From: Epiperipatus broadwayi
Lineage: Eukaryota; Animalia; Onychophora
DNA: 64,000 nucleotides
Assembly (NCBI GenBank): GCA_028023455.1
Contig: JAQFVV010000003.1
Coordinates: 7,254,001-7,318,000 of the forward strand
Direction: 5' to 3'
Under the pieces are notes generated by a model that saw nothing but the letters and a program-made list of their open reading frames with translations, did no database searches and was not told the origin of the DNA. This document shows, piece by piece, positions 1 to 64,000 of this stretch. Made by a program: the position numbers and the translations under genes. Every line of letters starts with the position of its first letter. Position 1 is the first letter of the stretch.

Positions 1-62
1 TAGTAACTTTTATCTTTATCATTTTTTTTTATATTATTCTTTTCTTAACTTGTATTTGTATC

Positions 63-523
63 TGCTATGTATGAACGTATAACGCAAAGCTACATACCTG
101 CTTATAGCATGACTCTGATAAATAAATGTAAAAAGAGCGCTACTATCATTTATCTGGTGTAGACAGAAGTGACCGATAAGTGTCCAAAGATAAATAGTGA
201 GAAGAACTGTTTTCTTTCTCTTGTGTCCTGGTTCCTTCATGCAGTTTTTTCAAATGCCTTGGATAAAATATGTCTCCAAGAAAAAGCCATATTGGAAATG
301 GTAAGGTGAGAACTATGTATAATAAACTTGTAAATAATTAGTGAACTTTTGCTAATATTAATTCATGATGAAGTATAAGTATGTATTCGTATATGTAAAT
401 ATGTTTGTGAATTTTATATTTATACTTTATTAAAATTGTAATTGTATATAAATTAAATTGTTTGCTTACATTATTTATGCTTTCTGACTGGTTTCTAAAA
501 GAGAGAAACCCTTAGATGTTGCG
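63..523 (+). repeat. 5' LTR of the Mag-like element
   Basis: Starts TGCTATGT and ends TTGCG (the 3' copy ends TTGCA). About 88-90% identical to 4409-4863 by eye. Confidence 0.93.
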
Positions 524-548
524 TAGTGGCTCAGTTATGACAGGATTG
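524..548 (+). promoter_or_regulatory. Primer-binding site, degenerate, tRNA-Ser-like
   Basis: tagtggctcagttatgacaggattgaa directly follows the 5' LTR and resembles TGGCGCAGTCGGTAGGATTCGAA. The tRNA assignment is tentative. Confidence 0.5.
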
Positions 549-654
549 AATCGTAAGCAAAGCGAAACATAAAAAAATTCTGAAAGAAACATGGCGGTAG
601 ATGCTCCAATATGCAAGTTCGATGTGAATAACAGCAACTCATGAAAAACGTATA

Positions 655-1340
655 GTGGAATATCATTTCTTCATAAATAAAATCGAAGATGACCACTATA
701 AAATTGCTACACTTTTATATTTTGTGGGACAAGACATGATACAACTAGAAAACAGGCTTACTGACCCAAAATGTCTGGAAGACCTGTCCTATCAGGAATT
801 TATAGAGAGGATAAATGCATATTTCATCCCAAAGATTTCAAAATGGATATCGCATCTTAGACTAAGGAATAGAATGCAATTACCGCAGGAAAGATATGTA
901 GATTTTGACCTTGCATTAAGAAAATTAGTTAAGGATTGCGAATTCGGGCAGGAAATTAATGACTCTTTATTAGAACAATTCCTATACGGTATGATGGATA
1001 ACAAATTTAGGAAAGTGCTTTTAAGTGATCCAGATTTAAATTACAAAACTGCCATGGATAAATGTATTGCACAGGAGGCCATGTTAAATATGGCATCAGA
1101 GTATAATATAGCAAAATTCCCAGAAAAAATAGCATTTAGTAGTGAAAGAAAAAAAATAATATCGGAACTTTCAGTGGCCACAGTAAGCAACTAAAATGCA
1201 ACTGCTGCAGAAAATTAGGACATTTTAAAAATGTTTGCAGATATAAGGACAAAGTGTGTAGGATTTGTATCATGAGATGGCACTTAGCTGCCGTCTGTCA
1301 TTCCAAAGAAGGCGAATCTCCGAGAAAGAAATTAGATTAC
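655..1340 (+). pseudogene. gag: gag with two CX2CX4HX4C zinc knuckles
   Basis: ORF 655-1194 (ERYVDFDLALRKLVKDCEFG...LLEQFLYGM), then CNCCRKLGHFKNVC and CRICIMRWHLAAVC. Interrupted by stops or frameshifts. Confidence 0.88.
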
Positions 1341-1399
1341 AATTCATGGAATGGAATGGAATGTAAAGTGTCTATCAATGCTATCAAAAGTAACAGAAA

Positions 1400-4120
1400 A
1401 AAATTGGATAACACTAGTATAGAACTACAAATTTGCAATAAACAGGTGTCAATGGAAATCTACAGTGGTGCCAGTTTGTCACTTATACTGAATAAAGACT
1501 GGATGGAGATTACAAAAGACCGTGATTATAGAAAATAAAGTGCATATTTTAGGAAAAGTTACCGTGCCAGTGATGTTGAACACAAGACGTAAATTCCTTG
1601 AATTATACATAGTTAATAATGATATTAGCCCACTATTAGGCAGAAATTGATTCATGGCTTTGGGAATACATATAGAAATATTAAAAAAAGATACACACCA
1701 ATACCCAGAATTGTTTATGCCTGGACTGTCAGAATTTAGAACTAGACCAGTGGATATTGAATTAATGAAAGATGCAAAGGAAATTATATGTAAATCATGG
1801 AAAGGGCCATTTGTGATAAGAGAAAAGTTTGAGAAAAAACTAAACGATCTTGTAGATAAAGGAGTTCTTATACCTATGGAAGAGTCATTGTGGGTGACCC
1901 CTATCATGATTATAATGAAACCAGACAGTAGTATATGGCTATGCAAAGATTATCACATTTATGATAAATAAAAAAAATAAATAAGAGAGCTTACCCTGTT
2001 CCAAATGTGCGAGATGTATTAGCAGTGTTACAGAAGGCAAACTACTTTGCAAAATTTGATTTGAAAGCAGCTTTTCACCAAATCCCAGTAACTAAGGAGA
2101 CAGCGGAGCTACTCACACTGATGACACACAAGGGTTATACAAGTGCAATAAATTACCGTACGGAATAACGATTGCACCAAATGGGTTTCAAGCAAAAATG
2201 GATATGCTGTTTCGATCAATGGATGGAGTAATCCCATATCTGGATGATATATCCTTATTGCTGAAACTGAAAAAGAGCTTGAAAAGCATGTGGATATGGT
2301 TTGGGTGGGGCTAGCCCAAGCTAAAGCAAAATTAAATGTGAAAAAATTTATGTGGTCTTCGAAGGAAATTAAATTCCTCAGACACATAGTAACTGCAAGT
2401 GGATGCCGCCCAGACCCAGAAAAGGTAAAAGCCATAAAAAATGCCAATAAACCCAGAAACATAAAGGAACTTCAAGCTTTCTTAGGACTGTTAAATTTGT
2501 ATGAGAGTTTCTTAGTTGGAAAATCACACGTGTGGTCACCACTTTATACATTATTAAAGAAAAAACAATGTTGGATGTGGAACACAGAACAAAACAAAGC
2601 TTTTGAAACAGCCAAGGACTTACTGACAGCAGAAAGTCTATTAGTGCATTATCAAAGTGACTAGGAATTTTGTATTACTGTGGATGTATCGGAATACAGT
2701 GTGGGAGCTGTTCTCACTCATCCAGGTTATGAAGGCGAACATCCTATCGCTTTTGCTTTGAGAGTGCTAACACCAGCTGAAAAAAACTATAATTGGTTGG
2801 ATAAAGAAGCTTTGGCAGTGATTTTTGCAGTGAAGAAATTCCATCAATACATGTATGGATGCAAATTTACAATCTATACCGATCATTGCCTTCTAATGGG
2901 AATTTTCGGCTGCATAAAAAAGCTATATAAATCGTCAAGCCCACGTATGTTACGGTGGATAAATATTCTATCACATTATGGTTTTACATTAATTTACAAA
3001 CCCAAAAAAAGGATCAGCCATGCTGATGCATTGTCAAGATTGCCAGACATTAAAGAAAATAGATATGAAATAAAGGAAATAAACTACATTGATGCTCTAA
3101 ATTCAGATGTGATAAATAGCAGAGTCATAGCGGACTGGACTAAAAATGACAAAGGATACCAGAGGGCTGATAAATTGGATAAAAATGGGTTGGCCATCTA
3201 GATGCCCCAGTGAATAAAATTGCGCCATTTGGATTGCCAGAAAAGCATTGTCTGTGTGTAATGGATGCATTTTAAATAATGACCATGTTCTAGTGCCTAC
3301 TGAGTGCAGAGCAAAAATCTTATTGCATAAAGGACACCCAGGAGTAGTACATATGAAAGCTATCGCTAGATCATATGTATGGTGGCCAAACTTGACAAAG
3401 GATATTGAGAACATGATAAAAGAATGCATAAGCTGCCAACAGATATCTAAACTGCCTCCAAAACAGCTTGGAACATGGGAAGTACCATCTGCTCCATGGT
3501 AATAAGTTCATATGGACCATGCTGGATCGCTAAATGGATATATAATATTGTTATTAGTAGATGCCTATTCACATTGGACAGAATACAGACTGGTTAAAGA
3601 TACCAGTGCTGAGAGTACCATCTGTATTCTAAGTGAAGTGTTTGCTACCCATGGTTACCCAGAAAGTGTTGTGACTGATAATGGTTCTGGTTTTACGTCA
3701 ACAAAATTAAAGGATTATCTAAGGGATAGAGGAATAAAGCATACTCTTACTTCACCATATCACCTGGAAAGCAATGGTATAGCTGAACAAGGAGTGCAAC
3801 ATTTAAAGAATACACTAAAGAAATTAAAAATTAGTGAACATGACAGATGCTTTAGTGCGAGCCATGTAATCACAGCATTTCATGCCAAGTACTGCAATGA
3901 GAAAAACCCCAACAGGTTTGTTAATGGATCGGAAGTGCCGGACACACCTATCACAACTTTTGCCTGAAAAACATAATACCAGAAATTTCTCATCGGATAA
4001 ATTGCTACCCGGTGAAAATGTTTGGATATACAATGTATTAAAATGTAGATGGATCCCACGAATTGTAAAACAGCTGCTATCAAAGCAAATTTGCCTGGTG
4101 GAGTAACAAAATGGAAAGTC
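1400..4120 (+). pseudogene. pol: pol (protease, RT, RNase H, integrase), fragmented
   Basis: MEIYSGAS (protease DSGA mutated), PYLDDI near 2235-2250, FLGLLNLY, DVSEYSVGAVL, DKEALAVIFAVKKFHQY, HKGHPG...CISC, DHAG/TDNG/ESNGIAEQ. Many in-frame stops and frameshifts. Confidence 0.93.
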
Positions 4121-4392
4121 ATTTAGAAAACATCTAAATCATCTTCGCAACCATTGGGAAAACTCTACATCAGATGATGAGTTTGAAACCCCGTCTGATA
4201 CCAAAATAAAAGAATGTGGAGAGGAAACTAATTTGGAAAATGTATTGAGTAAAAATACTTTGAAGGATAAAGAGCTGGAGGATGTACCATGCGACCTAGT
4301 GCAAGAAGGGTTGAAAAAACCAAGAGTTTCCAGAGCACGTCTCCCACCTGTGAAATTTAAAGACTGTTTGGAGTTAAAGCCCATTTATTTCC

Positions 4393-4408
4393 AGAGTAAG
4401 GGGAGGAG
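4393..4408 (+). promoter_or_regulatory. Polypurine tract
   Basis: agagtaaggggaggag immediately precedes the TG of the 3' LTR. Confidence 0.85.
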
Positions 4409-4863
4409 TGCTATGTACGAATGTATAACGTGAAGCTACATATCTGCTTATAGAGTGACTCTGATAAATAAATGTAAAGAGAGGCTACTATCGTTTATCT
4501 TGCCCAGACAGAAGTGACCGATAAATGTCCAAAGATAAATAGCGAGGAGAACTGTTTTCTTTCTCTTGTGTCCTGTTTCCCTCGTGCAGTTTTGTCAAAT
4601 GCCTTGGATAAAATATGTCTCCAAGAAGAAGCCATATTGGAAATAGTAAAGTGAGAACTATGTATAATAAACTTGTAAATAACTAGTGAACTTTTGCTAA
4701 CGTTAATTCACAATGAATTATAAGTGTGTATTCGTATATGTAAATATTTTAGTGATTTGTTATATTTATACTTTATTAAAATTGTATATAAATTAGATTG
4801 TTCGCTTACGTTATTTATGCTTTCCGACTGGTTTCTAAAAGAGAAAAACCTTCAGACATTGCA
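4409..4863 (+). repeat. 3' LTR of the Mag-like element
   Basis: TG...CA termini, followed by the TSD GTATC. Confidence 0.93.
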
Positions 4864-5514
4864 GTATCTTACATAAATTTAAAAAAGGTTAAGTTAAGTA
4901 TTCTAACGATCAACTAATTCTATTATTTATATATATATAATGGCATATCGTTAGCATACATACGAAATTAACAAGATCTCTTCTTTTTTTTTGTACTTAT
5001 TATTTCATTGGTAATGTGGAATATATATATAAGGGAGGTATTTTAAATAAGTTTTATTTTCCAACCCGCTATAATAAAAGGCAGACGTCGTTTTTCAATA
5101 ATTTGTAATAGTTATTTTGATTTTTCGAAAGAATTCCCTCCACCTTCTCCGGTAGTTGTTGTTTTTTTTATTAAATGTTTCTAAGGAGCGAGAAATAAGT
5201 ACATGGCTATTTACTTTAACTAAACTCTATTTTCATTTTTATAATTTGACTAAGAAAGACGTTCGTATCATATATATGCGTCTATTTAATTTGTGGATTT
5301 ATAATTTTTCTACAAAAGTTCTTCGCAATTATTTGTATACTTAATAAACTAAATGCTTATTAAATAAATACGTATAGGGAGATGCAGTATATATAAGCGT
5401 CTGTTATCTAGTATTTGTAATAGAGGGGTACAGTGTGATCTTTTCTATATAATTATCTATTCAATATTCATCAAATATATGTGCGTAAATTAGTTAAATA
5501 ACGTAACTCATATA

Positions 5515-5999
5515 TAAATATAGGGAATTTGTCAGACTTGCAAGCACTCTTCAATTATCAATACTATCTCATACCACTGAAACCCATGACCCCCACACAT
5601 GTAGAAATGATAAATAATCACCAATATACGTATTTCATGCTAAACTAGCATTCATCAGTTGGTCCAGATTATCATCTTTCACATATATATATAATCAGTG
5701 CCCAGTTTATATTAAGATAGCAAATCTTCATACTTTAATGGACAGACTTCATTCTACTGCAATCTCCAACTCTTCAGCCATCCATACCATTGAAAATCTG
5801 GTGATGGAAAGCCCAAACCCCATGCTGATGTTAATATTATTGCCATGCCAATGTTGACCTCAAGTCACTCTGACCCTCATATATAAGACCTTATCCATTT
5901 AAATACATAGAAGAGAGATGGGCAGGATGCAGGTTTAATGTGTACATATTTGAAATATAGGCATTCTTCATATACCTGGAGCTTAATTGTAAATATAGG
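5515..5999 (-). mobile_element. Hammerhead-bearing ~480-bp repeat unit, copy A (retrozyme/SINE-like)
   Basis: Reverse complement of the unit repeated at 6700-7512, spanning one full period. Confidence 0.85.
5613..5674 (-). ncRNA. Type I hammerhead ribozyme, intact core
   Basis: Minus strand reads GAUAAUC-UGG-ACCAA CUGAUGA AUGCUA-GUU-UAGCAU GAAA U-ACGU-A UA / UUGGU GAUUAU. All core nucleotides are present, with a 6-bp stem II, a bulged stem I and an AUA cleavage triplet (cut between 5625 and 5624). Confidence 0.9.
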
Positions 6000-6060
6000 C
6001 AATAATATTGGCATCAGCATGGGGTTTGGCTTTCCATCATCAGAATTTTCAATGGTATTT
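6000..6060 (+). repeat. Inverted fragment of the hammerhead repeat unit
   Basis: caataatattggcatcagcatggggtttggctttccatcatcagaattttcaatggtat is the inverted copy of about 5787-5847. Confidence 0.85.
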
Positions 6061-6165
6061 GGTAAATCCGCACTTACGACTGTGCCAATGTTATAACTGC
6101 AAGTCATACTGTGCAGTCAGCAAATAATGTTATACAATTCCCACGCTGTTTTTTTCCAATGAGTG

Positions 6166-6322
6166 CTCTCCAATGAATCAGTCTGCAATCTCTCCGCTGA
6201 ATTGGTCTGCAATGAATGCTCTCCAACGAATTGGTCTGCCACGAAGCTCTCCAAATGAATTGGTCTGCAACAAAGCTCTCCAACGAATTGGTCTGCAACG
6301 AAGCTCTCCAACGAATGCTCTC
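6166..6322. repeat. ~28-bp minisatellite, about 5.5 copies
   Basis: Unit ctctccaacgaattggtctgcaacgaag starts at 6166, 6190, 6219, 6247, 6276 and 6304. Confidence 0.9.
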
Positions 6323-6490
6323 AATATCTCCACTGTGGTCTCTTTCAGCTACACCCGTAAACTACATTTCCACTGGGCACTGATCAATAACCGCCAGCAC
6401 TGACGCGAGATATCTATACTTAAATACTGCTTACTCAATACTGCTTGACTGCTCTCTACTACTCTCCATGTTACACTGTCTTTTATTGCT

Positions 6491-6621
6491 TGCTGATAAC
6501 TGTGGCAATTAATCCTTGTCCAATCAGATAACGTCTTTTATCCAGAGATATTTGCAAACAGCAAATATCTCTTGGAATTATCATCCACCATTACATTAAT
6601 TAACCTCCTCCGTTATCAGCA
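6491..6621. mobile_element. Small MITE-like foldback
   Basis: Termini tgctgataac / gttatcagca. Central perfect 11-bp stem gagatatttgc-aaaca-gcaaatatctc at 6545-6571. Confidence 0.55.
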
Positions 6622-6821
6622 CGTGATCTAAAAGCAACAGCTCGAATAAATCTAGTTTTTTCTGGAGTACACAAAAATGTCTGCCATTTTAACAAACACT
6701 ACAGTATTGATGGCTTAAGAGTTGGAGGTTACAGTAGATTGAAGTCTGGCCATTAAAGTATGAAGATTTGCTAACTTAATATAAACTCAGTGCTGATTAA
6801 ATATATGTGTAGGGCGGGGGT

Positions 6822-6882
6822 GATAATCTGGACCAACTGATGAGTATTGGTTCAGCACAAAATACGTATATTGATGATTATT
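6822..6882 (+). ncRNA. Type I hammerhead ribozyme, copy B (GAAA mutated to AAAA)
   Basis: accaa CTGATGA gtattg-gtt-cagcac AAAA tacgtata ttgat gattat. The G12 loss fits CpG deamination. Confidence 0.75.
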
Positions 6883-7299
6883 TATCTTTTCTACACAGAT
6901 GTGGTCACATGTATCAGTGGTATGTGATAGTGTGGATAGTTGAAGAGTGCTTGAAAGTCTGAGTTCAAATCCACTATATTTACAATTACACTCCAGGTAT
7001 ATGAAGAATGCCTGTATTTCAAATATTTACACATTAAGCCTGCATCCTGTCCATCCTTCTTCTATGTATTTAAATGGATAAGGTCCTATATATGAGTGGC
7101 CAGAATGACTTGAGGTCAACATGGGCATGGCAATAATAGTGACATCAGCATCGGGTTTGGGCTTTCCATCATCAGATTTTCAATGGTATGGATAACTGAA
7201 GAGTTGGAAGTTGCAGTAGATTGAAGTCTGTTCATTAAAGTATGAAGATTTTCTATCTTAATATAAACTGGGTGCTGATTGTATATATGTGTGGGAGAT

Positions 7300-7364
7300 T
7301 ATAATCTGAACCAAATGATGAGTGCTGGTTCAGCATGAAATACGTGTACTCACCAGGTGATTAT
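7300..7364 (+). ncRNA. Type I hammerhead ribozyme, copy C (C3 mutated to A, stem I 3' strand altered)
   Basis: accaa ATGATGA gtgctg-gtt-cagcat GAAA tacgtgta ctcaccaggtgattat. Confidence 0.7.
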
Positions 7365-8417
7365 TTATCTTTTCTACATTTGTGTGGTCATATGTATCAG
7401 TGGTACAAGATAGTGTGGATAGTTGAAGAGTGCTTGAAAGTTTGAGTTCAAATCCTCTATATTTACAATTAAGCTCCAGGTATATGAAGAATTCCTGTAT
7501 TTCAAATATTTAGTGATTATATAGTGTTTCTACATTTTTTTTATTGCATTTTGCTGATGAATACTGAACCTATCAGTTGCCTGGAATAGTGAATACTGTT
7601 AAAGGAGCAATGAGAAGAAAATGGACATTAAGCTATCACAAAACCCTTGGTTCCTAAATCAGGGTCACACTTAGGCAAACAGGTTCCTTTCTCTAATAAT
7701 CAATTAGAGGTGAAGTAGCTATCCATTGATCAAATTGGCATCATGATGAAGACTTTCCTATATTTTAGAGACATGCATTTAAATATATATCATAAATCAT
7801 TGAGAACCACACTGAATCTTACCCTTTTGTTTTATAATTATGCCTGTTGATATATGATTCTGTGGGTCGCTATGCCAAATCTATTGTTAAAGATTCATTG
7901 GGAATATATATATAATATAAATGAGGTTATGTTCAATTTAGTCTCTGGTTTGTTTACTAATGTTAACTTTACCATGTTCTTGCACCATAGATCAATTTCC
8001 ACAATTCTCCTCTATCTAGTCAAATTTATCCCCGTGTTTAATAATGCATACCAAATGTTTTTGTTTTTTTCTTTTATGTCAAAAATCTAAATACGACTGA
8101 ATCTTATATACATACATGGGTTCTTTTTTGTTATTTTGTAAATAATTCCTTTAAATGAATCATAAATAACTTTATGCTAACAATACACTATAATTTATAA
8201 TAGTAACCAAGTTGTAGATGTTCATTATTATATATGTGCAAACCTGATTATCACATGCTAGGATTCCTAAGAGTTGTTGTCTCTACTTGACCACTGGGTT
8301 GTATTAGAATATTAACTCTCATGAGATTAAGGAAGTGAGTCACTTAGTTAGGATCTAGAGGTGTAGATGAGGTTCGAATCCCTTTACCTATGTCTCTGGG
8401 TCAGGTTAAAGCAACTA

Positions 8418-8510
8418 TATTTTCTGACCATTGTAATATATATATATACACACACACAAGTAAATATTTTCTGACCATTGTAATATATATATATACACAC
8501 ACACAAGTAA
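8418..8510. repeat. ~47-bp perfect tandem duplication
   Basis: atattttctgaccattgtaatatatatatatacacacacacaagtaa occurs twice. Confidence 0.85.
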
Positions 8511-8999
8511 AAATTCATAGCAGAAGTTGTTTCATGATAGTCCTAATAAAGTTGGTATTGCAATAGTCAAAAGAAGACTATTCAAGATAAAGTTCGTAAA
8601 TGGACTCATATCCAAGATTTATTTATACAATTATTTATTTATACAATTATTTTAATGGACTAATTGATATTAATTATACAGATTTACGTTATAAGTGTGA
8701 TAGCACTATTTAATATTATCATAATTATTTACAAAGAAAAATGTGTGAATAAACATATTATAACATGAAAAAAGAAATTTCTAGTGAAATAAAAGCAAAT
8801 AAGTCTTAAGAAATTAGATTTCTACATCCAACTATGTTATGAGGGTGCTTTCAAAAAGAAAAAAAATAGAATTGTAGAACATCAAATATTATACTTTAAA
8901 ATTGTAATAATTTTAACTATAAAATTCACTTTAAATGTAATGTTATATATTATTTGATAATTTATATTTTGACTGATTCCATACCTTCAGAAACCTGGA

Positions 9000-9750
9000 A
9001 CTTTTGCTTTGTTTGACAAGTTGTTATGGTTTAATTTGTAAAATATGGAGCAATGAGATTTTATAAATAAAATGAAGAGACACTTGATTCATGATATTCA
9101 CCAGTTATAATAAGATGTCACTGATAAACATAACATTTAAAATATTGATGAATATAATGTTATCATGGTTAACAGAATATATGAGGATATTTAGTGATGA
9201 ACAAACTGAATAGAAGAAATATGATTATATGCCCAATTTAAAATTTTTCAAGGGCTTTTGACAGCATAATAGGAACTATCTATAGGAGAGCATAAGAGTA
9301 TTTGACATTCCACAAAAACTAATCAACTTAATAATTTGTACAGATATGTAGAATTCATAACCAAATTGGCAGTTAATTTCATATAGTTTTAACATATATT
9401 CTGGGTTAAATTTTGTTACTAATTCTGCTTAATAATCATGGAGTTTAATGTTGAGATATGGTTGAAAAATACCATTTCTCACTCAGCATTTGATAACTGA
9501 TCAAAATATCTTAGGATACACTTTTAAATGCATTGTAATTTGCAATTAATTACAATATTACAGATTCAGTCTGATACATTTGAAAAAGTACATTTAAATA
9601 CTTGGAAATTATGTTTCACATTAAAAAAAAATTATGGAAACAGAGAGCTTGATAACAGAATTCTTCTTAGCCTCTACAAAGCTTGAGTACTGAAAAATAA
9701 AAACTGCATCAATAAAATACTATGTTAATGTAGAATAACATATATCAGTG
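9000..9750 (+). mobile_element. Highly decayed RTE-like LINE RT relic
   Basis: tttttcaagggcttttgacagcataatagg (F.RAFDSI.R) is followed by tttgacattccacaaaaactaatcaactta (F.IPQKLINL), typical of RTE RT. No long ORF survives. Confidence 0.5.
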
Positions 9751-12700
9751 AAACTAAAATGCCATTAAAAAATGATTTAAAAAGCACTAATTAATATGAT
9801 AGGAATATATATATATATCCAACGTAGCAAACTATGTGTGTACTAATAAATAAATATTTGATTGTGAAAAGAAAAAAATATCAGACAGAGGAGAAATAAT
9901 AAAATAAAAAATTTTTAAAGAAACTGTTCACATAATAATGGCAAATAACTCCATAAATCAACTTAATATGATAATTTACAATGTTTGAAAACCATTCCCT
10001 TATTTAAAGATGGAAAAATTAGGAAAACCCTCATAGATAAGTATATAAAGTTTATAGTGATACCAGTTTAGTGATTCAATTCTGGGGTATACTAAACTTA
10101 TTATTGTAAATCTATAAATACAAAATCAACAGTTAGTGTATTTAGAGAGCTAAGTGATATTAGTCTAAATAAAATACATAATTAGTCAAAATGTACTATG
10201 GAAGCCAAGGTATATGTTGTTGATTTTTTTTACAATGTCTGCAACATATATTTAAAAAATAAAATGAGCCAGTAAACATAAATAAAATGATGGCCAATAC
10301 ACATAAATAGATAAATGGAATGAAAAAATAAAGATTTATTCACACATTCTTAACTTCAACAAGCACATGATTTGGATGTGTGTCTTTTTTTTTTTGTCAT
10401 TGGTCATCTCTTTATATTGTAGCAATAATACTATATGTTTAAGCAATCTCTTTTAATCCCTAACTTTCACACACAACAATTCTGATTCCAATATTTTTAT
10501 TTCTTTTTCCTTCTTTCTTTGTTTTTAACTTTTTTATCCCTTGTCTTTTTTTTTCTTCTGCAGTTAGAATAGCCATACTCATTTGTGAATGGCTGGTGAT
10601 GATAAATGAATTTGATAGTATATGTGTGGCATTCTGGTTATTTTTATTAAAACCATCTAATTATGGTAATTAATTATAGTTTTAAATATATTCTGTATTT
10701 CAATATATATTTTATATTCAGCCTTACAGATTACAAAAGATATTCATTTTATACAATTACAATCATAATTTTTCAAATTATGAACAATCTTGTTTTGTCA
10801 TGATTAGTGTATCCAACCATTCTTTGATATAATATAAAAGTCCAGAAGAAATTTCAAATTGTTTATATAATAGTGGCAGACTCCTCAAGTAGTATATAAT
10901 TTTTTTTCAGGTAGATAGCTCTTAACAATCTAGTTATCCATCCAATATTTATCAGTAAAGAAATATCTACATATTATTTTTTGGAAAACAAAATCATGTG
11001 ATATTCAGTAACCAAGGTAATAGACTAAAGATAAACGTTCCATTCAATCTACCAAGAATAGATTTTTAATACTTCATTTGGAATCAATTAAGAGATTTCT
11101 GGGTTTGATCCTGATTCTTGCACCACTAAGAAAAACAGTTCAAGGCAAAATGATTATAATTCATTTGAAAACCAATATGAAAATATCTAAGTCTAGATCT
11201 TGGATGTTTTCAACAGTAAAAAAAATTAAGTGAGATAATTATAATTTATTGGATATACTCTTGAGATCAAGTTATTTATATGCTTGTGGGATCAAATGAC
11301 TTTATGCTTTTGGTGTGTTATAAATAAGAAATCTTATTTTACACTTATATAGAGGATATGCTGTAAAGTAGTTTAACATTCCTGAATGGAATGAAAATCA
11401 ATTGTAATATGATGCAACTTTTATTGCTGATGATAGAAAGATATTATGCATCTTTGAATAGAAATACACCATATTATAATAATTGCTAAGTTTTTTATAC
11501 ATTATGCATATCAAAACATTAAAGTTATTTATAGACTTTTGTATAAATTAAATAATGATTTTTTAATGTTCATTTTATGCAAGCAATCATGTAATCAATG
11601 AACATTCAATGGCAAGGCAAACATATTCCCATGGCCATTTCTTGACTAACAAGCCTTCTAGTAGACCTTCATGTAATGATTAAATTAAAATAGATGAATT
11701 GTTTTGTTTTTGATATACTTTAAGCACAATTGTCTACATTAATCTATTCCTTAAAATATTATTATGAAATGTTAAGAAAGACTTCCCAAAACTTCATGTT
11801 AATATTCCATGTAATTACTAAAATGCTACTTGAAAGTAGTGGTACATCTATCATAAATAGAGTCAGGTATATGAAGAGCCACTAAAAAAAAAGGATTACT
11901 GTTTTTGTAACAAACACTACCAAGATTTTAAAAATGTAGAAAAATTAATATCATATAAAAGATCACTAAGAATTTCAGCTACCAAGTTTCAAATAAGTGA
12001 AGTCATACAACTAATTAAAATTAAATTACAATTTCCTTTTTTAGATAATTATCATTGTTTTTGTAAATTATATAAAATGATTACATAAATTGTATGTTTG
12101 ACTGCCCAAGAGATTGTATGATGTTTGGGAACCAAAGTGATAACATGATTACAATTCAATGAACCAAAAATAGATATTTTACTTTATATGGAAATCAATT
12201 AATTGCCTTTTAGCTTTTAAACCTGAAACTTGCATTAAGAAAAATAGTTTAAAAAATGATTTTAATTCATTTAAAATAAATGCAAAAATCTCTAGGTACT
12301 GAGCTCAATATTATCAGTACTAAAAAAAATTAAACTGAGAACAAAATGATTTTAATTAAAGAAATAATGGAATTATTTCCCGGAAGTTCATAAGAAGTGT
12401 GAACACAGGAAGTGATAGAACTGGAGTGTGATCTATGCTTATTGATTCTAATACCCAGCCATTTACCATTGCATCAAACTATGTAGAACATTTTAAATTT
12501 ATTGAAATGTATTTTGAAGAGAGACTATTCATATCCTAATGCAATATAAGGATTGCCTTTAGTAGGCAATCTGCTTTAAGCCAAAAGAAGATATGTAATA
12601 AAGTAGTTTAACCTTTTCTGAATCACAATAGAACGAACATCAAACTGAACTTCTAATATATACAATGGTCAGATATACAATATAAAAATAATTATTTGTC

Positions 12701-13489
12701 CACAATATTGTTATTAATATATACTTAATATAATAATCAATCTAAATAAAATTGAAACAAACAACTAATTATATTTAAAATTATTTAATTATTAATCTGG
12801 CTTTTATCTCTTATTGAGACCTTTTTGAGATATAAAGTTTTTATACATCACATGACTTATTAACTACATTTACTCCATCTATTAGTATTTCTAAAAACAG
12901 CAACTGTTTCTTAATACTTATTTTTATTAACTGATTACTTATGACTCTGAAGTCTCCAAACTGAACAATCCTCCCAATAATAAGATTACTTTCTAGTAAT
13001 GTTTCTAATGATTATTTGAGAATAAGTTTTATTTTAGTAATCAAAAACAAAAAATGCTTTTACATTAACTGGGACTCTAACAATAAGAAATTGCAAACAC
13101 ACAATTAGATATGAAATGAAATACAATCTGTTATAGATATGAGTAATCTAATACTGCTTCTAAAAGGATATGCAAAAAACGCAGAGAAAGTGGTATAATA
13201 ATTTTGATGAAATACAAAATTTACAAATCCCTGAAACAAGAATAGACTCAATTACAAAATTAAATTTATTTATATTAACATTATAAAAGATTTGCAATTA
13301 TGATAATAAGTTGAGGATACAATGATGACAAAACAATTAAAAAATTCAACATATAACAAAATTACAAAAGTAACAATGAAACAACTACCAATATAATTGA
13401 AAGCATTGCCCTGTATAACTTAGAGCAACCATAGATGAGTCCATGAATTGCAGTTCAATTCTTTTATTTTCACTACTTGAACTTCATAT

Positions 13490-16278
13490 TGTACCAATCG
13501 AAAAAGCACCACCACCTGAATGCAAGTCAAATCCAAACTCAGCTGAACCAAACTGAATTTAAACCCAATTCACCAGATCAGATTAGTAGAAATCTAAATC
13601 CCCAGCACAGTGCTATATGCCAAGAAACTAGCTCAATGGTTGGTGAGGATTAGAGACCCTGAACTGACACTAATATCGGATAATTAATTAACTTAAGATA
13701 CTTTTTTAAATCGAATCATATGTATATGTTCGGGTTGCCAACACAGACAGTGAGCATTAACATTAAAATAATTATTGAATAAGATAATTAAAAAACTAAG
13801 AAACCAAGTGTGTTTAGAAAATATTTAATAATAATAGTTTGTTTTGTTTGAATTTTAAATAATGATTATATTAATTAATTCTAGTCCTTAAACAAAGTTT
13901 ATAATTATAATAAGAGTGGCGGTCCTTATTATATGCCAATGAGTATTACGCAATATTTTGGAATTCTATGTCTATGCCCCCAACAAGAAAATAAAGGCAG
14001 ATAAAGGTATTCAGTTGTAAAAGAAATTATTACTCTAATTTTATACGAAAAAATGTGAGATTTATTCCCACATTCGCAAATCCACTCATGAAGAGCAAAA
14101 CACGTATTTAGGGCATAACTTTAATCTTTATTTGAAAACTTATTTACTTTAAGATAATTGAGAATTTGTTTGACTTTAATTGAAATCACTTCGTCACAAA
14201 TTACGAGCATCAGAGCAGGCTTTACCAGAACAGAGAGGCAACGGTGCTGACGAATTTTAAGCTATAAAATGAAATTGAAAGACAATGGCTGGTCGATGAT
14301 CTAAGTCCTATGGTGGCTTGCATTTCACAAGTCTTACTGCCCTTTAAGGAGAGGTGATTTAAAAGTAGTATGGCGGCTTGTAATTGACAAGTCTTATGCC
14401 CTTTAAGTAGATGTGGAACACGGGAGAGCCAGGTCGAGTCATAACTACGAGCCTTTGGTGTTCCAAATATAACATAAGTGAGGAAGGAAGTGCTTTATTC
14501 CTCAATAATTAAAACATCAGAAATATCATCACCGACAAGCCTGCAAAATGAACGATAGCCCTATGCCAGCATCGTTGAAGATGATGACTTGATAGTCACC
14601 GTTTAAAAAATAAAACCCAATTATAGAATGCTCTACGTGATGACTTAATCAATTTAATTAAAGTCAAATGAGCTTTTAACTAAAACTATTTTAACACATT
14701 ATAAAATTATATTAATCATGCCCCAAATATTGTGCCCTTCCTGAATCTAAATAGCAAGTAACTGAAATTTGAATTAGAATATATTTGATTCCTTTATTGG
14801 CCCTTTTGCAAAAATATTTTAACATTATATATATGAATCAATACATATTGGTAAACATGAAAAAATAGCTGGGGCATAGATTAGAAATGGAGCTAATAAT
14901 TTATTATTAGCCAATTATAAAAATAGCGAATATTTAATAATTTCTTTCGACTCAATAATTGATAGAATGGTAAATCTAGTTCTAATGGGCGAGAATTACT
15001 ATTAGAATTAATATATTATTATTTGCACAAGGCAATGGAAACAAAGGAGATCATCGAGTCGAAAGATTATTGACATATAATTAAAAATAAACGACATTAA
15101 TAAATCATAATATATATATATATAGTATAGTAAATGAACCACCATAGTAATGAAGGAAAGTTAAATTTAAAGACTAGAGATTGAGAGAATTACTAATTTA
15201 AAATAGCATAAATAAAAGGTGTTACACAGAGATTATTACATTAAACAATAAAAAGAGCTCTAAAAGGGAGTGTAAAGTAAAGTTCAAAACTGGCCAGAAA
15301 GTTTAAGGTTTATTATGGAAACATATTACCCATTTCTTCCGGGGCTGATTCTTAGTTTACACATCCGGGTGAGGAAAATGTAGGCATGCATTTGGTCGAT
15401 TACTTGAACAGTATTTTAATGAATTTTCACGATTTTAGCAGCATGATTAGTCTGGAAGAGATTCAGCAGCTTCATTGAAGATTTTTAGGGGACTTCAGGA
15501 ACCATAGCCAGATTCCTGACGTTTAGCCCATTACCATGATAGGAACACTATATGAGTTCATGATTTAAAATTCATAGAATTTACTGCACTTCTCTACAAC
15601 AAAAATGGCTTCTCCCCTCTCCAAACTTTTCAGAGCTATATATACTGTAATTGATGCCTTCGGGCTAGCATTTCTTTCATTATCAATGTGACAAAATTTA
15701 CTGGTTGTTTTTAGATACATTCCTTCAATAAGGCTTTCAAACTCATTAACTTGAATTCATTTTCTAATTAGAAAATGAATTCTTAAAATCAAAAAATGAT
15801 TTTAATTAGGAAATCCTTACATTTTAAATACTTATCTTTTTTCCTAATTAATAAAACTTCAACTATTGTTTTTGGAAAGGAAAATCTGAAAGCTTGCCGA
15901 AAGAATGTAGCTTTTAATCAATAAAACTTTAACAAATTATTTAAAAATAAAATCAAACATTCCCGATGCAATGAAACTTTTGAACAATTATATATATTTA
16001 AATATTTACAAATATATACGCACAATCCATACAGTTGTAATATATATAAATTCATGAATAATTTTATCATGAATTTATTAATAGAATTGATCAATTTAAA
16101 TCTGAAAGAATTAATTTTAATACACATTTATAAAATAAGTTTCCTTTATGGAAATTAGCGTGGATTGAACATATAAAGCCCCATTGCATCGGACATTTAA
16201 GGTTAGTACTAGGGGTTTGAAGTGGGCTTATGGCTAGATGTCATGAAGCTAGGATCGAACTCAGATCTGACTGCTTCA
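13490..16278 (-). repeat. 3' LTR, about 2.79 kb
   Basis: On the minus strand it starts TGAAGCAGTCAGATC and ends GATTGGTACA. Collinear, patchy similarity to the 59404-62142 LTR along its length. Confidence 0.75.
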
Positions 16279-16292
16279 TTTCTTTTCACTTC
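16279..16292 (-). promoter_or_regulatory. Polypurine tract
   Basis: Minus strand gaagtgaaaagaaa immediately precedes the LTR TG. Just upstream lies an integrase-tail-like remnant (PRVYELVE...VSHV). Confidence 0.6.
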
Positions 16293-16562
16293 AAAAAAAA
16301 AACAATGAAAAAAATTCTCTTTACTTACATGTGATACATTCGCATAAGTGTACTCAACTAATTCGTAGACTCTGGGAGAACAGCATGAGCATGAATAATA
16401 GCATCTGTACAAACTACAAAATTATACATGTCTCATTGCAATCATTTTTTAAATATTATCTAGCTTATAAATAGGTCCGTTAATCAAGTCTCATTTTCCC
16501 TATGGTCATGTCAGTCAGTCGTCTGTATATATATATATATGTCTCTTCATTTAATGGTTATA

Positions 16563-17675
16563 CTATTGTCTCCCTGGATCAGGTGGCCCATATGATTTGA
16601 ACTTTTGATAATGGTCGTAGTCTTGGTCTTTTCTAGTTGGTGTCAAGTTCCCATAGTCTATTGCAGTCAAAAAGTCTATGGTCTTTTCTAGTGACATAGG
16701 GCACATCCCAAGCATGATTCTTTGGATCCATGGGGGTAAATGATGCCTGATCATCCGGATGATGTGTTGGTCCTCATATTTGAAGGCTGTGAGGGATTTG
16801 AATGTGGTTACTTGCTGGATGAAGTAGGCTGCATATCCCTGTCTGCAGTTTTCTTGATACTTCTGAGTGTTCAGTCAATGCAAAATGCCCTCCTGCCTTT
16901 CTTCACTCCAATATTTTTTTAAAATGGTGTTTTCATACCCTTGGATCATAGTAGGTGGGTTTTTTAATAGGTTCCACCATGCCTTGGCAGCTTCTCTTAG
17001 GTAATGGCTGGCTAGGATAATCTTTTCCTTCTCTGCTACAGAGTGTAGACAAAAAAATTCTTTAATGCTGTCTATATGATCTATGGGATTTTCTCCTGGG
17101 CTTCCCCTAAAAATTTGAATTTCTACACAAGATATAAGGGATGATCTCTGCAAGTTCCTTAGACTCATTTCGGAGTTTATTGTCCATTCCATTTCTACTT
17201 TTGGTTTTATTTTACTAGTGATCTGAACATCTTCTTTTTCCCTTTCTGTATTTATATCAGTTTCTTCCATCATTTCTTGATTTGACTCATCTTCTCCATT
17301 GTCATCTTCTTTACTATCCACAACTTCTTTTGGTGTGGTCTGATCATCTTCATCTCTTCTTGGAACCTTGTAAGTGTCTATTGCTGTATGATGCTTTACA
17401 ATCTCTGGATTTGGGTTGGTTTGGATGCCTCGTTTTTCCTCGAGCCATAGAATCCTTTCCATCATCATCAGCATTAACTTCCTGTCTTCTCTCATCTCTC
17501 TGAGTATTGTATGCAAAGTCTCTCAATCGTTGTGATCATCTTTAGCTGTCTTTCTGCTTTGATGGTTGCGTTCTTTCCTATTGATCCGATTTTTAAAAGT
17601 GATCTCCCATTCACTGGAGGTGGTTGAAGGCACATCACTATCATCAGTCAATCCTTTATCTAATTGTTCTTCCAT
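16563..17675 (-). pseudogene. gag: Gypsy gag/capsid (Retrotrans_gag/Arc-like) with two in-frame stops
   Basis: ORFs 17523-17708, 16875-17516 and 16563-16754 are one continuous frame. Motifs FRGSPGENPIDHI, LREAAKAWW, LKKYWSEERQ and IRHHLPPWIQ. Confidence 0.8.
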
Positions 17676-20599
17676 CTTTGAAAGTAAATAAATAATATAA
17701 ATAAACAATGTGAATCACAAACTTATGGCACTCTCTGTATACTTAAATAATAACTTTTTTCTTTAGTACATTTAATTAGGTATCTGACTACTGGTCCCAT
17801 TGTCCCTATCTTCATTAGCTGCTGCATATTATTTCCCCAATCTATCTAATCTGCCTTTTTTAGTTTAATTTTAGTTTACCTACATTTTCTTGGTTAGCTC
17901 TTTCTATTAATTCTTTGAATGAGACATGTATTTTATTTTAAAAAAAACTATTAAAGATAAGAAAAACAAACATTACTCACTTTCCCTCTGTTCAACTGTT
18001 CTTCCATGTCTGAAAAAAAAAACTATACAAATGATTAGTGATATACAAATATATATATATATATATATTAGCAGGTAGTACAAGTAATTCTCAGTATTGG
18101 ACACATTTGGTTTTTTATTATTTAGACAACTGACCCACTACTGTGCTGACAATCAAATTTGCTAACAAATTTATTTATATGGGTGCCAGTGAGCAAAATG
18201 AGATCAATAGGGCCTGTGAAATAACCCATTGACCCCCAAACCACATATGATTGACTTAGTTTTTGATAAAACAATTCGATTGATGAATATTTATTATTTA
18301 TTAACAAATGACGCGTTCCTGACCTGAGTTTAAATATAGGAGTTCACTACTTCATTTTTACTAAGCATGAGGCTTTCACACACAAAGAAAAAAATGTCAA
18401 AATTAATATTACACAAGAACTTTTATTTGTTGATATCATTTTTAATCTTGCTAGCATGAAAGCGTGTGAACCATTTAAGCGTTTTGCCAACTGCAGCTGG
18501 CTGCTTGATGTACACAAAAGGTCTTCACCTGCTTTGAGGTTACTCTAGAAATTATTGTCATTAAAGCATGTTGTCACACTGCATCGGACCGCTTGACATA
18601 TAATTCCCAGTTTAAAGGTCTTTGCCTGCTTTGAGGCTACTAAGAATACGGAGCGAGCATTTAATATATGTGCTAGCAAGCAATACTTTGAAATTTAAAC
18701 TTTTAACATCATATCATATTGGATATTTTTACATATATACTGAGATGAACACTAGTTAATTTTGACACAGACAAATGTTTCATTTGTTTAACCCCTTGCT
18801 TTAATCTATAGACTCTTACTTCTTTTCTAACGATAATTTTCCTACTGTCACGAACGCATATAAACAAATATATAATATATATATACTGATATAGTACACG
18901 TATAATTAATTATATATATATATTTAAATAATTATTCTAACTAACAGTACTATTACGGAATTTAACAAACAAATTCTATTACTGACTGAGCATTTAAAAA
19001 ATAATCTTGAAAACATTTAATTGTAAGAAAGAGAATTACAAAATGACATTTTAATTTATTAAATCATTTCGGTTATGCGTTATAAATCACATAACTTTTC
19101 TTCAAATATATATAACATTCTACAAAAATATCACTTTCTACAGAAACATTTAATTTATCGAGATCTCAAATGACTGAGTAACTAACATCGTAATTACTAT
19201 CTACAGGGTGTGTGGGGTTTATTAACCGAAGCTCCAATGATTGGGCAGCCAAAAACAAAACCATGTACTGGTCGAAAAACCACCACCACCTAAACGTACT
19301 GCGTTACTGACATTAACCGATCTTCATGATTATATATATGTGCTTCTTAATCTGGGGGTTATGACAAGTTCGAACCCATAGATTTTTTCTCATATCTCAT
19401 TCGTAGATAGTTGAGCTATCCGGAATCATATTTATTTCTTATAAAATGCCTTTGACGGTGATCCCGTAAGTTTGGCATATGCTATGCATATTCACTTCAT
19501 AGATAAAAGGCCTCTCGCATTGGTTATACCAGCAAAAGTCTGGGCCACGCCATGCCTATCCACTTTTCTCTAAGCACTATCCAAGAAGGGGGTATGAGAT
19601 TTCGTTTTTCATCCAGAAGCATGACCTTTTCCTCTTAGTTATTTTTAGGCTATTATGTCAGCACTGCAAACTTCTTCGTTTTATTATTTCTTTTGCTCAT
19701 GACCCAGTTATAATGCTCTAATATTAAAATTGTGCTCTGCTTAAAATATATATAAAAATGCCAATTACTTCTATTTTATTAATTAAATTTATTTCGGTCT
19801 TCTAGAGTCCCACCATCGTAACTTATTTCTGTATTTAAGAGTATACATGCCTTGGGGAAAATAACGCGTTCGTCTTACTATAGTTAAAATAATTTTTCAT
19901 AAAATATTTTGTCATAGATTCAAATATAATCAAACGTTTTCAAATGTATTTATATGTATAGTGAATCTCAGAATGCTCCCCTAAATCATATGTTAGTCAC
20001 CACGTTTTAGAACCATAATCCAAAGCGTTAATAGCAATATTATGTAATTCTTTGTAATATTCGATTGGCATCTTAATATTGGACCCACCAAAGATGTGTG
20101 CTTATTTACAATGTATCAGTTAGCTAATAAAGAGCATATGAGAAATAATAGCATGAATGACACTATGTAATTATCTACCGCTTGCTCATTCATGCACACA
20201 CTAATGTATATAATTAATTTATAAATGTATAATAATTTGTCAGTATATTAAAATATATTTTATTGTCTAACTTATTTGAGTAGTTCGAATTCCTTTTCTC
20301 CACTTCCACATATTACAGCCATGCTTATCTATTATTTTAAAATAATCATTGTTAATAGATGTCTCATTGTTTTGATCAGCTTTGCTAGTCAGCCGGATTA
20401 AGATTAATTCTCATGTGCCATCACTATTGTTATCCATTAGGTGTTAGATCTGGGGCTTAGAGAATGGGTTCAAATCCAGGCTGGTCCCTGACCTAAATCT
20501 TGGGCTTGACTGGGTTTGAAGTACATTTTGAGAGTTCCAGCTCATGTTAGATGGATAAACATGTTTTGACCGGTACAAAGAATTTTTTTTTCTTGGGCT

Positions 20600-22868
20600 T
20601 TAAACAAAGTTTATAATTATGGCGGTCCTTATTATATGCCAATGAGTATTACACAATATTTTGGAATTCTATGTCTATACCCCCAACAAGAAAATAAAGG
20701 TATTCCATTGTAAAAGAAATTATTACTCTAATTTTATATGAAAAAATGTGATTTATTCTCACATTCGCAAATCCATTCATGAAGAGCAAAACACGTATTT
20801 AGGGCATAAATTTAATCTTTATTTGAAAACTTATTTACTTTAAGATAATTGAGAATTTGTTTGACTTTAATTGAAATCACTTCGTCATGAATTACGAGCA
20901 TCAGAGCGGGCTTTACCCGAACAGAGAGACAACGGTGCTGCTGAATTTTGAGCTATAAAATGAAATTGAAAGACAATGGCTGGTCGATGATCTAAGTCCT
21001 ATGGCAGCTTGCATTTCATAAGTCTTACTGCCCTTTAAGGAGAGGTAATTTAAAAGTAGTATGGCGGCTTGTAATTGACAAGTCTTATGCCCTTTAAGTA
21101 GATGTGGAACACGGGAGACCCAGGCTGAGTCATAACTACGAGCCTTTGGTGTTCCAAATATAACATAAGTGAGGAAGGAAGTGCTTTCTTCCTCTATAAT
21201 TAAAACATCAGAAATATCATCACCGACAAGCCTGCGAAATGAACGATAGCCCTACACCAGCAACGTTGAAGATGATGACTTGATAGTCACCGTTTGAAAA
21301 ATAAAACCCAATTATAGAATGCTCTACGTGATGACTTGATCAAATTAATTAAAGTCAAATGAGCTTTTAACTAAAACTATTTTAACACATTATAAAATTA
21401 TATTAATCATGCCCCAAATATTGTGCCCTTCCTGAATCTAAATAGCAAGTAACTGAAATTTGAATTAGAATATATTTGATTCCTTTATCGGCCCTTTTGC
21501 AAAAATATTTTAACATTATATATATGAATTTTTTAATAAGATTTTAGGATATATTATAAATTATTATTTTTTTTATTTAAAAAAAAAAAAAACAAAAGAG
21601 ACAAAAAAAAATAAAAAAAAAAAAAAAAAAACCCTAACAAAATAAAACAATATATATATATATATATAGTATAGAAAAGCACCCGAAAGAAAGGAAGGTA
21701 AAATTAAAAAAAAGAGAGAGAGAGAATTACTAATTAAAAAAAACAAAAATAAAAGGTGTTACACAGAGATTATTACATTAAACAATAAAAAGAGCTCTAA
21801 AAGGGAGTGTAAAGTAAAGTTCGAAACTGACCAGAAAGTTTAAGGTTTATTATGGAAACATATTACCCATTTCTTCTGGGGCTGATTCTTAGTTTACTCA
21901 TCTGGGTGAGGAAAACATAGGCATGCATTTGGTCGATTACTTGAACAGTATTTTAATGAATTTTCATGATTTTAGCAGCATGATTGGTCTGGAAAAGATT
22001 CAGCAGCTTCATTGAAGATTTTTAGGGACTTCAGGAACCATAGCCAGATTCCTGATGTTTAGCCTCTTACCATAATAGGAACACTATATGAATTCATGAT
22101 TTAAAATGCATAGAGTTTACTGCATTTCTCTACAACAAAGATGGCTTCTCCCATCTCCAAAATTTTTAGAGCTATATATACTGTAATTGATGCCTTTGGG
22201 CTAGTGCTTCTTTCATTATCAATGTGACAAAATTTACTGGTTGTTTTTAGATACATTCCTTCGATAAGGCTTTCAAACTCATTAAATTGAATTATTCATT
22301 TTCTAATTAGAAAATGAATTCTTAAAATCAGAAAATGATTTTAATTAGGAAATCCTTACATTTTAAATACTTATCTTTTTTCCTAATTAATAAAACTTCA
22401 CCTATTGTTTTTGGAAAGAGAAAATATGAAAGCTTGTCGAAAGAATATAGCTTTTACTCAATAAAACTTTAACAAATTATTTAAAAATAAAATCAAACAT
22501 TCCCGACGCAATAAAACTTTAATAAATTATTTAAAAATAAAATCAAACATTCCCGACGCAATGAAACTTTCGAACAATTATATATATTTAAATATTTACA
22601 AATATATATGCCCAATCCACGCAGTTGTAATATATATAAATTCATGAATAATTTTATCATGAATTTATTAATAGAATTGATCAATTTAAATCTGAAAGAA
22701 TTAATTTTAATACACATTTATAAAATAAGTTTCCTTTATGGAAATTAGCATGGATTGAACGTATAAAGCCCCATTGCATCGGAAATTTAAGGTTAGTACT
22801 AGGGGTCTGAAGTGGGCTTATGGCTAGATGTCATGAAGCTAGGATCGAACTCAGATCTGACTGCTTCA
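20600..22868 (-). repeat. 5' LTR lacking about 400 bp of its inner end
   Basis: Direct repeat of 13888-16278. Contains a ~50-bp tandem duplication (about 22461-22560) and an A-rich garbled or deleted stretch (about 21530-21750). Confidence 0.8.
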
Positions 22869-23477
22869 ATATGAATTCCCAAGCAATAAAGCATTCAATT
22901 TCTTTTATTTAAAATAGTTATAAAAATTAACATTATCTGGATAATTATAAATTTGTAAATCTAAATCATGCCTTTATTAACTATTAAATAGTTAAATTTT
23001 TCAGTTATACAATTGCAACTTAATAATAGCTGCTGCTTAATGGTGATTTGCTATATTGAAAATGCTTTTGAATTATGCAAGTAAGATATTTTGCCAGTTT
23101 TTCAATAATACATGTTTAATATCTAAGTTTAAAAATTATTCCTGGTGCTAGTTTCTTTTCAGAGCAGCATTCTCAAATTTAATAAAATTATTATATATTA
23201 TGTATTATATACATAATGTTTTTTTACATTAGTTAGGCAGCATCAGTGTAAGAGTTTATGATAAAGAGAAAAATCTGAAACATTTTATTTTTATTATTTT
23301 GCTTTAATATTATTTTTATAATTCCTTTATAATATTAATGTTATTTCTTTTTATTTTTTTATAAATGTTTAACTAATTGCATTAAAAAAATAATTAATAA
23401 AATATAAATAGTTGCTCAAGCATAAGTATATTATTAAAATAGTATTTCTGAAAAATGAACTTTTAACCCATTTAAGC

Positions 23478-23546
23478 AAACTCTCCATACAGTAGTGCCA
23501 TCCAGTGCAAGCCTTTCACTGGGTGGAACTTCAGTATGGAGAGTTT
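23478..23546. mobile_element. ~70-bp hairpin, miniature relative of the 43991-44252 foldback
   Basis: aaactctccatac...ccatccagtg-caagccttt-cactgggtgg...gtatggagagttt. The left terminus matches aaactctccctacagtagtgccactcagtgcaagcc at 43996. Confidence 0.7.
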
Positions 23547-23908
23547 ACTACTACTAATAACAGCTTGTCTAAGTATAGGAAATGGTGATCATGTGACATT
23601 TTGTTGCCATCTTAATTTAGTTAGTTATAATCTTTTCTACATTTTATAATTCTTATCTTATATTGAAATATGTAAAGAGTTTCTCTCCTCTAACAAATTT
23701 TATAAGAATGCTTTCTATTTTTTGTTTATTATCTTATTTCTATCTTTGTTTTGTTTTCTTCTATTTGTTTCATGTATATTTTTTAATATCTTGCTACTAA
23801 AATCAATATTTAGCAGCAGCTATAACAGATGATATTGGTATCTGAATATAAGTCATTGCAACAGCAATAACATCATTTCAAAATTACATAACTTATATGC
23901 TTACTCAC

Positions 23909-24032
23909 GTTTTTCACTGTAATCTGAAACCACATATTCCAATCTTGAATAATCAATGAAAATCAAATGATATAATGTTATAATATTTTCACCTCTAGCC
24001 AAAGAACAAAATGGGCCTGTAGTTGAACAAAC
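23909..24032 (-). CDS. Candidate internal exon of an unidentified gene
   Basis: Strong donor GTGAGTAAG and CAG acceptors at 24033 or 24017. Open frame VCSTTGPFCSLARGENIITLYHLIFIDYSRLEYVVSDYSEK. Confidence 0.4.
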
Positions 24033-26859
24033 CTGGTTTTTAAAATATCCAAAAATTGTCTAAATGAGTTGGTTTGATTCTAGAATCTTAGGGGGTTTGT
24101 ATTTTATTTCAGGATATTAGTTTTGAATAGAATGAAGAAATCAAAAATGATTTTTAGATTTATAAATGCTATAATTCCAACTTTGAATCTTATTTCTCAT
24201 TAACAAAGGTAAAAGCCAAAAGTTGGTTTAGAGATAACACATCATTTGGGATTCAATGATTACTCAAGCTTACAATTGGTGTCTCTGTTAATAAACTGTT
24301 CTTGGAATCATTTAAAGCATATATAAATGAAAACATATATTAAAATATTTTTGCCTATCATAATTAATATTTATGAATAAGCAAAATGCTATTCATATGA
24401 CAATCAGACATTTATTTAATATAATGGCATCAAAAATAATACCATTTTATTTTTTGTCAAACTTCAAATTATATTTCTTTAAATATTATAAGCTTCTAAA
24501 TATCAAATAATAGCCATAGATTGAAAGTAATCAATTTATATTTATATACCAAAAGATAAATTTTAACACAATTTTCAAATTATTCTTATACTTCAAGCAT
24601 GTAAGATTATGCCCAAAATCATTCAATAATTAGAGGGTTACTTAAACTAAAAATTGGTAGAAATATGCACTGGTTTTAATAAGGATCAAGGAACCAAAGA
24701 TATTATCCATTGATAAAAAATAAATAAAAAGAAAATAATAGAAGAAAGTCAATATATGTATAATAGATACTAAATTAAGAAATGTTCACATATAGAAACT
24801 TTGTACCAGGATAAAGCCACAAATGACAGAAGCTATGATGAAGTAGATTGTTTTACATTGGAAAGAAGTTAGGATAAACCATAAATTGTTGTCCTATTTA
24901 TTAATCTTTTAGTCAGATTTAAAAAAAAAGCAAATATGAATTTATGATTGATAAAAAAAAAAAACGTCCACTATTAACATAATGAAAACACCCAACACAT
25001 AGTTGGAAATAAAATTAAAAAAAAGGCATAAAGAATAACACTAGAAAATTAAAGAATGCAATTAAATGATAAAATTATTCTAAATATGAAGCAGATAAAT
25101 ACTATAATCATCAACTACTCTTAAAATTCACATTAAACATTAAATTCATTGGCAGTTTTTATTCTTTTGAATAAAAGAAATCATTATGAGATTCATTGAG
25201 GCCTGACTCAAGCAGAATTGCAGTGAAAAGCTTTTAAAAATGAAGATTAGACGTATTCAAAGTAGGTTCTTTTTCTTGTTCTATATGGGTAAAAAAAGAA
25301 TTTTAAATGAGCAAAAATTTAAAAATGATAACAAAAATATTGATTTTTATAATTTTTATTACTGATAAGTTTTAAGAATGTAAAAAAAAAAATGACTGTA
25401 TTGAATCTATCTTTTTTAGATCATATTACAATTTAAAAAATAAATAATGCTCAGAAATTTTTGATTATAAATAAAAAGACGAGGACAAGTAGATAAAAGT
25501 GAATAAACTTTGAACCACTGAAAGTAACAATCATATGGTTGTTGAACAAAGATCACATGATGTTCAAACAGTCAGATGGCATTGCTGAGCATGATAATTT
25601 TAATGACTAAAGTGAGAAGTTATTCTTTAACTTTATTCATCTAAGAATCAATCCAGAAACTTTTAGAACATGAGTTAATCACTCTATCGGTGTGTTTTGA
25701 TTAAACTAAGATTTTTTTTTTAATTATACAACTGATAATTGATCAAGAAACCATTAATACTTAAGTAAATATTCTATTGTTATACATTGGAAAACCTGAA
25801 AAATCAAAGAGATGACACATCATTCTGGATATATGATCCCAAAAAGTTATTATATTAAGACATCTGAGAGTAAGAGTTTTGTAGTAGGTTTTGTATCTTT
25901 CTTATGCTTACATCATTATAATTCTTCGGGAATGTTTGAATAGCATTGTGATGGTGAACGTATTCACTTAACTGCTCTACTCATAATCTAAAGTTTAATA
26001 TACATGAACCATGAAATTTTTCAGGTCATAAAAAGCATTAAAAATTTTTCTTTCAAGTAGACAAAACTTGGCCAATCTGGCTATCTATCTATTGGTGGTA
26101 TTTAGCTAGAGTTAAATAGAGAGTAGGAGACGGGTTAATTTAGATTGAATTGATTAATTTTGATGCGCTTATTGTAAAAATAAAAAAAAATACGATTATA
26201 ATATGATGCTGCCTTCACTATTTATAAGACAGGAGAAGAGTGTCAAACTCCTACAAAGCACTAATTTTATTAATTTCATTTTCTTAGCAGAATGCTTTTA
26301 TAATTTCACTAATGTTTACTGATATTTTTGTAAACTAATTTTTTACTAGTAAAAGAAAAAAAGTATTTCATTCGATATAGAAAATTAATTACGTTGCACT
26401 GAATTTATGAAGTGTTGTCATTTAAATTATTCACTGATTTCGGTCAATTATGAAAATACAATAATTTTACACTTTCTCATCCCTCTATATAATTGTCAGA
26501 GGTGAAGAAGGAACTAAGTGGAGTCTTAAAAAGCTTTCAGAAAGCTTTAATTTAAAAGTAAACTTTTAATTTATTTCTTGTGCAAATATTTACTTTAAAA
26601 ATTGGATGAAAAATTTGAGAGAATAAATGATAAAGATTTTTAAATAGGAAAATAAAAACTAATTACAATTATGATAATAGAATTTTAGAGAGAACAATTA
26701 TGAGGAATAAATTTTCTAAAGTAATAAAAATTATATAAATTACTTTTTTTATTCATTATTTTTTTTTTTTTTTACTTTAAGATAATGAGTTTTATTTAAA
26801 AATTTTACTATATATATTTGTGGGTATGAAAAAAATGTCTTAATGAAGTATTTACTCAC

Positions 26860-26884
26860 AGCACGAAATTTCATTTTGAATTGT
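26860..26884 (-). CDS. Candidate 25-nt micro-exon
   Basis: ctaatttttttttag|acaattcaaaatgaaatttcgtgct|gtgagt has a branch point, T-tract, AG and a consensus donor. Confidence 0.35.
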
Positions 26885-26954
26885 CTAAAAAAAAATTAGG
26901 CAGTTGTTATATATACAAAAGAACGGCCTAATGGCATAACACTTAACGCATCCA

Positions 26955-26968
26955 GTTACCATGGCAAT
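26955..26968. promoter_or_regulatory. RFX X-box-like palindrome
   Basis: GTTACCATGGCAAT versus consensus GTYRCCATGGYAAC, one mismatch. Confidence 0.35.
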
Positions 26969-27272
26969 GGTCTATAATTAGAATTTTTCTTTCAAGTAAT
27001 TAGCATATTATTAATTTATTTATCTATCCAATTATTTATTATCAAATGAATATCTGACTTTTTATCTACAGAAAAATTCCTCTGGCTGGGCAATAGTCCA
27101 CTGCTAACAGATCTCTACAGCAGACAGTAAAAAAAAAAGTTTTAATCATTAGTCTAGTCAATTAAAGATTTTTCATGGTTTATATTTTCCTTTGTTATTT
27201 CACTCTTTAGACAAGAAACAATAAGATATCCATTTATTGAGCAATAAATGAATAGCCCGCTGTGTTGCTTAC

Positions 27273-27425
27273 AAACTTGAATTCATTTGAAATAATTTCC
27301 ATACTCAATCCAAATTTCAATCCCAGCTCATAAACGAGACATGTGGATGTATTAATCGCCATATGTACATATATCTGATAATATTGTCAACCACCATAAT
27401 CAGGGAGTTTCAAATCCAGCAGGAA
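27273..27425 (-). other. Candidate 153-nt exon (one in-frame TGA in the best frame)
   Basis: Acceptor ctaatgaaacttttctcttcag and donor gtaagc. Frame FLLDLKLPDYGG*QYYQIYVHMAINTSTC...NEFKF. Confidence 0.3.
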
Positions 27426-27509
27426 CTGAAGAGAAAAGTTTCATTAGTTAAAAGAATTCGCAGACAAACAAAAAAAAAAAATCAGGATTTTTATAAATTT
27501 CACTATGCA

Positions 27510-27527
27510 TTGATGATGATGATGATG

Positions 27528-27571
<44 letters not shown>
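27510..27571. repeat. (GAT)n(AAT)n microsatellite
   Basis: Direct reading. Confidence 0.95.
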
Positions 27572-27574
<3 letters not shown>

Positions 27575-28156
27575 GAAATACAAAGTCATGTAGTGTTTAA
27601 GCACCACACATGACAAGTTGCCCTTTAATCCAAGACTTTTAATTCTCCAAGTCTGTTACTCTACCATTACATTATACCACACAGAATCACAAAACACACA
27701 CCCACAAATCAGTTAAATAGAAGATTTTAAATTGTGAGAAACGGTAGTGATGGGTTGAATTCTGATCCAGTGAGATTCAACTCCCAAATCTGCCAATAAA
27801 CTAGAATAGCATAGCACATAATATTTAAAATTGATATCAGAAAAAAGTAAATGCTAGTAATTTGATAAATAGAAAATTCTGTTCAATCACTGAAAATTAT
27901 GAAGAATTATCAAACATAATAAAAAATATGGTTTGTAATCACTTATAGAAATGTGTAACTATTCCAGCTCTAAAAAAAAAAATGTAAAAAGATGTTTTTA
28001 ATCATGAGTTTTGTGATGACAATACAAACAATCCAACAAACAGAAATACAATAAAATTCATTATCTGATCCTCTAGTCAATATAACATCTTGCAACATTG
28101 TATTTTGACTTCTGCAGTAAACTTTTCTTTTTGAAACTTCAATAATGTAATCAGTA

Positions 28157-28258
28157 GTCTAACATTGGTGGGCGAGTAGTGAGCACAGCTGCCTTACAAT
28201 CAGTTGTCCTGGGTTCTCAGGTTGGCTTCCTGGCCGATGCTATGACACATAAAAAAAA
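28157..28258 (+). mobile_element. tRNA-Gly-like mini-SINE, copy 1
   Basis: cattggtgg...ggcttcctggccgatgc tatgacacat plus a poly(A) tail. 13-bp TSD aatgtaatcagta at 28144-28156 and 28259-28271. Confidence 0.85.
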
Positions 28259-28881
28259 AATGTAATCAGTAAATCTCTAATATTTTTTAGCTCCAGCCAT
28301 ATTCTGCTAATAGAAACAATCGATATTATATCTTTTTAAAGTCCCATGGAAGTAACTTTTTATAGAATAAATATGGTCTATTTCTCTTGAAAAAAATAAT
28401 GCTCATATTTTTTAAAGCCTATTCTGTTCATTCACTTCATATATTCAATCGATGATATGCCTTATGATATCACATCAGGAAAACTGAAGAACATGCTGTT
28501 TTTCTATATGATCTTTCTATCATGTCTCACTTCCATTGAATAAATATAAAATATTAATTATTTTAAAGAGCATATAAATAATTTTATAACTTATAAAACA
28601 TATAACTCTTAGAATATAAACCTATTTCAGAGAGCAAACAAGTCTGAATACATTATTAAGACAATTTATCATGCAAAATTCCCAAAGAATCATTTAAATA
28701 AACCTGTAAAAACACCCACATTCATCTGATAAAATATATTGGTATTAATATAATAAAAGCTGGGCATTATTTACAAATTCATGTAAATAATTTTTTGGGA
28801 ACCTTACTTGTAAATCATCTTAGTTATGTATATGGAATTATTTATTCTATAAAATAAGTTTAATAAATATGAAAGAATAAC

Positions 28882-29017
28882 TTAGTTATATATATGGTGA
28901 ACCAAAAGTAGGGTTTGTGTTTGTGTTCATTATAATTATGGTGTATATGTAATCTCAAAATAAATGTTATCATTTATTGCCCATCTACTTTTGGTTCATC
29001 CTTATATATATAACTAA
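28882..29017. mobile_element. ~135-bp MITE
   Basis: Perfect 14-bp inverted repeat tgaaccaaaagtag / ctacttttggttca, extended outward by ttagttatatata / tatatataactaa. Confidence 0.7.
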
Positions 29018-29798
29018 TTTAATTGTAATTATATCATATGTGTATCATTATAATATTTTTACCCATCTCTGGCTAATAATATTAATTACTAAACAAAGCA
29101 TTTAAAATGAGTTGCATTAAATTGACAGCAATAACATAAACATCATTATACTAGAAATCTGGAAACCAAAAAGATGAAGCTTTTGCTTTTGCTTTTAATT
29201 AATTCAAAGTAAAACTCCATCATTAATCCTATACTATTTATGATGCTTGCTTTATAAACCTTCTAAAAATTGTTTCAAAGACAACTATCATAAAAATAAT
29301 AAAACAACAAAGGAGCTAATACACACCCTTGTTGAACAGCAGATTTTATTTTAAAGACTTCAGGTTTTGTACCTCCAATAATAATTTTTTAATTTTTACA
29401 ATACAGAAAATTTTTGAAAATAGATAGCTAAATTTAACATTGAAATAAATCTTTTTAACTATAGGAGTCCATTAAATTAACCAAACTGATAAAAGCAATA
29501 TTCAAATAACTTTTTGTTCAAACACTATTCTTGCATTTATATGATACAAAAATCACAACTACAATGCTTTTTTATTCACTAAAACGACAATCAAACTTAG
29601 TCATTCAACCCCAAAATCAATAAAATCATTTTACTCTGCTGAATAATAATGATATTCCATAATAATTACTTTAGCCTATTTATCTCCTTTATTATTATAA
29701 ACTGGAATAACAATAAAAGCGATCTAAAGATCAGGTGGCAAAACTTGGTACATTCTTAATCCTTAGAAGATAACATCCCTATCTTGTTCTTTTAATTT

Positions 29799-29886
29799 TT
29801 TTTTTCATATGTCATAGCATCTACTGGGATGCGAACCCGTAACAGCCGTCTGCAGGCTGCGCTGACCTCTCCGCTAACAATGCTTG
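29799..29886 (-). mobile_element. tRNA-Gly-like mini-SINE, copy 2
   Basis: Minus strand caagcattgttagcgg...gggttcgcatcccagtagatgctatgacatatg(A)n. 17-bp TSD tcttgttcttttaattt at 29782-29798 and 29887-29903. Confidence 0.88.
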
Positions 29887-30220
29887 TCTTGTTCTTTTAA
29901 TTTATACAGTTATTCTATCAAGGCAAGCAGCTTTTTGAATAAATTATACAGAAATTTTAACAACATCAAGCTAGATAATTATTGCCATCCAAATTTAAAT
30001 AATAATTAAATGTTTGATTACTCATACGATCATGTGACATTCAGTCACCAGATATAATAGGTTGAGTTTTGGTCTATGAATCTTTAGCTATTGAATTTAT
30101 TGTTATCACTGCATTAAATAACACATAGCAATCTTACTGAGTCAGTAAAATGGACATATTATTAAAAGCAGTCATCTAAATCTTATTATTTAAAATGTAA
30201 TTAAACTACTCTTTCTATCT

Positions 30221-30326
30221 TTCATCAAGCTTTGGTTGTCGAGAGGTCAGCACAGCTATTTTACAAGCAGTTGTCCCGGGTTAGCGGCTTCGCTTCCTGA
30301 CCGATGCTATGACGCATGGAAAAAAA
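30221..30326 (+). mobile_element. tRNA-Gly-like mini-SINE, copy 3
   Basis: Same body and gatgctatgacgcatgg(A)n tail. Imperfect 18-bp TSD aaactactctttctatct / aaactattccttctatct. Confidence 0.82.
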
Positions 30327-30656
30327 AAACTATTCCTTCTATCTGTTTAAAACAATAATTGATTTCATAGGATTATGTTAGTTTTCATGGAAATTTGTTA
30401 TTTTCAATTTATAAAAAAATATCTAAAATGATCACAAGTGGTAAATGATTATATCTTCTTTGCAGTTAATCCATCAATCATTTAATCAGTTAATTATTGA
30501 ATTTCTGCTTTTGAATACCCATATTATTTACCATGCTCTATATCCATTTCATTCTGTCAAAAAGAAAATGTCACCATGTTTTTCAATCAAGTAATTATGT
30601 TGTAATAATCATCAGAAAATCACTCACTATTCTTTTTTCTGATGATCTCAAAAGTA

Positions 30657-30755
30657 GATTTTTTTTTCATACATCAAATGCATTCACATGAAAGTGAACC
30701 TGGGCCAGCTGATTGAAAGGCAGCTATGCTAACCATTAGGCCACCAATGCTTGAC
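30657..30755 (-). mobile_element. tRNA-Gly-like mini-SINE, copy 4
   Basis: Minus strand gtcaagcattggtggcctaatggttagcatagctgcctttcaatcagctggcccaggttca...tatg(A)n. Confidence 0.7.
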
Positions 30756-31385
30756 TGATTTACTCCTATCTATAACACATTTCTTAAAAAAATTCTATGC
30801 CTGCATGGTCTAGATAAAGTGATGGGCACTGAAAGGCAAATATCATGGATTTTGCAGTCCTCAAATTTCTTATGAATTAATAAACCAATCTATTATTTAT
30901 TAATTTATTTAAAGAATTCTAATTTAGTTTTTAACATCGGTCAAGTCATTTCTAAAACATAATCATTAAATTTTCTAGTAGAATATTAGGATAAGACATT
31001 TTTAAGGCAGCTAAAACTGCACTGTATACATTAAATTATTAGATATGGTATATACTGTGATATATTAATGTGTTGTGATTATATATTATAATGGTCATGG
31101 TGTCAGTGATGGGCTTATCGTATCTGCCATACAGGGTGCCACCAGGCTATTTGAACCTGGAAAAATCCAATTTTTATTTTATTGACAATCAGCCCTTGCC
31201 ACTAACTCATGGAGTAGCAGAGGTTTAAAACATATTTATTAAAATATATTTTTAATAAAGATTAAAAATAATAAACTAGATCACTGCCAATACTAAAAAC
31301 ACAAAAGATTTTGTTCACGTATATATAGGTGACAACACACAAACTTTGAAAAATAATTACTATAAAAAAATTATGGTTCATGCTT

Positions 31386-31393
31386 TTTTTGTT

Positions 31394-31445
<52 letters not shown>

Positions 31446-31536
31446 CTGCTGCTTCTGCTGCTGCTGCTGTTGTTGTTGTTGTTGTTGCTGCTGCTGTTGT
31501 TGTTGTTGTTATTGTTATTATTATTATTATTATTTA
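31386..31536. repeat. Compound (GTT)/(GCT)/(ATT) microsatellite
   Basis: Direct reading. Explains the poly-L, poly-V and poly-N ORFs. Confidence 0.95.
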
Positions 31537-33093
31537 TTTTAAATTTTAATTTTAGAATGTTGAGCATAGATAGGCCACCTAGACAACACATTTAAAAGAT
31601 TTTCAAAACATTTGACTCCAGGTTAAAAGTCCACAGCCACACCAATGCTCACTTCCTGATATATATCCACAACCAATGCAATGTGAACATGTTAGCATAA
31701 AACCACACTGACAGGAATGTGCATCTGACAGCATGATATCATTTGAAGAATATGACCTTCATCCAGTACAGGAATGTACATCTTTCTGGTGAAGGAATCA
31801 TGCCTGTAAAATAATAATCAAGAAAACACTACATATGGATGGGAGAGTGGTCTATCTTGCCGACTTATAGTCCCTATCCATAGAGCTGAAAAGGGGTCAA
31901 TGTTGTGGGAAGTACTCCACATCCATTTCAACACCATGACTACCTCTTTGGTGTCATGCATTCAGTTGGGCACATTGCCCAGTGTGCTAACACACTTCAC
32001 ATTACATTGATATAAACATCCATATATCTCTCCACCATCATTGACACAGCTATGGAACAAATAGTCTGAAATCAAAACCCTTTTAAACTAACATATACTT
32101 AAACAAGTCTAAGCAGCTATCTACACTCAACTTAAATTTAAGTCAATTTAATAATTTAATTCTTTAAAAAAAAATCTTTAGTTTAAGGTTTTTAACTTAT
32201 TTTAAAATGGCACATTGTATTCAACTTATTTTTTTTACCACAAATAATATATTTGACCTATTTTTAAAATCTAATAATGCACAAATAATGATACATGTTT
32301 GATTTTATCTTTAAATTAGTTTGCAATCGCAAACTCCTGCCTATTACAAACAGACCTTATACTAAGCATAAATGAAAAAAGTTATAACACATATTTTAAA
32401 AGATTACATTTAAACTTTACATAATACTTTTAAAATTGCAAGGTTTATAAAAAATAAAGTTCAGATTTGATTAAGAGAGAAAGTCTACAGTTCATATTTA
32501 AAGAAAAATAAAGTTCAGAGATTTTAAATTGAAGAATTTATATTTCATTTTTATCATTTATAATTTATACTTTCTTTTCTCCGTGCTCGTTCCTTCACGG
32601 CGAAGATCTGAGTTTATGCAAGGGCCATTTCTTGTGGATGATGACAATTCATGAAGATTTCTGATAATTTCTGAAGACGTTACTAGTGGTTCGATCCTGG
32701 GATCCATGGAGATGAAAGCTGCCTTCGGCCGGCCGAAACGAAGGAAGCACAATGAAACAGATTACATTTTTGGTAACGGTGACAATAACTTTTTAATTTT
32801 TTTTACTTTTCAGCAATGACAAATGAATTCAAAATTCTGATTTTCTAATTAATTATTTCTTTTGAATTCTTCCTTTTATAGTCCTGAAATGTCTTATCTA
32901 GGAATGTGTGGATCCATCAAACATATTCAGTAGATTTTCCTCTGTGGTCTGTATATATCTTGGGCAGGAAAAGCAAGCCTTTTGTTTCTATTTCTCAACT
33001 CTTATCTATTTTGTAATATTCTTTTTAATGGTCATTTTGCCCTAAGGATCTGTTTGTAATTTTATTTTTAAGATTAAAAGGTTTTTTATTATA

Positions 33094-33987
33094 CACCTGG
33101 GTCTCGTTTTATGCGGATTATTTTAATGCGATTTTGAAGTTATGCGATTCATATTTCTTCTTAATATCTTTCATATTTCACTATATTTATTAGATATCAA
33201 GAAATTTAAATTATTAATAACTTATTTTCATTTGAAACACTTTTTTTTCTTTCAAAAATATAATGTTATATTAGCAGCTAACGTGAATATGGCCTGAAGC
33301 TGTATTTAGAATATTAGCTTCTATGTAAATAACCTACTTATACTATTGAGTAAATAATAATAATAGATTTATATTTACATATAAAAATATCGCAATAAAT
33401 ATTCAAAAATTTTAAATTTTTAAAACATATTTTGTTAATTATAACAGAAATAAATAATTTTTTAGATTTTTAAAATAAACAATAATGAAGATTTTATTGA
33501 TTTTATAAACTGAAAATAATCTTTCTTATGATAATCTATAATCTTTTTGTTTTGATTACGATCTCATTTTTTAAATATAGAAACAAAAAACCATTAACAC
33601 AACTCAAGAATGAAAGTGATGCTAGTTGTAAGTCACAAGACGAATCTGATTTCTTAACATTTCACAAACGAACACATATTGTCAAATAGCCAAATAACCA
33701 CTAATGATTAAAATATGTATGAAAAAATATAAAATTAAATACTGTAGTTAATAAAAAAAGTTTGTCTTGTATTACTTTTTTTTTCAAATATTTGAAATTT
33801 TTTATTAGTCATACTTTATTTCCTTATTTTTTTAATGTGAATTTTAAAGTAATTTTTCCTTCTTGCTTTGCTTTTATGCGATTTCTGAAAATTACAATCC
33901 CTATCCCCATATTTCAAAGTAAGTTAAGTCTATTTTTGTGCGCATTTTCTGAGGAACCTATCTACCACATAAAATGAGACCCAGATG
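33094..33987. mobile_element. Non-autonomous pogo/Tigger-like (Tc1/mariner) element
   Basis: TIRs cacctgggtctcgttttatgcgg / ccacataaaatgagacccagatg with three transitions, TA on both flanks, and subterminal ttatgcgatt repeats. Confidence 0.8.
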
Positions 33988-34499
33988 TATTTATTTAAGA
34001 CAAAAAAAAATTTTTAAACTTATTTTATTTCAATATTTAAATGAAACTTATTAATAAATTAATAATTTCTTATTTGTGCATTTTGAAAGTCTGTGCTTTT
34101 AATTCAGTATTAGATATTTATAAAAAAAAAATTTAAGTACTAAAATTTAAATGTAACGTATATATATATATCCCATTACAATATGTATGGCATAATTTGT
34201 AATTTACAAAATTATAGATATGCCATTAACCACAACACATGTAGGTGTTTTTGAATGCAACCATTCATCACTCAGAATAATAACAGCTTTGAATGCATTC
34301 CTGGCCAAATGAAACATGTTCAATCAACAATTTGAGGAAGAAATATCCTATTATAGTGATATACTTATCAAAAATTCAGAAATAGTTTTTTTTTAAAAAA
34401 GAGTAATGTATATGTGAAAACATTAACATAAGTTTGCAATAAGATTAAATCCTGAAAAGAGTATCTGGAGAGAGAAGAAATGTTTTATGGCATAATATA

Positions 34500-36900
34500 T
34501 CAGGAAAAGGTAAACATTCTACTCCTAAAAATAGCATATAAATTAAGAAGCTTCCTTCTACAATTATTAAAAAATTCATGCTTTCCAAGCTTCTGAATTT
34601 TTACAGTTTTTACAAGGAAAAATTTTCACAGGGAAAAGCAATCACTGTGCTTATCTTTTCCACAAAAATCAGAGAAGGAAATGGGATACAACTCTAAAAA
34701 ATTCAATCCCTGCATTGCTAATTCACTTTAGAGGCAATCTAGAAAGAATGTTTAGTACCCTATATTTTCAAATATAGTGTAAGTGCAATGTTTTGTCACA
34801 CATGTTATGATAATTGTCCAATCACCTAAGTCCATCTATGATGTATTGGTATAACACTTTATTACCATACAATTTTGAAATAAAGTATTAAGAAGGAAGT
34901 TATATTCAGCATGTAAATTCTCTATTGAGAATACCAGATTAAAAAATTTGGACAAATGAACCTAAAATTAACTATTTAAACATGTTACACTCAAAGGGTT
35001 AAAGAGTGACAAACATGAAAAAACAAATATCAGATATTGATGAAATGAATTCACAAATAATGATAACCAATATAAAAACCAAAAATTTTGTTAATCTCAT
35101 TTTGGAATAAATAAAAACAATTCCTAATGGAAAGTTAGTACTACCACAGAGGGGAAAATAAATATTAGCATTAATACATTGGTAACATGTTGCCGTAGTT
35201 TATGAAAAGCCCTGTACCATGGAATAATCCATGAGTCCGGTTTTTCATAAATTATGGAGATAATAATTCATGAAGATATTGCCAAAACATAGTCAATCAA
35301 TGATACAAATAAACAAACTAGGAGAAAAAGGACATGAACTATACTATTCTGTTCAATAGCCATATCTTTTTAGTACTATCTGATGCTTAGTCTATAGAAG
35401 AATATTTATGTAAACAAATTAAAAGAAATATTTGTTCATCATGGATTATCTATAACAGACAATGATACTAAATTATATTCAGTAAGTTCAAAGTATTGAT
35501 GGAGAAAAGAGATATTAGATATAAAACACTTTCATAACATTATGAATTCAATGGACTTTCTGGAAAAGCAGTTCAACAACTAAAAATATAAAGTCTTAAA
35601 AACATTTAACTATGCTAACATACATGGAAATATTATAGTAAATAAAATCAAGTCATACATCATGTGGCATAACTTGATAAGCTTGTATTTTATAAAATAA
35701 AATAATGAACATGCTAATAGCTCTAACCAAGCTTTATCGATGAATGCCACAAAAGAAAGTATTTAAAAATCTCTAAGAAACATCCCTAAAACAATTTCAA
35801 GCTATTGGATTTTCTCAGTGAGATCTAGTGTCTGAAATATCCTAGTGCCTCACAGAGGAAAGCCAATATCTTGACACTAGTTTGGAGAGATGGGAATCTT
35901 TCTAGATAGAGATTTTTAAATGTTTTCTCTTACATTTATCAAAAAAGCTTGGTTAGATCTATTGGCATGCTCATTATTTTACGAAATAGTATCTATAATT
36001 GTATTATATTAAGATGCAACACAATTATAGCAACAAAGTGGTCAACAACCAAAATGCTAATAGTGAGGAATTTAATAGTAAATCTATCACTTTTATTTCT
36101 TGAGAAGAGTAATTCAAGAAGTCACTCTGAGAAAAAAAAAAGTGTGCAGAGATAATAATATTTGATTAGAAATAGATAAAAGAATAATTTCAGTGATAAT
36201 ATCTAATTAAATTGAAAAATTAAGACTGGAGATAACAGTGTTTTCTAAATACATGTAATTCATCTAAGGTATGTAAAAAAACTTTTTAATGGCTAAAAAT
36301 AAAACAGAAGGAATCTGTAATAATAACAAAATAAAAAAGACTCAAGAATAATACATAACTAGTGCTGAAGATTCTGACAAACAATTCAAAACCATTTCAT
36401 AGCTGAAAACCAACAAGGTAGTACATAAAATCAAGCTGATACAGTCAGAGAGAAAGTAAACCTTCATAGATAATAAGGAATAAAATCCCCAACTTTTGGA
36501 GTAACAAGAAATATACTATGTATACTTTAGATTATCAGACCCAAATACATATCCTGTAGTACACTGTTAACTTATACAGATATGTGTGTGTGATATTATT
36601 GTAATTTAAAAATTAATACTGTTTTAATGAACAAATCATGAATAAAGAGATGAGTTTTGTTTTGTTAATAAGTTAAAAGATAAGCTGTAGATCGTTTATC
36701 AAAAAACAAACTATATTAATTAATGAATCTAAAATTTCTTATTTTATTGGTTAGTCCAATAAACAAGCTTAAATATAGCCAAACATAATTCTAGATAGAA
36801 AGCTATAGGATAATACCAACAATAAATTTCAACGTATACAAGAGAAAAACAGTATAGATTGCATACCCGAATCTTATTTATATAAAGCTTTAAATAATTA
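34500..36900 (+). mobile_element. Very decayed non-LTR retrotransposon RT relic
   Basis: Frameshifted remnants: KAITVLI near 34630, KF.P...NSL.R near 34700, VP..NP/MSPVF..IMEII near 35210. Confidence 0.4.
35800..35930 (+). mobile_element. Old copy of the foldback/hammerhead-like family
   Basis: cctcacagaggaaagcc...gacactagtttggag...ctagatagagattt aligns with the reverse complement of the 44070-44170 core. Confidence 0.5.
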
Positions 36901-37482
36901 ATCGATAGTTAAATAATACTTTTATGTGTAATCTTACATATATGAATACTTCTGGTGATTTAATTGATAATTAACTAATATTTTTGAATGAATTTATATA
37001 TTTATATGTGAATGGGTATGTGTGTATACTTATTGATATTGGAATTCATTCTGATTTATATTAAAAATAAAGGTCTCATAAACTTGTCAATCATTTTTTG
37101 AATATGAGAAAGATTCTTAGCCTTTCAAATCTATGTGTATGTCAGCTTTACTTGGGAATTAAACTTTAATCACAATAGAGGTTGAACCGTCATATGTTGC
37201 ATGTGCATACTAATCTATAATCCATCCAACAATTTCTGGCCTTAATAAGTATTTTAATAATATTAACTTTTTTTATACATTCTCATTTTATCTTTCAAAA
37301 GAAAATTTTATTCACAAACCACAAGAACCATTTACAAAAGGAAGGACAATTACATATTGATCTCAAATGAGACCAGTCAACACAATCAGAGGTTACACTT
37401 GTATATATATAAACAAAAAAGCAATTAATTTCATGTCAATTACATTAAGACTTTATATTCTTTTCATCATCGGTACTACATT

Positions 37483-38328
37483 TTATTTTAGATTTATTAG
37501 GGCCCAGGTTTGGTTGAATGTCCAATTCTGAGAAAATTTTTGGTCTAATTCTTTTATTTCTTTTAGTAATTGTAAAGACATTTTCATCATGTCATATTCT
37601 TCTCCACTCTTGAAGATAGTCTTATTTCTCAAAGACCAAATGGAAAAATTTATGAATGCTGCCAATCTTAAGACCCCAAAATATCCACTCTTGAAGGCCT
37701 TAGTCAAATTTACACAAGCTGATTCTTTGTTTTTAATGAAAGATTTAAAAGTGTTTCTTATGCTATTCCAAATTTGACACTCCTCCAATATATGTGCCAT
37801 TGTCTCATCTCTACGCCTACATAGTGTGCATATAGGGTCCAGATTATAATTCCTTTTACTATGTAGGAAGTCAGCAGTAGGCAAGGTCCCAAGGTTAACC
37901 TTGATTAAAAAATCAACAAACCTCGGTTCCAATTTTAGATGTTTGGTCAACCTGGAGAACCTCGGTATTCCAATCGAAAGAATATTGTCAATTTTAGTTT
38001 CTTCCAGATTCATAAGATCATATGTGTTCCAGTAGTTTAGTTTGTTATTAAACATTGTTCCTGGCTTCATTTTTAGATGGTTAAATACTATAGAGATTTG
38101 CTTTTGAATCCAAAGCCTTCCACTTTTGGAAAGTGGCCTATCGGTATGAGTTATTTCTTCTGGGAATATTGGCCCTTCCATATCTGGATTTTTCATAAAT
38201 AATCTGGTAAGTACATTATGAAAACACTGTATTAATAAGATTTTGATTGAGTGTAGTCCTATGCTGTTCATCTGTTTAGGTTTCTGTAGGAGGCACAGGC
38301 TGATGACAGGAGCTCCCCCCCCCAACAC
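37483..38328 (-). CDS. LINE ORF2 C-terminal part with zf-RVT zinc finger
   Basis: NLGTLPTADFL...CTLCRRRDETMAHILEEC...IWSLRNKTIF. Continues the RT ORF after a single frameshift. Confidence 0.85.
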   Translation of the reverse strand: MLGGGAPVISLCLLQKPKQMNSIGLHSIKILLIQCFHNVLTRLFMKNPDMEGPIFPEEITHTDRPLSKSGRLWIQKQISIVFNHLKMKPGTMFNNKLNYWNTYDLMNLEETKIDNILSIGIPRFSRLTKHLKLEPRFVDFLIKVNLGTLPTADFLHSKRNYNLDPICTLCRRRDETMAHILEECQIWNSIRNTFKSFIKNKESACVNLTKAFKSGYFGVLRLAAFINFSIWSLRNKTIFKSGEEYDMMKMSLQLLKEIKELDQKFSQNWTFNQTWALINLK

Positions 38329-39731
38329 AGCTTCCTACATTGGGTTTCGACATTCCTTATAAAGGCTTTCGTCGGTGAGAATCCTGCAAGGAAGTATGTA
38401 ATCTTGGGGAGCATGACAGCATTCATCAGTGCGATTTTCCCGAACAAAGACGAACAAATCTTCTCCAACGATCCAATAAATTTTGTTATCTTAGTCATTA
38501 AATCGTTTTCAATTTCCTTCCTCATTTTAGATGGGGAGGCCACTAGCTGAAAACCCAGGAACTTCTGAGGTGGAGCCTTAAATATGCCAGGAATTTGCTT
38601 GCCAGTCATAATCGACCAGATTGCCAACTTCTCCTTGTTGACTCTTAGACCATATTCACATTCGAATTGGTCCAAGAGCTTCTCTAGTCCAGCAAGCTCC
38701 TCCCGTGAAGCAAGAAAAACCACCACATCATCCATATAGGAGACATGATGGACCTTTTCTTTTAGCAAAGGTATGGATATCCCTTTAAGAGATGTCTCAA
38801 TGCCCAGCAGGAGGGGATTCACATAGGCAGTGAAAAGGAGTGCACTCAGAGGAGAGCCCTGAGGAATAGAAGCAACAGGCTTAAATCCTGGGGACACCCT
38901 CCCATCCAGAGACAAAAACACTTCCCTATTATACAGGAGGTTCTCTATGATCTGGAGGTAGGCAGCTGGTACTTTGAGTCCCTCCAGGATCTTCATGAGT
39001 GCGTCAACTCGAACGCAATCAAAAGCAGCAGCAAAATCGAGCTGAACTGCGATTGGCTGCGAGATCTTCTTCATGCGAATGTGGTCTATCAAAAGATGAA
39101 ATTGGCTCACAGCATTAGCCATTGAGCTCCCCTTTTTGGCAAACTGGCAATTGGACAGCTGATCAATTATAATATCTTGTATGTTGTTTTTGATTAGGGC
39201 TTCAACTGTCTTTACCAGTAAAGAGATCATTGATATTGGCCTGAGATTCCCCAGATTCCGAGGTCTTGCTAGTTTCTTAACCAGAAAAACCATGGCAATT
39301 GGGTTGATCCCTGGAAGTTCCTGGCAGCCATCAGCCAAAAGATCTGCCATTCTTTTAATGAGTGGTGCTGAGAAAGCACTTAAATGAAGCAGGAGGAATT
39401 TTGGGATTCCATGCAAGCCAGGATGTGTTTTGTCTGGCATCATCTTTAATTTATCAATAATTCTTTTTTCTGTGATTTTGTGGCTTGAATTTTTAATTAA
39501 ATTAAATTCTCTTCTTTCAATCATGATTCCACCTGGCTTAAACTTTTCAGCATAATGGTCACATATCCTAGCCAACATGGAAGACCCTTCATATAGGTTG
39601 CCATCTATATCAATCACTCTGGGTGCCTTGGCTTTTCTGCCAGCTCCAAGGGCCCACCTAAGATAGCCCCTGGTCCAGCAGTGCTGATGATATGCATAAG
39701 AAACCATTGTTTTAAAAATGTATATAAACAA
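38268..39731 (-). CDS. LINE ORF2 reverse transcriptase domain, uninterrupted 487 aa
   Basis: LRPISMIS, LDFAAAFDCV, IPQGSPLSALLF, SYMDD, GLRVNKEK, KFLG. Frameshift in a G9 run (38315-38323) into the next ORF. Confidence 0.88.
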   Translation of the reverse strand: MFIYIFKTMVSYAYHQHCWTRGYLRWALGAGRKAKAPRVIDIDGNLYEGSSMLARICDHYAEKFKPGGIMIERREFNLIKNSSHKITEKRIIDKLKMMPDKTHPGLHGIPKFLLLHLSAFSAPLIKRMADLLADGCQELPGINPIAMVFLVKKLARPRNLGNLRPISMISLLVKTVEALIKNNIQDIIIDQLSNCQFAKKGSSMANAVSQFHLLIDHIRMKKISQPIAVQLDFAAAFDCVRVDALMKILEGLKVPAAYLQIIENLLYNREVFLSLDGRVSPGFKPVASIPQGSPLSALLFTAYVNPLLLGIETSLKGISIPLLKEKVHHVSYMDDVVVFLASREELAGLEKLLDQFECEYGLRVNKEKLAIWSIMTGKQIPGIFKAPPQKFLGFQLVASPSKMRKEIENDLMTKITKFIGSLEKICSSLFGKIALMNAVMLPKITYFLAGFSPTKAFIRNVETQCRKLCWGGELLSSACASYRNLNR

Positions 39732-42700
39732 ATTTTTTATGGTAATGTTTTTTTATCTAAATAAAGTCCTTGTGACAGTCAAATACAGTCCAGTACTATG
39801 CAAAAATTTAAAATAGGGTGAGAATTGAATATCTTTGTGCCATAGTTGATTATTCTTATCATCAACAACAAAATCACTACTTCCAATAATAAACATTCAA
39901 TTTTTTGAAGAAATTGGTACAATAATAATATCCCATGAGAAATAAAAGCATTTATGTCTAAACTTTCAGAATATAATTTTGGAGTATATGAGTACAGAGC
40001 TCCTATGAAAATCATCTTTCAATATTATGAGCCTTTCATCGATATATTTAGAAAATTCAAAAATATTAGATATCAAACTTTACAGACAAGCCAACAGTAT
40101 GTAACCTCTTTTCCCTTGATGATCTTGTAAGATAACCTTCACTAAGAGTAGCTTTATTAGTATAAATTCCATGTGTCTGTATTTAGAAAAATAATCAAAT
40201 GCTTCTACTAGTAGCACTATCTCTTGTTTTATTGCCATTATTATTATTGACACTATAACAATTCCCTCTGTTTGCATAAATAATCCATTAGACCAAGCAA
40301 TAATTAGATAAATTTTGTAGGAATTCATATTACAACCATCTTCCAAATTTGAGAAAGGCAGGGAATCCCTAATTAGGATTGTTCAAACATATAAAGCATA
40401 CAATCATTTGTTAAATGAAACTGTTCCAAATTCCATTACAAATTGACTCATTATTGATTATACTATATTGTGAGTGATTATCATTAAAGACTGACAGTTT
40501 GGTGAAACTGTGCCCATCATTGGTTTCTCATATATGATGAGTTAGTACATTTAAATACTCAAAGATATTGCATCCTTACAAAACAAAGACTAGAGTCAGA
40601 ATTGCTATATATGTTTTTGAAGGATATAAATCTGATTTTATATATATACCAATTTCCTTAGCTCTTAATCTACACAGATGATTGATGATAGAAAATCTGA
40701 AATAATTGAGATGTAATAAATCCAATTTTGTTTCCATTTTTATGACAGATGTTTTTTTTTAATAATTTATAAATGGATTTGTGAATCAGACATAAGTGTG
40801 CAAAATATATTTCAAAAAGAGATTTTTAATTTGAACTAATTGAAGGCAAGAACTTCATTGTTCTAAAAATACAAGCTTTTTATCAGTCAATGAAGAAAAA
40901 AAAAGAAAGATGACTTAGATGTTGAAGTGTAACAAACTTTGATATACATCTATTAAATATAATAAGTTAAAAGGTAGATCTTTCATTATAATATCATAAT
41001 GATTACAACTAAGTTAGATATTATATGTAAAATTATTATTTTTCTTAATTTATTGCAATGGAAGTAAAACATGGATAAAGAGATTAGAAAGTTTTCATTT
41101 ACAAATGCTCTGTAAAAAATTTAAAAGTACGATGGTAAGATCATAAAACCAATTAGTTATCTTGTTTAATTTGGTGGATGTCATACCACTTAATAACCTA
41201 TTATTGTAAGGGCCCATCTTCAATGGATTAGATATGTAAAGAAAATAAATATTAACAAACTTCTTTAAAAAAGTATTTCATAGTAAACTTGAAAATCATT
41301 TACATAGGAAAGCCAAATACCATTTGTATTATAAAGACTATTTCAAACACAGTCCAAAAATGCAGTATTATTTGCTTTCACTTAGAAGATAGACCTGAGG
41401 TTAAATACAATGGGGTATTACATGTAAACAAATAGAAGTTGTTTTTTTTTAAAAAAAAAAAAAGAAGAAGAAATAGAGTTCTCTGATAAAGAAGCTTAAA
41501 GATTACATGGTAAGGTATCAAACAAATGTATTAAAGAACAACATATGTAGAAAAATATTTGAATGAATAGTCATTACAAAAATTCAAATTTAATTTTTTA
41601 ATTGCCTTCCTATCTTTGTTCCTACTTCCCCAATTTTCTGGAATAAGAATTATCATCTTTTTTATAAGAGATTGCTATTGATAATGATGGAAAAAAAAAA
41701 AATATGATAAAGCAAATAAAAAACATTTATATTTTGATTTATTATTAGTAGCTAAAACAATTTGAAACTTTTATAGAAGATGATACTAGGCTAATCAACT
41801 TTTAGTTGATGAGAGTTTACAGTTATAACTATGACCAAAAATATGAATTTGGGCTGGTTGAAAGTTAAAATTTTTTCATGTCATAAGGAAATCTAGAATT
41901 TTTTTTAGATGCTCTATATTTACTTCAGATAATGACTTAGAGAATACAGGTCTTAAATTAATCTGAATATATTAGATGAATATCATAAATTACCTATAAA
42001 AATAAAAATAAAATCATGTGACCTTTACTATTACTGGAAAAGATATTCCTAAAGGTACCAATATAATAATTTTTTTGTTTAATCATCTAGTTAAAAATAA
42101 TAAATATAAAAAATATTTTTTAAAAAAGGGGTTTATTTAATTTGAAAAGTTACACAACAAAAAACACTAAAAAAAACTTTTTTAACTACAATTTTGTTTC
42201 TTACATGTAATTTTAAATAAAGTGTGGGGTATCCATAAATTAATTAATTCAATCATTATTACATAAAAAGTGGTGATTGAATTAATTAATTTATAGACAC
42301 TTCACATTTAAAGTTACATGTAACAATCAAAATGCAGTTCAAGAAAAAAAAATTGTTGTTTTTAGTGCATTATCATCAAATTAAATGAAAATATTTTTAT
42401 AATTTTTTTTTTTTTTTAATATTTGAATCTATCCTATATCACTTCAATTTTTCATAATTGTTTGTCCCAATGAGAAAAGCTATTTATATTCAATTTTAAA
42501 AACTGAGAATGTAAGCAATGTCACCATATTTCTAATATTTCTAAATTATATTTGCATATGTTAAATCTCAGTTCCAAGATTATTGTATTTATAAAGGGGA
42601 TGATTTGAAAAAACAAGTTTTAGGTAGGCAATCAAGACAAATTAAAATTTCACCATTATTTCTTTTTCTTCCTATTTTGATTAACTTTTTAATGCAATAG

Positions 42701-43990
42701 TCATGAAATTAAATGAAAGCATTTTTAAAAAGATAGCACTATCATATAAGTTATCAAACTGATGTAGTTCACCAACATTATCAATTTTTCAAAATCCTTT
42801 TTTCCAAATTCATTTTTTCACATAAACAGAAAAGCTATTCCTATTCAAATGCAATATATATATATATATATGAATCTAAAAAATGTCAGTTTGATAGATG
42901 TAATTTAAAAATTTGTTGCACATTTTTGTTTTCATTAAGATATTAATTTTAAAAAGCAAGTTTTGTATAAACAATTCAAAGGGAAATTAAGATTTCATCA
43001 TTTATTTCTTTTTTTTTTTCTATTTTAATTAACTGAAACACCCCTAAAATTTCTTTTTCAAATTAAATCAAAGTGTTTGCTTTAAAAATATCACACTGTC
43101 TATTGTCCCATAAGTTTGAAATGTACCTGACAACATTGTTAGGCTGAACAACTCTGAAACATTGCATTGTTGTAGTAACATTGTCATCAAAGCTGAAGGT
43201 ATGTAAAAAATTTGAAGCAAATATTTTTAGTAGAAATAGGTTATGGGATGACTATCTTTTAAAAAAAATTCTAATCTTGTTGAAGAGTTATAAATATGTG
43301 AATATTGTGCTCTAAATGATAATAACATAGTATTGATTTTATGACTTTTTTAATAATTGATATTTATAGTAAATATTAATTGTGTTTAATTGTATTAAAA
43401 TTAGCAAATTTTTGTATTCTGAATGCTTCAATCCAATTTGTGCACTTTACACCATTGATAAAGATAAAATAGCTTAAATAGCCTACTTCAGGGCAAAGAT
43501 CTCTCAAACAGACCTCGTAAAGATATTGTATTTTCTCATTTCTATGTGATATTTTAAATTGTTTTTTATTGTTTAGTAAATAGAACCAATATCAGATAGT
43601 TAGCTAAGTTGATTATGGGGCATCTATCTGAAAGAACAATCTCACACCTCATCAAAAATGCAAGTTTAACTAGAACAGATTTAAGACACAACCCAGATCA
43701 TAGAGACAAAAGACAGATACATTAATATTATTTCAAGATGCTTATTGTATGATGTAAAAAAATTAAATGAAAAAAAAAATCTTAGTGCTTTTAATTAGGC
43801 CAATCCATTATTATAAGACTGTTAAATCTATCTAGTATGTATTATAAGAAGATAAAAAGATATATGTTGGAAAAGACTACGTGAACTAAGTTTATATTGA
43901 TATTAAAAATGTGGAATTTTATATTACATTATGTGTGCTTACTTATATCAGATGCTTATGGGTATTATTAAGTTATTTAAAAATATACAA

Positions 43991-44252
43991 AGGCAAAACT
44001 CTCCCTACAGTAGTGCCACTCAGTGCAAGCCCGAGTAATCAATGGATGTAGGAAGGTTTGTGCATAAAATCCCTATCTAATGCCTAATCATCCAATATTC
44101 CCAGACTAGTTTATAGCTTGTGGCTTTCATCAATGAGGAACTTTGGATCTGAGAGCACTGCACCTAGATAGGGATTGTATGCACAAATCTTCCTGCATCC
44201 ATGGATTACTCTCACTTGCACTGAATGTGCTACTGTCTGGAGAGTTTTACCT
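43991..44252. mobile_element. Foldback element: ~90-bp TIRs around a decayed hammerhead-like core
   Basis: Arms 43991-44079 and 44165-44252 are about 80% complementary. The minus-strand core at 44098-44140 reads cctca TTGATGA aagccacaagcta TAAAC TA GTC tggga. Confidence 0.75.
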
Positions 44253-46849
44253 CTGTTAAAAACAGTTGTGTAGCGTAAAGAGTGATGATCTTGTGATACT
44301 AGTTTCAGTCTATGATTTGTCAAAACTTGAAAATTTAGTAAATCATTAACCTGATTTACTAATCAAAGTTATAGTTTTTTATACCAGTGAAACAATAAGT
44401 TTTTTATAAGTGATAATAAGGACAGAATATTGTTTCGGTACATCACCGCACCCACACACACATACATTTAAAAGAGAAAGCGGCATTCAGAGTGTAATGG
44501 TAAATGTGTAAAGCTGTCCATGTCATACTATCAACCTATGCCCTCACATTGTAGTTCAACAAGAGAATTATTTACAAGGACAATAATTCCATCTTTATTG
44601 AATTATTAATATAAAATTATATATTCATTGCAAATATAGTTTGTAGGTATAATTGCTTATTACTATTATTATAGCACAGGTGTTTTATTTGGATCTCACC
44701 TATTATCATGGCAATATTAGCAATGAGTAATAGAAAATAATAGAAGCAGATGTACCACCAGGTGCTAAAGTTAGAAGAAGCGAGCATAAAAAAAAAGATA
44801 CCAATCGTGTGCCAAATAAGTTTATATTTAAAATCAAAAACAATAAATAAAAGTTTTAGAACCTCGTCAATACATCTTGTATTTAAAATCAAAACATGTT
44901 TTTTTTTAATTATTTTACACGTTAAACATAGAATGAAAATAAAAGAAAGCAATATAAAAAAAATACGAAGCAATTGTTCTGATCTCTTTCATCCAGGCTT
45001 CATTTTGCAAAATTATTTATTATTTTATTTTAATACCAATAAAAATAATATGGATCAACTTTTATTAAAGGAAAGAACTAAGTAATTAAAATTAAATTGT
45101 TGGAAGCCGATAGTTGAGAAGAGAAGCTCCCTCCCCTCCTCCTAGGTAAACCTCAGATGGCAGGTCAGATTCACTTGAAATTGTATTTTACATATATTTT
45201 GTCCAAAAAATCCTTCGTTTTAATACACAGGCAAATATATTTTTTTTATTCAGAGCATGAATTGAAATTAACAATACGTTGTAAAGAGCTAAATTAAATA
45301 AAATTTCGTAAATTTGAAAAATCATTTGTATATACAGAAGAGTTCATTGTATATAACTTTAAACATGTTACAATAAATGATATTCTAGTAAATTAAAAAA
45401 AAATCGAATGGTTTATCACTTGAATGTTCATAAGAAATTGAGTAGCGGAAATATCAAAATTAAATTGCGATCCATGGATTTTGACCAATTTTGAGCTCGA
45501 GTTTGCCATTCTACCACAGCAACAACATGCAAGTCAGTATTTCAACGATATTATGTAAGCGCAAGATTGCCAATGACTATAGAGAGCTAATTTATGCATA
45601 CATTTAAATGAACCATATTATAAAACGAATAGTGTACAGATACCTTATATTATTTTATTCGATAATTGTTTTTTTATACATTTATAAACAAAAATGATTT
45701 CTTCATCAAGTTTAAGACCGCTGGATTATTTATAATAATAAAAATCTTTAGAATATAAATGAGAAATGATATTTGAATATATTAAATAACATTTGCCATT
45801 CAACTGCATTTTTAATACTTTGGTGTTTTAATAATACAACATCTGATTTTAATAATCCATTATTAAAAGTAATTTGAGATGTCAAAATATGTAAATTAGC
45901 TTCTTGTTATTTAAAATACCTCATTTCACAACAATAAACAGCAATTCTACAATCTTCGCAAATATAATTTAATTTTCCGGTTGAGAAAGATCTTTGCTGC
46001 TATCAAATAACAGACTAAAGATAAACTTTTCATATAGAAAAATTTTAAAGAGGGTTTCAGTTTTAGCCAAATGATTTTTAAAGTATCTATATTTTACTCC
46101 AGATTGCTCTGAATAAACGCTCACAATAATAATATAAAAAAATAACAATAATTTACAGTAACAAAATCTTCTAATTAACTCTAAATACAATTAAGTTAAT
46201 GAAAATTAATTAAAATATTTTAATCAGATTTACTTTTTTAAATATGTAATTCACTTAAAATAAATTTGAAATTAATTATCTTTTCTACAATCTATTGTTT
46301 TATTTTTATATATACATTCATCACACATAAATACCAAATATATATATATATAAATCAATGTGGGTGGTGTGCACGCGCTGGCTCAGTTCGCATTCATAAA
46401 TGTCTAGTGCCTAATCTAAAAAATGATTGTATGAGTGAGAGTGGGGGCGAAAGAAGTAGATAATAGAAGCTTACAAAAAATACATTAAAAAACTTCCTAT
46501 ATAACATTCATCATCCCCTAGTATAATGTATCGATGAATATGATCCAAATATCCTAGTGATGTCAGGCATCTTAAGAAACAATAGTATTATTATTATTAG
46601 CTATTGTCAAGTGGACAGTGGTTAATTCCTGATGATGTTATAAATAACATAGTGATCTATTATCTGTCATTTTTTTAGACTGCTAAAAAACATATTCCTT
46701 ATTGTGATCATGGAGTTCATACATCTTATACTCATGTTCTTTTAATATCACTTTTTCCACGAATTATACAATTTTCTAATGAATTAAGTTATCCTACAGT
46801 ATGACCAAATTAAGACAAAATAAAAGTTCATGTCTAATCTGATCCAAAA

Positions 46850-47400
46850 CCCAAATGTTTATTTTCCTAGTTGTCTACACTCTACAATATCAAAGGTTTT
46901 GGCAATGCATTAATACTTTTCTTACCATTCTTCTTCAGCAATTATATAAAATACCATAGCTTGAATAATTATACCAAAACAGCATCATGACTTCTTTAGT
47001 TTACATCTAATATTTGCATTATCAGCAACAATTCATTATATAACATTCTATGGCTATTTAAATAAGTATGAGTCATCAAGAAATACATTAACCCAATTTA
47101 ATATATTAAAAATGCAAAAGCTGTTGCTGGATAAATATATACAGTCATTGCTTTTTACTGACAAAAGCCAAAAATCAACATCTAGTTTCATGACTATTTG
47201 GCATTACCATCTGATACCCACTAATAACTCATTCTCATATGATTCTAAAGCATAATGATATCAAAAGATTACTGTTGATAAACCAAGCTGAACAATTTGA
47301 TATCCATTATTAAAATTGTATTCTTTCATGTAAAAATCTTTTTCAGACTTTTCAGGATAACTTTCACTTATATTATGATTAATATTTTTATTTTGAGTTC
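46850..47400 (-). mobile_element. Possible decayed hAT-type transposase relic
   Basis: Minus-strand IVADNANIRCKL resembles the hAT TDNAANM motif. Many stops. Confidence 0.25.
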
Positions 47401-48689
47401 TTTGATGCTGTGAATACTTTAAAAATTGTTGATGAATTTTATGTCTTCACCATAAATTTTAAAGCCACAGTTATTATTATTATAATTGTTGATTTTATAT
47501 TTGATCATAATATATTTTTGTTCTATAATCACCACTGCTCTCTTATGTGTGATCAGTGATAAGTCACATATCTTTAGGAGATAGTACTTTAGTCACTCTA
47601 TTCTACTGGTAAATGGTCATTCATGTTTAAGATCAAAATATTAACAATGAACTCAAGTTTTCCCTAGAAGCATTACAGTCATTGTTCTGTATGAAGGGTC
47701 ATTTGTGAATTTAACTATAAATATCCTAGTGAATTCAAGCACTCAATAATCTCATTAGTTTGAGGATAACTATAAACCTATGAGTTATATTATAATTATA
47801 TACTTTGTAATGATTCATCAAATCTCTTAAAAAGACTTTCAGTTGTATTAAAATTTCTAATTAATGATTACCTAAAAGTATCATTTTTATTGGTGGACCA
47901 TTAGTCACATCAAACCAACTTTTCCTCAAAAGCCTAACATTTATATATTATCTAATACTAACAACTTCTAAAATTAGAACAAACTTAAAGAAATAAGATA
48001 TTCTAATGCAACTCTTAGCTAAGCACAACCCAGGCAAAATTAAAGTATGGACTACCTGCCCATAGGATTAAAACAATGTTCTCAGCATTGATGAAGGTCA
48101 TATTACGATGTTATTTTTAATTACAGCCAGTATATTAGCACTCATTTAAATAAATTCAGATTAATCTGTAACTTTTACCTTCTCATAAAGGTGATTAGAT
48201 ATCTATTTACAAATTAAAACATAAGTTGATTGTGGGCTGATTACCTTGCCTTAGAAATCTAAATCTATTTGAAGAAAATCTAATTCTACATACATGTATA
48301 AAATTTTCAAGTTCCAGACAAAATTGTATAACTATTATGTACTTTATTCTAAATCAGTAATAATTCTGGCTTTATAAAATCCAATTTTTTCTTCTGATAT
48401 ATACTAAGAATATTAAATATTTTTATAATATTAGTAATTTAGTAGCAATTTAAATAATTTATGAAAGTACACATTCAATATCATATACATTAATTTTAAA
48501 ATTTTGGCAGAACATTGTAAGGTAGTACAATTTACACTTTGAAAAAAAAAAAAATAATTTTATACAATTTTAAATGTCATACTAACAAAATAACAGTTAT
48601 ATTACGTGTAGATATTAAAATGTAATGAGTATAAATAACTACATATATAATTTTAAAAGTTGTTTCTTATTACATTCTGTAACTATCTG

Positions 48690-48820
48690 CAGTGAGCTTG
48701 AGTAATGAATGTACACTAGATGATAGTGCTAATATAGCCATTTCTCCAGACTAGTTTATGTCTTATGGCCTTCATCAGTAAAAAGCTTAGATGTAATGCA
48801 GTTATGCATCTAGTAATAAT
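48690..48820 (-). mobile_element. Copy of the foldback/hammerhead-like family
   Basis: Minus strand CTGATGA aggccataagaca TAAAC TA GTC tggag (48743-48780). Upstream agcttgagtaat matches the TIR. Confidence 0.6.
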
Positions 48821-49009
48821 CTTTGATTTCTTTAGAAATGAAAAAAAAATACTTAAAGACTCTGAAACCAAACCTACTTACATGAACAATCATATAGATC
48901 TGATATTAGGCCAGCAATGGCATATATATCTAAGTAATCTCAATTTCCATATCAATTTGCATTAAATGCTTTAAGGTTCCAATTTAGTAGGATAATTTAA
49001 AAGAGTTAG

Positions 49010-49095
49010 AAATGGTTGCTAGATGCATATATGTTGTAAGTCCAGCACAAGATACTAGCTCAACATTGAAAATGACCAGAAACTAGTCTGGTATC
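49010..49095 (+). mobile_element. Copy of the foldback/hammerhead-like family
   Basis: ctagatgcata...ttgaaaa tgacca GAAAC TA GTC tggt. Confidence 0.45.
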
Positions 49096-49349
49096 ATGAA
49101 CATTTAATGCTCACTAATCATTTATAGTTTATAATAGATGGCTCTAAAATGAAATGAAAAGAATTTCTCTTGAAAGCATATGTTGAGTGTAAGCAAAGAA
49201 AATCACAAGATATTTTATTGATAACACTCACATATTTGAATTTAGTAAATACTCACATGTTCTTCCCCCTACCCCTTTTTATAAAACTATCATCTGATAC
49301 TTTATATCATCTGCTTAGCATATCTAATTAGTCTGATCCAATTATTATT

Positions 49350-49830
49350 ATCATCAATATTCTGCAAAAAAGATAGGCCTCTTAACCAGATCATTGTATT
49401 CCAACCATCTTTCCTTAACTCCTGAAATACTAATAATTATTTTCTAGCTTAAGATATTCAACTGACACCTTTCGTATCTTATCCCTTTTTCTTACAAGTA
49501 CATAATTTCTCTTCCTCTAAATACATGCCCAATTCAACTCCTCTTCTTATTCAAATCTTTTCAAAAAATATTTCACTTACTCATTTTTTATTCTTCTGCA
49601 AATCCATCTCTCTAAAACATTAATCCTTTCTTCTTACTTTTCCTAATTGTTTACATTTCTAATTTTATAAAACCACACTTTAAACAAAGCATTTTAACAA
49701 AGCTCCTTTTATGAATATAATTACATAGAATAATATCCCACTTTTTAGAAGTCTAATTTAGCTCCAGTTCTCAGTCAAGTATACTCTTCTTTTTTTTAAT
49801 CTAATTACAAACCTATTCTCCATTTTCTAT
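49350..49830 (-). mobile_element. Decayed RTE-like LINE 3' coding relic
   Basis: Minus strand RINVLER-WICRRI and GHVFR remnants, typical of the RTE ORF C-terminus. Confidence 0.45.
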
Positions 49831-49876
49831 TAACCTTATAAGCATTTATTTTATAACGTCTTGCGTGCGATTATAA

Positions 49877-50084
49877 TTACATAGAATGACAGCCTGTTAA
49901 GCTAAATTTTGCAGATGCTGTGAGAATGTTGTTAATAAATGAATACCTTCGAACAACCACATGATATAGTATTTTACTCTTATATAAATACTATATCATG
50001 TGGTTGTTCGAAGGTATTCATTTATTAACAACATTCTCACAGCGTCTGCGCAATTTAGCTTAACAGGCTGTCATTCTATCGTAA
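49877..50084. mobile_element. ~200-bp near-perfect palindrome (hairpin MITE)
   Basis: Arms of about 94 bp (49881-49974 and 49986-50079), about 3 mismatches, ~11-nt loop, TA-like flanks. Confidence 0.9.
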
Positions 50085-50224
50085 CTATTAACCTTATATT
50101 AAAATTTTATATAGAAAATTATAAAGAAAACTAAATTTTGCTCACCCAGAGCGAATTTAATAGAATGACTCATCTATAAGTAGTAAATAAAATAACGTTA
50201 AAATGTAATGAGAGTGAATTTCTT

Positions 50225-50460
50225 CGAGGAGTAATTCTCATTTCTCTATGTCTGTATTATCTAGTATAATCTTAATAATCAATGAACCCTAGATAATAAT
50301 GCTCTTATATTTAAAATGTCTAGACTAGTTTCTCGCTTAGGTCTTTGTAATTGAGGAACTAATGAATTTTTTAACTCGAGTCATTTTTAATCCATTTATA
50401 CTATCAAATTAAAAAGTCTAAAATTTTACTCATTACTCAAGCTTACAATAAATGGCTTTG
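50225..50460 (-). mobile_element. Old full-length copy of the foldback/hammerhead-like family
   Basis: gagtaat and attactcaagc arms, with core agactagtttctcgctt...tgaggaact (GAAACTAGTC on the minus strand). Confidence 0.5.
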
Positions 50461-50812
50461 GGTAAAGAAATTACCTATCAAATCATACATGTTTGTAGGT
50501 AAAATATGAACTTTCACTGTTTACAGTTTTACAGATTATAAAAGGACAATTGTCTATCTATATGAGTGTGTATATTGAAGCTATTAGGTTAAAGTGTAAG
50601 TTAATTCAAGATTTATAAAAATAATAATAAAATAAATATAATTAAAGTATATTGATAAAATTTTATTTTTGTAATTCCAGCTATTAATGAGTGCTATTAC
50701 TTCGTTAATTTTTTTTTTGACATTTACCATTAAAATTTTTGTGTTTTTGTTGTAATTCGAATTTCATAGCGTTTTCTTGGGTTTTTTTTAATTTATATTT
50801 TAGAAGAATTTG

Positions 50813-52732
50813 GGTAATAGTATGAAAACTGAATCCTACCATCTGATGGCACTGTTTTTCACAAAACGCACATCAATATACTGTTTTAGTGGCCTTAACT
50901 TCTAGCTGACAGTACAAGAGGTGTTTTTTGAGCCATAACAGGCCGTCTGAGGGCAATGTATTCTACAATTATGTAACAAAATACTACGCTCATTGCATTG
51001 CAACAGTATTCATCAAGTAAGTGCTCTTGAACTCTCGCTACAGTCTGATTTGATGGTGGCCATGTTTAAAAGAGACGAAACTCTGTAAAAATTCAATGTT
51101 GGAAATTTTTTAGAAAGCATAATGGAATTAGTATTCCATATTAAGAATTGTCATGTCATCACACATGCTTATCTATGCTTTTGAACTGTACACAGCTTCA
51201 AAAGGTTCTTTTCAGCAGAGTTTTTTCTGATTTTGCACGCAAATGCCCATTTATGCATGAATCCTTGTGAGAACTGTCAAATGTCATCTGAAAGTTGTCT
51301 GAATTGGTCAAAGCTGAGTGAATTGCTGGCTGGCCACACAAGTTGATGCACAAAATTGTGTTTTCCCAGAAAGAAAAACTCCTGCAAGCATACCTATGTA
51401 GGTTTGCATAAGGGAAATTGTTTGTTCGAAGGTTCCAAAATCCTGTTACTTACAGCTTTGAGGCTTCCCTGTTATTTTATTTGCATGTTACTTTTGGCTG
51501 CTGTTTTTTATGTGCCCGTAAATGGTAGTGTTTTTTTTACTTGTTTTGCTTCACAACTTATCTGAAGTTTCGTTTCTTTTTGATTCAATAAATTATTTTA
51601 TGGGGAAACTTGTTGTTTTTGTTGTTCATATGATTATAAAGTAGGTAGGTAATATTTTATAAGTATCATTAACAGTTAAAGTAGGTAATATTTTATTATA
51701 CCAAAAAAAGTGTTTAAGAGTTGATTCAAAAGGCCCCACCAAAATGAAATAATATAATAATAAAGAACTATGTGGTAACATAATAAAATGTTAAAAAAAA
51801 AATCCAAAAAGAAGTCGATAATTAAAAATCAAAACAAACCTTCCCTGCCACTCCACCTCCCCAGGCTTAAAAAAAAGTGTTCTTTAAAAACGAACTGTTT
51901 ATGTTGTTTTTTTTTTAATTAAAGGCTCAAAAAATTAAGGGAGAACTTTTCACTATCATATAAAGCTTTCTGTAGCATAAAGATTTGAAACAAAACAAAA
52001 AAAAAAGCCTCATAATAAATTAACAAAAAAAAATGACAATTCCCTCCACCCTCTAAAAAACCAAGTGTTGGTTTATTCAAAAGTACCGAATTGTTGAAAT
52101 CTTTCAGCAAATCAAAACATCAACCAAAAAAAAAAGAAGATAAGTTAATAGCAAACAACCAACCATCTAAAAACAACAAAGTGTTTGTTATCATATTTTT
52201 GTGTAAACAAATGAATGGAGCATTAATCGATAATTTAAAAGCAAACCAACACCCCTAACACACCTAAAAATAAAGTGTTTGTTTCTTAAAAAAAAACGAA
52301 CCCCAAAAAAAATTTTAAAAATGTATGAAAAATAAATTTGCTTTACCGTAAGTAATATTATATAAAGAAACCTATGGATAGTTAGTTGTTAATTTACAAA
52401 CAAACCAATACCCCTAGACCATCTAAAAACACAGTATGTTTATTAAAAAAAACCCTGGGTGGAATAAAAAAAAACCTTTGGTGGTTTACCATCTCCGACA
52501 AAAAAAAATTAAAAACCGGTTGAAAAAAAAAACAAAAAAATTTTTGCCGTAATATTATGTAATAATAAAAAACTTTGGTGGTTAACCATCGCCGACGCAA
52601 AAATAATAAAAAAAAAAATCTTTTACTGTAATATTATGTAAACAAACAGACAGCCCGTGAATCGATATATTGATGAGAATTGGGTGAAAAAGAGTGCCAT
52701 CAGACAGTAGGTTCAGTATTCATACTATTACC
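50813..52732 (-). mobile_element. Merlin/IS1595-like DNA transposon, decayed
   Basis: ~70-bp TIRs starting GGTAATAGTATGAA and an 8-bp TSD AGAATTTG (50805-50812, 52733-52740). Frameshifted SNIE...KHGHHQI...LDEY remnants and subterminal tandem repeats. Confidence 0.7.
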
Positions 52733-52740
52733 AGAATTTG

Positions 52741-53150
52741 TTTGATTTATTTTGCTTTAGGCATTTTACTTTGTCCATTTCAACAAAGAAGGCACCATTC
52801 TTGGGGGGGGGAGGGTACATTTGATGTATTTTCTCTGATTGTAATTCAAATTTCATAGCGTTTTTTTTTTTGGTTGTTTTTTTTTTAATTTGTATTTTAG
52901 AAGATTTTGTTTGTTTTATTTTGCTTTAGGCATTTTTAATTTGTCAATTTCAGTGATTTTCGGATATAAATTCTTCATGGGGAGGGGTGATGTTTCTGTT
53001 TGATGCATTTTCACCAATTTCTGTTTTATTTTATAGCATTTTCTTGTTTTTCTTTTATTTCTATTTTAGAAGGATCTGTTCGATTTATTTTTGCCTTAGG
53101 CATTTTTAATTTGTCAATTTCAGAAATTTTTGGATAGAAATTTATCACTT
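52741..53150. repeat. ~170-bp tandem repeat, with a further partial unit at about 50700-50812, split by the Merlin-like insertion
   Basis: ttattttgctttaggcatttt recurs near 52745, 52915 and 53085. ttgtaattcraatttcatagcgtt occurs at 50750 and 52840. Confidence 0.75.
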
Positions 53151-53689
53151 GCATGCTTCTTGGGGGTTGTTGATGGTACTGCAGCATCACCCAGTGGCCA
53201 CATTGGGTGTAAGTCACAACTACCTTAAATTATTTTTAAAATGTGTGAGAGAATAAAGAAAAATTTTTCATAATTTTAGTTTAGGTATCCATTTTCTTTT
53301 AAATATTTAAACTACTAAAATTTGATTTTTTTTTTATTAGCAGTTTATTAATTATTTTAAAAATTCAGTTATTCATTTTTTCATAGTAAAAAAGTAATAT
53401 ATATACATGTATATAAAAGATTTAGTCAGACTATATATAAATCATCATACAAAAGTAAAAAGATCATTATCAATTTAACTATTGCCAACTTTATCTGAGA
53501 CTACTAACAAATAGTATTATTAATATATTTAAATCATTATATAGTGACCTAAATAATAGCAAAAGTATTTACTAATCCCTCATTACTAGATTAAAAACAC
53601 CTCTTCATTCTAATGCCATCTAGTCATTACCTGATGCATATAAAATCCCACATGCTTCTATTTCATTTAAGCTAGGTATTTGATTTCTT

Positions 53690-53944
<255 letters not shown>

Positions 53945-55619
53945 ATTTCTAATTAGGAGAATAAGATAACTTTATGATTCTATAAAGGTATTAGAATATG
54001 TAGTTGCTAAATTGGTTTTAGATTTATATAATTCTTTAAGCAGGTTGACTTAAGTTCAAAATTTTAGACTGACTTGAATTTCAAATTTTTAGCTTAACAG
54101 TAAAATGGAGTCAGTGGTAACTGTTAGATAGTATTTGCATTTCTTCAACTTTGAATCCTATGCTTCAATGATAAATACAAAAGTCAGAAAAGAGGATTTC
54201 ATATATATCTGGTAATTAATTATTTAAGATTACACTAGATGTCAGTAGAATGAATTTAGATATAAAGACCATAGATTATGTTGTGGAAATGGGATGGAGC
54301 AGAACATGGGGAAAATATAGGGTGGAGAATGGAAAATAAAGTGGCTAACAGGTTTCCCTGGGTATAATTGATGAGAGATTCCTGATTCCATTTAAAAAAA
54401 CCCACAGCACATCACATCACATCTTATATTGTCTAAACTGTGTGTTCAATGGTTAAATATTTTTACTAGATTGTACATTATTTGTATTTTAACCTTTTTA
54501 TTAAAGCCAGAATATATCTTTTATTGTTTAATATATGCATAACAATCCCTTTTTATTATTACATTTTTTTATTTAAAAATCAAAAATATCTTTATTATTT
54601 CGATGTGCCTAATTATCTCTCTTTATTTAACCATTCAAATCCCTCCATTCAAGCACAAGATTTTCTATTTAAAAAAAAAAAAAACACTTTATATTTCCAA
54701 CATAGTTGTAGACTTTGGAAAAATGTATATCATTTTTAATATTCAAATCAAGTAAACCAATCTTTTCAGCTAGCTAAGCTATCCTATGAGTCCCAAATGA
54801 TAATTACCATCGTTACAATATTTATATAAATAAGAAAAGATATATTTAATGCTTAGGTAAAAGAATTAAAATCTACATTAAGAGTTTTTTTTTTTTTTAA
54901 AAAAAAAGGTAATTTTTAACCTATTAAAAAGTGAATAATAATGATTCACTGGAAGATTGTTGTCAAATGAATTGTGCTGTGAAATGTGATATCATTTACA
55001 TCAAATAAATACAGGAATAATAATAATTAAAATATATAATGTAGAGGATGGCTTGGACTAACAGAAGAGACTGGTTTAAATGAAATATATATATATATAT
55101 TACAGATAGATTCATAGTTAACTTTTGCGAATAGAGAAGTAGATAGATTTACAATGCAAAACAAAAATAAAACAATAAATAAGTCACAATGGAGAGTGCC
55201 ATTTATAAAATTGATTGAAATTATTGACAGCTTAATAGAATATAATAATTAATGATAATAAGAGAAATCTCACAATAGATAAAAACCAGGGAATTAAAAT
55301 TCCTCAAATTAATATCCAGAATGTGAAAATACTGTAAAGACAGAATGGTGGGGGGAAAAGTTAAATCAACATAGTATGCTCTCTTTTAAAAATTTTATAT
55401 AATACTAATGCACTGGTTATTAAATAACAGACACATTTGGAATTTAATGAACACTATAAAGTCATTTTGATAATAAGTTAAATATATTATTAGTAATCCT
55501 TGGCTTTCATTTAATCATAAGGAAATTATGTAGGTTAATGCTTTTTGTTTCCAAAATAATTTGTTAAAGATTATTCTATTACATTAGAAGTTATTTGGTA
55601 CATATTTTATTCAAAGCGT

Positions 55620-56620
55620 TTTCTCCTTCCTTCATTTGGTTTTCCCGAATTTGAGTCAATTACTCTTCTGTTTTCTCCTTTTTGGAGCATCCTGCTATTG
55701 GTTAGGCTATGGACAGGATAAATCAAGCATGTCCCAAATCATGGTAAAAATAACCTCAGGGGTTATCAGGCTGTCTCTTTTTCTTGTTTTCTTTAGATTG
55801 CTTTGCATGAAGTTAATAGAATTAAAATTTTGATGGTTAAATACTAGCTTACATCTAGTAGTCCATAATAGATGATCAAAAATTAATTAGAGTCTAATTT
55901 CTGGGTATGATCCTTTTCTGATACATTCTTTCAAATTAATTACTTTAGATTTATTTGCCTTGATCTCACTCATTAGTGTATTTTTAAGTTGCATTAGCTG
56001 ATTGCATCTGAATCTGATATGGTTGATGGTTTCATCTTTTTTGCAAATCATGCAGGTTGAATCAATTTTTGAGTACCCTCTTTTATTAACTAAAAATTCA
56101 TTAGTAGGTAATGCATTTGCATTGGTTTTGATTAGATAATCCAGATATTTGGACTCTAAGCTCCATCTTTTGAATTTCCTTATTAATTTATCATTTGAGA
56201 TGGCTAAACTTGAGAGATGGTCTTTTAAGTCAATATGCTTTATATTAAAGACCTGCCAGTATGTTAATTTGTTTTGAACTGTGTCTTCATTGATTGTTAT
56301 GCATTTCATAAGCTCATTTAGTTGTAGATCTAGCCAGTTTCTTCTCCATGGTGGTAGAGGCTGGTCTGTTGAAATGATTAGTGTAGGAATTTCTTTATTC
56401 ACTTGATTCATTTTTAATTTATGAAGAAAATTGTAAGACTTCTGGAACCATAAGGTAGAAATGTCATGGAGATCCATTCTGATAATGGCCCTGGGTCGTT
56501 GCATCTGTCTGAAGCTTATCGCTACTGCTTTCTTTTTTCAGAACAGCCCAAAGCATAAGGATGCAATTTTTGAGATGAACCGTTTACTGGGCTTAATCAC
56601 AGGGAGATAATAATTAATCT
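55620..56620 (-). pseudogene. 5'-truncated Tx1/L1-like LINE fragment, diverged relative of the 37-40 kb element
   Basis: LTKINYYLPVIKPSKRFI..F*KKK...QRPR, NALPTNEFL...CMICKKDETINHIRFRC and LLWTTRCKLVF are collinear with the 37.5-38.4 kb protein. Confidence 0.85.
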
Positions 56621-56662
56621 TTGTCAATACCATCATGTTTAATAATGTGACTTTAACTATAG

Positions 56663-56756
56663 ATGGAAAGATATATTCCAGACAATGATGTGGTTATGTT
56701 TTTGGTTGCCTTCAGTAGGGATTGTAAGATATTGCTCCTCATTGAAACTGAGACAA
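56663..56756 (+). CDS. Candidate exon of an unidentified gene
   Basis: tttaactatag| acceptor and perfect |gtaagt donor. Two frames are open (MERYIPDNDVVMFLVAF... and WKDIFQTMMWLCFWLP...). Confidence 0.3.
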
Positions 56757-57767
56757 GTAAGTGCATTGGGAAACAGAGGAATTTCTGTGGCTTGGCTACA
56801 AATCTCGAGGCAGTGCAGTTATATCATTTTTTCCTATGCTTACAAACAATACATTTGAAATGTAAAAATAATAACTGTGGATTTTTAAAATATACAGATT
56901 CATTTTTATATATTGATGTTTTTTTTTTTTGTTTTTTTTTTGATAATATATTGATGTTTAGACAATTTGTTTTAAAAAAAAAGTTGGCTGTGATCTGTTA
57001 TTTAAATGTATTTTAAAAATGCATAATGAATGAAGTAAAGCAAAAAAAAAAGTGTTCTTTTTTTTTTTTTTTGACATTTTGGACAAAATAAAAATCATAT
57101 TTTATAATATATTATTAAAAGAAAGTTTAAGTTTAAAGCTGTCTATCATTTACGTTCTAAACAAACTTTTCAAACTGAAAGCAATTTAAAATAGTAAAAT
57201 AACACTTTCTAGTTTTAAAAAAGTAATCACTTAAATTATTTGTTGAGAATATTCTGCACATTCATGATATAAAGAGCTCACTAAAGTTTATGAAGTAGCT
57301 CTGATGTTTAAGGTTTGATAAGCTATCACCAACAATGAACACTTGCTATCATTATTAACTCACTATCGTCAAACGTTAGTGTTCGTCTCTAAGACACGGT
57401 TTCCAATTACGTCAACTTATTTTGAAAAGAGAGGTTTAATATGCATATTTAGAATTCAACTTTTATTATATATATATAAAAAAAAAATAAACAACAAGAT
57501 TGTTTTATAAGAATATGTTAAATGAAGATATGTGTGAGTACATGTACCATTTTAAGGATACCATAAATAATAATTTAAGCTTTAACATTTATGAGATTTA
57601 CTATGATATATTGTTCCTATGTAAGATTGCAACAAATGATCTAATAGTTATGTTCGATTACATATGTAAATATATTACATCCGAACAGCCCTCATATTTA
57701 AACAGATCGATAGGATATTACCGATTTGTTGTCATCATATTAATATATAAACACACCCACTAGTAGC

Positions 57768-57781
57768 GTTACCATAACAAC
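57768..57781. promoter_or_regulatory. RFX X-box-like motif
   Basis: GTTACCATAACAAC, one mismatch to GTTRCCATRGCAAC, in a locally CpG-retaining region. Confidence 0.4.
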
Positions 57782-59403
57782 AGACTGTTGATACACTATT
57801 GATTTAAGCTTAAGAACTGAGCTGTTGTCATTTATATATAATAATCAGTTAGCTATTAACATTTATGGTTTAAAGCCTATATATATACGGGTATTATAGC
57901 GTTATATATTTGTATATAGACTTGTATAATATATACATATTTTTCTTAAAATTTTAATTATAATAGAACAGAATTAAAATATAAAATTAAAATTGTATAT
58001 TAAGTTAAAACATAAATGCAAATTAGTAGATAAGTATTTTTTTTTCCTGAATATTATTCTTTTTTCTTTCTAAACTTAATTCAATTATTAATATATAAAA
58101 AACAAAACACTTCTTTGGATTCTTTTTTATATATATATTATTTTTTTACTGAACTAAGGCTTATAAATAAATTTATTAAATATGAACAAAATTATTTTTT
58201 ATAATCTTTTTTAAGATTAATAAAAAAAAATTATGTGCGTTGCTTTTGGGACTATTTGAAGAAGCCTGATTGATCGAAATGAATCTTGGGAACCTATAAT
58301 ATAATATTTTATCTAAAATCTGCAATGGTACACTTGAAATATAAAAATAACATAACTATAAATAAGATCGAATCAAAAGCGGTGAAAGATTTTTTAAAAA
58401 TTGGAAATTATCATCCACCTTTACCAACAATAATATTTATTATAGATATATCTGAATTAATTAAAGATTTCCATACTAATAAAAATTACTACTAATCTTT
58501 TATGCATTTATTGAAAGGAGATTTTTAAGATTGCTAGAAATGTAGCACTCATAAAGTACACTTCCACATATGTGTGTTTATGTCCGCAAATAGACTAAAA
58601 TTTATTTTATATTTTAGGTAATTAACATACGGTACTTTGAAATTCAGAAATAAGATAATTAAAAAATTATGTTATGAAAAAATTAACAAATATATTCCCA
58701 TTTATATTCTGAAGAAGAATAAAAACATTGAAAAGGCATTAATAGTAATAATATATGAGAATAAAATTTTTTTTAAAAATAATCTTTAAACTGAAATGAT
58801 GAGATAGTTGAATAATTCACAAGATAAATGAGAAAATCAAAACGGTTTTATAAAGAAATTTACTAAGAAATGCATTTTGGAGTCTAAAATAAGTTTTATT
58901 CTTGGAATTGCAACTTTTAATATAAAAAAATGACCCAATACATATAGATATAAAGGGTTTCATGATGCAATAATGGCGATATGTATGCTGTGTCTATGGC
59001 CTGGTTATAAATCCAGGTCAGATAAACCTTTTTTTTTTTCAGATTCTAATCATATTTAGGTTTTGTTTTTTTGTTTTTTTGGGGGGGGGGATATAGCTAG
59101 TCCATAGCCAATCCAGCTAATCATTTAATACTGGTCAATAAATGGATATCTGCCTATTCTTTGATAGAAAATAAAAACAAACATAGGAAAACTATTGAAA
59201 ACCCATATTAATTAAAAATTAACAATCCTGTGAGTAAAGTCACCTCCTTTACTGTTCTTCTTAAAGAAAATTAGGAAAAACCTTTGCATGGCAGACTTTT
59301 TAAAACCTGTATAATTTTTATATAAAGAAATAAAATGGACAAATACCTTGGATCACTTGTGCAACAAAGTTTAAAAAACAACAACAACAATATATATATA
59401 TAT

Positions 59404-62142
59404 TGAAACAGTAAGATCTGCTTTGCAGATCTTTGTTTCACCTTTTCTCACCTACTTCCTACCCTCATACCTTAGTTTGAACCCCAATCTATCGTAGTGT
59501 GTCTGCAATATGCTTATATACCGAAAATCCCGCCTAATTTTAAACCACGAGTACAATGCTCGTATTATATATATAAGTCATTCCCAAATAAATAAAGATT
59601 ATAGATTATGTATATGTTCACATAATTTTGATTTATTAAAAAGTAAGTTATATAAGTCGTAATTGCGCACACACTATGATATGCATTTTAAAACATATCA
59701 AAATTATAAATTGTTAAAGTTATTTTGTTTGAATCTATTTACAAATATATTACTGTCGTAATGTATTTTGATTTAAAATAAAATTCATTTAGTAAATATT
59801 CGTTTAGTAAATAGATTCAAATATTGCAATTTAAAAAGTAAAATCATTTTCTTTAATTTAATAAAAGTTATTCCAAATATTTCTGTTTAAATAAATCAGG
59901 GACAATAGTTTAATTAGTTAATGTTCTATAAGTTTATCTAAAAACAGCAGATGTCCACTTACGGTTTTCTTTAATTAGTAAAAGTAATTTTTAATTAAAT
60001 CTAGTTTGTAATTAGAATGTCGACAGGGAAATTAACAAAAGAAATTAATTAATGTTGAATTCCTTTAGACATTCGGATGATTTAATTACAGCTGATAAGT
60101 CTGATATATTTTTGTAATGCTCCAGGGCAGTTCTATTGTTAAAGTTTACTATAAAAAGAAGGGTTTTCTTTTGTCCTGGAGTTTGTATTCTAATGTTTCT
60201 AAGAGAAATCATTCTGAGTTCTATTCTAATAATTTGCTAACCTTGACATGACAGAGTAGAGGCGTTAAGATGGCTATGTCCCCTCGGAATAGCCAGCCGC
60301 TGCTCCAGACCATCGGAAGCTATCACATAGGGAACCCTGGAACTGCTGCTGCTGCAAAAATATGAACATTTCCAGATTTTGCTGTTAAGTTATATAAAAA
60401 CCTGCCGACCATCAATCTACCTAAAATGCTTCTCCAGAGGTAACCCTAAATTAACCCAAGAGCTCTTGTGATAACTAACATGCTATAGCTATTTAAAATT
60501 GTTTTTCTTATATTTCACATAACTTCATTATGTATTTCTTTAACATGTTTAAATATACTCAACATTTTGCTCTCTATCTTTGGGTTAATATTTCTATTTA
60601 TTAAGCTTTCTGTTATTTTATTATGATAATGTGTCAGAATCGTCTTTGACCGAGTGAATTATTCCCTTTGTTGAAAATAAGATGCCGCTATGAAGGCATA
60701 TTTTAAATTTCTAAATAATTTCCAATTTTATTATCTTGCAAATCACTCATTCGAGGGTGATTCTTTTCTTTAATATATAATATAATCACATAGTTTAAAA
60801 TCTACATGTTATTGATTTTAATCTAAAATGAGAGTATGTGCGAGGTCAATGATTAAATGTGTCCCCTAATGCATGATTGGGTATATAAATCTATACTTAC
60901 TTTTCAAACCCGCAAGCATGCATTTTCCTATTTTAATTACCGTGTTCTACTTTAATTACAAAGTTCACCATTGACGTCGAGAATGTGCGGACCCTTTTAA
61001 ATGAATTTCTGGGATGTGATTGGGCATTTCTCTTAATCCAAGTAAAACCCATTCAGTATGTTTTGTATACACTTGTCTCGTATTGCTGGTAAATGAATTG
61101 GTTGTGTCTCCTTTGTTTTATTTTTCCAAGGATTCTTTACACGGCTAAGGCCGTTCTCTTCGCCCTTTTGCGGTTTCCAGGCAGAGTGTGCCTCCAAATG
61201 ACACACCTGGGAATTAAATGCAATGACACACCTGGGAATTAAATGCAATCATCATCCAGTCGCTAAGTTTCGGCTGTTCATAAAATACTGTCATATGGGT
61301 TAGCGGCGAGATGCCCTCCGTAATTATTCTGGATCTTCAATATTGTTTTATTTTATATTTATTTTACAAAGCATCCGTGACTTAAATGTGACACACCCTC
61401 CAACTTTAATAAATTCATTATCAGCAATACTGATCTCCCAATGCAACTCTATTATTATTGTTCTCAAATAAATGCTTTGATCCCATTCCCACTTTGTTGC
61501 TTAGTAAGCTTTAGTCCGTGCTATTCTCGAAATCAATAAATATTTTAGAACGTTTAATTTTCAAATATTTTCTTAAACTTGTATAATTACTCAAAGCACC
61601 TCGCACATGTTCTTATCTCATCAGGCACATTATCGTAATGCTATTAGCCCGAGGAATAGAATATATCACTTTGCTTTAAAGTCTTTTGTCAGTTGTGGGA
61701 ATATAATGCCAACAATTATTTAATACGCGTCCCTGTCTCATATAAGCAGACAGTGGCATTATATATATAATTTATATGAATAAATTTTGTGAAATTATTT
61801 AAAACTAAATTTGATCTCTTATTTTATTTGATTCCTATCACTGTCTCGGTCTATATATATATATATTTTCTGCATTTCTTTTGTAAATCCACAGACGTTA
61901 ATTAGCCACCCAAACTTCTTTTAGTATAGAGTCTTTTGTTTCTCCCTGACCACCAGGCACCGGTCAAAGGTCATACTAGTAGTGGCATCAGATGCGTTGT
62001 CACATAGATGGCACTGTGAAATTTGGGCTTTAGATTCGAACTTAGTATATCTAGAAGGCAACCCCTCCTAGAATGTTCAGTTTCGTGTCTGGGGTTTGAA
62101 TTCTGCAGTGTGTTAGCGAGATAGACGATTCTGACTGTTACA
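59404..62142 (+). mobile_element. Solo giant LTR (~2.74 kb), related to the 13490-16278 LTR
   Basis: TGAAACAGTAAGA...TCTGACTGTTACA imperfect terminal inverted repeat, ATAT on both sides (59400-59403, 62143-62146), and collinear similarity to the other giant LTR. Confidence 0.78.
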
Positions 62143-62160
62143 ATATATATATATATATAT

Positions 62161-63931
62161 TGTGATGATCACACATACTGCGGTCACACATATAAATATT
62201 AAACATTCAAAGAATATTAAATATTATGTTTGGAAGAAAAAAAAATAAAAAAAGAAAAAGCGAGCTTGGAAAAATTTACAGAACAAAGAAATGTTTCAAC
62301 TAATTAAAAAAAAGAGAGGGAATTAGAATCAAAAGATTCTTATCTTTTACCCTCCAAAGTTCGGGTTTTGGTGAAATTAAAATATAAAATTAGAGATATT
62401 GGAAATGTATGTTAAAAAATAAAGCGATAAAGAAATATAAATAAAATGCAAGTTAAAATCCGATTTTGAAAGAAAGTAAAGTTTAAAAAAAAAAAAAAAA
62501 AACCTTAAATAGCGCGCAAAACAGAGAAAGTTAGACATGATCAAAAGATAAGGATCTGGGTTTTAAAGTACACATTTGACGATAAACGAAATGCATGTAT
62601 GGAGTGTATTTGAAGCAGGATATAGACAGAAATAATAAATGCTTGTCCAAATTTAAAAAAAAAAAAAAAAAAAAAAACATGTATTAAAATCTGTTTAATT
62701 AAAATCAAGAATATTGAAATAAATAAAGGTACATAGTGCTACGAGAGTGGGTAAAACCAATTTACATATGGCCGAAGGCATAGTAAGAAAGAAGGTGTGA
62801 ATAAAAGTGAAACAAAGGATCGGAAGGACAAAGGCTGGTGGAATTTTTTAATTAAAAAAAAAAAGTTTTTCAAGAGAGATTAGAGCTAGAGACTTCGTGT
62901 TGAGAGGGTGGTAAAACACAGCTCCGATAATCAACCGATATAGTTAACAAATATGACTTTTAACATCGGTGCTTCATCTAGAATGGCTGGCTAAGGCCAT
63001 CGTGATCGCTGGTCGATCCGGACTTACTGTACTAATGGTTCTTGTCAAGATGTAATAACCGCCGTCGTAGCGCCTGCCGGTGGATTCATTTAGTTGCCTT
63101 GTCCTCGATGCCTTGTCCTTTCCTTGCCCCCCCTCCATGATGCCTTAACACTGAGAAGCTATACACAACCAAATCTAACCTACGAGCGACCGTCCCTCCT
63201 AAAGAAGTGGAGAAATCCACGTGGCGGTCGGCAGGACGTCGGATAAATTCAGAGACTAAAACCTAGGTAAAGATACATACTATTTTTTATATATTTCAAT
63301 GTGCACATCGTTTACTTAGACAATGGCCACATGCTTTTTGTGAATGATAAAGACATTCTTGAATTTTTTTTTGATAAATACCCAGAATGACGATTTATAA
63401 ATGTACCATCATTTATAAGAGTTTTTTTTATGTGTTCTTTTTCTTGTAGCACTATAGATCATAATCTGTTTTATTTAATGTTAATGTGTTTTATAGATCT
63501 TTTTTATGATTGATTTATTCTATTAAATATATTTTTTTCTATTTAAATCTGTCTTGTCTCGTTCTTCGCCACGTCCAAAAAGGGATAGTCTAGTCTTAGG
63601 GTGGGAAAACTATTATTCATTTTTTTTTGATTATTGAATTAACACGTGAAATTTGGTGGTGCAGTGTTTGATTCCATTAAATTTATAAATCATCCAAGCG
63701 CTGTAACTCTGTCAGATCTTACAGCAGTCGGGAGAAAGTTGATCGGGAAATATAACCTGGGGCTATATCCGTATAGCATACAGGTTCGGTCAAATACGGA
63801 GATAGACTCGTCTATTTCCGTATTTCTCTCTGCTTGCGGTAACGGAAAGTGGACGATTTTGAATTATAGAATTCCCCATTATGTACACATAAAAGGGAAG
63901 TTTAGCCTTCGATCGTCATGTGCCCGTTACA
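62161..63931 (+). mobile_element. 5' LTR of a further Gypsy element whose body extends beyond the window
   Basis: The end CGTTACA is fixed by the PBS 5 nt later. The start TGTGATG after (TA)n is inferred from its imperfect inverted match to the end. Relatively CpG-rich. Confidence 0.65.
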
Positions 63932-63936
63932 TATTT

Positions 63937-63959
63937 TGGGGGCCAGTCCGGGATCTGAA
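63937..63959 (+). promoter_or_regulatory. tRNA-Pro primer-binding site
   Basis: TGGGGGCCAGTCCGGGATCTGAA versus the tRNA-Pro complement TGGGGGCTCGTCCGGGATTTGAA, 20 of 23 matches. Confidence 0.85.
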
Positions 63960-64000
63960 ATTTCTGCGCAATTAATAATCACGTGTTAAATAATTTCATA

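Follow-up and report, generated by a model that had tools for sequence, protein, structure and literature searches.

Hammerhead motifs are known from animal repeats of several designs. The Schistosoma repeat Sm-alpha is SINE-like, having an active hammerhead together with words that resemble pol III boxes, and its mobilisation by LINEs has been proposed; the cave-cricket element pDo500 carries its hammerhead in a unit of about 500 bp that is arranged as a tandem satellite. For animal retrozymes other than the family reported here, circularisation of the monomer by a host ligase has been shown, and the link between retrozymes and Penelope-like elements (PLEs) comes so far mainly from co-occurrence and, in frogs, from sequence similarity.

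Animal non-LTR retrozymes are present in thousands to 10^5 copies, with target-site duplications (TSDs) longer than 4 bp and consensus lengths of 51-972 bp, and have been proposed to depend on PLEs (PMC7229834, Cervera & de la Pena 2020; preprint 10.64898/2026.07.22.740005, Li, Clavereau & Pollet 2026). At PLE insertion sites, one copy is inverted and 5'-truncated, partial tandems occur, and one end carries a tail of 30-40 bp (PMC8557442, Craig et al. 2021). One PLE protein cuts both strands, and its reverse transcription starts from two adjacent internal sites downstream of the element's own hammerhead (PMC11167929, Frangieh et al. 2024). Hammerhead pairs on opposite strands, 100-700 bp apart, have been described, and hammerheads with a short palindromic helix III act via dimers (PMC4209133, Cervera & de la Pena 2014).

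The window examined here, a 64-kb stretch of the genome of the onychophoran Epiperipatus broadwayi, contains at 5515-7512 a repeat structure that we read, with a probability of roughly 0.8, as one ancient insertion with PLE-type geometry of a high-copy, non-coding, non-autonomous hammerhead retroelement, that is, an animal retrozyme. The original prediction placed three units of about 480 bp in this interval. The unit length stands and the count is revised: the interval holds about 2.8 copies (1 + 0.12 + 1 + 0.68 units), of which the minus strand carries one and the plus strand 1.8, and 6056-6703 is unrelated sequence (Table 1). Copy A points outward with its 3' end, which stops without a tail at unit position 279 (...CCCUAUAUUUA), and is cut off on its 5' side at unit position 271, the centre of the insertion. 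The 5' start of the right arm falls in the usual 5'-end cluster of family arms, and copies B and C beyond it form a partial tandem, or pseudo-LTR arrangement. A degraded TSD is probable, judged from the flanking sequences here and from the clear duplications of 11-16 bp at other family loci. The locus is one composite head-to-head insertion, old and decayed, which replaces the earlier picture of a tandem, satellite-like array with a single insertion bearing a PLE-like footprint and a nested interruption. It is dead: its copies are 8-15% off the family, the cores of B and C are damaged, and one arm is split by the nested insertion. That insertion contains five tandem repeats of 24-29 bp at 6162-6311 and has GTATT flanks on each side; it is repeated in contigs of organisms A and C and is covered at zero depth in those of B and I, the kind of contig being uncertain.

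Table 1. Features of the composite insertion at 5515-7512 and its flanks (window coordinates).
Feature	Position	Strand	Basis or remark
Left TSD, probable, degraded (gtaactcatata)	5503-5514		9 of 12 positions agree with 7513-7524; differences are 2 transitions, 1 indel
Left arm: copy A, 484 nt, one unit	5515-5998	-	repeat search and alignment
Copy A hammerhead with extended stem I	5606-5676	-	core 5620-5663; predicted cut between 5625 and 5624
Right-arm start, unit positions 426-483, 58 nt	5998-6055	+	repeat search
Nested insertion, unrelated, 648 bp	6056-6703		interrupts right arm at unit position 483/1
Copy B, full unit of right arm	6704-7186	+	repeat search and alignment
Copy B hammerhead motif, inactive	6832-6875	+	G12>A at 6859; one mismatch in stem II; one mismatch in stem I, at 6874
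Weak tRNA-like segment; words resembling A and B boxes (UAUCAGUGGUA, GAGUUCAAAUCC)	6889-6981	+	3' end adjoins the position-279 terminus class
Copy C, partial, unit positions 1-326	7186-7512	+	repeat search and alignment
Copy C hammerhead motif, inactive	7310-7348	+	C3>A at 7315; helix III UACGUG
47-nt tail, from position-279-type to position-326-type terminus (...CAAAUAUUUA)	7466-7512	+	right end only
Right TSD, probable, degraded (gtgattatatag)	7513-7524		counterpart of 5503-5514

An intact catalytic core with an AUA cleavage site had been claimed for copy A, and can be read directly from the minus strand at 5620-5663: ACCAA-CUGAUGA-AUGCUA-GUU-UAGCAU-GAAA-UACGUA-U-A/UUGGU, where the slash marks the predicted cut. 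No core base of the type I hammerhead (C3 U4 G5 A6 N7 G8 A9, G12 A13 A14, A15.1-U16.1, H17) is missing, the 10.1-11.1 pair being A-U instead of the usual G-C. Helix I is open and consists of 5 bp, a UGG bulge, and at least 6 further bp, while the other two helices are closed, helix II having 6 bp and a GUU loop and helix III having 2 bp and a palindromic ACGU loop. Stems I and II of copy A appear in both the predicted minimum-free-energy fold and the predicted centroid fold; a homodimer is predicted to form a helix III of 8 bp, at -35.9 versus 2 x -14.0 kcal/mol. Copies B and C each have one core lesion, as had been stated (Table 1). That of copy B is the CpG decay product CACAAAA, the equivalent of its cut site being 6870/6871, and its position 6874 shows A>G in most related contigs. 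In copy C, a 5-nt insertion past the cut-site equivalent, 7348/7349, destroys stem I.

The motif belongs to a high-copy, non-coding type I hammerhead repeat family, as originally proposed, with at least 11,750 exact genomic matches to a 34-nt core pattern versus 0 for a reversed control. The consensus of 66 copies, CUGAUGA GUGCUG GUU YAGCAC GAAA UACGUAU A, bears out as the true family ancestor the core that had been restored from copies B and C (CUGAUGA GUGCUG-GUU-CAGCAC GAAA), and this ancestor is matched exactly, with both CpGs intact, by 551 genomic copies. All core bases are in register in 24 of the 66 sampled copies. Scaling from the share of exact matches in that sample, 6 of 66, suggests a family size of the order of 10^5, the sample being biased. 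The family also occurs in related species, coded organisms B, C, and I. High contig depth over the hammerhead bin arises at least partly from 5' truncation and pseudo-LTR duplication, and contig joints going back 473-478 are accounted for equally well by tandem DNA.

Covariance models give no match to this motif. The check proposed originally, with Rfam Hammerhead_1 (RF00163, gathering score 34 bits), and searches with the other hammerhead models returned nothing at the gathering score; at E<=10 the hammerhead models found nothing in 2.4 kb, in a 121-nt segment centred on copy A, or at a locus whose family copies include ones with an intact core. Rfam as a whole, searched at E<=10 over three stretches nested within one another, produced only weak chance matches to small RNA, CRISPR-repeat, and snoRNA models. 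The similarity to RF00163 lies in topology and core bases, whereas the score is below the reportable level. Likely contributors are the 6-bp helix II with its 3-nt loop, the 6 nt between A15.1 and U16.1, and the A at position 17. A covariance model built from another, Rfam-positive hammerhead family of this genome, run unfiltered on the window, likewise failed to detect copy A, a single-family model being too narrow to serve as a general hammerhead detector. Decayed members of that Rfam-positive family were detected in the window by the same run.

Conservation of the core relative to the flanks, the other check suggested at the outset, also came out negative: across 29 full units, the hammerhead bins score 0.89 versus 0.917 for the rest of the unit, and the unit copies decay neutrally. 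No compensatory helix changes were demonstrated, the variation consisting of CpG transitions and of alternation between G-C and G-U pairs; the paired difference between copies in stem II, which had been noted originally, is explained by CpG decay plus private G>A changes in copy A and gives no sign of selection. We would argue that both the covariance-model test and the core-conservation test are weak ones for a decaying transposon family, yet the family does not pass them.

Both negative results count in favour of a rival reading, in which the element is a PLE-type non-autonomous one but the hammerhead motif is catalytically irrelevant, whether a pseudo-LTR relic or a chance look-alike, and no unit-length or circular RNA is made. 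The same reading gains from position G12, which is kept in 8,422 of the 11,750 exact genomic cores and changed to A in 28%. Neighbouring arms among those listed often share the G12>A state, suggesting that sources with a dead ribozyme were still copied, and ribozyme-dead RNA is inserted normally by a PLE in vitro (PMC11167929). Against this rival, the family ancestor obeys every hammerhead sequence rule, among them a G10.1-C11.1 pair, palindromy of helix III, and a bulge in stem I, and a strict hammerhead descriptor that finds one match in the window, copy A, finds none in 100 locally shuffled windows (12.8 Mb of shuffles). Judged by its sequence, the ancestral motif is a canonical hammerhead, far beyond chance. 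The products of CpG decay at C11.1-G12 also count against irrelevance: variants that keep G12 outnumber those that lose it two to one (6,571 versus 3,328), while the corresponding ratio of decay products at the helix III CpG is 4,050 to 5,444, and the second CpG is retained least in the G12-losing copies (9% versus 21-30%). The asymmetry at G12 is a weak sign of constraint; alternatively, a single founder event could have produced it. Taken with the ancestor and the descriptor, these counts leave an irrelevant motif unlikely in our estimation, and we retain the retrozyme reading.

The evidence on how copies were inserted comes from 29 independent loci elsewhere in the genome. At about 19 of the 29, the design seen in the window recurs: two arms directed outward, truncated at the centre, and longer than one unit. 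Tandem arms are the rule at these loci, the usual arm being 1.7 units and the longest 2.6 units. Inner break points vary among loci, and the 5' ends of 12 of about 52 arms lie at unit positions 421-454. The outer termini, in contrast, fall into two clusters, at unit positions 276-287 and 322-334, and two-armed insertions have one end of each class, about 279 versus about 326, offset by about 47 nt. An exact TSD of 11-16 bp surrounds the entire two-armed structure at 11 of 19 loci. Termini read ...UAUAUUUA or ...AAUAUUUA, with the flank following immediately and no poly(A) or simple-repeat tail; single-arm copies with the same termini also occur. Head-to-head centre-truncated arms, partial tandems, a tail at one end, and one TSD for each composite are features expected of elements mobilised by PLEs, and the family has all of them. 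The Rfam-positive hammerhead family of this genome (31-40 bits) shows the same head-to-head layout.

Long inverted arms made of repeated units could also suggest a DNA transposon of the foldback type, or a palindromic satellite, with arms consisting of tandem subrepeats. Such structures do not account for inner break points that differ at each locus, for outer ends systematically unequal by about 47 nt, for a duplication that varies in length between 11 and 16 bp, or for single-arm copies sharing the same termini, and we regard this explanation as highly improbable. On the geometry of the insertions, we reject the satellite, foldback-transposon, and LINE twin-priming readings.

Another possibility is a tRNA-derived SINE whose pol III promoter, internal A and B boxes, would lie 3' to the ribozyme and which would move by way of LINEs, and here the likeness to Sm-alpha, by description, is that pol III box-like words lie beside a hammerhead. 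The box-like words and a sub-threshold tRNA-like fold at about unit positions 186-278, roughly 20 nt past the predicted ribozyme cut and with a UUUU run just 5' of it, are suggestive only. At an 80% threshold, ARAGORN calls this fold in 15 of 29 units, a figure to be read against the 24% of shuffles that are called anywhere; at the default and 90% thresholds it reports no tRNA, and the Rfam tRNA model gives no match. The ends lack a poly(A) or microsatellite tail, and both arms stop at the same two internal sites, unlike the products of LINE twin priming. Furthermore, arms of 800-1,265 nt pass through UUUU runs, which excludes as templates any pol III transcripts terminating there. A SINE origin is very unlikely on these grounds.

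For the retrozyme reading, the insertion geometry points to a PLE, with its reverse transcriptase and GIY-YIG endonuclease, as the copying machinery. An AT-rich target would be cut on both strands with a stagger of about 12-14 bp, and reverse transcription would start on each strand at an internal RNA site, after ...CUAUAUUUA (unit position 279) or after ...CAAAUAUUUA (unit position 326), which places them 112 and 159 nt 3' of the predicted ribozyme cut. The two cDNAs would extend inward for a variable distance, often more than one unit, and would then be joined head to head, yielding outward arms, partial tandems (pseudo-LTRs), a 47-nt tail at one end, and a target duplication. In source copies, paired ribozymes in direct orientation would delimit an RNA of about 480 nt. 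The window retains such a pair, the predicted cut sites of copies B and C bounding a monomer of 478 nt at 6871-7348 between two motifs in direct orientation, and a retrozyme-like non-autonomous element mobilised in trans, as first proposed, is still the best reading. The ribozyme, with its 6-bp helix II and a 2-bp helix III carrying a palindromic ACGU loop, probably cleaves best as a dimer in multimeric transcripts. Host ligase could then circularise the monomers released. What is seen in the DNA is the repeat family with its motif, insertion geometry, TSDs, copy numbers, and CpG decay; PLE dependence, self-cleavage, and RNA circles are inferred.

Two more speculative ideas may be attached to this mechanism, and we hold them to be unlikely. 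The PLE reverse transcriptase, an enzyme related to telomerase, may recognise a tRNA-like 3' tag on its riders, an idea prompted by the coincidence of the no-tail start at position 279 with the 3' end of the weak fold; or the fact that CpG decay has left twice as many products with G12 as without it may reflect catalysis that is selected in vivo, although insertion in vitro can dispense with it.

Candidate helpers are abundant in the genome. A first look returned 10,242 GIY-YIG candidates, and each of the 150 that were scored exceeded the Pfam cut-off, with open frames of up to 901 aa. At the PLE loci fetched, frames of 749-901 aa span the GIY-YIG matches on the same strand, and one locus has two such frames in tandem, 3,135 bp apart. 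Judged by GIY-YIG matches and long frames, autonomous PLEs share the genome with the hammerhead family. Comparison of the unit by blastn with 7-nt words to 26 PLE loci (20 chosen by GIY-YIG and six by long frames, representing few of many families) found no real similarity, and no partner PLE is assigned for that reason. Matches of 15-22 nt look like chance, those of 17-22 nt lying inside long open frames. Two adjacent old copies of the hammerhead family were also caught in this comparison. Elsewhere, the nuclear genome contains copies of mitochondrial COX1 with TGA codons.

Set beside the described systems, the family agrees with animal non-LTR retrozymes in being a small, AT-rich, non-coding repeat with a type I hammerhead, in having a direct pair of motifs that delimits a unit RNA, in its high copy number, in TSDs longer than 4 bp, in its co-occurrence with PLEs, and in a unit length, about 480 bp, inside the published range. 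It differs in that an arm of 1.7 units is paired head to head where those retrozymes form long tandem arrays, and in having a helix II of 6 bp rather than the canonical 4 bp. It resembles pDo500 in unit size and hammerhead, and differs in forming dispersed composite insertions in place of a tandem satellite. With the PLE footprint it shares the inverted 5'-truncated copy, the pseudo-LTR, the tail at one end, two adjacent internal starts downstream of the hammerhead, AT-rich targets, and use of both target strands. Unlike a PLE, it has no open reading frame, and its tail measures 47 nt against the published 30-40 bp; in the anole PLE, the first start lies about 85-92 nt after the cut, against 112 and 159 nt here. 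PLE and canonical metazoan type I hammerheads (PMC4209133) likewise have a short helix III with a palindromic loop suited to dimeric action, a large helix II, 6-8 bp long in the PLE variants, and G10.1-C11.1, and they too occur as pairs on opposite strands 100-700 bp apart. The present motif differs from them in its genuine helix III of 2 bp, its long helix I with a bulge, and its AUA triplet. In its sequence features, the hammerhead is intermediate, with the 'minimal' PLE variants on one side and the canonical form on the other.

The family exemplifies a known kind well and does not represent a new one, and the locus in the window, an old and broken copy, is of low value in itself. As a whole, the family provides natural data in quantity on start sites, tails, and target sites. 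A full Penelope footprint on a non-coding rider supports the link between retrozymes and PLEs, and retrozyme-type elements are among the few settings in animal genomes that give small ribozymes a plausible job.

The ~480-bp unit, delimited by repeat search and alignment, is the building block of positions 5515-7512 in the window. The original prediction of three ~480-bp units was right about the repeat, but the stretch holds one full unit on the minus strand (copy A) and, on the plus strand, a 58-nt piece, a full unit (copy B) and a partial one (copy C). Coordinates are collected in the table. The outer ends of the element fall at unit position 279 on the left and 326 on the right, and a target duplication is found in degraded form only (5503-5514 versus 7513-7524). 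The unrelated sequence interrupting the right arm has GTATT at both edges and five tandem repeats of 24-29 bp at 6162-6311. Contigs of uncertain kind from four sequencing runs show it as a repeat in coded organisms A and C but at zero depth in B and I, though B and I carry the main hammerhead family; it is accordingly a later nested insertion, of a younger repeat restricted to some lineages. We put at about 80% the probability that positions 5515-7512 represent a non-autonomous hammerhead retroelement with a Penelope-like footprint, inserted once, long ago, in head-to-head form and since interrupted.

Features of the hammerhead repeat families in the window
Feature	Position	Strand	Remarks
Copy A	5515-5998	minus	one unit
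58-nt piece	5998-6055	plus	unit positions 426-483
Unrelated insert	6056-6703		648 bp between 58-nt piece and copy B; splits right arm exactly at unit break
Copy B	6704-7186	plus	full unit
tRNA-like fold	6889-6981	plus	unit ~186-278; sub-threshold; A-box-like and B-box-like words; equivalents in copies A and C
Copy C	7186-7512	plus	partial unit, unit positions 1-326
Tail	7466-7512		~47 nt, right side
Second-family motif, decayed	35782-35824	minus	one of a pair; 15.4 bits, model built from that family
Second-family motif, decayed	35847-35888	plus	one of a pair; 12.3 bits, same model
Second-family motif, decayed	44098-44139	minus	25 bits, same model
Second-family motif, decayed	48743-48784	minus	15.9 bits, same model

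Support for this reading comes from 29 independent loci, where the recurrent form is two arms placed head to head. The satellite or tandem-array anatomy of the original prediction did not appear; the loci show two-armed insertions of the Penelope type. Inner arm ends are truncated at a different unit position in every locus. Outer ends fall into two sharp classes: 25 arms end after ...CCCUAUAUUUA (unit positions 276-287) and 19 after ...UUCAAAUAUUUA (322-334). Two-armed insertions carry one outer end of each class, and therefore a ~47-nt tail on one side only. In 11 of 19 two-armed loci, exact direct repeats of 11-16 bp surround both arms together, so each composite represents one integration event. 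Arms commonly measure 0.7-1.7 units, with a maximum of 2.6, and those longer than 1.7 units require multimeric or circular templates. Of about 52 arm 5' ends, twelve cluster at unit positions 421-454, a hint that a linear template with a defined 5' end was used.

These features agree point by point with published descriptions of Penelope-like elements (PLEs), whose insertions are truncated at the 5' end, make up partial tandems (pseudo-LTRs) that contain hammerheads, often neighbor an inverted 5'-truncated copy, and bear a tail of 30-40 bp on just one side (PMC8557442). With purified PLE protein, cutting and extension take place on both DNA strands of AT-rich sites, and reverse transcription begins at two adjacent internal RNA sites that define the tail (PMC11167929). 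The start sites in that PLE, derived from the ORF offsets in the paper, lie ~85-92 nt downstream of the hammerhead cut, compared with 112 and 159 nt in the ~480-bp family. The Penelope endonuclease domain GIY-YIG gave 10,242 first-look candidates genome-wide, and all 150 that were scored exceed the Pfam cut-off. Six loci (L064-L069) hold apparently intact elements, with open frames of 749-901 aa spanning the GIY-YIG matches; in L064 (G000:C12394:20940001-20950000) the 901-aa frame is followed in tandem, 3,135 bp apart, by a second frame running to the locus end, and a shorter minus-strand open frame lies upstream. Among 26 PLE loci compared, none showed similarity to the ~480-bp unit. That animal retrozymes ride on PLEs was proposed earlier (PMC7229834), and a 2026 preprint (10.64898/2026.07.22.740005) argues for the link in vertebrates from co-occurrence and pseudo-LTR similarity. 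The retrozyme-like interpretation in the original prediction was right in kind: this is a non-autonomous hammerhead retroelement, of a kind already known.

Evidence for a tRNA-like character of unit positions ~186-278 is weak. ARAGORN was negative there at its default and 90% thresholds; at 80% it was positive in 15 of 29 units, while 24% of shuffles also gave a call somewhere. The 3' end of the fold coincides with the position-279 start site (the "no-tail" terminus class), and a UCUUUUC run adjoins the segment just upstream.

Copy A was said to hold all the core bases that a type I hammerhead needs, and the sequence bears this out. Its motif (minus strand, 5620-5663) reads ACCAA-CUGAUGA-AUGCUA-GUU-UAGCAU-GAAA-UACGUA-U-A/UUGGU, the slash marking the predicted cut. 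It is the sole match to a strict hammerhead descriptor in the 64-kb window, against none in 100 locally shuffled windows. Helix I has 5 bp, then a UGG bulge and at least 6 bp more (5606-5676); helix II has 6 bp; helix III of the monomer has 2 bp with an ACGU loop. Stems I and II are present in both the minimum-free-energy and centroid structures from RNAfold. The homodimer is predicted to form an 8-bp palindromic helix III (AUACGUAU) at -35.9 kcal/mol, versus 2 x -14.0 for monomers, as in the "double hammerhead" arrangement known for metazoan type I and PLE hammerheads (PMC4209133). The single core lesions attributed to copies B and C are present, G12>A at 6859 and C3>A at 7315; copy B has stem mismatches as well, and copy C has lost the 3' half of helix I to an insertion. 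Predicted cut sites in B and C are 478 nt apart.

Searching the 5.6-Gb genome gave 9,395 first-look candidates for the unit, 40 of which were scored, at 84-88% identity to copy B. The majority sequence of the ribozyme region in 66 aligned copies is GAUGAUAAUCUGGACCAA CUGAUGA GUGCUG GUU YAGCAY GAAA UAYRUAU A UUGGUGAUUAUUUAUC. Its two variable dinucleotides are CG/TG/CA mixtures, a signature of CpG decay, so the ancestor had canonical G10.1-C11.1, G12 and UACGUA, in agreement with the consensus first predicted. The ancestral ribozyme is likely to have cleaved; that the family also made RNA circles is a more tentative proposal, to which we give somewhat less than even odds. A 34-nt core with transitions permitted only at the two CpGs has 11,750 exact genomic matches, 8,422 of them keeping G12 and 551 with both CpGs intact, while reversed-pattern controls gave none for every exact core pattern. 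Only 6 of the 66 sampled copies fit this pattern, so copies that bear the ribozyme probably outnumber these matches several-fold to ten-fold; the sample is biased and the estimate rough. Sequencing-run contigs show the family to be abundant in at least four coded organisms, and it is therefore common to related species. Separately, mitochondrial COX1 has at least 62 copies in the nuclear genome (e.g. L041, C2:8155834-8157171), several of them almost complete and interrupted by 4-6 in-frame TGA codons (Trp in the mitochondrial code), which indicates heavy mitochondrial-to-nuclear DNA transfer.

Covariance models lend a working ribozyme no support. Rfam hammerhead models did not match the motif at gathering score, and relaxing the threshold to E<=10 gave no match in 2.4 kb of sequence, in the 121 nt surrounding copy A, or in a locus that has core-intact copies. 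Of the three outcomes set beforehand as refuting the original prediction, this is one of two that occurred. The same genome carries a second hammerhead family (UCCUCA-CUGAAGA-GACC...GGUC-GAAA-CCGG-UC) that Rfam recognizes at 31-40 bits, and a model built from it also misses the motif in copy A. The second family likewise occurs head to head. In locus L001 (G000:C809:202331-205374), a retrozyme-like unit of ~410 nt is arrayed as a head-to-head composite: motifs lie on the plus strand at 1501, 1920, 2330 and 2741 (31-40 bits, with a spacing of ~410 nt among the last three) and on the minus strand at 936 and 1351. Decayed forms lie within the window too, including an outward-pointing pair 23 nt apart in the same geometry. 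We infer that the models favor GUC, four base pairs in helix II and a 4-nt loop on helix III, whereas in the ~480-bp family helix II has 6 bp and a 3-nt loop, six nucleotides separate A15.1 from U16.1, and the triplet is AUA; such tuning is why hammerhead surveys use descriptors (PMC7229834, PMC4209133).

The second refuting outcome to occur was a lack of conservation of the core above its flanks: ribozyme bins score 0.89 versus 0.917 for the rest across 29 full units. Flat conservation is expected of neutrally decaying dead copies and says little about source copies, and it is not positive evidence. No compensatory changes were found among the copies compared. The apparent stem II covariation across A, B and C reduces to CpG decay plus two private G>A changes in copy A. 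At plus-strand position 5646, related contigs have C instead of T.

If deamination is symmetrical, TG and CA should be about equally frequent. Among the 11,750 exact cores, site 1 (C11.1-G12) is CG in 1,851, TG in 6,571 and YA in 3,328, the G-keeping product being twice as common as the G-losing one; this is not so at site 2 in helix III (CG 2,256; TG 4,050; YA 5,444). Among copies with CG at site 1, 30% retain the second CpG, compared with 21% of those with TG and 9% of those with YA. Copies lacking G12 therefore have the greater average age, and amplification continued in a lineage with U11.1 (G-U wobble, G12 intact). The asymmetry is a modest sign of constraint and is compatible with source copies being selected for a working core; a single founder event fits equally well. 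Neighboring arms of one insertion usually share their state at both decayed CpGs, including G12>A, in 6 of 7 adjacent sets among the matches listed, which are biased towards well-preserved copies (e.g. C1:2935967/2936211, C1:12938182/12938276 and C2:15317036/15317157/15317646 in G000). The variants seem to be inherited from the source RNA and so to mark subfamilies that propagate, in some cases with a dead ribozyme. Sources without a working ribozyme were apparently still copied in part, in line with the normal insertion of hammerhead mutants in vitro (PMC11167929).
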